Part shown: one piece after another, positions 1 to 64,000 of the stretch
Numbering within the stretch: the stretch's first letter is position 1
Layout of the letters: every line of letters starts with the position of its first letter
Made by a program: the position numbers and the translations under genes
Notes under the pieces: generated by a model
Told to the model about the DNA's origin: nothing
The model's input: only the letters and a program-made list of their open reading frames with translations
The model's database searches: none
From: Alphaproteobacteria bacterium
GTDB lineage: Bacteria > Pseudomonadota > Alphaproteobacteria > RF32 > CAG-239
DNA length: 64,000 bases
NCBI GenBank assembly: GCA_017939155.1
Contig: JAGAZZ010000044.1
Span: 92,344-156,343, forward strand
Reading direction: 5' to 3'

Positions 1-500
1 ACTACATTTTATCTGTTGTGGAGGCAGAACACGATAAATTTATAAAAATCCCCAGTGAAAGGACGGATAATATAGTTTATCTGGCAAACATTTTAAAAGC
101 GATGGGAGTGGTGCCAAATAATATGAAGATAACACCGGGTACAACAGCGCATTTATACGATGTTCTTGGTAATATGTTCTATATTCGGACAATGCCGCCA
201 AAAATAGAGTTTGCAATGTATCTGAATGCAGGTAAAGATGGTGTATTCAATACCGTTAACATAGCAAAAGAGATTTGTCTTCCTTTATATATGAACGTTT
301 TGTTTCCCAGAGCTCAAAACTTATATGCGACATATCTGATTATGAACCAAGGTTCAACAACCACAAAATACGTCTTTTACGGAGAAAAATCGTGTTCTGC
401 AAAGAGAAAATGTATCAAAAATATAACCATTAACGAGGTGCTTGAAATGTGCAATGCCTGTGAAAATGATAAATATTGCCGCATAGGAGCTAAGTGGTAA
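1..500 (+). CDS. Cys-rich pilin-like family protein, probably 5'-partial at the window edge; paralog of 33330..33983
   Basis: The frame is open from nt 3, so the true start is probably upstream and GTG at 18 is only the ORF-track start. C-terminal motif KRKCIKNITINEVLEMCNACENDKYC aligns with NRKCIKDMSLKDIYEMCSICASDNRYC of the 33330 gene. Confidence 0.45.
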   Translation, partial: YILSVVEAEHDKFIKIPSERTDNIVYLANILKAMGVVPNNMKITPGTTAHLYDVLGNMFYIRTMPPKIEFAMYLNAGKDGVFNTVNIAKEICLPLYMNVLFPRAQNLYATYLIMNQGSTTTKYVFYGEKSCSAKRKCIKNITINEVLEMCNACENDKYCRIGAKW

Positions 501-507
501 AACTAAA

Positions 508-531
508 AAGGAGCCCGAAGGCTCCTTTCTG
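508..531. terminator. Bidirectional intrinsic terminator between convergent ORF1 and ileS
   Basis: Hairpin AAGGAGCC-CGAA-GGCTCCTT flanked by T-rich sequence on both strands. Confidence 0.6.
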
Positions 532-546
532 CTTAACATCAAAGCG

Positions 547-3500
547 TTATGCCGCCTTAATGACGTCAAACTTAATCTCTGAACCGCCGAGTTCGTCCAC
601 GGTCGGCTCATTAAGAGCGTTGTTTTCGCTAATCTCAAGCGCCAAAACCTGCTCTTTAATGTAATCGGCATATTCTGAAACGGCCGCCTTAACTTTGGCA
701 TTATCAGATGAATAGAAAAGCTTAATCCTATCCGTAATGTCAAAGTCTTTGCTTTTGCGCAAAGCTTGAATCATCCGCACAAAGTCACGTGCGATTCCCT
801 CTTTTTCCAAAGCCTCATCAACAGTCGTATCCAAAATCACAACTGCGGTGTTGTCCGGCAACGCTTGTCCGCTCATACCGTCTTTAATAACCAAACGCAA
901 CTCATATTCTTCAGCAAAGAGCGTCTGTCCGGCAATAGCGAGCGTCCCGTCTTCATTTTGGCTCCATTCGTTGGTTTTAGATTTAGCCATAATGTCTTTC
1001 ATGTGTGCGCCCAAACGTTTGCCGATAAGCGGCGTCTTAAGATATAAGAAACGTCCGGCCACATCAGCAATGTCAGATTTTAAGATAACGTCTTTAACAT
1101 TAACCTCATCTTTCAATGCCTCGGCAAAGTCTTTAAGCGTTTCCGCATTATCACCGGCAATCGTCATTGCTCTAAGCGGCAAACGGTTGCGCAGCTTGTG
1201 TTCTTCGCGGATAGCTTTTGCCACCGAAGAAATCGCCCGCACCATATCCATCTGGGCAATTAACGCCGCATTGTCTGCAATGGCGTCTAGATTCGGCACA
1301 TCGGTTAAGTGTACCGATTCGCCGCCGGTTAACCCCTTGTAGACAAACTCACACATAAACGGCATTAACGGCGCCGCGATTTTAGCCACATTAACAAGCA
1401 CGGTATAAAGTGTGTTAAACGCGCTCAAATCTTCGCCATCCCAAAAACGGGCACGAGAGCGGCGGATATACCAGTTGTTCAAAATCTCTAAAAAGTCTTC
1501 AACCGCAACACACGCTCTGGCAATTTCATAGTCGCCCATATCTTTCTTAACCTCAGCCCCGAGTGCTTTAAGTTTTGCTAAGATATAGCTGTCCAAAACA
1601 TCATCTGATTTGCTGATTTCTTCTGCCTTAATCCCTTCCGCATTCGCATAAAGGGTGAAGAAATAATAAGCGTTCCAAAACGGGATAAGCGCTTTGCGCG
1701 CAGCTTTGGCAATTTCTTTGCCCTCTTTGTCAACCGCCACATTGCCGCCTTTTAACACCGGAGAAGAAATCAAAAACCAGCGCAGCGCGTCCGAACCAAT
1801 CGTTTCCAAAATCTCATTCGGGTCAGGATAGTTCTTCAAACGTTTTGAGAGTTTTTGTCCGCCTTCTGCCATCAAAAGCCCCGTGCAGATACAATTCTTA
1901 AACGCCGGCTTGTTATGAAGTGCGGTGGAAAGTACGGTTAAGGTATAAAACCATCCGCGGGTTTGGTCAATCGCTTCAACAATAAAATCTGCCGGAAAGT
2001 GATTTTCAAACCATTCCTTATTATCAAACGGGTAGTGCACTTGCGCATACGGCATAGACCCGCTTTCAAACCAGCAGTCAAACACATCCGGCACACGCCT
2101 CATCATTGTTTTACCTGTTGGGTCATCAGGATTCGGATAAACCACATCGTCAATATACGGCTTGTGCAGATTATCAACATTAAAGCCGGTCTTTTCTTTA
2201 ATCTCTTCAACCGAACCAAACACGTCGATTCGCGGAAACTTCGGGTTATCTGATTTCCAAACCGGAATAGGTGTTCCCCAAAAACGGTTACGCGAAATTG
2301 ACCAGTCACGTGCACCCTCAAGCCATTTGCCGAAACGTCCGTCTTTAATATGCCCCGGAATCCAGTTAATCTCCTGATTGTTTTTAACCATATCATCACG
2401 AAAATCCGTCACTTTCACAAACCAGCTCGACATCGCCTTATACATCAACGGTGTATCTGTACGCCAGCAGAACGGATAAGAGTGGGTGTATTGTTCTTTT
2501 TTGACAAGCAAACCGTTTTCTTTCAGCCATTGCATAATCGGTTCATTAGTTTCAAACACTTGCTTGCCTTCATAATCAGGAATTTCAGCCGTAAATTTAC
2601 CCGCTTCATCAACCGGGCAGACAACCGGAAAGTTCTCATCGTATGCACGACAAGCTTCAAAGTCATCTTGACCAAACCCCGGAGCAATGTGAACAACGCC
2701 CGTGCCGTCTTCGGTTGACACAAAATCACCCGCCAGCACCCTAAAAGCGCCTTTTTCCGCCAAATGCTTAAAATAAGGGAACATCGGCTTATAGCTCATT
2801 CCGATAAGCTCGGAACCTTTAATCTTTTTAACTATCGTGGCGTTTTGCAACTGTTTTTTATAGCTGCTCAAACGCGCTTCGGCCAAGATATATTCCTGTC
2901 CGTTTTCGCTCATCACAACATAATCAATGTCTTTGCCGACAGCAAGCATTAAGTTAGAGGGAAGAGTCCACGGCGTTGTAGTCCACACCAAGATAATAGC
3001 ACCGTTTTCAAGCTTAAACATAACCGTAATCGCATTATCGGTTTTATCCTGATAGCCCAAATTAACCTCGAAATTGGAAAGCGGTGTTTCCGCCGCCCAG
3101 GAATATGGCAAAACGCGGTAATCTTCATACACCAGCCCCTTGTCATAAAGTTCTTTAAAATTATGGATAACGCTTTCCATAAACGACAAATTCATCGTCT
3201 TATAGTCGTGGTTAAAGTCAACCCAACGTCCGATACGTTTAAACATATCAACCCAAATATTGGAATATTTTAAAACGTCTGTCCGGCAAAAGTCATTAAA
3301 CTTCTCAATACCGAAGCTCTCAATCTGCTTACGTCCCGAAACGCCAAGCTGTTTTTCCGCCGACATCTCAGCCGGCAAACCATGGCAGTCCCAGCCCAAA
3401 CGACGCTCAACCTTTTTGCCGTTCATTGTCTGAAAACGGGCAACCGCATCTTTAACGTATGACACCATAATATGTCCATAGTGTGGTGTGCCGTTGGCAA

Positions 3501-3663
3501 ACGGAGGACCGTCATAAAACACAAATTCTGCCGCGCCGTCGCGATTATGCACGGATTTTTCAAAAGTTTTGTCTTCTTCCCAAAAATTAAGGATATTTTT
3601 TTCCATTTCCGGAAAGTTTATTTTTGCATTTAATTCAGGGTAATATTTTTTCTTTTCAGTCAT
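547..3663 (-). CDS. ileS: Isoleucine--tRNA ligase, type 2 (eukaryote-like, ~1040 aa)
   Basis: HIGH motif (PPFANGTPHYGH), KMSKS-like KLSKR, length 1038 aa, class I editing-domain architecture. Confidence 0.95.
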   Translation of the reverse strand: MTEKKKYYPELNAKINFPEMEKNILNFWEEDKTFEKSVHNRDGAAEFVFYDGPPFANGTPHYGHIMVSYVKDAVARFQTMNGKKVERRLGWDCHGLPAEMSAEKQLGVSGRKQIESFGIEKFNDFCRTDVLKYSNIWVDMFKRIGRWVDFNHDYKTMNLSFMESVIHNFKELYDKGLVYEDYRVLPYSWAAETPLSNFEVNLGYQDKTDNAITVMFKLENGAIILVWTTTPWTLPSNLMLAVGKDIDYVVMSENGQEYILAEARLSSYKKQLQNATIVKKIKGSELIGMSYKPMFPYFKHLAEKGAFRVLAGDFVSTEDGTGVVHIAPGFGQDDFEACRAYDENFPVVCPVDEAGKFTAEIPDYEGKQVFETNEPIMQWLKENGLLVKKEQYTHSYPFCWRTDTPLMYKAMSSWFVKVTDFRDDMVKNNQEINWIPGHIKDGRFGKWLEGARDWSISRNRFWGTPIPVWKSDNPKFPRIDVFGSVEEIKEKTGFNVDNLHKPYIDDVVYPNPDDPTGKTMMRRVPDVFDCWFESGSMPYAQVHYPFDNKEWFENHFPADFIVEAIDQTRGWFYTLTVLSTALHNKPAFKNCICTGLLMAEGGQKLSKRLKNYPDPNEILETIGSDALRWFLISSPVLKGGNVAVDKEGKEIAKAARKALIPFWNAYYFFTLYANAEGIKAEEISKSDDVLDSYILAKLKALGAEVKKDMGDYEIARACVAVEDFLEILNNWYIRRSRARFWDGEDLSAFNTLYTVLVNVAKIAAPLMPFMCEFVYKGLTGGESVHLTDVPNLDAIADNAALIAQMDMVRAISSVAKAIREEHKLRNRLPLRAMTIAGDNAETLKDFAEALKDEVNVKDVILKSDIADVAGRFLYLKTPLIGKRLGAHMKDIMAKSKTNEWSQNEDGTLAIAGQTLFAEEYELRLVIKDGMSGQALPDNTAVVILDTTVDEALEKEGIARDFVRMIQALRKSKDFDITDRIKLFYSSDNAKVKAAVSEYADYIKEQVLALEISENNALNEPTVDELGGSEIKFDVIKAA

Positions 3664-3797
3664 CTTAAAAATTCCTAAAACTCACAAACTTTTGCTACAA
3701 TAAAGTCAAATTCACACAAAATCAAGTGCAATTTAAAAAACATCAGAATCTTAACTTAATTTTTAAACATTTTATTCTAAAATAATTCCAAAAGAAT

Positions 3798-6700
3798 ATG
3801 AATAACTTTATGTTTGCAGGCAAGTCTATGAAAATAAAAAGAAAAATATTTGTAATGGCAGTAGCCGTTTTGTCCTCTTTAGCCTTTACTGTGCAAGCTC
3901 AAGGCGAAAGAATAACGGTTGCTGAGGCGTATTATGAACTTGCCAAACAAAATAATATGGGAAAAATCGAAAGGTTGCAGCATCGCGGCTATTCAATAGA
4001 AAGTGTTGATAAAAATGGCAATAACGCTGTTTGCTTAGCTGTGATAAATGAGAACAAACCCGCCTATAAACTATTGGTGTCTTATGGGGCAAAGCCAAAA
4101 CCGGTATGTCTTAATAATGTTTCAAAAAGGGTATATCAACGTTTCTTTGGTGCACTGCCGGAGCAAAATACCGCTAAAGTTTATATCCCCGATGAACCTT
4201 ATATGATAGGTGCCGCTGTTCTTGGTGCCGGCGCTGTTGCCGCGGCTTTTGCTCTAAAAGGAAGCACGGGCGGAGGCAGTGGAGATTCCGGCGATGATAA
4301 TCCGGATACTCCAAATCCGCCGACACCTGAACAGCCGGATTGTCCGGCCAACAGTACATATAATACTCAAACCAAGCTCTGCGAGTGTTGGAGTGGTTTT
4401 GGTCATTTTGGCGATGAAAAAAACTGCTATGCAACAGTTGTAAATTGTAAACACCAAAACAAAGATAAATGTAATGAATGTAATTCAGGCTTCTATTTAA
4501 GCGATAATGTCTGCTATAACCCTATCTTAAATTGTAAAACTCAAACTGGTCGGATTTGTAACGAGTGTAATAGCGGTTATGGCACGCATAACGGCGATAA
4601 AACAAAATGTTATCAAAATATAGAAAATTGCAGAATCCAACAGGAAAACAAATGTAGCCAATGTAATTCAGGCTACGGTACGTTTGGGGATGACAGCAAA
4701 TGTTATAAAAAAATAGAAAATTGTGATATTCAGATACAAGATACGTGTAGGCAGTGTGTGTCGGGATATTCTACGCTGGATTCGCCAACGGCAGATTTCT
4801 GTTATAAAGAAAATCCCTGCGCAGCCTATCCGAATACTTTTCCCAAACGCGATGGCGAAAATGTTGAGTGTATCTGTAATTATAATAAGGGATACACAGG
4901 AGAAAAAGAAAATTGCACGCAAACCGATGGCGGAAATTATCAGGAAGGTCAAGGTAATATGGAAGAGTGGAATAACTTAAACGAACTTTATTGCTCTTCA
5001 CACGGCAGATATAACATATCAACCTCAGCAGAACAACCCAAATGTATCTGCTTTGATGGGTACACAGGCGACTCTTGCGAGCGTTGCGATGAACCAAAAT
5101 ATAAAGATTTCGGCGGTTCGGGAATTTGTTACTTAAATTTGGATTGTGAAAATACCAGAGGTCCCGAGTATACTCAAGCCCAAAATAAATGTATTTGCAA
5201 AGACGGTTATTTTTCACATAATGGTAATTGCAGTCCTGTTGTTGATTGCACCGTTATCGGCGCCAACTATACGCAGGTCGAACCTGGACCGGACCCTGAA
5301 AAAGCTTGTGCTTGTAAACCCAATTTTGATGAAAATTGCGAAAACTGTTTGCCGGGTTTTGTTTTAGATAATGGCTCTTGCATCCGAACGGAATATATAT
5401 GTGATGAAAAGTGGACGGGTGAAAACTGTGATGTTTGTCCGTCACAGTATGAAATAACAGTAGACAGTAATGGTGAACATTGTGGTCAAAAATGTGCTTT
5501 AAACAGAGAGCCGATAGAAGATAATCCGGAATGTGAAAATTGTGCGCCGGGGTACGAATGGAGCAATTTAGATAAAACTTGTGTTGTGACGGAGTGTTCG
5601 TCCGGTGTTGATGGTTATATTAAAACCGAAGACGGAGCTTGCGTTTGTGATACGGCTAACGGCTGGGCAATGTCCCCGTTGGGGCGTTGCGAAAAAAAAG
5701 GACCGGATTATGTCGGCTTAAAAGACTCAAACATAAATAACAGTACCATAACGATGGAAAACGACGGCTACAGAGATGAATTTCGCGATGTCTACGGAAT
5801 GAAACCCGTGTTGGCTGAAAACGAAGACGGCACGGCAGAATATTATGATAATGTCTACAACGCCTTGGCTTCTTCTGGGCAAAAGCAAACCGCCGAAATT
5901 AATATTACAAATAAAAATACCGGCGCCAACTCTGTTTATGGCATATATTCTCCGTCAGTTATCTATAATGCAGGGGCAATCAGTAGCCAAAAGGCGCAAA
6001 CGGAAGCTACCGGAACTATCAAAATAAATGATACAAATACTTCATCAGCATTATACGGAATTTATAATGATACCTCTGATAGCATTTATAATGCTTTTGC
6101 CTATACAAATGCTTCGGGAACACTGACAGACCCATCGCAAAGCACAGCAAATGCCTCAATACTCTTAAATAAATATAATACCTCATCCGAAAATGGAACA
6201 ATTGTCAATTTGGGTAATATAACAGGTATTGAAGGGGCAGGAAATATTTATAATGCCTACGCAAACACAACGGGAGGCTCAGCCGCAAATGTTAGCGCTG
6301 ACGGATTAATTTCAATGACACATGAAGGTTCAGGAACAGTAATCGGAATAAGGGGAGATAATGCTCAAGCTCGTGTCAACAATGCTCTGTCATATTTAGA
6401 TTCGGCTGTTTCTAACGCTGTCTCAAGCGGAAAAATTATATTATCGGGAAGTGGAGATGTTTATGGTATCCATGCTAACGGAAGTGTAGCAAATAGTGAA
6501 ACACAATTTAATAAAAGTTATAATGAAGTTAATGGATTCCATAAAGATTTTCGCGCCGAAGGCTTGATTGACGTAACAACCAGCTCAGACAGAAAAGCCG
6601 CCTATGGTATTTATGTCCCGGAAGGCGGGGAAAATAAGGTTGATGTTTATAATGCTATCGGCTACAAAAGCACCGGACAAATAAAAGCCACCAATACCGG

Positions 6701-9425
6701 AGGGGGAAGTGTATTCGGTATATGGAACGGAGCGGCAACCTATATGGGTGAAAACGAAGATAAAGAAATCGCAAGAATTTATAATAATACCTATAACGCA
6801 TTTCGTTCGTCCGCTCGCTATGGAGAAGACAATGTTGCATCAGAAGGCAAGATAGAACTGGATATTTCCGGTCGTAGCACTGCTCTTCAAAATGCAGTAG
6901 GGTTATATGCGGCAGGTGATGCGTTTAATGCGTATGCTCAATCAGGGTCAGATGTTAAATTGGAATCTTTGGGAAGTATTGTCATAAATGATGCAAGCTT
7001 GACATCAAACATCGTTCTAAAAGGTATGGATGGAGAAGGGGCAACTGTTGCCAATGCTTATAGTGTTGCGCCTAAAAATACAATTAATAATAACACCTCA
7101 ACCGTCGTAAAAGGAAATATTGATATAAATGTCACCTCGCCTAAAGATGGTTCAATCGGCAGAGCCTATGGTATTTATAACGCAAAATCGGTACCGATGA
7201 TAGCAACGATATATAATGCGGCTCTTGTGAATAATACCAATACGGTTGAAGGAAAAATAAATATTACCACGCCAAAAGACCGAGATACATTTAGCAAAAT
7301 GTACGGAATTTATAGTTCAACCTATGAAAGTAACGGGGGGAATAGTGCCGAGGCACAGCCTAAAATCGTATATAACGCATATTACGGCAATGATGATAAA
7401 ACTCAAACCAAAGGTTCGGTACTTGGTGAAATTAATATAACAGCCGGAGGTAAAAGCGCGGCAAGTGATGCTGAATATTATGGTATTTATCTTGATGGCG
7501 GTACAAACGGTTTTAAGGAAAGTGCGGCATACAATGCTTATTCAAGTAATGATGCGGCAGATGTTACAGGAAAAATTAACGTTGATGTCATAGGGGGAAC
7601 CAATAGCGGAACGGCAGCCGGTATGTATGGTAAAAACGCCCGCTTATACAACGATGGCACAAAATCTACAATTACGGTAAAAGCTTCGCAATATGGCACC
7701 AATGCGTATGGTATGTTGGGTGATAGTTCATATCTCTATAATAATGCGGTTATTAATACGGAAAATAAAAATTATGCCGCTTATGGAATGAGTGCATTAA
7801 ACGGAGATGCTATAAACGATGTCAACGGCGTAATTAATGTTAACGGCAAAACGGCAAGCTATGGTATATATGTTAAATCCGATTCGGATGTCACATCAGC
7901 TAAAGCCGTAAACAAAGGCATAATAAATGTTCTAGGGGAAGGTGAAAATTATGGAATTTATGCCTCTGGTGCAAACGCAACCGTTGAAAATAAAGGTACC
8001 ATCACAATTAACGGTCAAACGTGCGATGGTAATGATTGTAATGGCGGTAAAGCAATATGGTTAGATAATGGTGCAAAGTTGGTCAATAGCGGCGTAACAG
8101 AAAGTTCGTCAAACTTAGACTTTGCAGCAATGGGCGGCGAGGTTATTCTTGATAAAGGCGGAAAATTTATAGCAAAAGAAAAAATAAGCGGAAATCTCAA
8201 TATTTCGCAAAATACAATAAAAGATACTTTTGCTACAAAAAAAATTCTGCACGATGCCATTACGGCAGAGAATATTGAAGATTTAAACGTTAATTCGCTT
8301 TCATATCTTTACGACGCTAAGCTTGTAGATAATCAAAATGGTAGTTATGACGCAGAAATGTCATTAAAAGATTTGACAACAATAATGGATAAAAGTCAGG
8401 CAAATTATCTCAACAAAAATTTCCAAAACAAAAAGAATCAGGAACTCTTTAATATCTTAACGTCTGCACGAAATGCGCAAGAAGAACAAAAAATAAGAAC
8501 TTCGGTTATGGGAACGGATATGCTCCCCAACATCGCCGAAGAAGAGCTTAAAGTGCAAAGAAGTCTTGATAAAACAATGATGGATGAGTTATTTAAAAAT
8601 AAAAATGAAGATATGCGCAAAATAGTAGGCGGAAATTTAGAATATTTAGGGCAGGATGACCGCGGCACGCTAACCGGATATGACTTGACCTCAGAGAGTA
8701 TGTACGCCCTCTATGACCAAAAGCTTGATAACAATTATCGCCTAGGTTTGGGTTTGAGCTTCACGCATACCGATACTGACTATAATAATGACTCCAGTCG
8801 TAAAAACTTTATGGTTCAAGGCTATGTCCCGTTGACTTATACAAATAATAACGGTTTAACTGCCGTAACAATGGCGCGGCTCGGCTATGCCGACGGAGAT
8901 TACAGCCGCCGAGGTTATAACCGCACCTACAAAGCCGATACCACCGAAATAACCTACGGCTTGTTAAATGAGGTTCGCTATACCATAGATTTGGGACTTG
9001 TTAATTTAACTCCGTTTGCCAGACTAAATGCTGTCGGTTGGTATATGGATTCAGCCAATGAAGATGGCGATGATTTAGCCTTAGAATTAGCCTCAAACCA
9101 TGTTTTCTCATTAGAAAGCGCATTAGGCTTGTATCTTGATAAAGAAATTGAATTTAGCGATGTAAGTAAGCTCTCAACCATCTTGGGAATAGGGTGGTAT
9201 CATGAGTTCGCCGACCCATATCGCGGTTTTGATGCAACCCACAAAGCAAGTCGGTATTCATATAGGTTGAGGGATAAAGGTCACTTAAACTCGCGCAATC
9301 GCGGTATCTTATCTGCCAAAGTTAATTACGATTATAAAGATTTTTCAATCTATGGCGAATTAATGCAATACTTGGAAGACGGACACCCGCTAAAAGTCGA
9401 AGGCGGCCTGAAATATCGTTTTTGA
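3798..9425 (+). CDS. Giant type Va autotransporter with an ankyrin repeat, Cys-rich/EGF-like modules, a YGIY-repeat passenger and a C-terminal beta-barrel
   Basis: N-terminal signal peptide (alternative start M at 3828). ANK-like DKNGNNAVCLAVINENKPAYKLLVSYGAKP. Tandem C..CNSGYG..C modules and C.C..GYTG..C EGF-like modules. Passenger with reiterated YGIY...YNA motifs. C-terminus LGLGLSF...KYRF is typical of an autotransporter translocator. Confidence 0.85.
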   Translation: MNNFMFAGKSMKIKRKIFVMAVAVLSSLAFTVQAQGERITVAEAYYELAKQNNMGKIERLQHRGYSIESVDKNGNNAVCLAVINENKPAYKLLVSYGAKPKPVCLNNVSKRVYQRFFGALPEQNTAKVYIPDEPYMIGAAVLGAGAVAAAFALKGSTGGGSGDSGDDNPDTPNPPTPEQPDCPANSTYNTQTKLCECWSGFGHFGDEKNCYATVVNCKHQNKDKCNECNSGFYLSDNVCYNPILNCKTQTGRICNECNSGYGTHNGDKTKCYQNIENCRIQQENKCSQCNSGYGTFGDDSKCYKKIENCDIQIQDTCRQCVSGYSTLDSPTADFCYKENPCAAYPNTFPKRDGENVECICNYNKGYTGEKENCTQTDGGNYQEGQGNMEEWNNLNELYCSSHGRYNISTSAEQPKCICFDGYTGDSCERCDEPKYKDFGGSGICYLNLDCENTRGPEYTQAQNKCICKDGYFSHNGNCSPVVDCTVIGANYTQVEPGPDPEKACACKPNFDENCENCLPGFVLDNGSCIRTEYICDEKWTGENCDVCPSQYEITVDSNGEHCGQKCALNREPIEDNPECENCAPGYEWSNLDKTCVVTECSSGVDGYIKTEDGACVCDTANGWAMSPLGRCEKKGPDYVGLKDSNINNSTITMENDGYRDEFRDVYGMKPVLAENEDGTAEYYDNVYNALASSGQKQTAEINITNKNTGANSVYGIYSPSVIYNAGAISSQKAQTEATGTIKINDTNTSSALYGIYNDTSDSIYNAFAYTNASGTLTDPSQSTANASILLNKYNTSSENGTIVNLGNITGIEGAGNIYNAYANTTGGSAANVSADGLISMTHEGSGTVIGIRGDNAQARVNNALSYLDSAVSNAVSSGKIILSGSGDVYGIHANGSVANSETQFNKSYNEVNGFHKDFRAEGLIDVTTSSDRKAAYGIYVPEGGENKVDVYNAIGYKSTGQIKATNTGGGSVFGIWNGAATYMGENEDKEIARIYNNTYNAFRSSARYGEDNVASEGKIELDISGRSTALQNAVGLYAAGDAFNAYAQSGSDVKLESLGSIVINDASLTSNIVLKGMDGEGATVANAYSVAPKNTINNNTSTVVKGNIDINVTSPKDGSIGRAYGIYNAKSVPMIATIYNAALVNNTNTVEGKINITTPKDRDTFSKMYGIYSSTYESNGGNSAEAQPKIVYNAYYGNDDKTQTKGSVLGEINITAGGKSAASDAEYYGIYLDGGTNGFKESAAYNAYSSNDAADVTGKINVDVIGGTNSGTAAGMYGKNARLYNDGTKSTITVKASQYGTNAYGMLGDSSYLYNNAVINTENKNYAAYGMSALNGDAINDVNGVINVNGKTASYGIYVKSDSDVTSAKAVNKGIINVLGEGENYGIYASGANATVENKGTITINGQTCDGNDCNGGKAIWLDNGAKLVNSGVTESSSNLDFAAMGGEVILDKGGKFIAKEKISGNLNISQNTIKDTFATKKILHDAITAENIEDLNVNSLSYLYDAKLVDNQNGSYDAEMSLKDLTTIMDKSQANYLNKNFQNKKNQELFNILTSARNAQEEQKIRTSVMGTDMLPNIAEEELKVQRSLDKTMMDELFKNKNEDMRKIVGGNLEYLGQDDRGTLTGYDLTSESMYALYDQKLDNNYRLGLGLSFTHTDTDYNNDSSRKNFMVQGYVPLTYTNNNGLTAVTMARLGYADGDYSRRGYNRTYKADTTEITYGLLNEVRYTIDLGLVNLTPFARLNAVGWYMDSANEDGDDLALELASNHVFSLESALGLYLDKEIEFSDVSKLSTILGIGWYHEFADPYRGFDATHKASRYSYRLRDKGHLNSRNRGILSAKVNYDYKDFSIYGELMQYLEDGHPLKVEGGLKYRF

Positions 9426-9514
9426 TAAAAAATGAAAATAAAATCAAAAAAAAGCTTTCCTTTTAAATTTAATGTGTTATAAAGCAAACATAATCTTTCA
9501 TAGTTGACTTGAAA

Positions 9515-9538
9515 GTGGGGCAATACCCCGCTTTTTTT
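9515..9538 (+). terminator. Intrinsic terminator after the autotransporter gene
   Basis: GTGGGG-CAATA-CCCCGC hairpin followed by T7. Confidence 0.6.
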
Positions 9539-9562
9539 GTTAAAAAAATAAAGGAGAACGTA

Positions 9563-10066
9563 ATGCAACGGCATTATTTGGCAGACATAATAGAACCGGT
9601 AGTTGAAAAGCTCGGCTACGAGGTTGTTCGGATTCTGACAATCGGTGAGGCAAACCCGACTTTGCAGATTATGATTGAGCACAAAAATTATGAAGAAGAG
9701 TTAACCGTGGATAACTGTGCCGAAGTCAGCCGAGCTGTTTCTGCCACATTGGATGAATTAGACCCGATAGAAAACCGCTACACGCTTGAAGTCAGCTCAC
9801 CGGGGCTTGACCGTCCGCTGACAAAACCTGAACACTTTGAGCGTTACAAAGGTTATCTTATCAAGCTTGAAACGCTTGAACCGGTTGAAAAACGCAAACG
9901 TTTTAAAGGCACAATCAAAGAAGTTGCCGCTGATAACAATGTTATGCTTGAAATGGAAAACATTACATATTCCATTCCTTTTGCTAATATTGCCAAAGCC
10001 AAAATTATTATAACCGACGAACTATGGGAACAATTCTTAAAATCCCAAAAAACGCCGAAAGCTTAA
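9563..10066 (+). CDS. rimP: Ribosome maturation factor RimP
   Basis: MQRHYLADIIEPVVEKLGYEVV... is RimP-like. AAGGAG RBS lies 7 nt upstream of ATG 9563, which is preferred over ORF-track start 9509. First gene of the nusA-infB operon. Confidence 0.85.
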   Translation: MQRHYLADIIEPVVEKLGYEVVRILTIGEANPTLQIMIEHKNYEEELTVDNCAEVSRAVSATLDELDPIENRYTLEVSSPGLDRPLTKPEHFERYKGYLIKLETLEPVEKRKRFKGTIKEVAADNNVMLEMENITYSIPFANIAKAKIIITDELWEQFLKSQKTPKA

Positions 10067-10090
10067 CTTTAACCCGAAATAGAGGATACA

Positions 10091-11605
10091 ATGGAAAATA
10101 TCGTTAATATGCCAAGACCTGAAATTTTGATGGTTGCCGATATGGTCGCCAGAGAAAAAAATATTGACCGCGAAGATGTTTTTGACGCTATGGAGCAGGC
10201 AATTCAAAAAGCCGGACGTTCCAAATATGGCTTTGAACATGACATTCGTGTCACCATTAATCGCAAAACCGGCGCCATCACGTTAGCTCGTTACCGTGCC
10301 GTTGTGGATGAAATTGAAAATGAAACAACCGAGTTAACCTTAGCCGAAGCAAGAAGAATTAATCCGGATGTTAAAGTAGGCGAATATATTATTGACCCAT
10401 TGCCGCCAATTGATTTTGGTCGTATCGCTGCACAAACCGCAAAGCAGGTGATAACCCAAAAAGTGCGTGAAGCCGAACGCAATAAACAATACGAAGAATA
10501 CAAAGAAAAAATCGGCACGATTATTAACGGAACCGTTAAACGTCTTGAATTTGGCAACGTCATTATTGATATGGGCAAAACCGAGGCTATTCTTCGCCGT
10601 GATGAAATTATCCCAAGGGAAAGTTTTAAAAACGGTGACCGTGTTCGCGCTTATGTGTTGGATGTCCGTCGTGAAACCAGAGGACCGCAAATCTTCTTGT
10701 CCCGTACTTGTCCGGAATTTATGGCAAAATTGTTCACTTCCGAAGTTCCTGAAATCTATGACGGCTTAGTCGAAATTATGGGCGTTGCACGTGACCCCGG
10801 TTCAAAAGCAAAAATCGCCGTTAAAGCCAAAGATTCTTCAATTGACCCGGTTGGCGCGTGCGTTGGTTTGCGCGGTATTCGTGTTCAAGCTGTCGTCACC
10901 GAACTTCAAGGTGAAAAAATCGACATTGTGCCTTATTCTGCCGACCGTGCACAGTTTATTGTCAGCGCTTTGGCGCCGGCAGAGGTTAGTAAAGTCGTTT
11001 TGGATGAAGAAAATAACCGTATCGAGGTTGTTGTCACCGAAGAACAATATTCAATGGCAATCGGTCGCCGCGGTCAAAATGTAAAATTAGCCTCTCAGCT
11101 TTTAAATGCGGATATTGATATTTTAACCGAGGAACAAGAGCGTGAGCGTCGTGCCAATGAAAATCGTATTCGCTCCGAACGTTTCGTTTCAGCCTTAGAT
11201 GTTGATGAAATGATTGCTCATGTCTTAATTTCTGAAGGTTTCTCAACTGTTGATGAAATCGCCGAAGTTGAGCTTAGCGAACTTTCTTCTATTGAAGGTT
11301 TTGATGAAGATTTAGCCGCAGAGTTGCAAAAACGTGCCAAAGATTTTGTTCAAAAACGTAACCTCGAGTTTATTGAAAAGAGCAAAACTTTAGGTGTGGA
11401 TGACAGCTTAAAAACAATCCCCGGTCTTGACCAGGATATGATTTTGAGTCTGGCTGAAAAAGGTGTTAAAACCCTTGATGATTTGGCAGACCTTGCCTCA
11501 GATGAGCTGATTGAAATTTTAGGCAACGGTGTCATCACTGATGTTGAAGCCAATCGTATCATTATGGCCGCTCGTGAGCACTGGTTTGCTGACGAAGAAA
11601 ACTAG
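10091..11605 (+). CDS. nusA: Transcription termination/antitermination factor NusA
   Basis: S1 and KH domains plus C-terminal acidic repeats; conserved position between rimP and infB. Confidence 0.95.
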   Translation: MENIVNMPRPEILMVADMVAREKNIDREDVFDAMEQAIQKAGRSKYGFEHDIRVTINRKTGAITLARYRAVVDEIENETTELTLAEARRINPDVKVGEYIIDPLPPIDFGRIAAQTAKQVITQKVREAERNKQYEEYKEKIGTIINGTVKRLEFGNVIIDMGKTEAILRRDEIIPRESFKNGDRVRAYVLDVRRETRGPQIFLSRTCPEFMAKLFTSEVPEIYDGLVEIMGVARDPGSKAKIAVKAKDSSIDPVGACVGLRGIRVQAVVTELQGEKIDIVPYSADRAQFIVSALAPAEVSKVVLDEENNRIEVVVTEEQYSMAIGRRGQNVKLASQLLNADIDILTEEQERERRANENRIRSERFVSALDVDEMIAHVLISEGFSTVDEIAEVELSELSSIEGFDEDLAAELQKRAKDFVQKRNLEFIEKSKTLGVDDSLKTIPGLDQDMILSLAEKGVKTLDDLADLASDELIEILGNGVITDVEANRIIMAAREHWFADEEN

Positions 11606-11616
11606 AAAGGCCTAAT

Positions 11617-12201
11617 ATGTCAAGAGAAACGATTGAACGTAAATGTATTTTAGACGGAACCGTCAAGCCGCAAAGCGAGTTGCTTCGCTTTGTTGAGCTT
11701 AACAATACCCTCCTGCCTGATTTTAATAAAAAACTCCCCGGCAAAGGAATGTACATCACGAACAATCGTTTCTCCTTAGAAAAAGCCTTAGAAAAGAAGC
11801 TATTTCATAAAGTTAGCCGCCATAATTTAAAAATTGCGGAAAATTTTGTAGAAACAATCGAAGAGCTAATAAAACAAAAAGCACTTGAAACACTTAATTT
11901 AGCGCGCAAATCAGGTGCGCTGGTCACAGGTTTTGAAAAAGTAAAAGAGGCAGTCAAAAAAAATCAAGTCAAGTTTATTATAGAAGCAACAAATGCCGGA
12001 ACGGACGGAAAAGAAAAAGTGGCATTATTTGCTAAAAATATTGAAATATTTAATTTATTTAGTATAGATGAATTAGATATGTGCTTAAATAAAGAAAATA
12101 CGGTTCATATCGCAATCTTAAAAAGCGATATAGCCGTTATGGTGTATCAAAATTTAAAAAGGTATCAAAACTTTTTATCAGACGGAGAAGATAATAAATG
12201 A
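11617..12201 (+). CDS. YlxR (DUF448)-L7Ae (YlxQ-like) fusion RNA-binding protein
   Basis: N-terminal RKCI..G..ELLRFV...GKG.Y YlxR signature; C-terminal L7Ae-like [10 protein letters not shown]...[11 protein letters not shown]. Stop overlaps infB start (ATGA). Confidence 0.75.
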
Positions 12202-14684
12202 CAGAAGATAATGGCAAAAAATTAACATTATCCGCAAAATCTACCCTAACCCTGAAGAAAACCGGTCTGTCGGCAGCGGGAGAAGGGCGCAAAGTTGTGC
12301 AAGTAGAAGTAAGAAAAAAACGTTTTGTTGCACAAAAGCCTCAAGCAAAAGCCTCTGTCGAGATAGATGAAGCTTTAGCTCAAAAGCTTGAGTTGTTGGC
12401 CAAAGCCAAAGAACACGAAGCTAAGAAAAAACAGCAGGAAGAAGAAAAAGAACTCTTGCGCCAAAAACAAAAAGAAGAAGCCGAAGCTTTAAAGAAAAAA
12501 GAAGAAGCTGAGGCTGAAGCGTTAAAAAAAGCTCAAGCGCAGAAAAAAGCCGAGCAGGAAGAAAAAAAGCCCGCTCCTGCCGTAAATCAACCTGAGAATA
12601 ATGAACCCTCAAAGTCGCATAATGTCAAATATAAAGAGAAAAAAGAAGATTATGATGACGATGATGAAGATTTTTATGCTAAAAAAGGCAAAAAAAGCTC
12701 CTCACAAGAAAATTCAAAGCCGTTAACCAGAGAAGAAACTTTTGAGCAAGAGCGTAAAAAAATTCAAAAGCGTAGTTTTGAAACGCCGAAACGTAATACC
12801 AAAATCAACGTTAATTCTTATATGTATAATGAAGATGACGATGATGACTATGGTTATGGTGCGCCGCGTCGCCGCTTTAAGAAAAAAGCGCCTAAGCCGC
12901 AAGTTCAGCAGGCGCCGCAGGAAAAAATCGTCAAAGAAGTTGTCATTCCTGAAATTATTACCGTTCAAGAGCTGGCAAACCGTATGGCTGAAAAGAGCTC
13001 TGAGGTCATTAAAAAGTTGATGTCTTTAGGCGTAATGGCAACGATTAACCAAGCCATAGACGCCGACACCGCGCAGATTATCGTTGAGGAAATGGGACAC
13101 AAGTTCAAACGTGTTGCCGAAAGCGATGTTGAAGAGGGCTTAACCGGTCCGAAAGATACCGAGGCGGATTTGTTGCCGCGTGCGCCGGTTGTAACGGTTA
13201 TGGGGCACGTTGACCATGGTAAAACCTCTTTGCTTGACGCGCTTCGTGAAACCAACGTTGCCGCGCGTGAAGCCGGCGGTATCACGCAACATATCGGCGC
13301 TTATCAAATTACGTTAGACAATGGTCAGAAAATCACGTTTATTGATACCCCGGGTCACGAAGCCTTTTCAGAAATGCGCGCCAGAGGTGCTAAAGTAACG
13401 GATATTGTTGTTTTGGTGGTTGCCGCCAATGACGGTATAAAGCCGCAAACGGTCGAGGCGATTCGCCATGCGCAAGCCGCCAATGTGCCAATCGTTGTCG
13501 CTATTAATAAAATAGACTTGCCGGGGGCAGACCCGATGAAAGTCAAAACCGAGCTGCTTCAACACGGCATCGCCGTTGAAGAAATGGGCGGTGAAAGCTT
13601 GTGTGCGGAAGTTTCAGCAAAAAAACGCATTAATATAGATAAACTGGTTGAAGCCATCTTGTTGCAAGCCGAAATTCTTGACCTGAAAGCTAACCCCAAC
13701 CGTGCGGCCGAAGGTGTCGTCATTGAGGCTAAGATGGAAAAAGGTCGCGGTAATGTCGCCACGGTTTTGGTTCAAAACGGAACGTTAAAAGTCGGCGAAG
13801 TTTGCATTGCCGGTAAAGAGTGGGGGCACGTCCGCGCTATGTTTAACGAACACGGCAAAAAGGTTTTTGAAGCTGCTCCCGCCACACCGGTTGAGGTTTT
13901 AGGTTTGCAGGGCACACCATCTGCTGGTGATGACTTTATTATCGTTAAAGATGAAAACCAAGCTCGTGAGGTCACCGGTTACCGGATTCGTAAAGAGCGC
14001 GAAGCCAAACTCGTCAAGAGTGCAAAATCCGCTATGGAACAAATGCTTGATAAGATTAAATCCGGTGAATCCAAACAGTTGGCGGTGATTATTAAAGCCG
14101 ATGTTCAGGGCTCAATCGAGGCTATTGAGGGGACGATTACAAAATTATCTAATGATGAAGTTTCTGTTCACGTTCTGCACTCGGCAGTCGGACCGATTTC
14201 CGAGTCGGATGTGACGCTGGCTAAAGCCTCAGACGCGTTCATCATCGGTTTTAATGTCCGCGCGATTCCTCAAGCCCGTGATATGGCACGCCGTGATGGC
14301 ATAGATATTCGTTATTATTCGATTATTTATGATGTGGCAGACGATGTCAAGAAAGGTCTTGAAGGCTTGCTCTCGCCGGAATTGCGTGAGAAGTTCTTAG
14401 GCTATGCTGAAATCAGAAACGTCTTTAACATCACCGGTGTCGGCAAGGTCGGCGGTTGTATGGTAACTGAGGGAATTGTGAAACGTGGTTCAAAAGTCCG
14501 CTTGCTTCGTGACAACGTCGTTATTCATGACGGCAATTTGGCGCAGTTAAAACGCTTCAAAGAAGATGTCAAAGAGGTCAAAGACGGCTATGAGTGCGGA
14601 ATGAGTTTTGAAAATTATAATGACATTCAGGTCGGTGACTATATCGAATGTTATGAAATAGAAACGATTGCCGCCAAACTTTAA
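12198..14684 (+). CDS. infB: Translation initiation factor IF-2
   Basis: K/E-rich N-terminus, G-domain [24 protein letters not shown]; 828 aa. Confidence 0.95.
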
Positions 14685-14693
14685 GGAGGAAAA

Positions 14694-15092
14694 ATGCCTA
14701 TTGTAAGCAGTAAAGAGCCCTCACAACGCCAGTTGCGCGTGGCTCAGGAGATAAAAAAGATAATCGCCGCGGCCTTAGAGCGTGGAGAAGTCCGCAATCC
14801 TTTGATTTTGGATAATTTTATCACAATCACGGATGTCGATATTTCACCCGACCTCAAGCTTTGCACGATATATTTTATGACCTTAAACGGTCAAAATCTC
14901 GGGCAGATAGAAGATGACCTGAATGCGGAAGCTTGGGGCTTAAAAAAACAAATAGCTTCAAAGTTGAAGCTGCGTTACACGCCGGATTTAAATTTCCGCA
15001 TGGACACGTCTTTTGCCGAAGTTGACCGGATAGAAAAGCTTTTGCGTGACCCCAAAGTCGCACAAGACCTTGAACACAAAGAAGAAAATTAA
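14694..15092 (+). CDS. rbfA: Ribosome-binding factor A
   Basis: RbfA-like sequence (RQLRVAQEIKKIIA...), downstream of infB, AAGGAGG RBS. Confidence 0.9.
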   Translation: MPIVSSKEPSQRQLRVAQEIKKIIAAALERGEVRNPLILDNFITITDVDISPDLKLCTIYFMTLNGQNLGQIEDDLNAEAWGLKKQIASKLKLRYTPDLNFRMDTSFAEVDRIEKLLRDPKVAQDLEHKEEN

Positions 15093-15121
15093 CCCCTTAA
15101 AACTTAAAAAGGAGCTTAAAT

Positions 15122-15559
15122 ATGTTTAAAAATTTTGTTTCTGAATTTAAAAAATTTGCGATGCGCGGCAATGTGATAGATATGGCCGTCGGTATCATTA
15201 TCGGTGCCGCTTTCGGCAAAATTGTCGATTCGCTTGTAAAAGATGTCTTAATGCCGCCGATAGGGCTTTTGTTAGGCAAGGTTGATTTTTCTGATTTGAA
15301 GTTGGTCTTGACCTCGGGTGAAAATCCGGTTTCGATTAATTATGGCTTGTTTATCAATGCGTTAATCAGTTTTATAATCGTGGCGTTTGCGGTGTTCATC
15401 TTGATTAAGGCGATTAATAAGTTGCAAGAAAAGATGACAAAAGAAGAAGCTGTGGAGCAAGTCGCCGCTGAACCGACCACCAAAACTTGCCCCTATTGTT
15501 GCACAGAAATTCCGGTTAAAGCTTGCCGTTGCCCGCATTGCACCTCGGAATTAAAATAA
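15122..15559 (+). CDS. mscL: Large-conductance mechanosensitive channel MscL with a C-terminal 4-Cys zinc-ribbon extension
   Basis: [39 protein letters not shown] is the MscL signature. C-terminus carries CPYCC...CRCPHC. Confidence 0.9.
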
Positions 15560-15578
15560 TTTTTCAAAACTCTAAAAT

Positions 15579-15602
15579 GCCGCCCAATAGGGCGGTTTTT
15601 TA
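15579..15602 (+). terminator. Intrinsic terminator after mscL
   Basis: CCGCCC-AATA-GGGCGG hairpin followed by T6. Confidence 0.7.
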
Positions 15603-15739
15603 TAGGCTGAAAATAATCTTCCCGATTCGCAAAAAATATTCTTCCCCCGTCATCCCTCTCAAACGCTCTTCTATTATAGTCATCCCCCCCGAGTCATTAC
15701 GAGGCGCATGGCGTCAGCCATACGCAACCGTGGCAAACT

Positions 15740-16010
15740 TCTCTTAGTGTTGCTAGGCTTTAGCCGCGGCAACACTTAGTTGTTCGTACAAGTAGAAAGG
15801 CAACGCCTTTCGTAACGGTACAATCCATAACTTATGCGTTAGCATTCCTTATCTAATCATAGCGACGCAACACTTAGTTGTTCGCGCAAGTAGAAGCGAA
15901 GCTTCGTAGCGGCGCAATCCATAATCCGGTGACGTTAGTCACACAAATTTTAACAAAATAAAGCAAAGTTTCTCCATAACTTGTGACCCTCGTCACACAA
16001 ATTCTCTTTC
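15740..16010. repeat. Cluster of degenerate direct repeats (~75 bp, 2-3 copies) with internal hairpins in the 600-bp non-coding region upstream of the second autotransporter
   Basis: GCAACACTTAGTTGTTCG..CAAGTAGAA..TTCGTA.CGG..CAATCCATAA occurs at ~15768 and ~15866. The tail CCATAAC..GTGAC....GTCACACAAATT is repeated at ~15905 and ~15975. Hairpins are conserved by compensatory changes (AAGGC-AAC-GCCTT vs GAAGC-GAA-GCTTC). Confidence 0.6.
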
Positions 16011-16104
16011 TCCCAACATACTGAATAAATAAAAAAAATCCGCCGCAAGCGGCACCAAACAAAAAAAAATTTCAAAAAAATTTTTTTTATTAACCAAATC
16101 TTTA

Positions 16105-16118
16105 CCCCCCCCCCCCCC
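16105..16118 (+). promoter_or_regulatory. Homopolymeric C14 tract ~48 bp upstream of the autotransporter start codon, flanked by A9/A7/T8 tracts; candidate slipped-strand phase-variation element
   Basis: 14 consecutive C at 16105..16118, between A/T tracts and a TAATAG -10-like hexamer. Confidence 0.55.
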
Positions 16119-16166
16119 GTAGGATTTTTAATAGAGAATCAAATATTTAACTAAAGGAATTGAACT

Positions 16167-19100
16167 ATGAAATACACCGCTGCCGCCCTCGGATGTCTAA
16201 ACGCAAGATACCGTGCCGTCCTCAAAAAATGCCTCCTCATCAACCTCGGCTTCTTCGCTCTTACTCATCCGATGATTTGTCACGCGGCAGATACGATTAT
16301 TACGGAAGATGTGACCCTAAATGCAGATGACCTAACCGCAGATGAGGGTTCAAAAATTATTAATCAAGGTTCAACAATTAATCTCACCGGCGGAACAATA
16401 AATACTGAAATTAGCCACCGAAAAGTTGATGGTAAAGATGGAGAAATTAATATTGTTTCAGAAAGCAATGTATCCAATGCAGTTGGTGACCCAACTGGAA
16501 AAAGTGGGCCTTTCATTGGTGGAGGAATACTTAAGGTCGAACAGCAGGCTGAGTTTACAAATAACGGATTTATGGGTGGAAGTAGCATAAATAACTATGG
16601 GACAATAGTAAATAATGGATATTGGAATAGCTATCAGAAACTTGATTACATAAACCATACTGGAGCAACGCTAATTAATGAAGAAAATGCATATCTATAT
16701 AGTGGACCACGCAACGAGGGAATTATAAAAAATAAAGGTAAGTGGGCGAGTATGGCATATAATGATGCAGGAGGGGAATTTGAAAATAGTGGTACAATCA
16801 CATGGCAGACATATAATTATCAGGGGGCAAAGTTTACCAATACTGATACAGGAAATGCAAACGGTATATATAACTACGGCTCTGGAGAAAATGAAGGAAC
16901 AATAAGCTATGTGGAAAATGGAGGAATGAGCACTAGCGATAAACTATTAAATAAAGAAGCCTCTTTTTCTAATAGCGGAACAATAGAAAGCAATGTTCAA
17001 AATTATGGAGGAACTTTCAAAAACACAGGTATCATAAAAGAAGGGATTAATAATTCTGATAAAGTAATAATAGAAGGAGGCGTTGTTGAACAAGGAATTA
17101 AGTCAAATACAGGAACTATCCAAATATCCGGTGGTACTATAAAAGGTTATACATACAATTCCGGCACAATGGATATAACGGGAGGGGAACTCCTTGGAAC
17201 TTTAAGCACTTATAGCAATAAAGCAAATGTTACAACATCGGCAGATTTTCTCAAAGGTGATATTTATAATTCTTATGGTGGCACGATAAATCTAACCGGT
17301 GGTACTTTATCCCAGCAATTACAAGGAAGCGGAGGTATTTTAAATATCACCGGTGATGTCAAAAATGCAAGCAATATTAACCAACAAGAGCTCAATATCA
17401 TCGAAAATGCCACACTAACCTCAGACGCGGAAGCCATAGTTGTTGCCGATAACACTATCACAAATGATGGTACACTAGACCTCACCGGTGGCACCAACAC
17501 CAACGCCATCACAGGCGAGGGCACGGTTACAGTTTCCGGCGACGTTACCAACAATGCGGCAATAGACCAAAACAATGTAAATATAGAATCTGGCAAATCC
17601 TTAGCTAATAATAACACCATAACGGCTGATGTCACAAACAATGGCAGTTTGGACAATAATAACGGAACAATTAACGGTATTGTAACTAACAATTCTTCAA
17701 TTTACGGTGCTGTCGGTACAATCAATGGTAAATTAATCAATAATGCTGACGCAATTATTAATGATATGTTTCAAAGTTCAAAACTCAATGGCAATCTTGA
17801 AAATGCCGGAACAGTAGATATGTCGGGTATTATCACCGGTGATGTCACAAACAAAGACGGTGGTTTTATCAAATATATCAAACAAGTAGATGGTAATGTA
17901 ACAAATGAAACCGGCGGAACAATTAAGACTATAGGTACTCTGAATGGAGATTTGCTAAATGAAACCGGCGCATTTTTAACGGATGAGCAAGGTAGCGTAT
18001 ATAGTAATATAAAAGGAACTCTGACAAATAATGGCACGATTGAGATGAAGAATTCATACAATGCAATAAATATAGGCAATAGTGAAACCAAAACCGGAGA
18101 TTTTATTAATAACGGAATTGCTAAATTTATACAAGGAACGATTTATGGAAATCTTATTAATGGTGAAAATACCGTTATTGAAGCAACGTATGGAAGTAAT
18201 GTTTATGGCGGATTTGATAATAAGGGAACATATACGGGCGGTCTGAATATCACGGGGGACGACCTCACTAAAAATTATATCAACAATGAAGGCACAATAA
18301 AACTTGATATGTATGGCAACACTTCTTTAAAAGGAACTATTAATAATGCCGAAGGAGCGATTATCGGTGTAAAAAATGAAAACTATCAAGGACAAAATGG
18401 TGGATATAGTGTCAATAATGCCATCATAAATAATAGCGGTACGATTAGCGGTATCGGGTCAGGAAATAATATCCAAGTCAAAAATGAAACAACAGGTGAG
18501 ATAGAATTCGGTGCAGGCAGTCGCTCAGGCACAATAAATAACAAAGGTACTATAAAAATATACGATGGAATATGGACAGTTTCCGAAGATGGAATTCAAA
18601 ATTCTAATAAATTTACCATACAGAATGGTGGTGTTTATGGTAGTGGAAAATTTGTAAATAAAGATGGTGGTCAGCTCAATATCTTATCAACATGGGGTCC
18701 TGATTTTCGAGTCGCTCTCGAAAACGCCGGAACAGTCAATAACGCAGGTACAATAACAGGCCCAAGCGTTACTAATTCTGGCACCATAAATAATACCGGA
18801 ATAATAGCATCTCAAACCACAAACTCTGGCACAATCAACAACACCAGTCAACTTGTAGGAACAACCACAAACTCCGGCACAATCAACAACACCGGTCAAA
18901 TTCAAAGTCAGACCACAAATTCCGGCACAATTATAAATAAAGCCGGCAGCACACAGACAAACACAACCCGCAACGAATCGACCGGCACCATTATTATGGA
19001 AGCAGATAGCCACATGAGCGGAACGTGGTATAATAAAGGGAAAATAGAAAACCATAGTAACCAAAATCAAAATATGTATTTTGAAAACCAAGAAGGCGGA

Positions 19101-21953
19101 AATTTCCAAAACTTTGGCACGATAGCCGGAGGTTCTGCCCTTTATAATCGCGCAGGCGCTACCTTAACAAATGAAACAACCGGCGTAATTGATGCTGGCT
19201 ATATGGAAAATAGCGGTACGTTAAACAATGCCGGCACAATAAAAAGGACTGTTTCTAACATCGGAATATTAGAAAACACCGGTCTAATCGAACCATCAGC
19301 CGGAAATGCTGTACTAAACCAATCCACCGGTATATTAACAAACAAAGGTACCATAAATACCCATGTTTCAAATAATGGTAAATTAGAAAACATCGGCAAA
19401 ATCGCTTATAATGCAACCGAAAGCTCAAAAAGCGCTATTGTAAACTATGCCACCGGCACGCTCACCAACAAAGGCACTATCGGCTATTTGAGCGAAGAAG
19501 AGGGCATATTAAGCCAGTTTGTAAATATGGGCACAGCGACAAACGAAGAAAACGGCATAATTTCAGCCGAGCAAATCATTAATAATAAAGATGCTGAGTT
19601 GACCTCTTTAGCCGACAAGCTTATCACCGCTGATAACACCATCACAAACGCTGGAACCCTGACTTTGACCTCCGGCACCAACGCGAATCGCCTTGTTAAC
19701 ACAACAACTTCCGAGGGCGAGGTCATCAAAGGCACGCTTAATATCGCAGGCAACGTCACTAACAACGCAACAATCGAGCAAAAAGCCTTAAACGTGAACA
19801 AACAGGCAATATTGACCAATGCGGAAAACATTAACGTTGAAAGTGTCACCAACTCCGGCACAATAAACAACGACTCCGGAACCCTCACCACTAACGAACT
19901 CGTTAACCAAGAGGGCGCAGAACTCATCACTTCTGCTGAAAATATCATCACGGCTGACAACACAATCCAAAACGCCGGAACCGTAACCCTCACCGGTGGC
20001 ACCAACGCCAACTATATCACCGGCACAGGTAGTGTTGCTATCACCGGCAACGTCACCAACAACGCAGAAGTGACGCAAAAAGCAGTTAACATCGCTCAAA
20101 CCGGCGCCTTAACAACGTCCGCTGACAGTTTGCACCTCACCGATTCGCTTGCCAACGACGGCGCGTTAACCTTGACCTCCGGAACCAACGCCAACACCAT
20201 TTCCGGCACCGGCTCAACCACTATCGCAGGCAATATCACCAACAACGCAGAAGTGACGCAAAAAGCCGTTAACATCGCTCAAATCGGCGCCTTAACAACG
20301 TCCGCAGATACACTGCACCTCACCGATTCGCTGACCAACGACGGCACGTTAACCTTGACTTCCGGCACAAACACCAACACCATCACCGGTCTGGGCAAAA
20401 TCGCTATTTTAGATAATTTTGACCTCGGCACCGGCACAATTTCCGGCAACACGGTTGAAGTTGAAAGCGGTACCTTAAAAATGAGCCAAAATAACAATTT
20501 TGACAACACCGCAACTCTAAAGATTAATCAAGGGGTAACTTTTGACCTCAATGACCATACGGCAACCCTCAAAGAAGCAAATTTTGCCACCGGTTCAGTC
20601 TTAAAGCTGAATGTAAACGCACTTAATAATCATGGAACGCTCAACGCCAACACCATAACCGTTGAAAATGGCGCAACCTTAAAAGCCACCTTGGCTCAAG
20701 GTCTGGTCGGTTATGGCAAAACGGCTGAAATTAACCTCTTAAATGCTGAAAATAAAGACTTTAATAACTTTAACGATGAGTTTGACAACAATATGTATCG
20801 TTTTGAAAAGTCCGGCAAAAATGGGGCGTATGCCATAAGCTTGGTTAAAACGGCAGCCGAAGTGGCAAAAGAAACCGGCGCTTCTAACACACAGGCTGAA
20901 ACGGCAAAAGCCTGGGTTGACGGAGAGCGCTTTAATAACGAAAAAGCTCAAGAAGTTGCCGACAAATTGGCAGACTTAGCACAAAACAATCAAGCCGAGT
21001 TTGTCGAAACGCTTGAAACGATAGCTCCAACCCAAGCCCCGGTCGTCCACGATATGACAACCGATGTCAACGACCGTATCCTCCAAGCAACCGTTGACCA
21101 CCTCAAATACGGAGCAGCCGCTAATATGTATGGTATGTCCTCCGGCGATGAGTTCAACGAGGTTTCAGTTTGGGGTAAAACCTATTTGAGCCAAACCGAC
21201 CGCGAAACAACTTCAGGCATTCAGGGCTTTAAGGTAAAATCTCACGGCGTTGTCGGCGGATTTGATAAAAAACTGAACCAAAATACCAAGTTAGGCTTAG
21301 GTTTGCAATACGACAACGCTGATATTTCAAGCCCCAATCGTAAAACCGATGTAGACAGCTTGACCGGCTTTATCTATGGTCAATATCGCCCGGATAATCG
21401 TTTTATCAACTGGCTCGCTTCATACGGTAAAGCTGATTATGATGAAAGCAAAATCGCGCTAAATCAAAAATTTGATGCAAAATATGACGCCAAAACATAC
21501 GCTTTGCAGGGGATAGCGGGATATGATTTGCACTTCAACGATAATAAAATCACGCCGGAAATCGGAATGCGCTATTACAATATCCACCGTAGCACTTATA
21601 AAGATGGCTTAGGTCAACGCATAAAAAGTCAGGATATGGACATCTTAAGAGCCGCCGCCGGTGTTTCTTTTGCCAGAGATTTTTGCTTTGGTATGTGTAA
21701 AATCACACCGGAAGTTTATTTAGGTTTAACCTATGATATTATCGCAGATAATGACAAAGCTGTCGTTATGCTCGACAACGGCGCAAGCTATACCGTAAAC
21801 GGCAAACGCTTAAATCGTCTGGGCTATGAAGCCGCAGTCGGTCTGACGGCGTCCTTGAACGATAGTATTGAAATCAGCCTCGGCTATAACGGAACTTATC
21901 GCAAAAACTACGATAACCACATGGGACTCTTTAATGTCAAATATAAGTTCTAA
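16167..21953 (+). CDS. Giant type Va autotransporter with extended signal peptide, repetitive Gly/Thr/Asn-rich passenger and C-terminal beta-barrel
   Basis: ~41-aa extended signal peptide (MKYTAAALGCLNARYRAVLKKCLLINLGFFALTHPMICHAAD). TNSGTINNT 16-aa repeats. ~60-aa TLTLTSGTNAN..GNVTNNA..QKA.NI repeats. C-terminus LGLGLQYD...FNVKYKF is a translocator domain. Confidence 0.85.
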   Translation: MKYTAAALGCLNARYRAVLKKCLLINLGFFALTHPMICHAADTIITEDVTLNADDLTADEGSKIINQGSTINLTGGTINTEISHRKVDGKDGEINIVSESNVSNAVGDPTGKSGPFIGGGILKVEQQAEFTNNGFMGGSSINNYGTIVNNGYWNSYQKLDYINHTGATLINEENAYLYSGPRNEGIIKNKGKWASMAYNDAGGEFENSGTITWQTYNYQGAKFTNTDTGNANGIYNYGSGENEGTISYVENGGMSTSDKLLNKEASFSNSGTIESNVQNYGGTFKNTGIIKEGINNSDKVIIEGGVVEQGIKSNTGTIQISGGTIKGYTYNSGTMDITGGELLGTLSTYSNKANVTTSADFLKGDIYNSYGGTINLTGGTLSQQLQGSGGILNITGDVKNASNINQQELNIIENATLTSDAEAIVVADNTITNDGTLDLTGGTNTNAITGEGTVTVSGDVTNNAAIDQNNVNIESGKSLANNNTITADVTNNGSLDNNNGTINGIVTNNSSIYGAVGTINGKLINNADAIINDMFQSSKLNGNLENAGTVDMSGIITGDVTNKDGGFIKYIKQVDGNVTNETGGTIKTIGTLNGDLLNETGAFLTDEQGSVYSNIKGTLTNNGTIEMKNSYNAINIGNSETKTGDFINNGIAKFIQGTIYGNLINGENTVIEATYGSNVYGGFDNKGTYTGGLNITGDDLTKNYINNEGTIKLDMYGNTSLKGTINNAEGAIIGVKNENYQGQNGGYSVNNAIINNSGTISGIGSGNNIQVKNETTGEIEFGAGSRSGTINNKGTIKIYDGIWTVSEDGIQNSNKFTIQNGGVYGSGKFVNKDGGQLNILSTWGPDFRVALENAGTVNNAGTITGPSVTNSGTINNTGIIASQTTNSGTINNTSQLVGTTTNSGTINNTGQIQSQTTNSGTIINKAGSTQTNTTRNESTGTIIMEADSHMSGTWYNKGKIENHSNQNQNMYFENQEGGNFQNFGTIAGGSALYNRAGATLTNETTGVIDAGYMENSGTLNNAGTIKRTVSNIGILENTGLIEPSAGNAVLNQSTGILTNKGTINTHVSNNGKLENIGKIAYNATESSKSAIVNYATGTLTNKGTIGYLSEEEGILSQFVNMGTATNEENGIISAEQIINNKDAELTSLADKLITADNTITNAGTLTLTSGTNANRLVNTTTSEGEVIKGTLNIAGNVTNNATIEQKALNVNKQAILTNAENINVESVTNSGTINNDSGTLTTNELVNQEGAELITSAENIITADNTIQNAGTVTLTGGTNANYITGTGSVAITGNVTNNAEVTQKAVNIAQTGALTTSADSLHLTDSLANDGALTLTSGTNANTISGTGSTTIAGNITNNAEVTQKAVNIAQIGALTTSADTLHLTDSLTNDGTLTLTSGTNTNTITGLGKIAILDNFDLGTGTISGNTVEVESGTLKMSQNNNFDNTATLKINQGVTFDLNDHTATLKEANFATGSVLKLNVNALNNHGTLNANTITVENGATLKATLAQGLVGYGKTAEINLLNAENKDFNNFNDEFDNNMYRFEKSGKNGAYAISLVKTAAEVAKETGASNTQAETAKAWVDGERFNNEKAQEVADKLADLAQNNQAEFVETLETIAPTQAPVVHDMTTDVNDRILQATVDHLKYGAAANMYGMSSGDEFNEVSVWGKTYLSQTDRETTSGIQGFKVKSHGVVGGFDKKLNQNTKLGLGLQYDNADISSPNRKTDVDSLTGFIYGQYRPDNRFINWLASYGKADYDESKIALNQKFDAKYDAKTYALQGIAGYDLHFNDNKITPEIGMRYYNIHRSTYKDGLGQRIKSQDMDILRAAAGVSFARDFCFGMCKITPEVYLGLTYDIIADNDKAVVMLDNGASYTVNGKRLNRLGYEAAVGLTASLNDSIEISLGYNGTYRKNYDNHMGLFNVKYKF
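20052..20411 (+). repeat. In-frame near-identical tandem repeat, 180-bp unit (~2 copies plus diverged flanking copies), inside the autotransporter passenger
   Basis: AACAACGCAGAAGTGACGCAAAAAGC recurs at 20058 and 20238, and the surrounding ~180 bp are nearly identical. Confidence 0.8.
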
Positions 21954-21960
21954 AAAATCA

Positions 21961-21989
21961 CCCCCGTTCAAAAAACGGGGGTATTTCTT
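21961..21989. terminator. Bidirectional intrinsic terminator between the autotransporter and the convergent membrane-protein gene
   Basis: CCCCCG-TTCAAAAAA-CGGGGG hairpin; T-rich on + strand and T-run on - strand. Confidence 0.65.
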
Positions 21990-22935
21990 AAGCTAAATCA
22001 ATATTTTTACGGGAACGGAAATATTCATATATAACCAAAACAATTCCTGATAAAATAAGCGGCAACAAATAATAAATAATCCGATAAGCAATCAGCGCGC
22101 CAAATAAAATCGCCTGATTATCTTGCCCCGGCAGAATATTTGAAAAAACCAATTCAAACACACCCAAGCCTCCCGGAACTTGGCTGTAAACCCCTAAAAC
22201 TTGCGCGATGATAAAAGCGCCCATAAAGGTTACAAAATCAATTTCCACAAATGAGATAAGCACCGAATAAAGCACTAAGGACGCCATCACAATATCAATA
22301 CTGCCGATAAAAATTTGCTCTAAAGCAAGCTTGAAATCAGGCATTTTAAAGTCCACCCCTTTAATGACAATAGCTTTTTTGTAATTCAAACTTCCCCAAA
22401 GATAAATCAAAATACCGATAACCGATAAAATCATCGTAATCAATGTGGAAACTTTGGTCGAATCATTACCGCCAAAAGCGTGTTCCGGCGTTAAAACATA
22501 TCCTATGATAATCAAAAAAAAGCACGCCACTAAATAGGTAAATCCCGAAAAAGTGACCATCTTGACAATATTTGCCGGAGTAATCCCCCATCTTGAATAA
22601 AACCGGTAACGGACAGCTCCGCCCGAAACAATCGCGTGTCCGGCATTGTTGCTGACAGAAAAGCCGACAAACCCCGTCAAAATCCACTTCCAGGCGGCTA
22701 ATTTCTTTTTGATGTATTTTAGCGCTAAATAGTCGTATGTTGAAAGCGCGACATATCCGATAAACGAAGCGCCGACCGCCCAAAAAAGATTTTCTTTTGG
22801 AATTGCCAAAAGCGCGCTTTTAAGCTCGGCTAAAGAATATTTAGAAAGCTGGCGATATATCATATAAGCCGCTAAAACAAAGAAAAATAATCCAAGCCAA
22901 GAAACAAGTTTGTTAAAAAACGCCGATGCCTTCAC
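21988..22935 (-). CDS. UPF0104 / LPG-synthase-TM-like polytopic inner membrane protein
   Basis: ~8 predicted TM helices, 315 aa, pattern resembling the YbhN/UPF0104 family. Family assignment is from memory only. Confidence 0.4.
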   Translation of the reverse strand: MKASAFFNKLVSWLGLFFFVLAAYMIYRQLSKYSLAELKSALLAIPKENLFWAVGASFIGYVALSTYDYLALKYIKKKLAAWKWILTGFVGFSVSNNAGHAIVSGGAVRYRFYSRWGITPANIVKMVTFSGFTYLVACFFLIIIGYVLTPEHAFGGNDSTKVSTLITMILSVIGILIYLWGSLNYKKAIVIKGVDFKMPDFKLALEQIFIGSIDIVMASLVLYSVLISFVEIDFVTFMGAFIIAQVLGVYSQVPGGLGVFELVFSNILPGQDNQAILFGALIAYRIIYYLLPLILSGIVLVIYEYFRSRKNIDLA

Positions 22936-22939
22936 TTTT

Positions 22940-23965
22940 CTACTCCTGAGTTATTTCTAAGTTAATATAAGAATCAAGATATTTTTTTAAGCTCTCTCCA
23001 AATGTTTGGCGAATAAGTTTTGTCTGCTCTGTCGGCTCAGATTTGATATTTTCCGCTTCCGCCTGAGCCGAGAGCAAATCTTCAATACCTAATTTTTTCT
23101 CTAATTCGTCACGTTTTTCAGAGGCGCTGGAAATGCCAGCCCCGGCAGCAATATTATATAAGATATAAGCTTGTTTTATATTTTTCGGATAAATTTCTCC
23201 AAGAGATAAAATATCCGCAAGCTGCATTGTTGCCTGAGAATGACCTTGTTTAGATGCTTTTTGCAGATACTCAACCGCTCTGGCATAATTTTTGGAAACC
23301 CCTGTGCCGTTAATATAAAACTCAGATACAATATATTGCGCCTCATCATAGCCTTCATCCGCGGCTTGTTTAATAAATGAAAATGCTTTTTTCATATCTT
23401 TGTTAAATATAATGCCGATTTTATAAGCATAGCCGGAAAGGTATTTAGCCGTCAAGTTCTTTTCCTGCGCCATCAATAATAAGCTTTTAACTTTTTTAAA
23501 GGTCGTCGGAATATTGTTTTTATCAACATCTCTTAAATAAATAATGGCAAGGTTAACCGCCGCATCTGTACTTCCGGTCTCAACGGCTTTCTCAAAATAT
23601 GAAATAGCTTTTTTAGGGTCAGCCTCTGTTCCGATACCGTTAAAATATAAGCTTCCTAAATTATTATACGCCGTAGCATTGCCAAGCTCTGCCGCTTTTT
23701 GATAATAAGACAATGCCGCTTTATAATCAATATTAACCCCGTTAGCGCCATACAAATACATATACCCTAAATCAAGCAACGCATTTTCATCCCCGGTTTC
23801 AGCCCGTGCCAAAAGTTCTTCGGCGGTGTCATTTGTTTTTTTCACCGCACCGTCATTGACGTTATTTTTTTGAAGCTCAGGGGAACTCTGTACAATATTC
23901 TGTGCCGAAGCGTTAACCGAAAAAAACAACATCAAAACCCAAACAATCTTAAAAAATTTTCCCAT
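22940..23965 (-). CDS. Secreted Sel1-repeat (TPR-like) protein
   Basis: Signal peptide; multiple Sel1 units (LG.MY..G.GV..D...A..YY.KAAE.G...A..NLG). Confidence 0.75.
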   Translation of the reverse strand: MGKFFKIVWVLMLFFSVNASAQNIVQSSPELQKNNVNDGAVKKTNDTAEELLARAETGDENALLDLGYMYLYGANGVNIDYKAALSYYQKAAELGNATAYNNLGSLYFNGIGTEADPKKAISYFEKAVETGSTDAAVNLAIIYLRDVDKNNIPTTFKKVKSLLLMAQEKNLTAKYLSGYAYKIGIIFNKDMKKAFSFIKQAADEGYDEAQYIVSEFYINGTGVSKNYARAVEYLQKASKQGHSQATMQLADILSLGEIYPKNIKQAYILYNIAAGAGISSASEKRDELEKKLGIEDLLSAQAEAENIKSEPTEQTKLIRQTFGESLKKYLDSYINLEITQE

Positions 23966-24104
23966 CTTATGCCCTCTTAGCGGAAATATGTTGATTGTGT
24001 TAAAAAATATCGCAAAAAAATATTGCTTTCAACACAAAATAAAGTATAAAAAGAAAAAAGTAAATTTTAATAAACAAGATATCCTAACGTAAATAACTAA
24101 AAAA

Positions 24105-25919
24105 ATGGCAAATATGACACCGATATATACGCTCAAAGAAATCAGCCTGACATTTGGCGTTCGCCCGCTGTTTACATCAGTCAGTCTAAACATCAGCCGA
24201 GGGGATAAAATCTGTTTGGTCGGGCGTAACGGTAGCGGCAAATCAACCCTGTTAAAAATAATTTCCGGCACAATAGACCCCGATGGCGGTTCAATTTTTA
24301 TCCAACCGGGCATAAAAATTGCCTATATGGCGCAAGAAGAAGACTTTTCTTTATACCACACTCTAAAAGATGTTGTTTTATCCGGACTTGAGGAAAAAGA
24401 CCGCGCCTCTCAAAGCTATAAAGCTGATATTTTAATGGAAGCATTAGAAATTAATTCAACCGTAAATCCGCAAACCGCCTCGGGCGGCGAGCGTAAAAAA
24501 GCGGCTCTTGCCCGTGCGCTTATCTCCGAGCCGGATATTTTGCTCTTAGACGAGCCGACCAACCATTTAGACATCACAACCATTGAAAAATTAGAAGAAA
24601 TAATTAAAAAATTTTCCGGCGCGGTGGTAGTAATCAGTCACGACCGCTCGTTTTTAACTCGTGTGTCAAATGCAACCCTTTGGCTGGATAGGGGGATAAT
24701 TCACCAAACAGACAGAGGTTTTGCTTCTTTTGAAGCTTGGCAGGATGAAATCCTAAATCAGGAAATTATTAAAGAAAAATATCTTAACAAAAAAATCGAA
24801 GAAGAAACCGAGTGGCTGCATAAAGGCGTAACCGCAAGACGGCGGCGCAACCAAGGTCGCCTGCGCCGTTTAAAACAATTGCGGCAGGATAGAAAAGAGC
24901 AAATCAAAAAATTAGGCTCCGTGGATTTGGAAATCAAAGAAGCAGCCATCCGCTCCAAGCTTATCTTAGAGGCAAAGCATATTAACAAAAGTTTTGGCTC
25001 GCGTGAAATTATCAAGGACTTTTCTTTACGGATGATGAAAGGCAATCGAATAGGTATTGTCGGTTCCAACGGTTCGGGAAAAACAACGCTTTTAAAGCTT
25101 TTGACCGCGCACCTAAAGCCGGACAGCGGTTTTGTTCGTATCGGCAAAAATTTGGAAATGGTGTATTTTGACCAAAATCGTGAAACCCTGGACCCAGAAA
25201 AAACATTATGGAAAACACTCTGCGGTGAAGGTGACCATATTTGGGTAAGAGGGCATTATCGTCACGTTATCGCTTATTTGAAAGACTTTTTGTTTACACC
25301 CGAACAGGCGCAAAGTCCGGTTTCCTGCCTTTCCGGTGGTGAAAAAAATCGTTTAATGCTCGCTTTGTCATTAGCCAAAGAATCAAATTTTTTGGTTTTG
25401 GACGAGCCGACCAATGATTTGGATATGGATACGTTGGATTTGCTTTTAGAAGTGCTGGATGAATATGAGGGGACAATTCTTTTAGTTAGTCACGACCGTG
25501 ATTTCTTAAATAAAATTACAACATCAATGCTTTACTTAAAAGGGGACGGTAGCGTTATTGAACACGTCGGCAACTATGAAGAGTTATATGAAAAATATGT
25601 CAAGTCGGGGCAAAAAACAGACCGCAAAACTCCGGATGCCCCAAAAAAAGAACCGGTAAAAGAGCCCGAAAAACAATCCGGTAAATCGCCGCGTTTAAGC
25701 TACAAAGACCAACGTTTATATGAAGTTCTGCCAAATGAAATCAGCGCCATCGAAAAAGAAATTCAAACCATCGAGCAAACTTTGTCAGACCCCGCGCTTT
25801 TTACCGCCGATACCGATAAGTTTTATGCTTTAACCGAAAAACTGCAATCATTGCAAATCTTAAAGGATGAAAAAGAAACCAAGTGGCTGGAGATAGAAAT
25901 GCAAATTAGTATGATGTAA
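24105..25919 (+). CDS. uup: ABC-F family ATPase, Uup-like (two ABC domains plus C-terminal coiled-coil domain)
   Basis: Two Walker A motifs (GRNGSGKST, GSNGSGKTT), two LSGGE signatures, no TM domain, C-terminal coiled-coil tail. Confidence 0.8.
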   Translation: MANMTPIYTLKEISLTFGVRPLFTSVSLNISRGDKICLVGRNGSGKSTLLKIISGTIDPDGGSIFIQPGIKIAYMAQEEDFSLYHTLKDVVLSGLEEKDRASQSYKADILMEALEINSTVNPQTASGGERKKAALARALISEPDILLLDEPTNHLDITTIEKLEEIIKKFSGAVVVISHDRSFLTRVSNATLWLDRGIIHQTDRGFASFEAWQDEILNQEIIKEKYLNKKIEEETEWLHKGVTARRRRNQGRLRRLKQLRQDRKEQIKKLGSVDLEIKEAAIRSKLILEAKHINKSFGSREIIKDFSLRMMKGNRIGIVGSNGSGKTTLLKLLTAHLKPDSGFVRIGKNLEMVYFDQNRETLDPEKTLWKTLCGEGDHIWVRGHYRHVIAYLKDFLFTPEQAQSPVSCLSGGEKNRLMLALSLAKESNFLVLDEPTNDLDMDTLDLLLEVLDEYEGTILLVSHDRDFLNKITTSMLYLKGDGSVIEHVGNYEELYEKYVKSGQKTDRKTPDAPKKEPVKEPEKQSGKSPRLSYKDQRLYEVLPNEISAIEKEIQTIEQTLSDPALFTADTDKFYALTEKLQSLQILKDEKETKWLEIEMQISMM

Positions 25920-25980
25920 AATAAACAGCCTCCTTTTATAAAAGATGAGTTAAGCTGTTTCGCCCTTTTTATAAAGGATA

Positions 25981-26190
25981 ATGAATATGACAAAAATAAA
26001 AGATATTCAAAATACAAGTTCAATGGCAACGGACTTGGACGAAATAAAAATAACTAACCGTCTGTTTTTGGATTTATTATATAATTTAAGCAAATATCCT
26101 CACGCGCAAAAGCCCAAAAAACTGGTTCGGGAAGGATTGTTTGCCTTTGAGGAAGAACATGTCATCAGAACATTAAAAGCAAAAAAATAA
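25981..26190 (+). CDS. Small hypothetical protein (69 aa)
   Basis: ORF with AAGGA RBS; no recognisable motif. Confidence 0.25.
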   Translation: MNMTKIKDIQNTSSMATDLDEIKITNRLFLDLLYNLSKYPHAQKPKKLVREGLFAFEEEHVIRTLKAKK

Positions 26191-26251
26191 CCAATTAAAA
26201 TCATCAAAAGTTTTTAATTAAGTAAGATAACATTTGGGCAATCAGCCTAAC

Positions 26252-26779
26252 TCAAACCTGTATCATATTAATTTGAACAAATAAAACGCCCAAAAGTAAA
26301 ATAGCCGCAAAAATCCCCGCAAACACATCATCCAGCATAACCCCGTACGCATTTTTAATTTTTGTATCGGCATATTTAACCGGTCCCATTTTTAAAATAT
26401 CAAAAAAGCGAAAAAAGGCGAACCCCGCCACATAAAACCACAAACTGTCTATCCCCATTAAATACTCAGGCGCTAAATAGGCCACAATGGAAAAACTTAA
26501 AAGCTGTCCCACCGTTTCATCAATCACCACCAAAGACGGGTCATCATCTCCGCTTTTTTGAATAACAACCTTAGCAGCCGGAACACCTAAAATAAAAATA
26601 ATCACCGCCGCAGTCATTAAAGCATTAAAGCCGCCAAAATAAATCAAAGCATACGCCAAGGGTAATGTCCCGAGTGACCCCATAGTCCCCGGTGCGTACT
26701 TGGAAAATCCTAATCCGAAATAAGTAGCAAAAAGATAGGCAATTTTATTTTTCATAACGGCTCCATAATTGTTTGACAC
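26252..26779 (-). CDS. pgpA: Phosphatidylglycerophosphatase A
   Basis: YFGLGFSKYAPGTMGSLGTLPLA and VIDETVGQ are PgpA signatures. Confidence 0.85.
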   Translation of the reverse strand: MSNNYGAVMKNKIAYLFATYFGLGFSKYAPGTMGSLGTLPLAYALIYFGGFNALMTAAVIIFILGVPAAKVVIQKSGDDDPSLVVIDETVGQLLSFSIVAYLAPEYLMGIDSLWFYVAGFAFFRFFDILKMGPVKYADTKIKNAYGVMLDDVFAGIFAAILLLGVLFVQINMIQV

Positions 26780-26878
26780 TAAATACTAAAAATATTTTGC
26801 TCATTTTTACAACCACAAAACAAATTATCCACGAATAATTAACACTTTTGCTCTAAAATGCCCTCAAAAGGAGGCAAA

Positions 26879-27898
26879 ATGAACTCAAAAAAAATGTGTA
26901 TGCTGATAGTTTTGTTAATGCTGGGCATTATCGCAACTGCAATCTTTTTATATCAAGAAATCGCTCAAAATCAGTCCGTAACAGAGCCTGAAATAAAAAA
27001 GACGGAAACACCCCGTCCTGAAAAAATCCGTATTCAGCCCAATACCTGTCAGGATAAACCCGCCAATGTCGACATCGTTTATATAACAGATTCGCGTTAC
27101 ACACCGCCGACAATGGTTTCTATGTCATCTGCGATTAAAAATAAATGCCAAAATACAACATATAACTTTTATATCATTGCCCAAAATCTCACCCCGCAAG
27201 ATGAGCAGGCTCTCAATCGCCTGAAAAATCTGGCACCCGAAACCGTAAATATTAAAATTATTCCGCAAACAGAGCCCGACCTTCCTTATGAAAATATGCA
27301 ACGCTTCTTGCAATATAAAGTCGGAATGCACAAGATTTATCTGCCGCAAGTCTTAAAAAACTTAAACAAAGTAATCTATATGGATGGAGATACGTTAGTA
27401 TTAAAAGATTTGCGCCCGCTGTTTGAACAAGAGACCACCGGAGTTTATGCTTTAGCCGCCAAAGACGGTATATTCTACCGTTTTCCCAAAGAAATGGCGG
27501 AAATAGGTCTTGATAAGCGCGGATTTTATTTTAACAGTGGCGTTATGCTGTATAATTTAGCACTCCAGCGCCAAGAAAATGTCGTGGAAAAACTTGTCGA
27601 ATACATCAAAACCCATACTGATTTTTTTGGCGACCAAGATGTCTTAAATGTCGTTTTTGCTGACAAAGTTAAGCTGATGTCCTATAAATACAACTGCATA
27701 AGCACGTTTTTTGAAGCTGATGATTTAGATTTTTTAAGCACATATTTTGGCGAGCCGTTGTCCAAAGACACTTTTTATATTTATGAAAACGCGTCAATTA
27801 TCCATTATGCCGGCGATAAGCCATGGCAAGATAATTATAAGCCCAGTTTCTTAAAAGAACTCTGGTTTCGTTATTATGATGAAATAAAGGATTACTGA
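26879..27898 (+). CDS. Membrane-anchored family-8 glycosyltransferase (LPS glycosyltransferase-like)
   Basis: N-terminal TM anchor, GT8 fold motifs, DxD (YMDGDTLV), HY.G.KPW. Start moved to ATG 26879 with AAAGGAGG RBS. Confidence 0.75.
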   Translation: MNSKKMCMLIVLLMLGIIATAIFLYQEIAQNQSVTEPEIKKTETPRPEKIRIQPNTCQDKPANVDIVYITDSRYTPPTMVSMSSAIKNKCQNTTYNFYIIAQNLTPQDEQALNRLKNLAPETVNIKIIPQTEPDLPYENMQRFLQYKVGMHKIYLPQVLKNLNKVIYMDGDTLVLKDLRPLFEQETTGVYALAAKDGIFYRFPKEMAEIGLDKRGFYFNSGVMLYNLALQRQENVVEKLVEYIKTHTDFFGDQDVLNVVFADKVKLMSYKYNCISTFFEADDLDFLSTYFGEPLSKDTFYIYENASIIHYAGDKPWQDNYKPSFLKELWFRYYDEIKDY

Positions 27899-28821
27899 TG
27901 AAAAAACACATAATTCTAACGCTGACATTGCTTTCATTTGCCGCCTTAATCGCGTTAAGTGTTCTGCTTAGCGCTAAAAATCCCATACATCTGGCTTATA
28001 TGTCAGATAAAAAATATCTTCCCTATATGATGGTGTCGCTTCATTCCGCAATCCTAAATAAAAACAAAAACACCTCATACCATGTTCACGTTTTAGCTAA
28101 AGATTTGACCAACGAAGATATAAAAAAACTAAAAGAAATAGAACAAGCCGACGTGCAAATAAGCGTCTATCAAACAAAAGAGCTAAATCTCGATTCTGCG
28201 CACCTCGGGCGTTTTGCCTCGTTTGCCCCGGCTTTGCAAAAGGTTTTTATTGCCGGTTATCTGAAAAACATCAATAAAGTTCTTTATTTAGACGCTGATA
28301 CCATCGTTCAAAAAGATTTAACCTCAGTTTATAAAACTAATCTGGAAAATCAATACATCGCCGCCGTGAAAGATGGTCTGATGTATCAATTTCCCGAGCA
28401 TATCGCAGAACTAGGTCTGAAAGAGCGTGATTTTTATTTTAACAGTGGCGTTATGCTCCTAAACTTAAAAGAAATTCGTGAGCGTAATATCGAGCGCCGT
28501 GCCATAACTTATTTTAACACGCATAATGAAATTTTTGGCGACCAAGACATTTTAAATGTCGTCGTGGGGCAAAAAGTTCTGCCGTTATCGTATGTCTACA
28601 ATGTCAACAGTACATTTTTTGAGGAAAAAAGCGCCGCTTTTTTAGCAGAATTTTATCAAGAAAAGGTGCCAAATTCGCCTAAAGAAGTTTATGACAATGC
28701 GGCAATTCTTCATTTTGCCGGTCATAAACCTTGGACACCGTGGTTTAATCAGCCGTATCTTCAAGCCCTTTGGGCGGATTATGCTAAAAAAACTCAGGCA
28801 AAATATCAGATTATGTTTTAA
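27898..28821 (+). CDS. Membrane-anchored family-8 glycosyltransferase, tandem paralog
   Basis: Paralogous to the preceding gene (YLDADTIV DxD, FNSGVMLLNL, HFAGHKPW). ATG overlaps the upstream stop (TGATG). Confidence 0.75.
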   Translation: MKKHIILTLTLLSFAALIALSVLLSAKNPIHLAYMSDKKYLPYMMVSLHSAILNKNKNTSYHVHVLAKDLTNEDIKKLKEIEQADVQISVYQTKELNLDSAHLGRFASFAPALQKVFIAGYLKNINKVLYLDADTIVQKDLTSVYKTNLENQYIAAVKDGLMYQFPEHIAELGLKERDFYFNSGVMLLNLKEIRERNIERRAITYFNTHNEIFGDQDILNVVVGQKVLPLSYVYNVNSTFFEEKSAAFLAEFYQEKVPNSPKEVYDNAAILHFAGHKPWTPWFNQPYLQALWADYAKKTQAKYQIMF

Positions 28822-28881
28822 TTTTACTTGCACAAAAGAAAATTACCCCTTATCATCTCCATAAAGAATAAGGATAAAACA

Positions 28882-29916
28882 ATGGTGAAAGTTATTTCTT
28901 TCGGGTGCCGTATCAACAGCTATGAAAGTGAAATTTTTAAAGAAAAACTAAAATCCTATGACAACCTGATTGTCGTAAACACTTGCGCCGTGACAGCGGA
29001 AGCCGAACGCCAATGCCGTCAAACCATCCGCAAATTAAGAAAAGAAAACCCCAACGCCAAAATCATCGTCACCGGTTGCGCTGCACAAGTCAGCACCAAA
29101 CGCTTTGCCGATATGCCTGAGGTTGACTTGGTTCTGGGCAATCAGGAAAAAACTGAAATAGAAAAATATTTAATCACCAAAGAAAAAACTGTCGTTGGCG
29201 ATATTTTTTCCTTTCAAGGGTATGACGCGTATTTAATCACCGGTTTTGAAGGGCGCGAAAGGGCTTTTGTTGAAATCCAGCAAGGCTGTGACCATCGCTG
29301 CACATATTGCATAATCTGGCAGGCGCGCGGAGCCAACCGTTCGGTAAAAGAAGAGAAAATTTTAGAGCAAATCCGCCTTCTTTTAGCCCAAGGTTTTAAA
29401 GAAATTTGCTTAACCGGGGTTGACGCCTGCTCCTATAAGCCGAGCTTCAGCGGTCTGGTCAAAAAGATTTTGCAAACGTTTCCCGGGCTTCCGTCCCTGC
29501 AATTCGGGTCGCTGGACCCCGCCGCGATAGATGAAGAATTTATCGCTTTGGTTAAAAACTATTCGAATATTCATCCGCATTTTCATTTCTCTATTCAATC
29601 GGGAGATAATCTGATATTAAAGCGGATGGGGCGCCGCCATAATAGGGAAGATGTGATTAATTTGTGCCAAAAGCTGAGAAAAGCCCGTCCCGAGTGCACG
29701 TTTGGCGCGGATTTTATTTGCGGCTTTCCCACCGAAACGGAAGAAAATTTTGTAAACACCTTAAATTTGGTCAAAGAGGCAGATATAAGCAATCTGCACG
29801 TCTTTCCCTATTCCGAACGTCCGGGAACACCGGCATCTAAAATGCCGCAGGTTCCGGTAAATATCCGCCGTAAACGGGCGGAACGCTTAAGAAATCTGAC
29901 AAAGGAGGAAAAATGA
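28882..29916 (+). CDS. Radical-SAM methylthiotransferase of the MiaB/MtaB family (short form)
   Basis: N-terminal MTTase domain, radical-SAM CDHRCTYC motif. Start chosen at MVKVISFGCRIN (ATG 28882, AAGGA RBS). Confidence 0.7.
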   Translation: MVKVISFGCRINSYESEIFKEKLKSYDNLIVVNTCAVTAEAERQCRQTIRKLRKENPNAKIIVTGCAAQVSTKRFADMPEVDLVLGNQEKTEIEKYLITKEKTVVGDIFSFQGYDAYLITGFEGRERAFVEIQQGCDHRCTYCIIWQARGANRSVKEEKILEQIRLLLAQGFKEICLTGVDACSYKPSFSGLVKKILQTFPGLPSLQFGSLDPAAIDEEFIALVKNYSNIHPHFHFSIQSGDNLILKRMGRRHNREDVINLCQKLRKARPECTFGADFICGFPTETEENFVNTLNLVKEADISNLHVFPYSERPGTPASKMPQVPVNIRRKRAERLRNLTKEEK

Positions 29917-30827
29917 GTGGATTTTTTCAAAAACTGGGCTGGGGCTTAAAAAAAACATCACAAAATTTAAGTCAGGGCATAACGGATATTTTTACCAAAG
30001 AAAGCTTATCGTCGGATGTTATAACCGATTTGGAAGAACTGTTGTATACGGCAGACGTGGGAGTTAAAGCAACCTCGGAAATTGTTGAAAAATTTACCGC
30101 GCGCCGTTTTGATAAAAACAGTTCAATCGAGCAAATCAAACAAGAACTTAAGAATGACATCATCAGCCTGATTAAGCCGTCAGAGCAGGAGTTTGTGATT
30201 GACAAGTCCAAAAAGCCGTTTGTGATTTTGATGGTCGGCGTCAACGGTGCCGGCAAAACCACCACTATCGGAAAGTTAGGCAAAAAGTTTTCAGCGCAGG
30301 GCTATCAGGTTTCTTTTATTGCCGCAGATACGTTTCGCGCCGCAGCTGTTGAGCAACTTGCCGTATGGGGTAGTCGCCATAATCTCCGCGTCTTTTCAGG
30401 TCCCGCGGGGTGTGATAGCGCCGGTCTTTGTTTTGACGGCTTAAAAGAAGCCGAAAAAAGAGGAGACGATATTGTTTTTATAGATACCGCCGGTCGTCTG
30501 CAAAATAAAAAAGGCTTAATGGAAGAGTTGCAAAAAATCGTTCGCGTCATCAAAAAAGTTTCGCCCGACGCACCGCATAAAACCTTAATCACGATAGACG
30601 CTGCCACCGGGCAAAATGGGCTTGACCAAGTCAAAACTTTTAAAGAGCTTGTTGATGTAAATGGTGTCATCATTACTAAGTTGGATGGTTCATCTAAAGG
30701 GGGAATTTTAATTGCCGTTGCTTCGGAAACCGGAATTCCGGTGTATTTTGTCGGCGTTGGCGAACAAGCCGAAGATATGGATGTTTTTAAGGCAGAAGAC
30801 TTTGCCAAGGGGCTCTTGGGCTTATGA
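29913..30827 (+). CDS. ftsY: Signal recognition particle receptor FtsY (NG domain only)
   Basis: GVNGAGKTTTIGKL, DTAGR and TKLDG motifs; ATGA overlap with upstream gene. Confidence 0.9.
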   Translation: MSGFFQKLGWGLKKTSQNLSQGITDIFTKESLSSDVITDLEELLYTADVGVKATSEIVEKFTARRFDKNSSIEQIKQELKNDIISLIKPSEQEFVIDKSKKPFVILMVGVNGAGKTTTIGKLGKKFSAQGYQVSFIAADTFRAAAVEQLAVWGSRHNLRVFSGPAGCDSAGLCFDGLKEAEKRGDDIVFIDTAGRLQNKKGLMEELQKIVRVIKKVSPDAPHKTLITIDAATGQNGLDQVKTFKELVDVNGVIITKLDGSSKGGILIAVASETGIPVYFVGVGEQAEDMDVFKAEDFAKGLLGL

Positions 30828-32212
30828 TGGATTTAGATTTTGGTGACCTTTTTGCTCCGCAAAACGAAAAATTGACCCCCGAGCCGAAGTCGGTAACACA
30901 AATTTCAAATGAAATAAAGCGCTTTGTTGAGGGCAACTTTTCCCATGTCATTGTCAAAGGGGAGATTTTTGGCGCCAAACGTGCGGATTCCGGTCATTGG
31001 TACTTATCCTTAAAAGACACCGGCGCTGTCTTGGCGGCAGTTTGTTGGCGCGGCACGGCTTCAAGCTTAAAAGTTAAAATAGAAGACGGGCTGGAGGTGA
31101 TTGCTCAAGGCAAAATCACCACTTTCTCAGGCAAATCCTCCTATCAGTTGGTCATCGAAAGTTTAGAACCCGCAGGACAGGGCGCTTTATTAAAATTGCT
31201 TGAAGAACGCAAACAGCAGTTTATCAAAGAGGGCTTGTTTGATACCGCGCATAAAAAGCCTATTCCTTTCTTGCCGGAAACAATAGGCGTGGTTTCGAGT
31301 GCAACCGGTGCCGTTATTCGGGATATTATCCACCGGATACGCGACCGTTTCCCCTCGCATATCGTTTTATGGCCAACCCCGGTGCAAGGGGAGGGCGCGG
31401 CTGAAAAAGTCGCCGAAGCCATCAAAGGGTTTAACTGTTTAGATAACACAAGCTCCATCAAGCGTCCCGATGTCATAATCGTTGCCCGCGGTGGCGGTAG
31501 TTTGGAAGATTTATGGGCTTTTAATGAAGAAGTGGTTATTCGTGCGGTTTATGACTCTGAGATTCCTATCATCTCCGCCGTTGGGCATGAAACAGACACG
31601 ATGTTGATTGATTATGTGTCAGACTTGCGCGCGCCAACGCCGACCGGTGCGGCGGAATTTGCCGTTCCGGTTAAAAATGAGTTGGTCGCAGACGTCAATA
31701 TCCTTGAAAGCCGGATGAAAAATGCCCTATGGCGTTATTTTGAAGAATATAAAACCAAAATTGACGGTTTAAGCCGTGGCATTCCCAATATGCGCCAAAT
31801 CATCAATGAAAATCTGCAAGATTTGGACTATCGGGTGGAACGTCTGCAAAATGCCATCAAAAACGAACTTTCACAAAAACAAAATGCTTTAGAAAAAGCC
31901 GCTCTGAAACCGATATACTTAAAATCAATTTTACAGCGTTATGATGAACGCTTGAATGGTTTATCCGCAAGGCTCAAAGGCGTTTCCGTTGAGGCAGTTT
32001 TAAAAAGAGGTTTTGCTTGGGTCAAAAACACCGAAGGTCAAACCATATACAACGCCGTTAGTGCAAAAAAAGAAGACTGTTTAATCATCAAATTTGCCGA
32101 TAACGAGCTGCAAGCTAAAGTCGCGGCAGATACCACCCCAAACATCGCACCAAAATCCGTAAAAAAAATAAAAAAAGAAGAAAAAACGCAAACCTCATTA
32201 TTCGATTTTTAA
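30824..32212 (+). CDS. xseA: Exodeoxyribonuclease VII large subunit
   Basis: N-terminal OB fold followed by catalytic domain with conserved GRGGGS-like ARGGGSLEDL; 462 aa; start overlaps ftsY stop. Confidence 0.85.
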   Translation: MMDLDFGDLFAPQNEKLTPEPKSVTQISNEIKRFVEGNFSHVIVKGEIFGAKRADSGHWYLSLKDTGAVLAAVCWRGTASSLKVKIEDGLEVIAQGKITTFSGKSSYQLVIESLEPAGQGALLKLLEERKQQFIKEGLFDTAHKKPIPFLPETIGVVSSATGAVIRDIIHRIRDRFPSHIVLWPTPVQGEGAAEKVAEAIKGFNCLDNTSSIKRPDVIIVARGGGSLEDLWAFNEEVVIRAVYDSEIPIISAVGHETDTMLIDYVSDLRAPTPTGAAEFAVPVKNELVADVNILESRMKNALWRYFEEYKTKIDGLSRGIPNMRQIINENLQDLDYRVERLQNAIKNELSQKQNALEKAALKPIYLKSILQRYDERLNGLSARLKGVSVEAVLKRGFAWVKNTEGQTIYNAVSAKKEDCLIIKFADNELQAKVAADTTPNIAPKSVKKIKKEEKTQTSLFDF

Positions 32213-32254
32213 GAACTTATCGCTATAATTGTCGCAATTAAAAGGAGAAAAGCA

Positions 32255-33064
32255 ATGATAAGTACACATATCTTTTGGCTTGCAGTAATACAGGGATTAA
32301 CCGAATTTTTGCCGGTAAGTTCTTCCGGACACTTGATTTTATTTGCAAAATTAACCCCCTACGGTGACCAGGGGCAGGCGATAGATATTGCGCTTCACAT
32401 CGGCTCGTTAATTGCCGTTGTCCTATATTTTTGGCTCACCATAAAAAATATGCTTCAAGGCTTATGGCAAAATAAGTTTAAGCCAAACTTTGCCAACGCC
32501 GGTGTGCGCTTAGCCTATTATATTATCTTTGCGACTATTCCGGCAATTATCATCGGCGGCGTTTTCTCCTATCTCGGCACTGATTGGACCAGAAGCACCA
32601 AACTAATCGGCGTAATGCTTATCGTATATTCAATAGTGCTATGGTATGCAGACACCAAATTCAGCACCGCCAAAACCTTAAATGAAATGAGCCTGCGTGA
32701 CGCCTTGCTGATAGGGTTTGCCCAATGTTTGGCTTTTATCCCTGGCACCAGTCGCTCTGGTGTGACTATCACTATGGGGCGTTTTTTAGGCTATAACCGT
32801 GCCGAAGTTGCCAAATTCACCATGTTATTATCAATTCCCTCAATCCTAGCTGCCGGAATCCTTGCCGCTTATACGCTGTATAACGGCGCCGAATTTACGC
32901 GGATTGCTATGGCATATCAGGCAATAGGGCTGTCTTTCATCTTTTCGTTTTTAGCAATTTTTTTGATGATGCGGTGGTTAAGGTTTGCCACATTTCTTCC
33001 TTTTGTCATCTATCGGGTCATCTTAGGCGTAGCCTTGTTATTCAAAGCTTATGGCTTAATCTAA
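32255..33064 (+). CDS. uppP: Undecaprenyl-diphosphatase
   Basis: LTEFLPVSSSGHLIL and PGTSRSG signatures; polytopic. Confidence 0.9.
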   Translation: MISTHIFWLAVIQGLTEFLPVSSSGHLILFAKLTPYGDQGQAIDIALHIGSLIAVVLYFWLTIKNMLQGLWQNKFKPNFANAGVRLAYYIIFATIPAIIIGGVFSYLGTDWTRSTKLIGVMLIVYSIVLWYADTKFSTAKTLNEMSLRDALLIGFAQCLAFIPGTSRSGVTITMGRFLGYNRAEVAKFTMLLSIPSILAAGILAAYTLYNGAEFTRIAMAYQAIGLSFIFSFLAIFLMMRWLRFATFLPFVIYRVILGVALLFKAYGLI

Positions 33065-33329
33065 AAAAATGATAAAAAAACTTTGACATTTTGAATTTTC
33101 TTAATATCATCTAAGCGGATATGGCAATAGCCTGTCTGGGGCTTAGTAACCTCTTCAAATACGTCAATGTGCTAGACGTTAATTTTGCACGCTTTCTGGT
33201 CAGAGACTGGAAGGCGGCAAAATACGCTATTTTAGTCAATATGTCGCGCTATGTTATTTGAGTAGTTACTAACTTCCAGTCGCCTTATCGGCGGCTTTTT
33301 TATTATATTTGTCAAAAGGAATTGGTAAT

Positions 33330-33983
33330 ATGAAAATAAATGATTTAGGTCGCTCGATGATTGAAATGTTAGGCGTCTTGGCAATTGTCGGTATTCTATC
33401 GGTAGGAGCAATTTCAGGCTATTCTAAAGCAATGTTTAAATATAAGCTGTTAAAAACAGCAGAAGAGTATACAACATTGTTTCAAGAAGTTTTGCCATAT
33501 AAAAAAGAATTGGAGGCATTAAGGGGAGCAAAAGCGGGAGAAGGAGATTATTATTGGCTGACACCTTTGTTTGATGATATGCAGCTTGTGCCAAAGACGT
33601 GGTCAAGAACTGTAATTCCTTCAAAAGGACAAGAAGGTTTTATTGACCGTTTGGGAAATTATGTTTGGCCATTTATTCGTATGGAAAATAATAAGCTAAA
33701 TTTCAATATATTAATTACGGATTCAGATACCTCAGTCACAATTTGTGAAACGTTATATCGGGAGGTTATAATGCAATTCAGCGATATTTTAAGCTATACG
33801 GCAACAGTAAAAGATAAAAACGGAGGCTCAGAAACAACAAGCGATAAATATTATTACGGGAATATGTATTGTAACGGGAAAAATAGAAAATGTATTAAAG
33901 ATATGTCCCTAAAAGATATTTATGAAATGTGCAGTATTTGCGCTAGTGATAATAGATATTGTGCTTTAATAATAGATTTTTAA
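33330..33983 (+). CDS. Type-IV-pilin-like (prepilin-type N-terminus) protein with Cys-rich C-terminal domain
   Basis: N-terminus G-RSMIE-MLGVLAIVGILSVGAISGY has Glu at +5 after Gly followed by a hydrophobic helix, i.e. a class III signal/prepilin pattern. C-terminal Cys motif is shared with ORF 1..500. ATG 33330 with AAAGGA RBS is preferred over TTG 33309. Confidence 0.6.
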   Translation: MKINDLGRSMIEMLGVLAIVGILSVGAISGYSKAMFKYKLLKTAEEYTTLFQEVLPYKKELEALRGAKAGEGDYYWLTPLFDDMQLVPKTWSRTVIPSKGQEGFIDRLGNYVWPFIRMENNKLNFNILITDSDTSVTICETLYREVIMQFSDILSYTATVKDKNGGSETTSDKYYYGNMYCNGKNRKCIKDMSLKDIYEMCSICASDNRYCALIIDF

Positions 33984-34069
33984 GCCCGGTGACGTAAAAA
34001 TACGCAATAAAATAAACTTTGTAAAAAACTATTGACTAATCTAAAAAAAGCTTCTATTAAATACCCATC

Positions 34070-34156
34070 GCTCCGGTGGCGAAATTGGTAGACGCGCATG
34101 CTTCAGGTGCATGTTGCCTCAGGCAGTGGAAGTTCAAGTCTTCTCCGGAGCACCAG
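34070..34156 (+). tRNA. tRNA-Leu (anticodon CAG)
   Basis: Manual fold: acceptor GCTCCGG/CCGGAGC, D-arm GCG..CGC, anticodon stem CATGC/GCATG with loop TTCAGGT giving anticodon CAG, long variable arm, T-arm GGAAG-TTCAAGT-CTTCT, ACCA 3' end; 87 nt. Confidence 0.85.
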
Positions 34157-34168
34157 TTTCTTCAAATT

Positions 34169-34190
34169 CCCCGTTTCGGGGATTTTTTTT
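34169..34190 (+). terminator. Intrinsic terminator after tRNA-Leu
   Basis: CCCCG-TTT-CGGGG hairpin followed by T8. Confidence 0.7.
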
Positions 34191-34268
34191 ATGTGTTTAA
34201 AGAACTTGACAAAAAACGAATATCTGATAAAAAATAGATGATTGTTTAATTTTTAAATTTTTATAATT

Positions 34269-34823
34269 ATGGAAAAAAATTATGTAAAAGACACCTATAA
34301 AGCTCTTGCTTTTTTTGTGTCTGTCGGTGTGCTTTATCTGGCCGTTTGGGTGTATTCTCAAGTTATCTCCGAACATCTATACCATCCTTTTGCGGTAAAT
34401 GTGGGTTACGTCTTAGCCGGTGGAGTTGTGGGAATGCTCTTAGGTTGCTTTTATGGTTGGCTGTATCTCAAAGAGAAAACCTTGACCATCTTAGCCATAG
34501 CATCGTTGCTAACCATAGGTCTGTACCTTGCTCATGGTTTATATATGATTAAACCGCTTACTGACAATGCTTATCCGTTAGGTCTGTTCTTCTTAATTCT
34601 CGTTTTTGCAATTGTATCTTTTATTTTCCGTTCAGCCATAAAAGAAGGTCGTGCGTATGACCAATTGTTGCAAAAAATAGCTAAGTCAAATGAAGAATTT
34701 AGAAAAGATTTTGAAAACAGACTGCCAGACATCATAAAAGAAAGTCTGGCCAAGTTGACAAAACAGCGAGTTATAGAACACCTCAAAAGCAGCACCGAAA
34801 AACCAAATCCTCCTCTCTCTTAA
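34269..34823 (+). CDS. Hypothetical 4-TM membrane protein
   Basis: Four hydrophobic helices, charged C-terminal tail, followed by a hairpin/T7 terminator at 34808..34841. Confidence 0.5.
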   Translation: MEKNYVKDTYKALAFFVSVGVLYLAVWVYSQVISEHLYHPFAVNVGYVLAGGVVGMLLGCFYGWLYLKEKTLTILAIASLLTIGLYLAHGLYMIKPLTDNAYPLGLFFLILVFAIVSFIFRSAIKEGRAYDQLLQKIAKSNEEFRKDFENRLPDIIKESLAKLTKQRVIEHLKSSTEKPNPPLS

Positions 34824-35139
34824 ATGAGGGAGGATTTTTTTATATCTCAAAGTTCTAAAATGTGCCAAATAGTTCAAACTCTCTTGTTATTCTTGCAAAT
34901 AAGACTATATCTTTAACTGTTCACGATGGAAAAGTTGAAAATAGAATTTAGTTTCAGGTTTTGTAGAGTGAACAAGAAATGTTCCTTGTCTTCTGCAAAG
35001 CAAAAAATCTAAATTCGTTTGTTTAGCATTAGAGGAGGTCAGGGAGAGGGGAAATTTATTCCTCTCTCTTTTGTTATGAAAATCCCCGTTTAAACAGAAA
35101 TCGGTAGACATTTTATATTTAAAACGCTAATCTTCTGAC

Positions 35140-36141
35140 ATGACTGATACAAAATTATCAACACTCCTGCTTAATTGGTATGCCCTCAACGGGCGCAGCC
35201 TGCCGTGGCGGTTTAAAGGTGGCGCACACCCGAACCCTTATGTCATTTTGGTTTCGGAGTTTATGCTCCAACAAACCACGGTCAAAACCGTTATTCCGTA
35301 TTTTCATCGTTTTATGGAGCACTTTCCCACTATTCAGGCATTAGCCTCAGCGGATATTGAAGAAGTCTATCAACTTTGGCAAGGGTTGGGGTATTACACC
35401 CGCGCCCGTTCGTTGCACGCAACCGCACAAATGATAGTCAATGAGTTTGGTGGTAGATTTCCCGAAAAACGTCAAGATGTCTTAAAGCTTAAAGGAATAG
35501 GCGCTTACACGGTCGCAAGCTTTTTGGCGTTAGCGTTTAATCAACCCGAAACGGTCATAGACGGCAATGTAATGCGAATCATCGCCCGCCTGTATCATTT
35601 AACCGATTCTCTGGATACTATTGCCGAGAAAATCCGTCTAAAAGCTGAAGAACTGACCAGTCGGGAACATCCCGCCGACTATGCTTCCGCAATTATGGAT
35701 TTAGGTGCAACCGTCTGTACACCGAAAAATCCGCAATGCTTGCTCTGTCCTTGGGCAAAATATTGTCAATCCAAAGGAGCTGCCGATGTCGAGCAAATTC
35801 CCAATCGCCGCAAGTTGGAAAAGAAAGAAAAACACGGTAGCGTTTATCTGATATATAATTCCAAAGGGGAAATTCTTATCCGCAAACGTACCGAAAAAGG
35901 TCTTCTTTCCGGCTTATACGAATTCCCGTGGGTAGACGAGGGTGTTTTGTTTCCCACTGCGCAAGATACAGAAAATGCAGTCACTCATGTTTTCACCCAT
36001 TTTAAGCTAACTCTGCAGATTTACACTTTCTGCACGGACACTTCTCCTATCGCAGACGGCATATTCATCGCACCCCAAAACCTAAACAATTATCCTTTTT
36101 CAACCTTAATGAAAAAGGTCATAAAAAAATCCCTCCGTTAG
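35140..36141 (+). CDS. mutY: A/G-specific adenine DNA glycosylase
   Basis: HhH-GPD domain, 4Fe-4S cluster loop CTPKNPQCLLCPWAKYC, C-terminal NUDIX-like domain. Confidence 0.85.
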   Translation: MTDTKLSTLLLNWYALNGRSLPWRFKGGAHPNPYVILVSEFMLQQTTVKTVIPYFHRFMEHFPTIQALASADIEEVYQLWQGLGYYTRARSLHATAQMIVNEFGGRFPEKRQDVLKLKGIGAYTVASFLALAFNQPETVIDGNVMRIIARLYHLTDSLDTIAEKIRLKAEELTSREHPADYASAIMDLGATVCTPKNPQCLLCPWAKYCQSKGAADVEQIPNRRKLEKKEKHGSVYLIYNSKGEILIRKRTEKGLLSGLYEFPWVDEGVLFPTAQDTENAVTHVFTHFKLTLQIYTFCTDTSPIADGIFIAPQNLNNYPFSTLMKKVIKKSLR

Positions 36142-36176
36142 AACGGAGAGATTTAATCTGATTTTCAAAGCTACAG

Positions 36177-36989
36177 TCAGTCAAACTTTAAATTTGTGAA
36201 CTTAAAGACCGTATTCTCCAAACGAAAAACTGCAGACAAATAAGCCTTACACTTTTCAACAGAGAAATGCCCGTCTTCGCCTTTAAGCTTGCCTTCGGCA
36301 TCAATAAAAATTTCCTGCTGGCGGGAAATTGATGTGAGTTTTCCTGTCGCATCAACATACGAACGACCGGCAGATAAAGACTGTGAGATTTTGTTTAAAA
36401 CAGAAGTCACATTGTCAGGACCAATACCACCGGCATATCCCTGTAAAACACCATCAAATGCTGGCGGCGCATACTGACTAGCCTCAACTCCTTCACCATG
36501 AGAATTGTCATAAAGACAGTCAAACTTAAAGCCGGTGTCATAGAGCTTGTTAATGAACTCCGCATTGTCATCATTGTACGACAGGATAAACCTCACGTTC
36601 GGGTATTTCTTCATTGAAGCAAGCATCCGGTCTAAATCAGGCGTTTTTTCTCGTCCGATTCTGAAATTCAGCTGCACCCGTTCAAAGAAAGGTCTGCGAT
36701 ACTTTGCTCCCCAACTGAGAAACGTGGATAATTCCGCCGGAGGGTTATCGTCACAAAAGTCTTCCACCCAGTCCTGATTCAAATGCAAGGCAAAATTAGG
36801 ATGAGGTGAATAGAGCAAGCCAAAACGCGCATGAAGCGCGTGAAGCCACCAATACCGAGCCGTCCCAAAAGAGGCTTTTTTACCTGAAACCTGAATGCCG
36901 GCCTCAGTATGCAACACCAAAACATCCTCTAGGTCGCTAAGTTTTGTGTACTCATTAGCCCCTGAAAAAGTAATACATTTTAATTTCAT
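36177..36989 (-). CDS. Hypothetical protein with TrpF (PRAI)-like TIM-barrel C-terminal motif
   Basis: YAGGIGPDNV resembles the TrpF LAGGL.P.NV phosphate-binding motif; the N-terminus is divergent. Confidence 0.3.
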   Translation of the reverse strand: MKLKCITFSGANEYTKLSDLEDVLVLHTEAGIQVSGKKASFGTARYWWLHALHARFGLLYSPHPNFALHLNQDWVEDFCDDNPPAELSTFLSWGAKYRRPFFERVQLNFRIGREKTPDLDRMLASMKKYPNVRFILSYNDDNAEFINKLYDTGFKFDCLYDNSHGEGVEASQYAPPAFDGVLQGYAGGIGPDNVTSVLNKISQSLSAGRSYVDATGKLTSISRQQEIFIDAEGKLKGEDGHFSVEKCKAYLSAVFRLENTVFKFTNLKFD

Positions 36990-37112
36990 AACAAAAAAAT
37001 TTTAGTTAATAATAATTGATTTATAAGTGGTATAATAAAAAAGAATACTTTAAAGTCAAGAAAAAGAGTCTCGCGCCAAAAGCAAAACTTAATAACAAAT
37101 AAAGGAATTGCA

Positions 37113-37601
37113 ATGAAAAAGTTAATTTTAGCCCTGCTGCTGACAGCCTTTCCGGCACTCGCCGCCGAACAAACAATAGATAATATTGTGGTTGAAAAAT
37201 CAGCTCGTAAATTGTATCTGCGCCAAAAAGATAAAAATATCAAAGAATATACCATCCGCCTCGGCTCCAACCCGACAGGGCACAAAGAGCAAGAAGGCGA
37301 TGGCAAAACACCCGAGGGAAAATATATAATTTCCGGCAGAAATCCTAAAAGCGCCTATCATCTCTCATTGCGTATCTCATACCCGAATGCGGCGGATAAA
37401 TCCCGTGCCGCCCTTAAAAAAGTCTCCCCCGGCGGCGATATTATGATTCACGGTTATCCCAATTATGCCCCAAATACACTCTTTGACGTTATTCACAAAA
37501 ACTATGACTGGACAGCAGGATGTATCGCCGTAACCGATAAAGAAATAGAAGAAATCTGGCAGCTTGTCCCTAACAACACCCCGATAGAAATTAAACCATA
37601 A
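37113..37601 (+). CDS. L,D-transpeptidase (YkuD domain), secreted
   Basis: Signal peptide; catalytic HGYPNY...TAGCIAV His/Cys motif. Confidence 0.8.
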   Translation: MKKLILALLLTAFPALAAEQTIDNIVVEKSARKLYLRQKDKNIKEYTIRLGSNPTGHKEQEGDGKTPEGKYIISGRNPKSAYHLSLRISYPNAADKSRAALKKVSPGGDIMIHGYPNYAPNTLFDVIHKNYDWTAGCIAVTDKEIEEIWQLVPNNTPIEIKP

Positions 37602-37744
37602 AAATAAAAGCCGGATTTCAATGTACAGCTTCATCAATGTATTTCGAACAGATTTTAATGATGAATTGAGGGAAATATTAAAAAAATTCAAAACTTGACT
37701 TTAGCTTATTAAATTATATCGTAATTTGTACTAAAGAGAATGTT

Positions 37745-38216
37745 ATGAAATATATTTTATTTGTAATAATGTTAATGTTTTCATTTATTGTAAATGCTGA
37801 AGCAAAAAAAAGATAGTATAGAAGAGGCTAAGTTACAGGCAGAAGTATTAAGCAAAGAATGTTATGCGAAAACAGTGGAACCCGTATGGGATAGCTTTTT
37901 TTATAATGATGAAATAAAGAAGGCTTATAAAAATAGATATAACCGTGCTTAGAAAAAATTATTATTGCAAAAATTAAAGAAAAATCCCCCCCCTGAAAAT
38001 GCCAAAAAAATGATAAAAGCGTTAAATGAAATAAAACAGGGAATGTTAGAATTTTATGGTGTTATGTATAGTCAAGAAGATACAGGTTTTTATGGACGCA
38101 CAGTAAATGATATGGAGCTAGGACGCCGCTATGAGCAGATTTTAAACGACGTCCTTCTCTATCAGAGTACTTATACTAATGGTAAAAAGGAAGACTTACT
38201 TCCTCAGGTCTCTTAG
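37745..38216 (+). pseudogene. Disrupted gene for a small secreted protein (frameshift at A8 tract plus in-frame TAG), containing A8 and C8 homopolymers
   Basis: Signal-peptide ORF MKYILFVIMLMFSFIVNAEAKKR stops after the A8 tract 37804..37811. Removing one A continues the frame to TAG 37950, after which the same frame continues as ORF 37965..38216 across C8 at 37987..37994. Confidence 0.45.
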
Positions 38217-38769
38217 AGCATCCATCCTTTCTTGCGGTAAGCGATTTCTTTTAATGTTCTCTCGTTCAGACACTGTAGAACGCTTAAAGTGTTTATTAAC
38301 GTGAATCCTTTCGATTAATTAAATCCTCATCATCTAAATCTTCTGCATGGTCACCTATGGCATTTTCAATAAGCTCTAAAGCACCATCTTGTCCATGTTG
38401 AGTAGAGCTGTATGACACAGATGTCAATAGGTTAGAAAAAAACAAAAATAAATTTTTAAAATAAAAAACGACAGAAAGCATCAGCTCCATCGCACATCAA
38501 TCAAACTTGGCTGGAGACGACTTGCAATTCTCGAACTAAAATTATGGAATTTTTTTGCGCCGGTTAACTTTGGGATATTAGGAATCCGAGGTTGAAGTAA
38601 CTTTTATTTTTGAATAACAGAAGTTTATTTTGCCTCATATAAGCGATTTTGGTTTTGGTATAGTTTTGCATAGAAAAGATAGATATAGCTATTATGAGAT
38701 GAGTTTATTAGGCAATAAGAAAGCCGCCAAAATTTTTTGTGGCGGCTTTAGTAGCTCTTTAGTCGCTTA

Positions 38770-48800: not shown

Positions 48801-49532
48801 CTATTGGGCGTCGTTTATTGATGCTAAAACATCATTGATTCTGGCTTTGAAATCATCAGAAATATTGCCATTGGTCAAAAGTTCTTGATAAAGAGCGCGA
48901 CCTTTCTCCAAATCTTTATTTTGAATAGCCGACATCGCTAAAAGTTCTTTTGCCATCGAAACCCAAGAGCTGTTCGCGTCATTGGCAATCGGCGAAAGCA
49001 AAGTTTCAATTTCAGCATACGGAGCAGAATCAATTTTGTAAGTAGCCAATTTAATTGCGGCGATTTCTCTGATTTTATTAGAAACTTCCGTATCTTGCCA
49101 AATTTCGCTTAAATTTTTAAGCCCTCTCTCGGTTTGGTTGTTATCAAGCAAAATGTTGACAATTTGTAAACGAGCCATATCTTTATATAAGCCGCTTTCG
49201 GTTGCCACAATGTTTTCAAGCTCGGCAATATTGTCTTCAAAATCTTTCTGTGCGGCTAATGCTTGAACATAGCGGACATTCTCTTGCTCCGCTTTTTCCA
49301 AACGCCATTGTCCGATTTTTTCATAGCCGACCGCAACAGATAAAAAGATAATCAAAAGCGCTAAAAATATCCCGCCGTATTTATTGATAAGTTTTTTAAA
49401 TTTTTCGTTTCTGACTTCTTCGTCAACTTCATCAAAAAAAGCTTTTTCAGCATCTAAATTAAAATACTGATTGCCGCCGTTTTGCCCTTTTGCGGTATCC
49501 TGCTCTGCGCCACGCTTGATATTTTTAGCCAT
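48801..49532 (-). CDS. YfgM-like membrane-anchored TPR-like protein (UPF0070)
   Basis: Single N-terminal TM, helical TPR-like periplasmic domain, conserved location immediately upstream of bamB. Confidence 0.6.
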   Translation of the reverse strand: MAKNIKRGAEQDTAKGQNGGNQYFNLDAEKAFFDEVDEEVRNEKFKKLINKYGGIFLALLIIFLSVAVGYEKIGQWRLEKAEQENVRYVQALAAQKDFEDNIAELENIVATESGLYKDMARLQIVNILLDNNQTERGLKNLSEIWQDTEVSNKIREIAAIKLATYKIDSAPYAEIETLLSPIANDANSSWVSMAKELLAMSAIQNKDLEKGRALYQELLTNGNISDDFKARINDVLASINDAQ

Positions 49533-49616
49533 GATAATCTAATCCTTCCGATAAAAAATAAACGTTTTAATACAAAATATATACATTTCCGCCTGCTATG
49601 CAACGAAAATCTGAAT

Positions 49617-50768
49617 TTAATTACCAGTTAATTTACGGATAACATAGTCCTTAAGCCATAACAAATCCGAAACCGGAAGCCTGCTGCCGAAAGTAATGAT
49701 TTTGTCATCGCTGATAACCGCCAAACTGTAACGGTCAATCGTCGGGTTGTAACTAAGCTCGACATTTTCAATTTTCTTGACATCTAAAGTGTCCGTCTTA
49801 AGAACAGAACCGAAAAGCGTTTCGCATACAGCTATACGGCTATCGCTGATAATCAGGCGATACGAATTAAACAATTTCAGCGCAAAATAAGCAACGACTA
49901 CAAGCAAAATAGCACCCAGCGCCCAATATTTAAGCGGTAACGTTGTCCCGATTATTGTCAAATAAACCCCGCCTGCCGTGAGCAGAAAAACAGCGGCAAT
50001 GGCAATAAACAAAAACAGCGTGCTGAATGTGTCCCAATAAATGCCGGCTGGCTCAATAACGGTTTCCAACTTCTTTTCTTCAATCTCTAAAGAAGCCGGT
50101 GCCGGAAATTTCCCGCTGGCGATAAAAGGAAGTTTCCCTGCATCAGCCAATTCTTTTAAAGATTTATCCAAATCCGTATACTCGCGTTGAACTAATCCTC
50201 TGTCGCCGATACTCAAAGCCGGAAGCTTAAACATCTTAGCATATCCCTCCCAAATTTTGCGGATATTTTTATTTTTGGTAGAAATATAAAGCGGAATAAT
50301 TTTGTTAGGGTCTTGATGATAAAGGTCAATAATATAGCGATTTTTATTAAACAGCCCCGATTGAATAAACAAAACTCTCAACCGAACCCCCGCATAACCC
50401 GATAACGGTTCTGAAAAACTATAAGTCACACCGACCGCCGGTCTGCAAAAAATCTTAAATTCCTTTCCGTCAAAAAAGATTTTTTTAGCACGGATAAAAG
50501 AAAACACCGAACCGATAATAAGTCCTAAAGCCAAAAAAATGACGAAAACGGCGCCAATCTCAACCGTCAGCAAGGATTTTCCGCCCATATTTTCTGCATT
50601 AATGAAGTTTAATAACTCAAATATGCCTAAACCAAGCAACATACTGCCGAAAATAATTCCTAAAACTGACATCAAAGCCGATGACCTGTCGGTAACCGTT
50701 GCCGGAAGTTTTGCAAAGTCAAATTTTAGGTTAGAGCTGAAATGGTCGGGAACACGCGTTAACATCAA
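49617..50768 (-). CDS. Hypothetical polytopic membrane protein (383 aa)
   Basis: Two pairs of TM helices flanking soluble segments; no known motif. Confidence 0.5.
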   Translation of the reverse strand: MMLTRVPDHFSSNLKFDFAKLPATVTDRSSALMSVLGIIFGSMLLGLGIFELLNFINAENMGGKSLLTVEIGAVFVIFLALGLIIGSVFSFIRAKKIFFDGKEFKIFCRPAVGVTYSFSEPLSGYAGVRLRVLFIQSGLFNKNRYIIDLYHQDPNKIIPLYISTKNKNIRKIWEGYAKMFKLPALSIGDRGLVQREYTDLDKSLKELADAGKLPFIASGKFPAPASLEIEEKKLETVIEPAGIYWDTFSTLFLFIAIAAVFLLTAGGVYLTIIGTTLPLKYWALGAILLVVVAYFALKLFNSYRLIISDSRIAVCETLFGSVLKTDTLDVKKIENVELSYNPTIDRYSLAVISDDKIITFGSRLPVSDLLWLKDYVIRKLTGN

Positions 50769-50921
50769 AATCTCCGTTAAAAAATCTTAAATCAACCTTA
50801 TTATATATCATAAAAAAAAAGATTCACCTCTTTTTTATATCTCTTGCGTAAAAATGTTTAAAACTTAAAGCTTGTCTTTCAAATATTTTTTTGTTAAAAC
50901 GAAAAACGAAAGGATAAAATA

Positions 50922-52064
50922 TTGAGTGAACAATGTCAAAATTGCGGCGGGTGCGTCTTCCGCACGCTGGAAAAACAAGCCTACCGGCAAAAGAAAGAAA
51001 ATGATTTTAAACAAACTATCGGGCAGATAAAAAACGCCTCTCCGTTGATTGATGCCCCCGTATTTATTGATGACGGTTTGCGCCGGCGTGCCGATATGGC
51101 TTTTTCCTACCAAAAAGGAAAGCTGATAATAGGCTTTAACGAAGCTTTAAGTCATAATTTGGTTGACATCAAAGACTGCCCGATGTTAACGCCGGAATTA
51201 AACGCGTTATTGCCAAAGTTGCGTCACTTTTTAGAAGAATTTTGTTCAATCCGCTTGAACGTTAAAAATAAAAAGAAAAAGCTCGAAACCATAACCATAA
51301 AAAGCGGCTCGGTTCATCTTCTCAACGCCGATAATGGAATAGACATTGTCTTAACACTCTCCGCCGAACCGGGGCTGGAACATCGCTTGCTCACGGCAGA
51401 TTTTATTAATGCCAATCCCGAAATTTGCCGTATTTCTTGGGGCAAAGAGGGGGAGGTTCCCGAAAAAATTGCCGAAACGCAACCGCCCGAGCTCTATATC
51501 GCAGGCTTTGCCATAGAAATCCCCCAAAGGGCTTTTTTGCAAGCTTCAAAAGCAGCCGAACAGGCAATGATTAAAACCGTCCTTTCTTATATGTCCCCAA
51601 CCACCGGCAAAATAGCTGACCTCTTTTGCGGTTTGGGAACGTTCACTTATCCTTTAGCGCAAAATAAAGCAAACGAAATAATCAGCGCCGATTCGTCCAA
51701 AACTTCACTGCAGGGGCTGAAAAAAGCACTTGACCGCAATCAAATTCATAACGTGAAAATTATCGAAAGAAACTTATTTAAATATCCGTTTGACGCTGAT
51801 GACTTCAAAAACATCAAAGCCATCGTGATGGACCCGCCACGCGCCGGTGCGCACGAGCAATGCAGAACGTTATCAGAGCTTGCCCCGTCTGCCAAGCCTG
51901 AAAAAATCGTCTTCATATCCTGCAATCCCAAAACTTTTGTTTATGACGCGCAAGTGTTAATCAACGCCGGTTATGTTTTTGAGCGCGTCACGTTGATTGA
52001 CCAGTTTGTTTATTCTAAACATCAGGAGCTGATAGCCCTGTTTACCTATAACCCTAAAAAATAA
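50922..52064 (+). CDS. RNA (uracil-5)-methyltransferase of the RlmD/TrmA family with N-terminal Fe-S Cys cluster
   Basis: CQNCGGC cluster; SAM-MTase motifs DLFCGLGTFT and VMDPPRAG; TTG start. Confidence 0.7.
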   Translation: MSEQCQNCGGCVFRTLEKQAYRQKKENDFKQTIGQIKNASPLIDAPVFIDDGLRRRADMAFSYQKGKLIIGFNEALSHNLVDIKDCPMLTPELNALLPKLRHFLEEFCSIRLNVKNKKKKLETITIKSGSVHLLNADNGIDIVLTLSAEPGLEHRLLTADFINANPEICRISWGKEGEVPEKIAETQPPELYIAGFAIEIPQRAFLQASKAAEQAMIKTVLSYMSPTTGKIADLFCGLGTFTYPLAQNKANEIISADSSKTSLQGLKKALDRNQIHNVKIIERNLFKYPFDADDFKNIKAIVMDPPRAGAHEQCRTLSELAPSAKPEKIVFISCNPKTFVYDAQVLINAGYVFERVTLIDQFVYSKHQELIALFTYNPKK

Positions 52065-52077
52065 TAAGGAGTATAAT

Positions 52078-54042
52078 ATGATAGAAAATTCTCGTCTGAA
52101 AAATATGGCAAATGCGATTCGCTTTTTAGCCGCTGACGCGATTAATAAATCAAATTCCGGTCACCCCGGAATGCCGCTCGGAATGGCTGATGTTGCCAGC
52201 GTTTTATTCGGCGAATATATAAAATTAAACCCTCAAGCGCCCAAATGGTTTAATCGTGACCGTTTCGTTCTTTCTGCCGGTCATGGCTCAATGCTTTTAT
52301 ACTCTCTATTATATCTGACCGGTTATGAAGATATAAATATCAATGATATAAAAAAATTCCGTCAATTTGGCTCCAAAACTGCCGGTCACCCCGAATATGG
52401 TCATTTAGACGGAATAGATATGACCACAGGTCCGTTAGGGCAGGGTATCTCTTCTGCCGTCGGTATGGCGTTGGCAGAACGTATGCTCAATGCCAAATAT
52501 GGGGATGAGCTTTGCTCTCATTACACTTATGTCATTGCCGGAGATGGTTGCTTGATGGAGGGAATCTCGGAAGAATCTGCCTCTCTTGCCGGACATCTGA
52601 AATTAAATAAATTGATTGTCTTTTGGGATAATAATAACATCACAATTGATGGCACGGTTGATAAATCAAGCTCAACTGACCAATTAAAGCGTTTTGAGGC
52701 AATGGGCTGGAACACGCTAAGCATTAACGGTCATGATTTTGACGAGATAAGAACAGCGATAAAAACAGCGCAAGCTTCCGCCAAGCCGACCTTAATCGCC
52801 TGCAAAACCACAATCGGTTTCGGCGCGCCGACCAAATGCGGAACCTCTAAATGTCACGGCTCACCTCTGGGAGAGGCCGAAACGGCGGCTATGCGCCAGG
52901 CGCTGAACTGGACAAGTGCCCCGTTTGAAATCCCCTCCACAATTCTGGCAGACTGGCGTGCCACGCAAGACAGAAATAAAACCGCCTATCAAACTTGGGT
53001 AAATGCGGCAGAAAAAGCCGGTGCCGAGTTTAGGCTTGTGATTGCCAACAAATTGCCTAACGGTTGGGATAATGAGTTAAATAACTTAAAAAAACAGGCT
53101 CTCCTTGATGAGCCCAAAGTAGCCACGCGTAAAGCCTCGGAAATGTGCTTAAAAGCCATCGTTCCGCATATTCCGGAAATTGTCGGCGGTTCGGCAGACC
53201 TTGCGGCGTCCAATTTAACATTTGTTGAAGGCTTAAAAACCGTCACCAAAGAAGACTATCACGGTAATAATATTATGTATGGCATACGCGAGCACGCAAT
53301 GGGCGCGATGATGAACGGTATGGCGTTGCACGGCGGCGTTATCCCTTATGGCGGAACGTTCTTTGTCTTTTCTGACTATTTGCGTCCGTCCATGCGTTTG
53401 GCCGCTTTAATGGGAATACGCGTGATTTATGTTTTAACCCACGATTCGATAGGTGTTGGTGAAGACGGACCGACACATCAGCCGATAGAACACTTAGCTT
53501 CTTACCGGGCAATGCCGAATATCTTAACGTTCCGTCCGTGTGATGTCATCGAAACGGCGGAATGTTGGCAGGAAGCCTTAACCGAAGAACATCGTCCGAG
53601 CCTCTTGGCTTTATCGCGCCAAAATCTCCCGTTGTTGAGAAAATCAATTGATAAAAACTTGTCTGCCAAAGGTGCTTATGTCATTTCGCCTTGTGCCAAA
53701 GAGCGTGACGTGACCATAATCGCCACCGGTTCGGAAGTGCATATCGCTGTTGAAGCGCAGAAAAAACTGGCAGAGCATAAAATTAACGCTGCTGTGGTTT
53801 CTATGCCGTGTATGGAGCTTTTTGAAGAGCAAAGTCTGAATTATCAGCTTGAAGTTTTGGGCACAAAACCGGTTGTAAGCGTTGAAGCCGGAACAACGTT
53901 CGGTTGGAACCGTTACGCCAAAAAAACTATCGGTATAGATTCGTTCGGAGCTTCGGCGCCTGCGGATAAACTGTATGAATATTTTGGCTTAACCGCTGAA
54001 AACATAGCCGATAAAGTTGAAAAATTCTTGCAAAAATGCTAA
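52078..54042 (+). CDS. tkt: Transketolase
   Basis: ThDP-binding GHPG, GDGC.MEG, and transketolase C-terminal domains; 654 aa. Confidence 0.95.
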   Translation: MIENSRLKNMANAIRFLAADAINKSNSGHPGMPLGMADVASVLFGEYIKLNPQAPKWFNRDRFVLSAGHGSMLLYSLLYLTGYEDININDIKKFRQFGSKTAGHPEYGHLDGIDMTTGPLGQGISSAVGMALAERMLNAKYGDELCSHYTYVIAGDGCLMEGISEESASLAGHLKLNKLIVFWDNNNITIDGTVDKSSSTDQLKRFEAMGWNTLSINGHDFDEIRTAIKTAQASAKPTLIACKTTIGFGAPTKCGTSKCHGSPLGEAETAAMRQALNWTSAPFEIPSTILADWRATQDRNKTAYQTWVNAAEKAGAEFRLVIANKLPNGWDNELNNLKKQALLDEPKVATRKASEMCLKAIVPHIPEIVGGSADLAASNLTFVEGLKTVTKEDYHGNNIMYGIREHAMGAMMNGMALHGGVIPYGGTFFVFSDYLRPSMRLAALMGIRVIYVLTHDSIGVGEDGPTHQPIEHLASYRAMPNILTFRPCDVIETAECWQEALTEEHRPSLLALSRQNLPLLRKSIDKNLSAKGAYVISPCAKERDVTIIATGSEVHIAVEAQKKLAEHKINAAVVSMPCMELFEEQSLNYQLEVLGTKPVVSVEAGTTFGWNRYAKKTIGIDSFGASAPADKLYEYFGLTAENIADKVEKFLQKC

Positions 54043-54047
54043 AAAAG

Positions 54048-54063
54048 GGGAGGTTCGCCTCCC
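54048..54063. terminator. Bidirectional terminator hairpin between tkt and the convergent transglutaminase-like gene
   Basis: GGGAGG-TTCG-CCTCCC perfect hairpin followed by T-rich sequence. Confidence 0.65.
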
Positions 54064-54064
54064 T

Positions 54065-54754
54065 TTATTTTTCTTTGTGTCGGTAGTGGCGTTTTTGAAT
54101 TTCATCTTTATAGTCAAAGTCAAAATAAAATGTATCGAAATCATTAACTGCACGGTGCTTTTGGCTGTCTTTTTTGATTTCTTTAAGCGCGCGGCGGTGG
54201 CGCAAATTATTAACTCTGCCGGAGGCTCCGGTTGTCCCTTTAGCCATAAAAGTTGTATCAACGTAGATTTTTTTAGCCCCGTCATAAAAATAATTCCAGG
54301 CGTGGGCGCTGTTTTGCTTATCTCTTAAGGTCAAAGACCGTCCGGCGGGATAGGCAAATCCGCTGACCCTGCGGGCGCGAATCCCCGCTTTTTTGCATAA
54401 AGCATTAAATAAATCGGCAAAGTCACCGCAAAGCCCGACGCGGGATTTCAAAAGCTCTCGTGGTTCTTGGCTTTTATACGACTTAATCAATCGGGTTGTC
54501 TGCCCGTTATTATAAAGGTAATCGTCATAATAAATATGCCCGGCAATCCAAAAGGCGATAGCTTTGGCCTTGTCATAATCTTCATCAAATGGTTTGCTCA
54601 GATATTTTGCCAGCGCATAAACGGAATCTTCCGCTTCATTCGGCGTTTTGTTAACATACGCTTCAATTTGTCGGGAGGAATAATGTTTGGCATATCCCTC
54701 AAAACTATAAAACAAGCAACAAAAACAAAAAAATAACCTTAAAATAATCCGCAT
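54065..54754 (-). CDS. Secreted transglutaminase-like cysteine protease superfamily protein
   Basis: Signal peptide; core Cys-His-Asp motifs RVGLCGDFADLFNALCKKAGIRARRVSGF, NSAHAWN, YVDTTF. Confidence 0.7.
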   Translation of the reverse strand: MRIILRLFFCFCCLFYSFEGYAKHYSSRQIEAYVNKTPNEAEDSVYALAKYLSKPFDEDYDKAKAIAFWIAGHIYYDDYLYNNGQTTRLIKSYKSQEPRELLKSRVGLCGDFADLFNALCKKAGIRARRVSGFAYPAGRSLTLRDKQNSAHAWNYFYDGAKKIYVDTTFMAKGTTGASGRVNNLRHRRALKEIKKDSQKHRAVNDFDTFYFDFDYKDEIQKRHYRHKEK

Positions 54755-54909
54755 AAAACCAGTCCTTTATTAAAAAAATCCACAAAAACAGAATAATTTA
54801 ATAAAATTAAATTTTATTTAATGTGCTAAAATCGCAGAAAATCAGCAAGTTAATAGACGGTATCATAATACCGTTAAACAACATATTGAAAAAGCGTAAA
54901 ACTTTTTTG

Positions 54910-54937
54910 TTGACATTTGTTTTTTTTACTCTATATT
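54910..54937 (+). promoter_or_regulatory. Candidate sigma70 promoter of the rplM-rpsI operon
   Basis: TTGACA (54910-15), 16-nt spacer, TATATT (54932-37), ~45 nt upstream of rplM. Confidence 0.5.
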
Positions 54938-54981
54938 ACCCCTCGAATTTAACATAAATTTTTAGAAAAGAGACCAATAAT

Positions 54982-55452
54982 ATGAATAATACATACGCAA
55001 CAAAGCCGTCTGATATTACGAGAAAATGGTATGTTGTTGACGCAACAGACGTTGTATTGGGCCGTCTTGCCGCTCAGGTAGCAATTTTGCTCCGTGGTAA
55101 ACACAAGCCTTATTTCACACCAAACTTGGATTGTGGTGATTATGTTGTTGTCATCAATGCCGACAAAGTAAAATTAACCGGCAAAAAATTGACAGATAAA
55201 AAATATTTCAAACACACCGGCTGGATTGGCGGTATTAAAGAAACGACTGCCGGCAAAATCTTAAACAGCCGTTTTCCTGAAAGAGTTGTTGAGAAAGCTG
55301 TTGAACGTATGATTTCCCGCAATCCGATGGGACGTCAGCAAATGACAAAATTAAAAGTATATGCCGGTGAAAATCATCCGCATACTGCTCAAAATCCTGA
55401 AGTTCTGGACATCGCTTCCAAGAACCCGAAAAATAAAAGGAGTGAACTGTAA
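54982..55452 (+). CDS. rplM: 50S ribosomal protein L13
   Basis: KW.VVDA...LGRLA..VA..L.GK L13 signature. Confidence 0.95.
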
Positions 55453-55937
55453 TGGCTACTAAAAAAATCGAATCTTTAACGGAAATCAAAGAAGCCGTTG
55501 CCGCAGCTCCGGCAGAAGCTGTTTCAAAGCGCAAACCTTCTCGTGATAAACAAGGTCGCTCTTATGCAACCGGTAAAAGAAAGAATGCCGTTGCCCGCGT
55601 ATGGATTATGCCCGGCAAAGGCAATATCACCATCAATGAAAAACCGGTAGATACATATTTTGCTCGTCCGGTTTTGAAAATGATTATCAACCAACCGTTT
55701 GAAATCACCAATCGTGAAAACGAATTTGACGTTGTATGCACAGTACAAGGCGGTGGTTTGTCCGGTCAGGCTGGCGCTATCAAACACGGTATTTCCAAAG
55801 CTCTTAACGAATATGAGCCGGAACTCCGCACTGTTTTGAAACAAGCTGGTTTCTTAACCCGTGATGACCGTGTTGTAGAACGTAAAAAATACGGTCGCGC
55901 TAAAGCCCGCCGTTCATACCAGTTCTCTAAACGTTAA
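55452..55937 (+). CDS. rpsI: 30S ribosomal protein S9
   Basis: C-terminal GGG.SGQAGA..HGI..AL....[16 protein letters not shown]. Confidence 0.95.
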
Positions 55938-55963
55938 TTGTCAGGCTATATGCAAAAAAGAAA

Positions 55964-55992
55964 GAGGTTGCGGTTTGCGACCTCTTTTTTTG
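55964..55992 (+). terminator. Intrinsic terminator after rpsI
   Basis: AGAGGTTGC-GGTT-GCGACCTCT hairpin followed by T7. Confidence 0.7.
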
Positions 55993-56178
55993 TGAAATAA
56001 CTAAATTCAAAAACGTTTTAGGCTATCTTTCCGGTCTGTGGCAGTGCAAACAGTGCTATTGAACTAAGCATAAAAGAACTTGAACAATATACCCTAAACC
56101 AAGGTTGGATTGATGTTTGTAAATTAATCGAACCAACAAAAAAGCTTCCGAATATTTCGGAAGCTCTTTAATGAACTT

Positions 56179-57063
56179 TTAATTTGTCTCATCAATCCCG
56201 ATATAGGATTTGAAACGCGTTAAATTAGCCTGATACGCCAAAACCCGTTCACTGATACCGTAGTTCAGATAATGAAGCTTTAAGATGTCTTTGTAGCCTT
56301 TGTTAACCAGCAAAAACAAAGCTTCGTCACTAAGCGGATGTTTGTCGACATATAAAGCGAGAAGCTTTTTGTCACCATGCTTGGCAAGATGTCGCTGGAT
56401 AAAGCTTGGTATGTAGTGATGGGCAAAATAAACCTGCAAATAGTCGATATTGTCGTCCGTAATCAGACTTTCCAAGGTGTTGTTGCTAACCTCACAATGG
56501 CTAACTAAAATCTCGAAAAGCGCCAAATTTTTACTCCTGATAATAATCTGCTCTTGATGGGGGGGTAAACCATTGCCGAACGTAATGGCGGGAACATAAG
56601 CTGTAAATAAATCGCAATTCTGCATTTGTAGCAGGTAGTCTACCGTACAAGGGTAGAAAGATTGACGATATTTTGCAACAAATTTAAGTCGCTCGTTTTT
56701 ATCATGTATCCCCTTAAAGAAGGCAAGTTGGGCATCTTTATCAAGGGGGACGGTCTGATTAAGCACATCATAAAGAAAAAGACTTCCGCTTAAGGCAATA
56801 AGCATATGATGTCCGACATTTTTGCAACACCCGAATTTCTTGATATAAGCGGCAACAAGGTTCTCATCCTTTTTGACATATTCCTCTAAAAACATCATCT
56901 CAAAAGCTTGCGGCAAATGATAGTCAAGCACAAATTTTTCAAGAAAATCCTTAGAACAACATTGACATTTGATAACATACTCAAGATATTCGAGCGGAAT
57001 ATCCTGTCCGAAATACCGATACAGCCAAACAGCGCGTTTAGCCTTTTTTAGTTCTCTTTTCAT
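56179..57063 (-). CDS. Hypothetical 294-aa protein, orphan
   Basis: Clean ORF with no signal peptide, terminator hairpin AGCTTCCGAA-TAT-TTCGGAAGCT at 56143..56165, internal C7 tract (G7 on + at 56559..56565). Confidence 0.5.
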   Translation of the reverse strand: MKRELKKAKRAVWLYRYFGQDIPLEYLEYVIKCQCCSKDFLEKFVLDYHLPQAFEMMFLEEYVKKDENLVAAYIKKFGCCKNVGHHMLIALSGSLFLYDVLNQTVPLDKDAQLAFFKGIHDKNERLKFVAKYRQSFYPCTVDYLLQMQNCDLFTAYVPAITFGNGLPPHQEQIIIRSKNLALFEILVSHCEVSNNTLESLITDDNIDYLQVYFAHHYIPSFIQRHLAKHGDKKLLALYVDKHPLSDEALFLLVNKGYKDILKLHYLNYGISERVLAYQANLTRFKSYIGIDETN

Positions 57064-57218
57064 AAAAATAAAAAATTAAAAATTAGACATAAAATTACAT
57101 TTCACGCCTTAAAGCATAATGTAAAATATTTTTTTGTCAATAAGAAAAAAGGGCAAAAAAATATTTAAGGATTTTTGGAGAATGTAATTTAATCAGATAA
57201 AAGAGTGTATTTTTTAGC

Positions 57219-57248
57219 TTGACAAAATAAAATTTATCCCCATATAAT
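57219..57248 (+). promoter_or_regulatory. Candidate sigma70 promoter of the TPR gene
   Basis: TTGACA (57219-24), 18-nt spacer, TATAAT (57243-48), 43 nt upstream of ATG. Confidence 0.5.
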
Positions 57249-57290
57249 ATCAACGTTAAATTATTTTGTAAAACTATGTAGAGAAAGAAT

Positions 57291-58250
57291 ATGGTTAAGT
57301 TAAGTGATAATAACGCCTATAAAAGAGGGCAAGAACTATTAGATTCAGGAATGTGCAGAGAAGCTATTGCTCAGTTTGATGAGTTTTTGGCAAGCCAGCC
57401 TGATAACTGGAAAGCAATTAACTCTAAAGGGTTTGCTTTTCAAAAAATGAGCAAATATACGGAAGCAGTTGAGTGCTTTGATAAAGCGCTGCTGATAAAT
57501 CCGAAGTCTGTTGAAGTGCTGAATAACAAAGGCGTGACTTTGAGTATGCGCGGTTTGTATAAAGAAGCCATTAACTGTTTTGAACAGGCTTTTGCTAATG
57601 ACCCGACTTCTCTTGAAGCCTTAAACGGCAAAGCAATTGCTTTGCAACACATGTTTTTATTCAAAGAGGCTTTAGATGTTTTACAACAAGCATATCAGAT
57701 TGACTCAAAACACCCGCAGACTCTGTTGAGTATTGCTGTAACTTTGCAAAAATTGAAGCAATACGAGCGGGCAATCGGTTATTTTAAAAAGGTTTTAGGA
57801 TTAGACAAGTCCAATGTCAAAGCATGGAACGGTATCGGCGTAACCTATCAGTTGATGGGTGATAACGATTCGGCTCTAAAATGCTTTACGAAAATCTTAA
57901 ATATAGACAGTACCGAAATCCAAGCATGGATAAGTATCGGTTTTGTTTATCAAAAAATGTTTAAGTTCAAAGACGCTTTGAAATGCTACAATAAAGCCAA
58001 AAATTTGGTTGATGGTCGCTATCATCATAAGCTCTATGACGGTTTGGCTTCCTGCTTAACCAAACTTTCTGAGTTTGACCAGGCAATAGAAATTTATAAA
58101 CACATCTTTCAGCGTGAAGAAGGCAAAAAGAAATGGGACGCCCAGCGGTCAATTAAGTTTGTCAACAAACTTAAACGCAAAAAAGCTATCGGTATGCTTC
58201 CTGATGTTATGCCTTCAGATTCTCCGTCGGCGGATGAAAATAACGCCTGA
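57291..58250 (+). CDS. Tetratricopeptide-repeat protein
   Basis: Seven or more consecutive 34-aa TPR units (W.N.G..Y...G.Y..A...F..AL..DP). Confidence 0.75.
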   Translation: MVKLSDNNAYKRGQELLDSGMCREAIAQFDEFLASQPDNWKAINSKGFAFQKMSKYTEAVECFDKALLINPKSVEVLNNKGVTLSMRGLYKEAINCFEQAFANDPTSLEALNGKAIALQHMFLFKEALDVLQQAYQIDSKHPQTLLSIAVTLQKLKQYERAIGYFKKVLGLDKSNVKAWNGIGVTYQLMGDNDSALKCFTKILNIDSTEIQAWISIGFVYQKMFKFKDALKCYNKAKNLVDGRYHHKLYDGLASCLTKLSEFDQAIEIYKHIFQREEGKKKWDAQRSIKFVNKLKRKKAIGMLPDVMPSDSPSADENNA

Positions 58251-58330
58251 TTTATAAGAAAACGCATATCCTGAAAGGATGGCAAACATCCTGCTCTCAG
58301 GTGTATTAAAAACAGATAAAGCGAGGCAAT

Positions 58331-64000: not shown

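Follow-up and report, generated by a model that had tools for sequence, protein, structure and literature searches.

A massively expanded family of type-IV-pilin-like proteins and its structured leader RNA in uncultured gut Alphaproteobacteria

The 64,000-nucleotide stretch of alphaproteobacterial DNA analyzed here (the window) carries two members of a protein family that, judged by sequence, is lineage-specific, massively expanded, uncharacterised and type-IV-pilin-like, and that belongs to uncultured gut Alphaproteobacteria. The second of these genes follows a leader RNA of ~210 nt, a well-supported, uncatalogued structured RNA and an orphan-riboswitch candidate. The two genes, designated ORF-A and ORF-B, and the landmarks within them are as follows.

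3..500, + strand: ORF-A, a family member truncated where the window begins (frame 3..500, stop codon at 498-500)
276..278, + strand: sixth Cys of ORF-A, C92
393..479, + strand: C-terminal Cys module of ORF-A, C-x5-C-x12-C-x2-C-x5-C, with five of the six conserved Cys
33330..33983, + strand: ORF-B, a complete family member of 217 aa that begins MKINDLG and continues with RSMIEMLGVLAIVGILS; an invariant segment (R8-M35) and a long predicted helix up to residue 67 are followed by a variable head
33330-33350, + strand: leader peptide of ORF-B, M1-G7, with cleavage predicted before R8
33744..33746, + strand: sixth Cys of ORF-B, C139
33870..33962, + strand: C-terminal Cys module of ORF-B, C181-x6-C188-x12-C201-x2-C204-x6-C211 (alignments A1/A2/A8)

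ORF-A and ORF-B are true relatives at the level of sequence, two members of one family. BLASTP aligns them across 146 residues with 30% identity (E 6e-12), and the family HMM scores ORF-B at 259 bits and ORF-A at 104 bits. The C-terminal similarity first noticed between them is therefore significant, and it spans ~146 residues rather than the ~35 originally described. The family HMM finds these two proteins as the only members within the window, so the original prediction of a two-member family holds there but not overall: the family comprises at least 671 clusters (clustering at 50% identity, E<=1e-30), with at least 30 copies in one metagenome-assembled genome (MAG). In fetched loci, 137 distinct family genes were recovered. 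The C-terminal motif C-[ILV]-K-x(6,14)-E-[ML]-C-x2-C is confined to ORF-A and ORF-B among all six frames of the window.

The visible part of ORF-A comprises 165 codons plus the stop, and its assignment draws on the translation, the BLASTP match to ORF-B, the family HMM, the orthologues P0121-P0123 and an AF2 model with a pLDDT of 90.1. The three orthologues (81-95% identical, 212-216 aa) have an N-terminus that starts MNLKTNENG, continues with RSMIEMLGVLAIVGILS and ends in EEYN, joining directly onto the first residues of the window, YILSVVEAEH. They indicate that ORF-A was indeed truncated, as had been supposed, and that exactly 50 codons, corresponding to the leader peptide and hydrophobic helix, lie outside the window edge; the extension thus carries a class-III-type leader, as read from 95%-identical syntenic orthologues. 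The missing N-terminus is also supplied by the syntenic loci L080/L081. Around the orthologues, the gene order is RuvX, a 121-aa protein, the family gene, IleRS, an autotransporter, RimP and NusA, with IleRS identified via its own sequence and the Pfam marks on its orthologues.

A search of 5.8 billion proteins returned 1667 family matches, and cluster representatives of the family number 5774, 4176 and 671 at E<=1e-3, 1e-10 and 1e-30, respectively. Among GTDB species genomes there are at least 564 confirmed family stretches, in records nearly all titled Alphaproteobacteria from gut or faecal samples. One related MAG, CAKQRZ01, contributes 30 of the 137 genes in the fetched loci. Family genes are single and dispersed among housekeeping genes, with at least 30 copies per genome. 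None of the 120 relatives listed bears a precomputed Pfam domain, and a literature search brought up nothing relevant to the family or to pili in this group of gut bacteria.

Outside a near-invariant N-terminal segment of 28 residues, family paralogues are 30-40% identical. Among the paralogues of one MAG, this segment has ~77% nucleotide identity, and at degenerate sites encoding the same amino acid the codons are identical in ~40% of cases. Because the synonymous sites are scrambled, it is selection on the protein that keeps the segment constant. The same scrambling rules out gene conversion as the origin of the invariant N-terminus, and also a coding repeat as the cause of contig breaks. 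The breaks fall upstream of family genes, in the leader and repeat region.

The N-terminal segment is where the likeness to pilins resides. Each protein has a leader peptide, 4-10 residues long in 65 of the 73 genes inspected, that ends in Gly and is followed by the near-invariant segment RSMIEMLGVLAIVGILSVGGIAGYSKAM with Glu at +5. In alignments A1 and A2, G7 (Gly-1), E12 (Glu+5) and L14-S24 are at least 90% conserved. Arg occupies position +1 in 73 of 73 genes, within GRSMIEM (44 genes), GRSMVEM (28 genes) or GRSMIEI (1 gene). The usual +1 residue of such proteins is hydrophobic (Phe, Met or Leu, for example) and becomes N-methylated, and Arg is unusual for substrates of PilD-type peptidase/methylases. 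When alignment A2 was compared by hhalign with five canonical type IVa pilins, Gly-1 and Glu+5 fell in register with the pilins (prob 77%, E 2.1e-5, 32 columns). Scores for PF07963 N_methyl (13.9 bits) and TIGR02532 (11.9 bits) lie under the curated cut-offs of 21.2 and 16.3. Weak matches were also found to prepilin-peptidase-dependent protein models, together with marginal PDB sequence matches to fimbrial protein and geopilin chains (E about 0.05). The Tad/Flp motif G/XXXXEY is absent, with RSMIEM after the Gly and no Tyr at +6, and TadE (PF07811) gave no match even at E<=1. We infer that a prepilin peptidase probably cuts the family proteins after the Gly.

The full-length AF2 model of ORF-B (pLDDT 85.5) predicts an N-terminal helix of 60 residues (8-67) packed on a beta-sheet. 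Its single meaningful PDB match by Foldseek is the type IVb pilin 3fhu_A (prob 0.99, E 4.8e-3, TM 0.37/0.51), a modest match that is partly driven by the long helix. The head of ORF-A without the helix (pLDDT 90.1) has no PDB relative, the best hit being Cas7/Csy3 noise at E 0.013 and TM <=0.3. Heads are ~150 residues long and highly variable, and they retain six family-wide Cys (C139, C181, C188, C201, C204 and C211 in ORF-B numbering), five of them within the last 37 residues. Of the ORF-A cysteines, C92, C131 and C137 are invariant, and C150, C153 and C159 are at least 90% conserved (alignments A1/A4). The Cys module matches nothing in Pfam or NCBIfam, and a PDB profile search gave only E>0.3.

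Pfam scans of 42 window proteins (40 plus two giant proteins; the ORF at 62198..62917 was read only) revealed no prepilin peptidase, platform protein, secretin or assembly ATPase in the 64 kb, and all 42 are housekeeping or unrelated proteins. Beyond the window, the fetched loci that hold the 137 relatives total 1.18 Mb, and their ORFs of 150 aa or more were searched for a GspE-type Walker A or an A24 GxGDxK motif; one ORF only was returned, an orphan T2SSE-family ATPase in a related MAG (PF00437, E 2e-32). This ATPase is 80-94% conserved within the lineage, sits in varying housekeeping contexts and scores far under every equivalog cut-off; partner genes are absent both beside it and in the contexts of its orthologues.

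Measured against these results, the interpretation of ORF-A and ORF-B as orphan pseudopilin-like, putatively secreted or adhesin proteins is partly supported. That no pilus or type II secretion genes lie nearby, and the orphan status with it, proved correct, and the Cys-rich module, not recognised at first reading, has no counterpart among solved pilins. The prepilin-type assignment is upheld by the register of Gly-1 and Glu+5, but Arg at +1 and the N_methyl and TIGR02532 scores under their cut-offs do not fit it, and the structure likewise answers in two ways, a pilin match for the full-length model but no PDB relative for the head alone.

Upstream of ORF-B lie a promoter and a structured leader, made up of the following elements.

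33083..33110, + strand: sigma-70-type promoter of ORF-B, TTGACA-16 nt-TATCAT
33111..33332, + strand: structured 5' leader RNA that runs as far as the ATG of ORF-B
33117-33137, + strand: P0 hairpin of the leader
33138-41, + strand: GGGG
33143-49, + strand: loop strand of the long-range helix
33150-53, + strand: CCTC
33161-79, + strand: P2
33191-33215, + strand: P3 hairpin
33266-72, + strand: 3' strand of the long-range helix
33271-81, + strand: anti-SD-like AACTTCCAGTC
33278..33301, + strand: intrinsic-terminator-like hairpin with T-run, from a terminator scan, ending 29 nt before the start codon
33315..33325, + strand: Shine-Dalgarno (SD) region AAAGGAATTGG, read from the sequences

The promoter has 11 of 12 consensus matches, is the best site of the region and aligns with conserved -35 and -10 columns of relatives (alignment A5, 21 upstream regions). 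In some sub-families of related MAGs, an A8-A21 tract lies between -35- and -10-like boxes, and its length differs slightly in consensus assemblies; poly-A-tract phase variation is not applicable to ORF-A or ORF-B.

Covariance model R1 matches the ORF-B leader with 176 bits (E 3e-43), its sole match in the window. RNAalifold, given 19 leaders that MAFFT had aligned without regard to structure, yields a fold of 40 pairs, 27 of them compensatory, with a covariation of 0.636 versus 0.291 for shuffled alignments (0/500 shuffles) and 0.06-0.12 for slid controls. Across 38 leader sequences, the pairs are 95% paired and 33 of the 40 are compensatory, and for the terminator hairpin, helix 8 has compensatory pairs at 6/7 positions on alignment A6 and 7/7 on A7. 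The ORF-B leader itself has a minimum free energy of -70.5 kcal/mol (z -5.3).

A second, alternative helix is formed by the 3' arm of P3 with the anti-SD and the 5' arm of the terminator, whose own pairing it overlaps as an antiterminator (P3 3' arm, 33205-33215). It is 88.9% paired, with five compensatory pairs, and its covariation of 0.408 compares with 0.158 after shuffling (0/500 shuffles). Together, the terminator and this mutually exclusive helix constitute the computed expression platform of the leader. In most relatives the SD region has the sequence GGAAGTT, the complement of AACTTCC in the leader, and the two probably pair. A short ATG-started ORF can be read in the leader of the window; as the aligned leaders of relatives, inspected by eye, have no ATG at that place, leader-peptide attenuation was dropped.

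The leader is not peculiar to ORF-B. Across two independent sets, the covariance model gives 67 matches that satisfy the E-value limits. Of these, 65 reach 100 bits or more, and 61 of the 65 run up to the ATG with which a family gene starts. About 65 relatives, orthologues of ORF-A included, carry a promoter and ~210-nt leader like those of ORF-B, and the same RNA also precedes a lipoprotein gene (L090) and the gene for a small Cys-rich secreted peptide (L164). In Rfam 15, no family reaches its gathering score on the ORF-B leader, and the whole window yields two tRNAs only. The best sub-threshold match of the leader, to DUF3800-IX (25.7 bits versus 36.8), covers the terminator part only, and the leader of the ORF-A orthologue has no Rfam match. 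Gene context gives no clue to a possible ligand.

On balance, we favor the view that this lineage-specific expanded family supplies a repertoire of type-IV-filament subunits or anchored adhesins whose expression is conditional. The invariant N-terminal helix would be the handle, common to all members, that lets a single machinery pull them out of the inner membrane; they might then polymerise into a type IV filament or be presented at the tip or base of one. As motor, the candidate is the orphan T2SSE-family ATPase conserved in the lineage. Variable heads, stabilised by disulfides, would then offer a repertoire of adhesive or antigenic surfaces, and the leader, by adopting a terminator or an antiterminator fold according to some signal, could make expression of the repertoire conditional. 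More tentatively, the leader might be a new riboswitch class, or a new attenuator that responds to a protein or an RNA, and might gate dozens of pilin-like and further envelope-protein genes dispersed through the genomes of an uncultured alphaproteobacterial order of the gut. Their products would feed a divergent, so far unrecognised machinery for type IV filaments, one that tolerates Arg at +1 and draws its power from the orphan T2SSE ATPase.

The pilin-type N-terminus could instead be merely a signal-anchor or sorting tag, in which case the proteins would be bitopic envelope proteins, processed by the peptidase or not, with the variable disulfide-rich heads as periplasmic or surface binding modules and no filament. 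We consider this possible, though doubtful. Such a mode of action is the one generally proposed for large prepilin-like expansions in other phyla and for binding proteins of archaea that bear pilin signals, and the dispersal of the genes, never linked to assembly genes, would suit this role, as would at least 30 very divergent heads per genome, a head without relative among solved pilins and the atypical Arg at +1. The leader RNA shared with the lipoprotein and the small Cys-rich peptide points in the same direction, suggesting a regulon of envelope proteins in general, not one dedicated to a pilus. However, near-invariance of 28 residues, Glu+5 included, far exceeds the needs of a membrane anchor; under purifying selection, it is the pattern expected for contacts between subunits and between subunits and machinery. 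The presence of a conserved T2SSE-family ATPase in the lineage and the predicted continuous 60-residue helix, which is a filament-core architecture, also argue for filament subunits over simple anchors.

It is improbable that the resemblance to pilins is convergent and the N-terminus an ordinary transmembrane signal, uncleaved or Sec-cleaved, of a lineage-specific secreted Cys-rich family. While such convergence is consistent with curated pilin models not being reached, with the marginal PDB sequence matches and with a head unrelated to known pilins, it does not account for Gly-1, Glu+5 and the hydrophobic stretch standing in exact register with canonical pilins. Moreover, Sec signals are not known for a charged Glu five residues into the core, and the one meaningful structural match of the full-length model is a pilin. 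It is highly improbable that the family consists of GspH-like pseudopilins built into a conventional type II secretion system (T2SS). The NCBI pipeline labels some relatives 'type II secretion system protein' or 'GspH family protein', names that stem from generic N-terminal matches. The weak TIGR01708 match has 11.3 bits against a cut-off of 80, no gsp operon occurs in the window or around the 137 relatives, and neither at least 30 copies per genome nor a six-Cys head is known as a trait of GspH.

Bacteria of this group are widespread in the guts of humans and animals, and none is known to have been cultured and characterised. With at least 30 surface-directed proteins per small genome, the family is probably central to interaction with the host, mucus, phages or neighboring cells. 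It currently has no Pfam model, and the 'GspH' names attached to it mislead. What is known of the substrates that prepilin peptidases and filament cores accept is put to the test by the invariant RSMIEMLGVLAI handle and its Arg at +1. The leader RNA is clearly built as an on/off device and serves a defined set of genes, and it is a practical marker because assemblies break at the leader. A family HMM together with a covariance model would improve the annotation of thousands of metagenomic genes.

Among known systems, type IVb pilins such as PilS of Salmonella Typhi (PDB 3FHU) share with the family a short leader, Gly-1, Glu+5 and ~20 hydrophobic residues, a long N-terminal helix on an antiparallel sheet (predicted for the family by the model) and a mature size of ~200 residues; +1 residues are variable among type IVb pilins. 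The Cys near the C-terminus recall the disulfide-bounded D-region of type IV pilins. In contrast to type IV pilins, the family has an invariant Arg at +1 and at least 30 scattered copies with no pil/tcp/bfp-type operon. Its leader is short, of type IVa length, on a type IVb-sized protein, and the six Cys with their C-x6-C-x12-C-x2-C-x6-C module are unlike those of solved pilins. GspH (TIGR01708) has a comparable N-terminal prepilin-type segment and size (~170-220 aa), whereas the family is high-copy, has a Cys-rich head and lacks a gsp operon.

The scale of the expansion has parallels in the Planctomycetota DUF1559 / H-X9-DG proteins and in Elusimicrobium and Lentisphaerota, in which tens to hundreds of dispersed prepilin-like paralogues per genome combine a conserved prepilin-type N-terminus with divergent C-terminal domains and are usually unlinked to assembly genes. 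The present family differs from DUF1559-type expansions in its phylum, in a head with no DUF1559 or other Pfam match, in RSMIE as opposed to FTLIE and in the dedicated RNA leader of many copies. Antigenic- and phase-variation pilin systems, namely Neisseria pilE/pilS and the promoter-tract phase variation of fimbrial and surface-protein genes, offer another comparison, as in antigenic variation too a genome contains numerous pilin-type sequences whose N-termini are conserved and whose heads vary. Unlike the silent cassettes of Neisseria pilS, however, the family copies are all complete genes with their own promoters, and, in contrast to pilE/pilS, their scrambled synonymous sites give no sign of recent gene conversion.

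For the leader, the closest comparison is pilA1 of C. difficile, a type IV pilin gene controlled by an upstream c-di-GMP-II riboswitch (PMC6366702). As in pilA1, the structured 5' leader of the family would place a terminator/read-through decision just upstream of a pilin-like gene. The family leader does not match the c-di-GMP-I/II models, and it differs from c-di-GMP-II in its five-stem domain closed by a long-range helix. Whereas the pilA1 riboswitch serves one operon, the leader described here stands before dozens of paralogues.

ORF-A and ORF-B align over 146 residues at 30% identity (BLASTP, E 6e-12), a homology that covers all of visible ORF-A. The C-terminal likeness reported in the original prediction, which was read from the sequence alone, is thus confirmed, and it is wider than the 35 residues claimed. 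The features of the two genes in the window are these:

3..500, plus strand: ORF-A, inside which the window opens; 165 residues, stop at 498-500
33083-33110, plus strand: ORF-B promoter, TTGACA-16-TATCAT
33083..33332, plus strand: leader RNA copy, promoter included
33278-33301, plus strand: intrinsic terminator, ending 29 nt before the ATG
33330..33983, plus strand: ORF-B, 217 residues, N-terminus MKINDLGRSMIEMLGVLAIVGILS
34070-34155: tRNA-Leu(CAG), directly 3' of ORF-B

In a six-frame motif scan, the C-[ILV]-K...E-[ML]-C-x2-C signature and the prepilin-like N-terminus do not occur in the window outside ORF-A and ORF-B (window GC content, 40.4%), and a family HMM recovers exactly these two genes, at 259 and 104 bits. 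The description as a two-member family therefore holds within the window but not beyond it, as the HMM identifies 137 distinct family genes on 73 contigs among 79 fetched loci.

As had been supposed, ORF-A is truncated by the window edge. Three close relatives (81-95% identical, 212-216 aa) start MNLKTNENGRSMIEMLGVLAIVGILS...EEYN and then run into the window's first residues, YILSVVEAEH, and DNA alignment with them shows that precisely the first 150 nt of the gene precede the window start. The contigs that carry them show synteny with the window, in the order RuvX, a gene of 121 aa, the pilin-like gene, IleRS on the opposite strand, the giant autotransporter, RimP, and NusA. The main test proposed with the original prediction, whether the upstream extension of ORF-A carries a prepilin-type leader, favors the pilin-like reading, because these close syntenic relatives supply such an N-terminus. 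A contig of a related strain (L081:1-338, minus strand) carries another leader and family gene (MKLYSLNQNG/RSMIEMLG...) past RuvX and an SLT-domain gene, cut off by the contig end; by synteny, this stretch corresponds to sequence about 2.6 kb before the window start, and a third family copy probably lies in the window's genome, just outside the window.

A set of 5.8 billion proteins contains 1667 relatives of ORF-B at E<=1e-3, all of them without a precomputed Pfam domain. A few, from MAGs labeled Alphaproteobacteria bacterium or Acetobacter sp., bear names, which read "type II secretion system protein," "GspH family protein," or "hypothetical." Among 1.84 billion cluster representatives, a profile search yields 5774 clusters at E<=1e-3, 4176 at 1e-10, and 671 at 1e-30. 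GTDB species genomes hold at least 564 confirmed stretches, almost all in gut or fecal Alphaproteobacteria MAGs; the low-GC gut lineage of the window we take to correspond to GTDB order RF32. Within the fetched loci, the related MAG CAKQRZ01 has 30 copies and two others have 16 and 11. Contigs end <400 nt upstream of 35 of the 137 family genes versus <400 nt downstream of 2 (73 contigs, L001-L079), a concentration of breaks that suggests repeated 5' regulatory sequence is what interrupts assembly.

The paralogues can be sorted into classes by their upstream regions. A sigma-70-type promoter and ~210-nt leader are common to ORF-B, the ORF-A orthologues, and many other relatives, with copies at L080:995-1209, L081:2741-2954, and about 65 further loci. 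From 19 leaders aligned without regard to structure, RNAalifold predicts 40 pairs, of which 27 show compensatory changes (33/40 when 38 sequences are taken); paired cells reach 94.7% versus 76.6% in shuffles, and covariation is 0.636 versus 0.291 in shuffles (0/500) and 0.06-0.12 in slid controls. The window leader folds at -70.5 kcal/mol (z -5.3). Its most telling element is a long-range helix (33143-49 with 33266-72), which is 100% paired, with two to four pair types at each of three central pairs. In an alternative pairing, the 3' arm (33205-15) of hairpin P3 (33191-33215) joins AACTTCCAGTC (33271-81), overlapping the terminator's 5' arm; this helix is 88.9% paired, with covariation of 0.408 versus 0.158 and five compensatory pairs. 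Such a pair of mutually exclusive, covarying folds is the hallmark of expression platforms in attenuators and riboswitches. By eye, AACTTCC could also pair with the Shine-Dalgarno region, usually GGAAGTT. Searched against Rfam 15, the leader stays below the threshold of every family; it is a new, well-supported cis-regulatory RNA.

A covariance model of the leader, R1, matches the window once (33111-33332, 176 bits). The first loci contain 38 matches at E<=0.01, of which 30 reach 100 bits; an independent sample of metagenomes contains 37 at E<=0.001, of which 36 do. Leaving out the window copy, 61 of the 65 matches of >=100 bits end at a family gene's ATG, a count that includes L021:10715, which reaches the end of the fetched stretch with its downstream gene outside the sequence read. 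Three further matches of 44-54 bits (L011, L050, and L157:5778) also end at a family ATG. The other four strong matches lead to a lipoprotein gene, a small Cys-rich peptide, a 5-codon ORF, and off a contig end (one each). The leaders at L090:738-950 (+) and L164:334-548 (-), of 130-150 bits, precede the lipoprotein gene and the 64-aa Cys-rich secreted peptide, and weak matches (25-40 bits) lie 5' of 84-98-aa HTH (XRE-like) genes (L077:4761-4957, L067:3607-3804, and L034:5298-5493). With leaders 5' of such non-family genes, the regulon may be wider than the pilin-like family. At L010:428-658 (-), a full-scoring leader (174 bits) is followed by just the 5-codon ORF, being either an orphan leader or the remnant of a decayed gene.

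A sub-family (MRENG/RSMVE, MNTQSG/RSMVE) is without the structured leader and has instead TTGCA-A(8-21)-N5-7-TAGAAT/TAAAAT. The homopolymeric A tract in this promoter-like spacer numbers 10 (10 genes), 12 (7 genes), and also 11, 8, and 21, and is a candidate slipped-strand phase switch. Examples have start codons at L020:180 and 5860, L054:10000 and 17983, L071, L073, and L066:9994 (positions on the gene's strand).

Conservation was read from alignments of 28 and 67 family members. A leader peptide of 4-10 residues precedes a nearly invariant G/RSMIEMLGVLAIVGILSVGGIAGYSKAM with Glu at +5; the remainder is 30-40% identical, except for P88, D106, G177, and six cysteines (C139, C181, C188, C201, C204, and C211, ORF-B numbering). 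Copies from a single MAG agree at ~77% of DNA positions over the 26 N-terminal codons, and degenerate codons for the same amino acid are ~40% identical. These differing synonymous codons rule out gene conversion as the reason for the constant N-terminus and indicate purifying selection on the protein, which speaks for a common partner, for example a peptidase, platform, or filament core. Many copies also carry GC-rich palindromic repeats of 30-160 codons, inserted in frame after the leader's ATG and ahead of the G/RSMIE motif, from which gene callers yield long false or odd N-termini. Such insertions, with recurring translations that include GLLRRYTPRNDV, LDVVRQYAALLERRVQ..., and RMYHPGSSANELTLKAKDD, are found at L003:15221, L022:9638, L046:9589, L014:9569, L038:9431, L122:7085, and L134:6955 and in those of proteins P0046-P0120 that have N-terminal extensions.

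The pilin interpretation of the original prediction is partly supported. In its favor, Gly-1 and Glu+5 stand in register with type IVa pilins in a profile-profile comparison (prob 77%, E 2.1e-5; five canonical sequences), and the AF2 model of ORF-B (pLDDT 85.5, pTM 0.79) has a continuous helix from 8 to 67, followed by a sheet, another helix, and a helix-strand unit at the C-terminus. In the PDB, the model has one meaningful match, S. Typhi PilS, a type IVb pilin (3fhu_A; prob 0.99, E 4.8e-3, TM 0.37/0.51), the others being kinase noise. Against it, ORF-B stays below the cut-offs of PF07963 (13.9 versus 21.2 bits) and TIGR02532 (11.9 versus 16.3 bits), PDB profile matches are marginal and limited to the helix, and the ORF-A fragment, modeled without the N-terminal helix (pLDDT 90.1), has no structural match in the PDB. 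The Cys module has no sequence relative in the PDB, in keeping with the earlier remark that it resembles no characterized pilin. The +1 residue is Arg in 73/73 genes examined, which is atypical of type IV pilins. The N-terminal architecture is thus pilin-like and the head is a new domain.

A Pfam scan of 42 window proteins (for IleRS and the ORF at 62198..62917, the sequence was read instead) finds no pilus or secretion genes, as had been noted. All are housekeeping or unrelated, including RimP-NusA-IF2-RbfA, MscL, FtsY, MutY, Der, ThyX, BamB, Tkt, L13/S9, and SHMT, with XseA and BacA directly 5' of ORF-B. From the ORF-B stop to the tRNA (33984..34155), the sequence has no terminator-like site; the first one, at 34164-34185, is 3' of the tRNA, so that ORF-B read-through transcripts could include tRNA-Leu(CAG). 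Two giant proteins (3798..9425 and 16167..21953, both plus strand; 1875 and 1928 aa) each have an autotransporter beta-domain at the C-terminus (PF03797, E 4e-27 and 4e-41). The passenger domain of the first contains long Cys-rich repeats that are EGF-like. Both add to the surface proteins encoded in the same 64 kb. Related loci totaling 1.18 Mb show no A24 peptidase motif and a single T2SS/T4P-type ATPase, a 317-aa T2SSE-family protein (PF00437, E 2e-32; PilT family, 113 bits versus a cut-off of 319) at L019:18280-19233 (-) = L008:19348-20301 (+) and in L082-L085. It adjoins an FxLYD-domain gene (3' of the ATPase in CAKQRZ01) and a convergent family member. Its conservation within the lineage is 80-94%, and the longer versions in more distant MAGs (400-468 aa) share 60% identity with it. 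An orphan in changing housekeeping contexts, it lies between TilS and rplM-rpsI in other MAGs and is missing from the equivalent window position, 5' of L13/S9 (54982).

Taken together, these genes form a pilin-like multigene family whose head is novel and whose +1 residue is atypical. The best-supported reading, which we consider somewhat probable, is a repertoire of type-IV-filament-type subunits: cleavage would occur after the Gly, the invariant helix would be the handle for one shared machinery, variable disulfide-rich heads would be displayed, and the leader would gate expression of the repertoire. Export and polymerization, like the cleavage itself, the disulfide pattern, and the signal sensed by the leader, are what we infer. 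The main rival, which appears rather doubtful, sees in the pilin-type N-terminus nothing more than a tag for sorting or anchoring envelope proteins that do not polymerize. The GspH label is unlikely, given a score of 11.3 bits for ORF-B versus the model's cut-off of 80, and pure convergence with pilins is also unlikely. The new leader RNA merits experimental follow-up. A pilin gene under riboswitch control has a precedent in C. difficile pilA1 (PMC6366702), whose RNA is unrelated to the family leader.

What the first reader, a model, noticed from the sequence alone, without database searches (positions are those of the whole stretch)
16105..16118. C14 homopolymer in the promoter region of the 1928-aa autotransporter: likely slipped-strand phase-variation switch
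Fourteen consecutive C sit 48 bp upstream of the ATG, embedded in A9/A7/T8 tracts and just 5' of a TAATAG -10-like element. Any -35 element must lie across or upstream of the tract, so C-tract length would change -35/-10 spacing. Tracts of this length are hypermutable. This is the arrangement known from Bordetella fim promoters (poly-C) and Neisseria opc/porA, giving ON/OFF or graded expression of a major surface antigen. Nothing else in the window has this signature.
Basis: partly seen in the sequence, partly recalled or inferred. Interest (0 to 1): 0.75.

Follow-up and report, generated by a model that had tools for sequence, protein, structure and literature searches.

The report
Variable poly-C tract before autotransporter gene
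A run of 14 cytosines sits just upstream of a large surface-protein (autotransporter) gene in an uncultured gut alphaproteobacterium, and a second strain has 11 there, so it is probably a slippage-prone expression switch of a well-known kind seen here in a little-studied lineage.

Summary
C14 lies at 16105-16118, 48 nt before the ATG of an intact 1928-aa type Va autotransporter, with A9, A7 and T8 runs just upstream. It is the only G/C run longer than 8 in the window. About 896 kb of related gut Alphaproteobacteria loci contain none longer than 8, and chance predicts about 4e-5 such runs.

A second strain, 98.2% identical in the flanking infB-rbfA-mscL genes, has the same promoter and the same signal-peptide DNA but C11. 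Over about 245 nt around the tract, all but two of the differences are changes in homopolymer or A/T-run length.

The autotransporter gene is an accessory insertion. Sibling species lack it, and another strain carries a different gene there. Its passenger domain drops to about 30% identity between strains.

The promoter was not mapped. No tract length gives a strict sigma-70 match. Under relaxed rules, TTTACC-N-TTTAAT has a 17-nt spacer at C11 and a 20-nt spacer at C14. An upstream CRP-like promoter that would place the tract in the 5'UTR cannot be excluded.

Verdict: a probable slipped-strand contingency locus. It is a new member of a known kind, resting on two strains and no expression data. 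Interest is moderate.

The parts
16105..16118 (+). Uninterrupted C14 homopolymer, the putative slipped-strand switch. It is C11 in strain L002.
16101..16106 (+). TTTACC, candidate -35 hexamer (4/6 to TTGACA). Its last two bases are the first two C of the tract.
   Evidence: inference from consensus, not mapped
16127..16132 (+). TTTAAT, candidate -10 (5/6, lacks the A at position 2). The spacer from TTTACC is 20 nt at C14 and 17 nt at C11.
16129..16134 (+). It would need C9 for a 17-nt spacer from TTTACC.
   Evidence: arithmetic from the sequence
16061..16088 (+). A9 / A7 / T8 runs, an A/T-rich UP-element-like stretch upstream of the candidate -35. The run lengths also differ in L002 (A8; T6ATT).
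16154..16158 (+). AAGGA ribosome-binding site, 8 nt before the ATG
   Evidence: sequence
16167..21953 (+). Intact 1928-aa type Va autotransporter gene. It has an N-terminal extended signal peptide, a repeat-rich passenger, and a PF03797 beta-barrel at residues 1668-1908.
16167..16265 (+). Signal-peptide coding segment that is 100% identical in DNA to L002. Passenger divergence begins immediately after it.
16040..16053 (.). GC-rich hairpin CCGCCGCAAGCGGC flanked by A8 and A9. It reads as a terminator only on the minus strand.
15928..15997 (+). Two TGTGA-N6-TCACA (CRP/FNR-like) palindromes 54 bp apart, at 15928-15943 and 15982-15997. With CATACT at 16017-16022 they form a possible class-II upstream promoter (rival model).
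15740..16003 (+). Array of short hairpin/repeat units. It is the left part of the accessory insertion and the recombination junction between strains.
15579..15596 (+). Intrinsic terminator of mscL, so the autotransporter is not read through from upstream

Best explanation
The C14 run is a genuine, selectively maintained, slippage-prone homopolymer. It lies in the core-promoter region of an accessory, strain-variable type Va autotransporter gene of an uncultured (ruminant) gut alphaproteobacterium. Slipped-strand mispairing during replication adds or removes C residues.

The tract fills the space between a -35-like TTTACC and a -10-like TTTAAT/TAATAG. TTTACC directly abuts the tract and is preceded by A/T-rich UP-like runs. 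The number of C therefore sets the -35/-10 spacing. The spacer is about 17 nt at C11 (predicted ON) and 20 nt at C14 (predicted OFF or low). The result would be heritable but reversible ON/OFF or graded expression of a surface protein whose exposed passenger is also antigenically divergent between strains.

Shown: the tract's existence and its extreme statistical rarity; its length polymorphism with conserved flanks; an intact downstream gene; the accessory nature of the locus. Inferred: the identity of the promoter hexamers, the effect on transcription, reversibility, and the selective agent.
For: The tract is real and unique: 4e-5 expected, and no G/C run longer than 8 in 64 kb plus 896 kb of related genomes.

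An independent assembly, L002 (GCA_017625985.1), is 98.2% identical over 1583 nt of infB-rbfA-mscL and has C11 at the same place. In the 245 nt from the hairpin to the end of the signal peptide, all but two of the differences are length changes in the C, A and T runs. An uninterrupted tract of 11 or more kept in two diverged strains, in a lineage that otherwise avoids such runs, argues for selection.

This organism uses E. coli-like promoters: the tRNA-Leu promoter is TTGACT-17-TATTAA and the tRNA-Gln promoter is TTGACA-17-TATGTA.

The best sigma-70-like match in the 200 nt upstream of the autotransporter is 7/12 at C14, the lowest of 26 scorable operon-leading genes in the window (median about 9). 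At C11 it is 9/12 with a 17-nt spacer, placed 63 nt before the ATG, where other genes have their best matches.

mscL ends in a strong terminator, so the gene needs its own promoter.

The gene is an accessory surface protein. It is absent at this site in sibling species L005/L006 and replaced by another gene in L003. Its passenger is only 30-48% identical between alleles behind an identical signal peptide. This combination of phase and antigenic variation is documented for M. catarrhalis UspA1 (PMC7302503). Tract lengths of 10-18 C are the working range of the Bordetella fim2/fim3 promoter C-stretches (PMC1891110).
Against: Only two tract lengths were seen, each a metagenome consensus. No read-level heterogeneity, transcription start or expression data exist.

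No tract length from 0 to 23 gives a promoter that meets the strict criteria. TTTAAT lacks the key A at position 2. A relaxed 9/12 match is common by chance in 40%-GC DNA.

The metagenome pattern scan returned only chance hits. Related autotransporter genes in other gut Alphaproteobacteria have no upstream tract, so the feature is not a conserved lineage trait.

Two CRP-like palindromes with a CATACT -10 candidate upstream allow a promoter that would put the tract in the 5'UTR.
Confidence: 0.5

Rival explanations
1. The real promoter lies about 110 nt further upstream. A class-II CRP/FNR-type promoter would use the palindrome TGTGACCCTCGTCACA (15982-15997) centred about 40 nt before a start near 16029-16031, with CATACT (16017-16022) as the -10. 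The C tract would then sit in a roughly 137-nt 5'UTR. It might still modulate mRNA level or translation, as the G(n) tract upstream of the uspA1 ORF alters transcription, but not through -35/-10 spacing.
For: Two of the window's three matches to TGTGA-N6-TCACA (one mismatch allowed) lie here, 54 bp apart, about five helical turns. CACACA-17-CATACT is the best sigma-70-like match upstream of the gene at C14. Both palindromes are conserved in L002. PMC7302503 documents a G(n) tract upstream of the uspA1 ORF that changes mRNA level.
Against: Three such matches against 1.18 expected is not significant (16 of 100 shuffles reach it). The palindromes are part of a local hairpin-repeat array and also occur in L003 ahead of a different gene, so they may be repeat structure rather than regulator sites. 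The match is only 7/12. No CRP/FNR-family gene was found among the window proteins scanned.
Confidence: 0.2
2. Activator-distance variant, like Bordetella fim. The C stretch occupies the -35 position of an activator-dependent promoter. Its length aligns an upstream activator or UP-element contact with the -10, rather than spacing two sigma-70 hexamers.
For: With TAATAG or TTTAAT as the -10, a 17-nt spacer at C14 puts the -35 position inside the tract (sequence). A/T-rich UP-like runs lie immediately upstream, and their lengths also vary between strains. The fim2/fim3 C-stretch lengths of 10-18 (PMC1891110) match the range seen here.
Against: No activator site or fim-box-like motif was identified next to the tract. 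No regulator is known. The idea rests on analogy.
Confidence: 0.1
3. The tract is a neutral by-product with no regulatory role. It is a homopolymer that arose in, or travelled with, the accessory island, and its length drifts by slippage.
For: Only two alleles are known. A and T runs nearby also differ, so the whole low-complexity stretch may simply be indel-prone. Homologous autotransporter genes elsewhere manage without such a tract. No canonical promoter is created at any length.
Against: Long G/C runs are otherwise absent from about 960 kb of this lineage. A neutral C11-14 tract would be expected to be interrupted or to shrink, yet it is uninterrupted in two strains 1.8% apart. Its position 48 nt before the start codon of a surface-protein gene is the classic contingency-locus position.
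Confidence: 0.17
4. The tract or its length is an assembly or sequencing artefact of a metagenome-assembled genome.
For: The window matches a MAG. Short-read consensus through 14 identical bases is error-prone.
Against: Two independent assemblies from different strains both have a long C run at exactly this position, and the 3-nt difference exceeds typical +/-1 errors. Logan contigs of SRR12529169 are 100% identical to the window wherever they overlap, although they do not cover the tract.
Confidence: 0.03

Closest known systems
Bordetella pertussis/bronchiseptica fim2, fim3, fimX promoter 'C-stretch'
   Same: A poly-C tract of similar length lies in the promoter region of a surface-structure gene. 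In B. pertussis isolates it is 10-15 C for fim2 and 13-18 C for fim3. It is polymorphic between strains, and its length influences transcript abundance (PMC1891110).
   Different: The Bordetella genes encode fimbrial subunits, not an autotransporter. Their promoters have a conserved 'fim box' and depend on BvgA (BvgA dependence from my own knowledge). No such motif or regulator was found or tested here. The host is a betaproteobacterial pathogen, whereas this is an uncultured gut alphaproteobacterium. Here the promoter is unmapped.
Moraxella catarrhalis uspA1 G(n) tract
   Same: A homopolymeric G/C tract lies upstream of the ORF of an autotransporter-class adhesin. It gives graded transcript levels: 8-10 G low and 11-12 G high in strain 195ME. 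This is combined with strong sequence variation of the exposed region and a conserved membrane anchor (PMC7302503).
   Different: UspA1 is a trimeric (type Vc) autotransporter, while this is a classical type Va protein with a PF03797 barrel. The tract is shorter (8-12 G). Switching has been shown experimentally in Moraxella but not here.
Neisseria meningitidis opc (poly-C) and porA (poly-G) promoter tracts
   Different: Opc and PorA are small beta-barrel proteins or porins. The transcription starts and hexamers are mapped there and are only inferred here.
Coding-region homopolymer switches in autotransporter genes (B. pertussis tcfA, bapC; Campylobacter capA)
   Same: Autotransporter genes are frequent targets of homopolymer-mediated phase variation. 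tcfA and bapC had the most variable tracts in B. pertussis (PMC1891110).
   Different: Those tracts are inside the ORF and act by frameshift. Here the tract is outside the ORF (no start codon upstream), so any effect must be transcriptional or act through the leader.

Membership tests
Promoter-located simple-sequence-repeat contingency locus (homopolymer phase/graded variation) | Uninterrupted G/C homopolymer long enough to be hypermutable (about 8 or more) and longer than composition predicts | tested here: met
   C14 is present. The expected number is 4e-5, and there is no other G/C run longer than 8 in the window or in 896 kb of related loci.
Promoter-located simple-sequence-repeat contingency locus (homopolymer phase/graded variation) | Lies in the intergenic region just upstream of, and co-oriented with, a gene for a surface or host-interaction function, outside the ORF | tested here: met
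   The tract is 48 nt upstream of the ATG of an intact PF03797 autotransporter. The ORF has no upstream start, and mscL is terminated at 15579-15596.
Promoter-located simple-sequence-repeat contingency locus (homopolymer phase/graded variation) | Repeat number differs between strains while the flanking sequence is conserved | tested here: met
   C14 in the window against C11 in L002, with flanks identical from the tract through the signal peptide. This rests on two strains only.
Promoter-located simple-sequence-repeat contingency locus (homopolymer phase/graded variation) | Repeat number is heterogeneous within a clonal population and switches reversibly at high frequency | not testable with these tools
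   No read-level data are available. The assemblies give one consensus each.
Promoter-located simple-sequence-repeat contingency locus (homopolymer phase/graded variation) | Tract lies between the -35 and -10, or between an activator site and the -10, of the gene's mapped promoter | tested here: inconclusive
   No strict sigma-70 match at any length from 0 to 23. The relaxed pair TTTACC-N-TTTAAT gives 17 nt at C11 and 20 nt at C14. An upstream alternative promoter is possible.
Promoter-located simple-sequence-repeat contingency locus (homopolymer phase/graded variation) | Expression level changes with repeat number | not testable with these tools
   This needs reporter fusions or transcript quantification.
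Classical (type Va) autotransporter | C-terminal 12-stranded beta-barrel translocator domain (Pfam PF03797) | tested here: met
   PF03797 matches with E 4e-41 over residues 1668-1908, covering profile positions 1-255 of 255.
Classical (type Va) autotransporter | N-terminal Sec signal peptide | tested here: inconclusive
   By inspection only. The sequence MKYTAAALGCLNARYRAVLKKCLLINLGFFALTHPMICHA/AD has a basic region, a hydrophobic core and an A-x-A-like site, and the motif is shared with many homologues. No signal-peptide predictor was available.
Classical (type Va) autotransporter | Large repeat-rich passenger between signal peptide and barrel | tested here: met
   Internal 183-nt and 48-nt repeats are present. 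Homologues are long autotransporter or beta-strand-repeat proteins. The passenger's function is unknown: there is no Pfam or NCBIfam domain in the passenger.
Bordetella fim-type promoter (C-stretch + fim box + BvgA) | Conserved fim-box motif and BvgA-dependent activation next to the C-stretch | not tested
   No fim-box search was made. The organism is unrelated and no BvgAS genes are in the window. This family is treated as a functional analogy only.

The most novel reading that the evidence does not exclude
This locus may be the first recognisable simple-sequence-repeat contingency locus in the uncultured gut Alphaproteobacteria. It would combine three layers of surface variation at one chromosomal hot spot between mscL and a lysyl-PG-synthase-like gene. 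The first is a poly-C promoter switch. The second is replacement of the autotransporter passenger behind a fixed promoter and signal-peptide cassette. The third is cargo exchange at an array of short hairpin repeats: strains with identical flanks carry different genes. This would imply pathogen-style immune or phage evasion in a commensal lineage known only from metagenomes.
Probability: 0.35. Interest if true: 0.55.

Novelty: new member of a known kind. Interest (0 to 1): 0.4.

Why it matters
Homopolymer contingency loci are textbook features of a few mucosal pathogens (Neisseria, Haemophilus, Bordetella, Campylobacter, Moraxella). In the gut-commensal papers that surfaced in my searches, phase variation is described through invertible promoters and epigenetic switches. 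No report of repeat-mediated switching in Alphaproteobacteria turned up there.

If confirmed, this would show that an uncultured gut alphaproteobacterial lineage uses slipped-strand switching on an accessory, antigenically divergent autotransporter. It would give a concrete marker, tract length at a defined site, that can be read directly from metagenomic reads to follow ON/OFF population dynamics in animals. The mechanism itself is not new.

Tried and rejected
1. A genome-contig scan with the whole autotransporter found no relative. The species representatives lack this allele.

2. A metagenome-contig scan with TTTAC-N(4-30)-CGTAGGATTTTTAATAG gave three hits, all chance matches in unrelated sequence.

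3. Exact-protein look-ups returned few useful contigs. I tried MscL, RbfA, the LPG-synthase-like protein and the autotransporter itself. Only one contig (L002) spans the promoter.

4. A protein search with the 56-aa signal-peptide region found nothing. A search with L002's partial passenger found only itself. No third tract length could be obtained.

5. I looked for a lineage-wide habit of poly-G/C tracts upstream of autotransporter genes. There is none in L088, L091, L092 or L093, and none in the syntenic loci L005-L052. I reject the idea that this is a conserved clade feature.

6. Strict sigma-70 scans of the window, of L002, and of in-silico variants C0-C23 found no promoter spanning the tract.

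7. A minus-strand 62-aa ORF (15874-16062) lies divergent from the tract. I reject it as a gene. It overlaps the hairpin array and terminator. Its ends differ in L002 (89 aa), and a 47-nt indel lies inside it.

8. Rfam gave no credible family in 15500-16250 at E up to 10.

9. I considered the C8 at 37986-37993 as a second switch. It lies inside a small secreted-protein gene that is already broken by an A8 frameshift and an in-frame stop. It is not a comparable promoter tract.

Full report
**Observation**

The window has exactly fourteen C at 16105-16118, followed by G. Forty-eight nucleotides separate the tract from the ATG at 16167. An AAGGA ribosome-binding site lies 8 nt before that ATG. The ORF runs 16167-21953 and encodes 1928 aa.

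The run is preceded by A8 (16031-38), A9 (16061-69), A7 (16074-80) and T8 (16081-88). TAATAG follows at 16129-34.

This is the only G or C run longer than 8 in the 64 kb. The runners-up are C8 at 37986, C7 at 15684 and G7 at 56559. With the window's own run statistics, the expected number of C runs of 14 or more is 4e-5.

**The gene and the organism**

The ORF carries a full-length PF03797 autotransporter beta-domain at residues 1668-1908 (E 4e-41). It also has an N-terminal extended signal-peptide-like sequence and a repeat-rich passenger. No Pfam or NCBIfam domain hints at the passenger's activity.

Upstream lie nusA, ylxR-L7Ae, infB, rbfA and mscL. mscL ends in a strong intrinsic terminator at 15579-15596. 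Downstream, convergent, are a lysyl-PG-synthase-TM-like gene, a Sel1-repeat gene and an ABC-F gene.

The MscL protein is 97% and 95% identical to those of two 'uncultured Alphaproteobacteria bacterium' mouse-gut MAGs. The next 40-odd hits are gut or rumen Alphaproteobacteria MAGs. An identical autotransporter is on record as 'MAG: autotransporter domain-containing protein [Alphaproteobacteria bacterium]' (P0001). Exact matches to the window's RbfA come from ruminant gastrointestinal metagenomes and MAGs, the project described in PMC8199421. The window is therefore a metagenome-assembled chromosome segment of an uncultured gut alphaproteobacterium.

**The locus is accessory and variable**

In the two closest species (L005, L006), mscL is followed within about 50 nt by the convergent LPG-synthase-like gene, then the Sel1 and ABC-F genes. 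The roughly 6.4 kb from about 15600 to 21985 is therefore an insertion relative to them. It consists of a repeat-rich intergenic region plus the autotransporter.

- L003 is 100% identical to L002 over 1583 nt of infB-rbfA-mscL. It diverges inside the hairpin-repeat array and carries a different gene.
- L089 carries another allele at the same site (P0002, 48% identity), next to the same LPG-synthase/Sel1/ABC-F genes.
- L002 has the same promoter and signal peptide as the window, but its passenger falls to about 30% identity straight after 33 identical residues.

**Tract-length polymorphism**

L002 (GCA_017625985.1) differs from the window at 28 of 1583 positions in the flanking housekeeping genes (98.2% identity, no gaps). 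It is a distinct strain and an independent assembly.

At the homologous position it has C11 instead of C14. I aligned the 245 nt from 16017 to the end of the signal-peptide coding region. All but two of the differences are changes in run length: A9 to A8, T8ATT to T6ATTATT, and C14 to C11. The roughly 150 nt from the tract through the signal peptide are identical. This is the signature of slippage at homopolymers on an otherwise conserved control region.

Across 895,859 bases of related gut Alphaproteobacteria loci, no G/C run exceeds 8. An uninterrupted run of 11-14 kept in two strains therefore looks maintained rather than accidental. Limitation: there are only two alleles, each a consensus.

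**Where is the promoter?**

The organism does use E. coli-like promoters. TTGACT-17-TATTAA precedes tRNA-Leu and TTGACA-17-TATGTA precedes tRNA-Gln.

A strict sigma-70 scan finds no plus-strand promoter between the mscL terminator and the ATG, either in the window (C14) or in L002 (C11). My in-silico series from C0 to C23 never creates one.

Relaxed criteria give pairs that span the tract:

| Pair | C number for a 16-18 nt spacer |
|---|---|
| TTTACC(16101-06)-N-TTTAAT(16127-32), 9/12 | C10-C12 (exactly 17 nt at C11; 20 nt at C14) |
| TTAACC-N-TAGGAT | C6-C8 |
| TTTACC-N-TAGGAT | C17-C19 |

I scored the best sigma-70-like match in the 200 nt upstream of 26 scorable operon-leading genes. The median is about 9. 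The autotransporter scores 7 at C14, the lowest of all. At C11 it scores 9, with the -35 placed 63 nt before the ATG, where other genes have theirs.

This fits a model in which L002 is ON-like and the window strain OFF-like. However, 9/12 relaxed matches are frequent by chance, and TTTAAT lacks the critical A at position 2. I treat this as suggestive only.

**Rival geometry**

Two TGTGA-N6-TCACA palindromes lie 54 bp apart in the upstream repeat array: 15928-43 with one mismatch and 15982-97 perfect. The second is centred about 40 nt before a start implied by a CATACT -10 at 16017-22. This is also the best match at C14. It resembles a class-II CRP-type promoter and would place the tract in a roughly 137-nt leader.

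The motif count is not significant: 3 matches against 1.18 expected, and 16 of 100 shuffles reach it. The palindromes belong to a family of hairpin units also present ahead of a different gene in L003. The rival is therefore weaker, but it is not excluded.

**Comparison with known systems**

The closest known systems are the Bordetella fim promoter C-stretches. These run to 10-15 C for fim2 and 13-18 C for fim3, are polymorphic among isolates, and influence transcription through their length (PMC1891110).

The M. catarrhalis uspA1 G(n) tract is also close. It lies upstream of the ORF of an autotransporter adhesin. Mutants with 8-10 G give low mRNA and 11-12 G give high mRNA. That system combines this with antigenic variation of the exposed domain (PMC7302503).

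Neisseria opc and porA (from my own knowledge) share the spacer logic. B. pertussis tcfA and bapC show that autotransporter genes are favoured targets, but through coding-region tracts (PMC1891110).

The present case meets the sequence-level criteria of a contingency locus: length, position, and strain polymorphism with conserved flanks. The functional criteria could not be tested: within-population heterogeneity, mapped promoter geometry, and expression dependence.

**Not a clade-wide habit**

Other gut alphaproteobacterial autotransporter genes share the N-terminal motif M[KR]Y..A...L..RY..VLKKC.LIN. Those I inspected (L088, L091, L092, L093) have no upstream G/C tract. The tract is a feature of this particular promoter cassette.

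**Verdict**

The tract is real, highly non-random and polymorphic between strains. It sits where a slipped-strand switch would sit, in front of an accessory, antigenically divergent surface protein.

My probabilities:

- About 0.8 that tract length modulates expression of this gene by some route. This is the sum of the spacer model, the 5'UTR/upstream-promoter model and the activator-distance model.
- About 0.5 that it does so through promoter spacing.
- About 0.2 for a 5'UTR position.
- About 0.1 for an activator-distance model.
- About 0.17 that the tract is neutral.
- About 0.03 that it is an artefact.

It is a new member of a known kind.

Noticed in passing
window 15740-16003: An array of short hairpin/repeat units lies between the mscL terminator and the autotransporter promoter. 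Direct repeats of 29, 22, 21 and 13 nt are present. The plus strand folds better than shuffles (z = -4.18), and there is no Rfam family. Repeat copies differ by changes that appear, by eye, to keep the stems paired. L002 lacks one 47-nt unit. L003, identical to L002 in the flanking genes, diverges inside the array and carries a different gene. The array looks like a recombination junction or cargo hot spot.
   Followed up: partly
window 15928-15943 and 15982-15997: Two CRP/FNR-like palindromes (TGTGA-N6-TCACA) lie 54 bp apart. These are two of only three matches in the window with up to one mismatch. They may be regulator sites or just part of the hairpin repeats.
   Followed up: partly
window 37746-38216: A small secreted-protein gene appears broken. 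Its signal-peptide ORF stops right after an A8 run (37804-37811). The rest continues in another frame with an in-frame TAG, and the window's second-longest C run (C8, 37986-37993, coding NPPPE) lies inside it. It could be a pseudogene, an A-tract frameshift switch or a MAG consensus error.
   Followed up: partly
L092 9095-10001: In another gut alphaproteobacterial MAG (GCA_965320285.1), a resolvase/invertase-family gene (PF00239) lies divergently next to an autotransporter gene (P0032). A perfect 11-nt inverted repeat (9786-9796 / 9939-9949) brackets 142 nt just upstream of the gene. This is a possible invertible promoter, that is, phase variation of a related autotransporter by a different mechanism.
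   Followed up: partly
L091 ~9824-9950 and L093 ~1590-1715: A conserved element of about 125 nt lies upstream of two orthologous giant (3323 and 3373 aa) autotransporter genes, inside otherwise diverged intergenic DNA. Its sequence is GGGGAGCTTTTAGCGGATGTCCAA...TGATTGTTGAACTCTCCG.CCACCC, ending in a terminator-like hairpin plus a T run. There is no Rfam match at gathering threshold. It may be a leader, attenuator or small RNA.
   Followed up: partly
window 16167-16265; proteins P0008, P0013, P0014, P0019, P0032, P0034: Autotransporters of gut Alphaproteobacteria share a conserved extended N-terminal motif (M[KR]Y[ST]..A...L..RY..VLKKC.LIN) ahead of the hydrophobic signal-peptide core. This resembles the extended signal peptide region of other autotransporters.
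   Followed up: no
window 3798-9425: A second autotransporter (1875 aa, PF03797) has cysteine-rich EGF-like tandem repeats (93- and 183-nt spacing, 4410-4767). It has no homopolymer tract upstream.
   Followed up: no
window 11617-12201: A YlxR (DUF448) domain is fused to an L7Ae-family domain in one 194-aa protein between nusA and infB.
   Followed up: no
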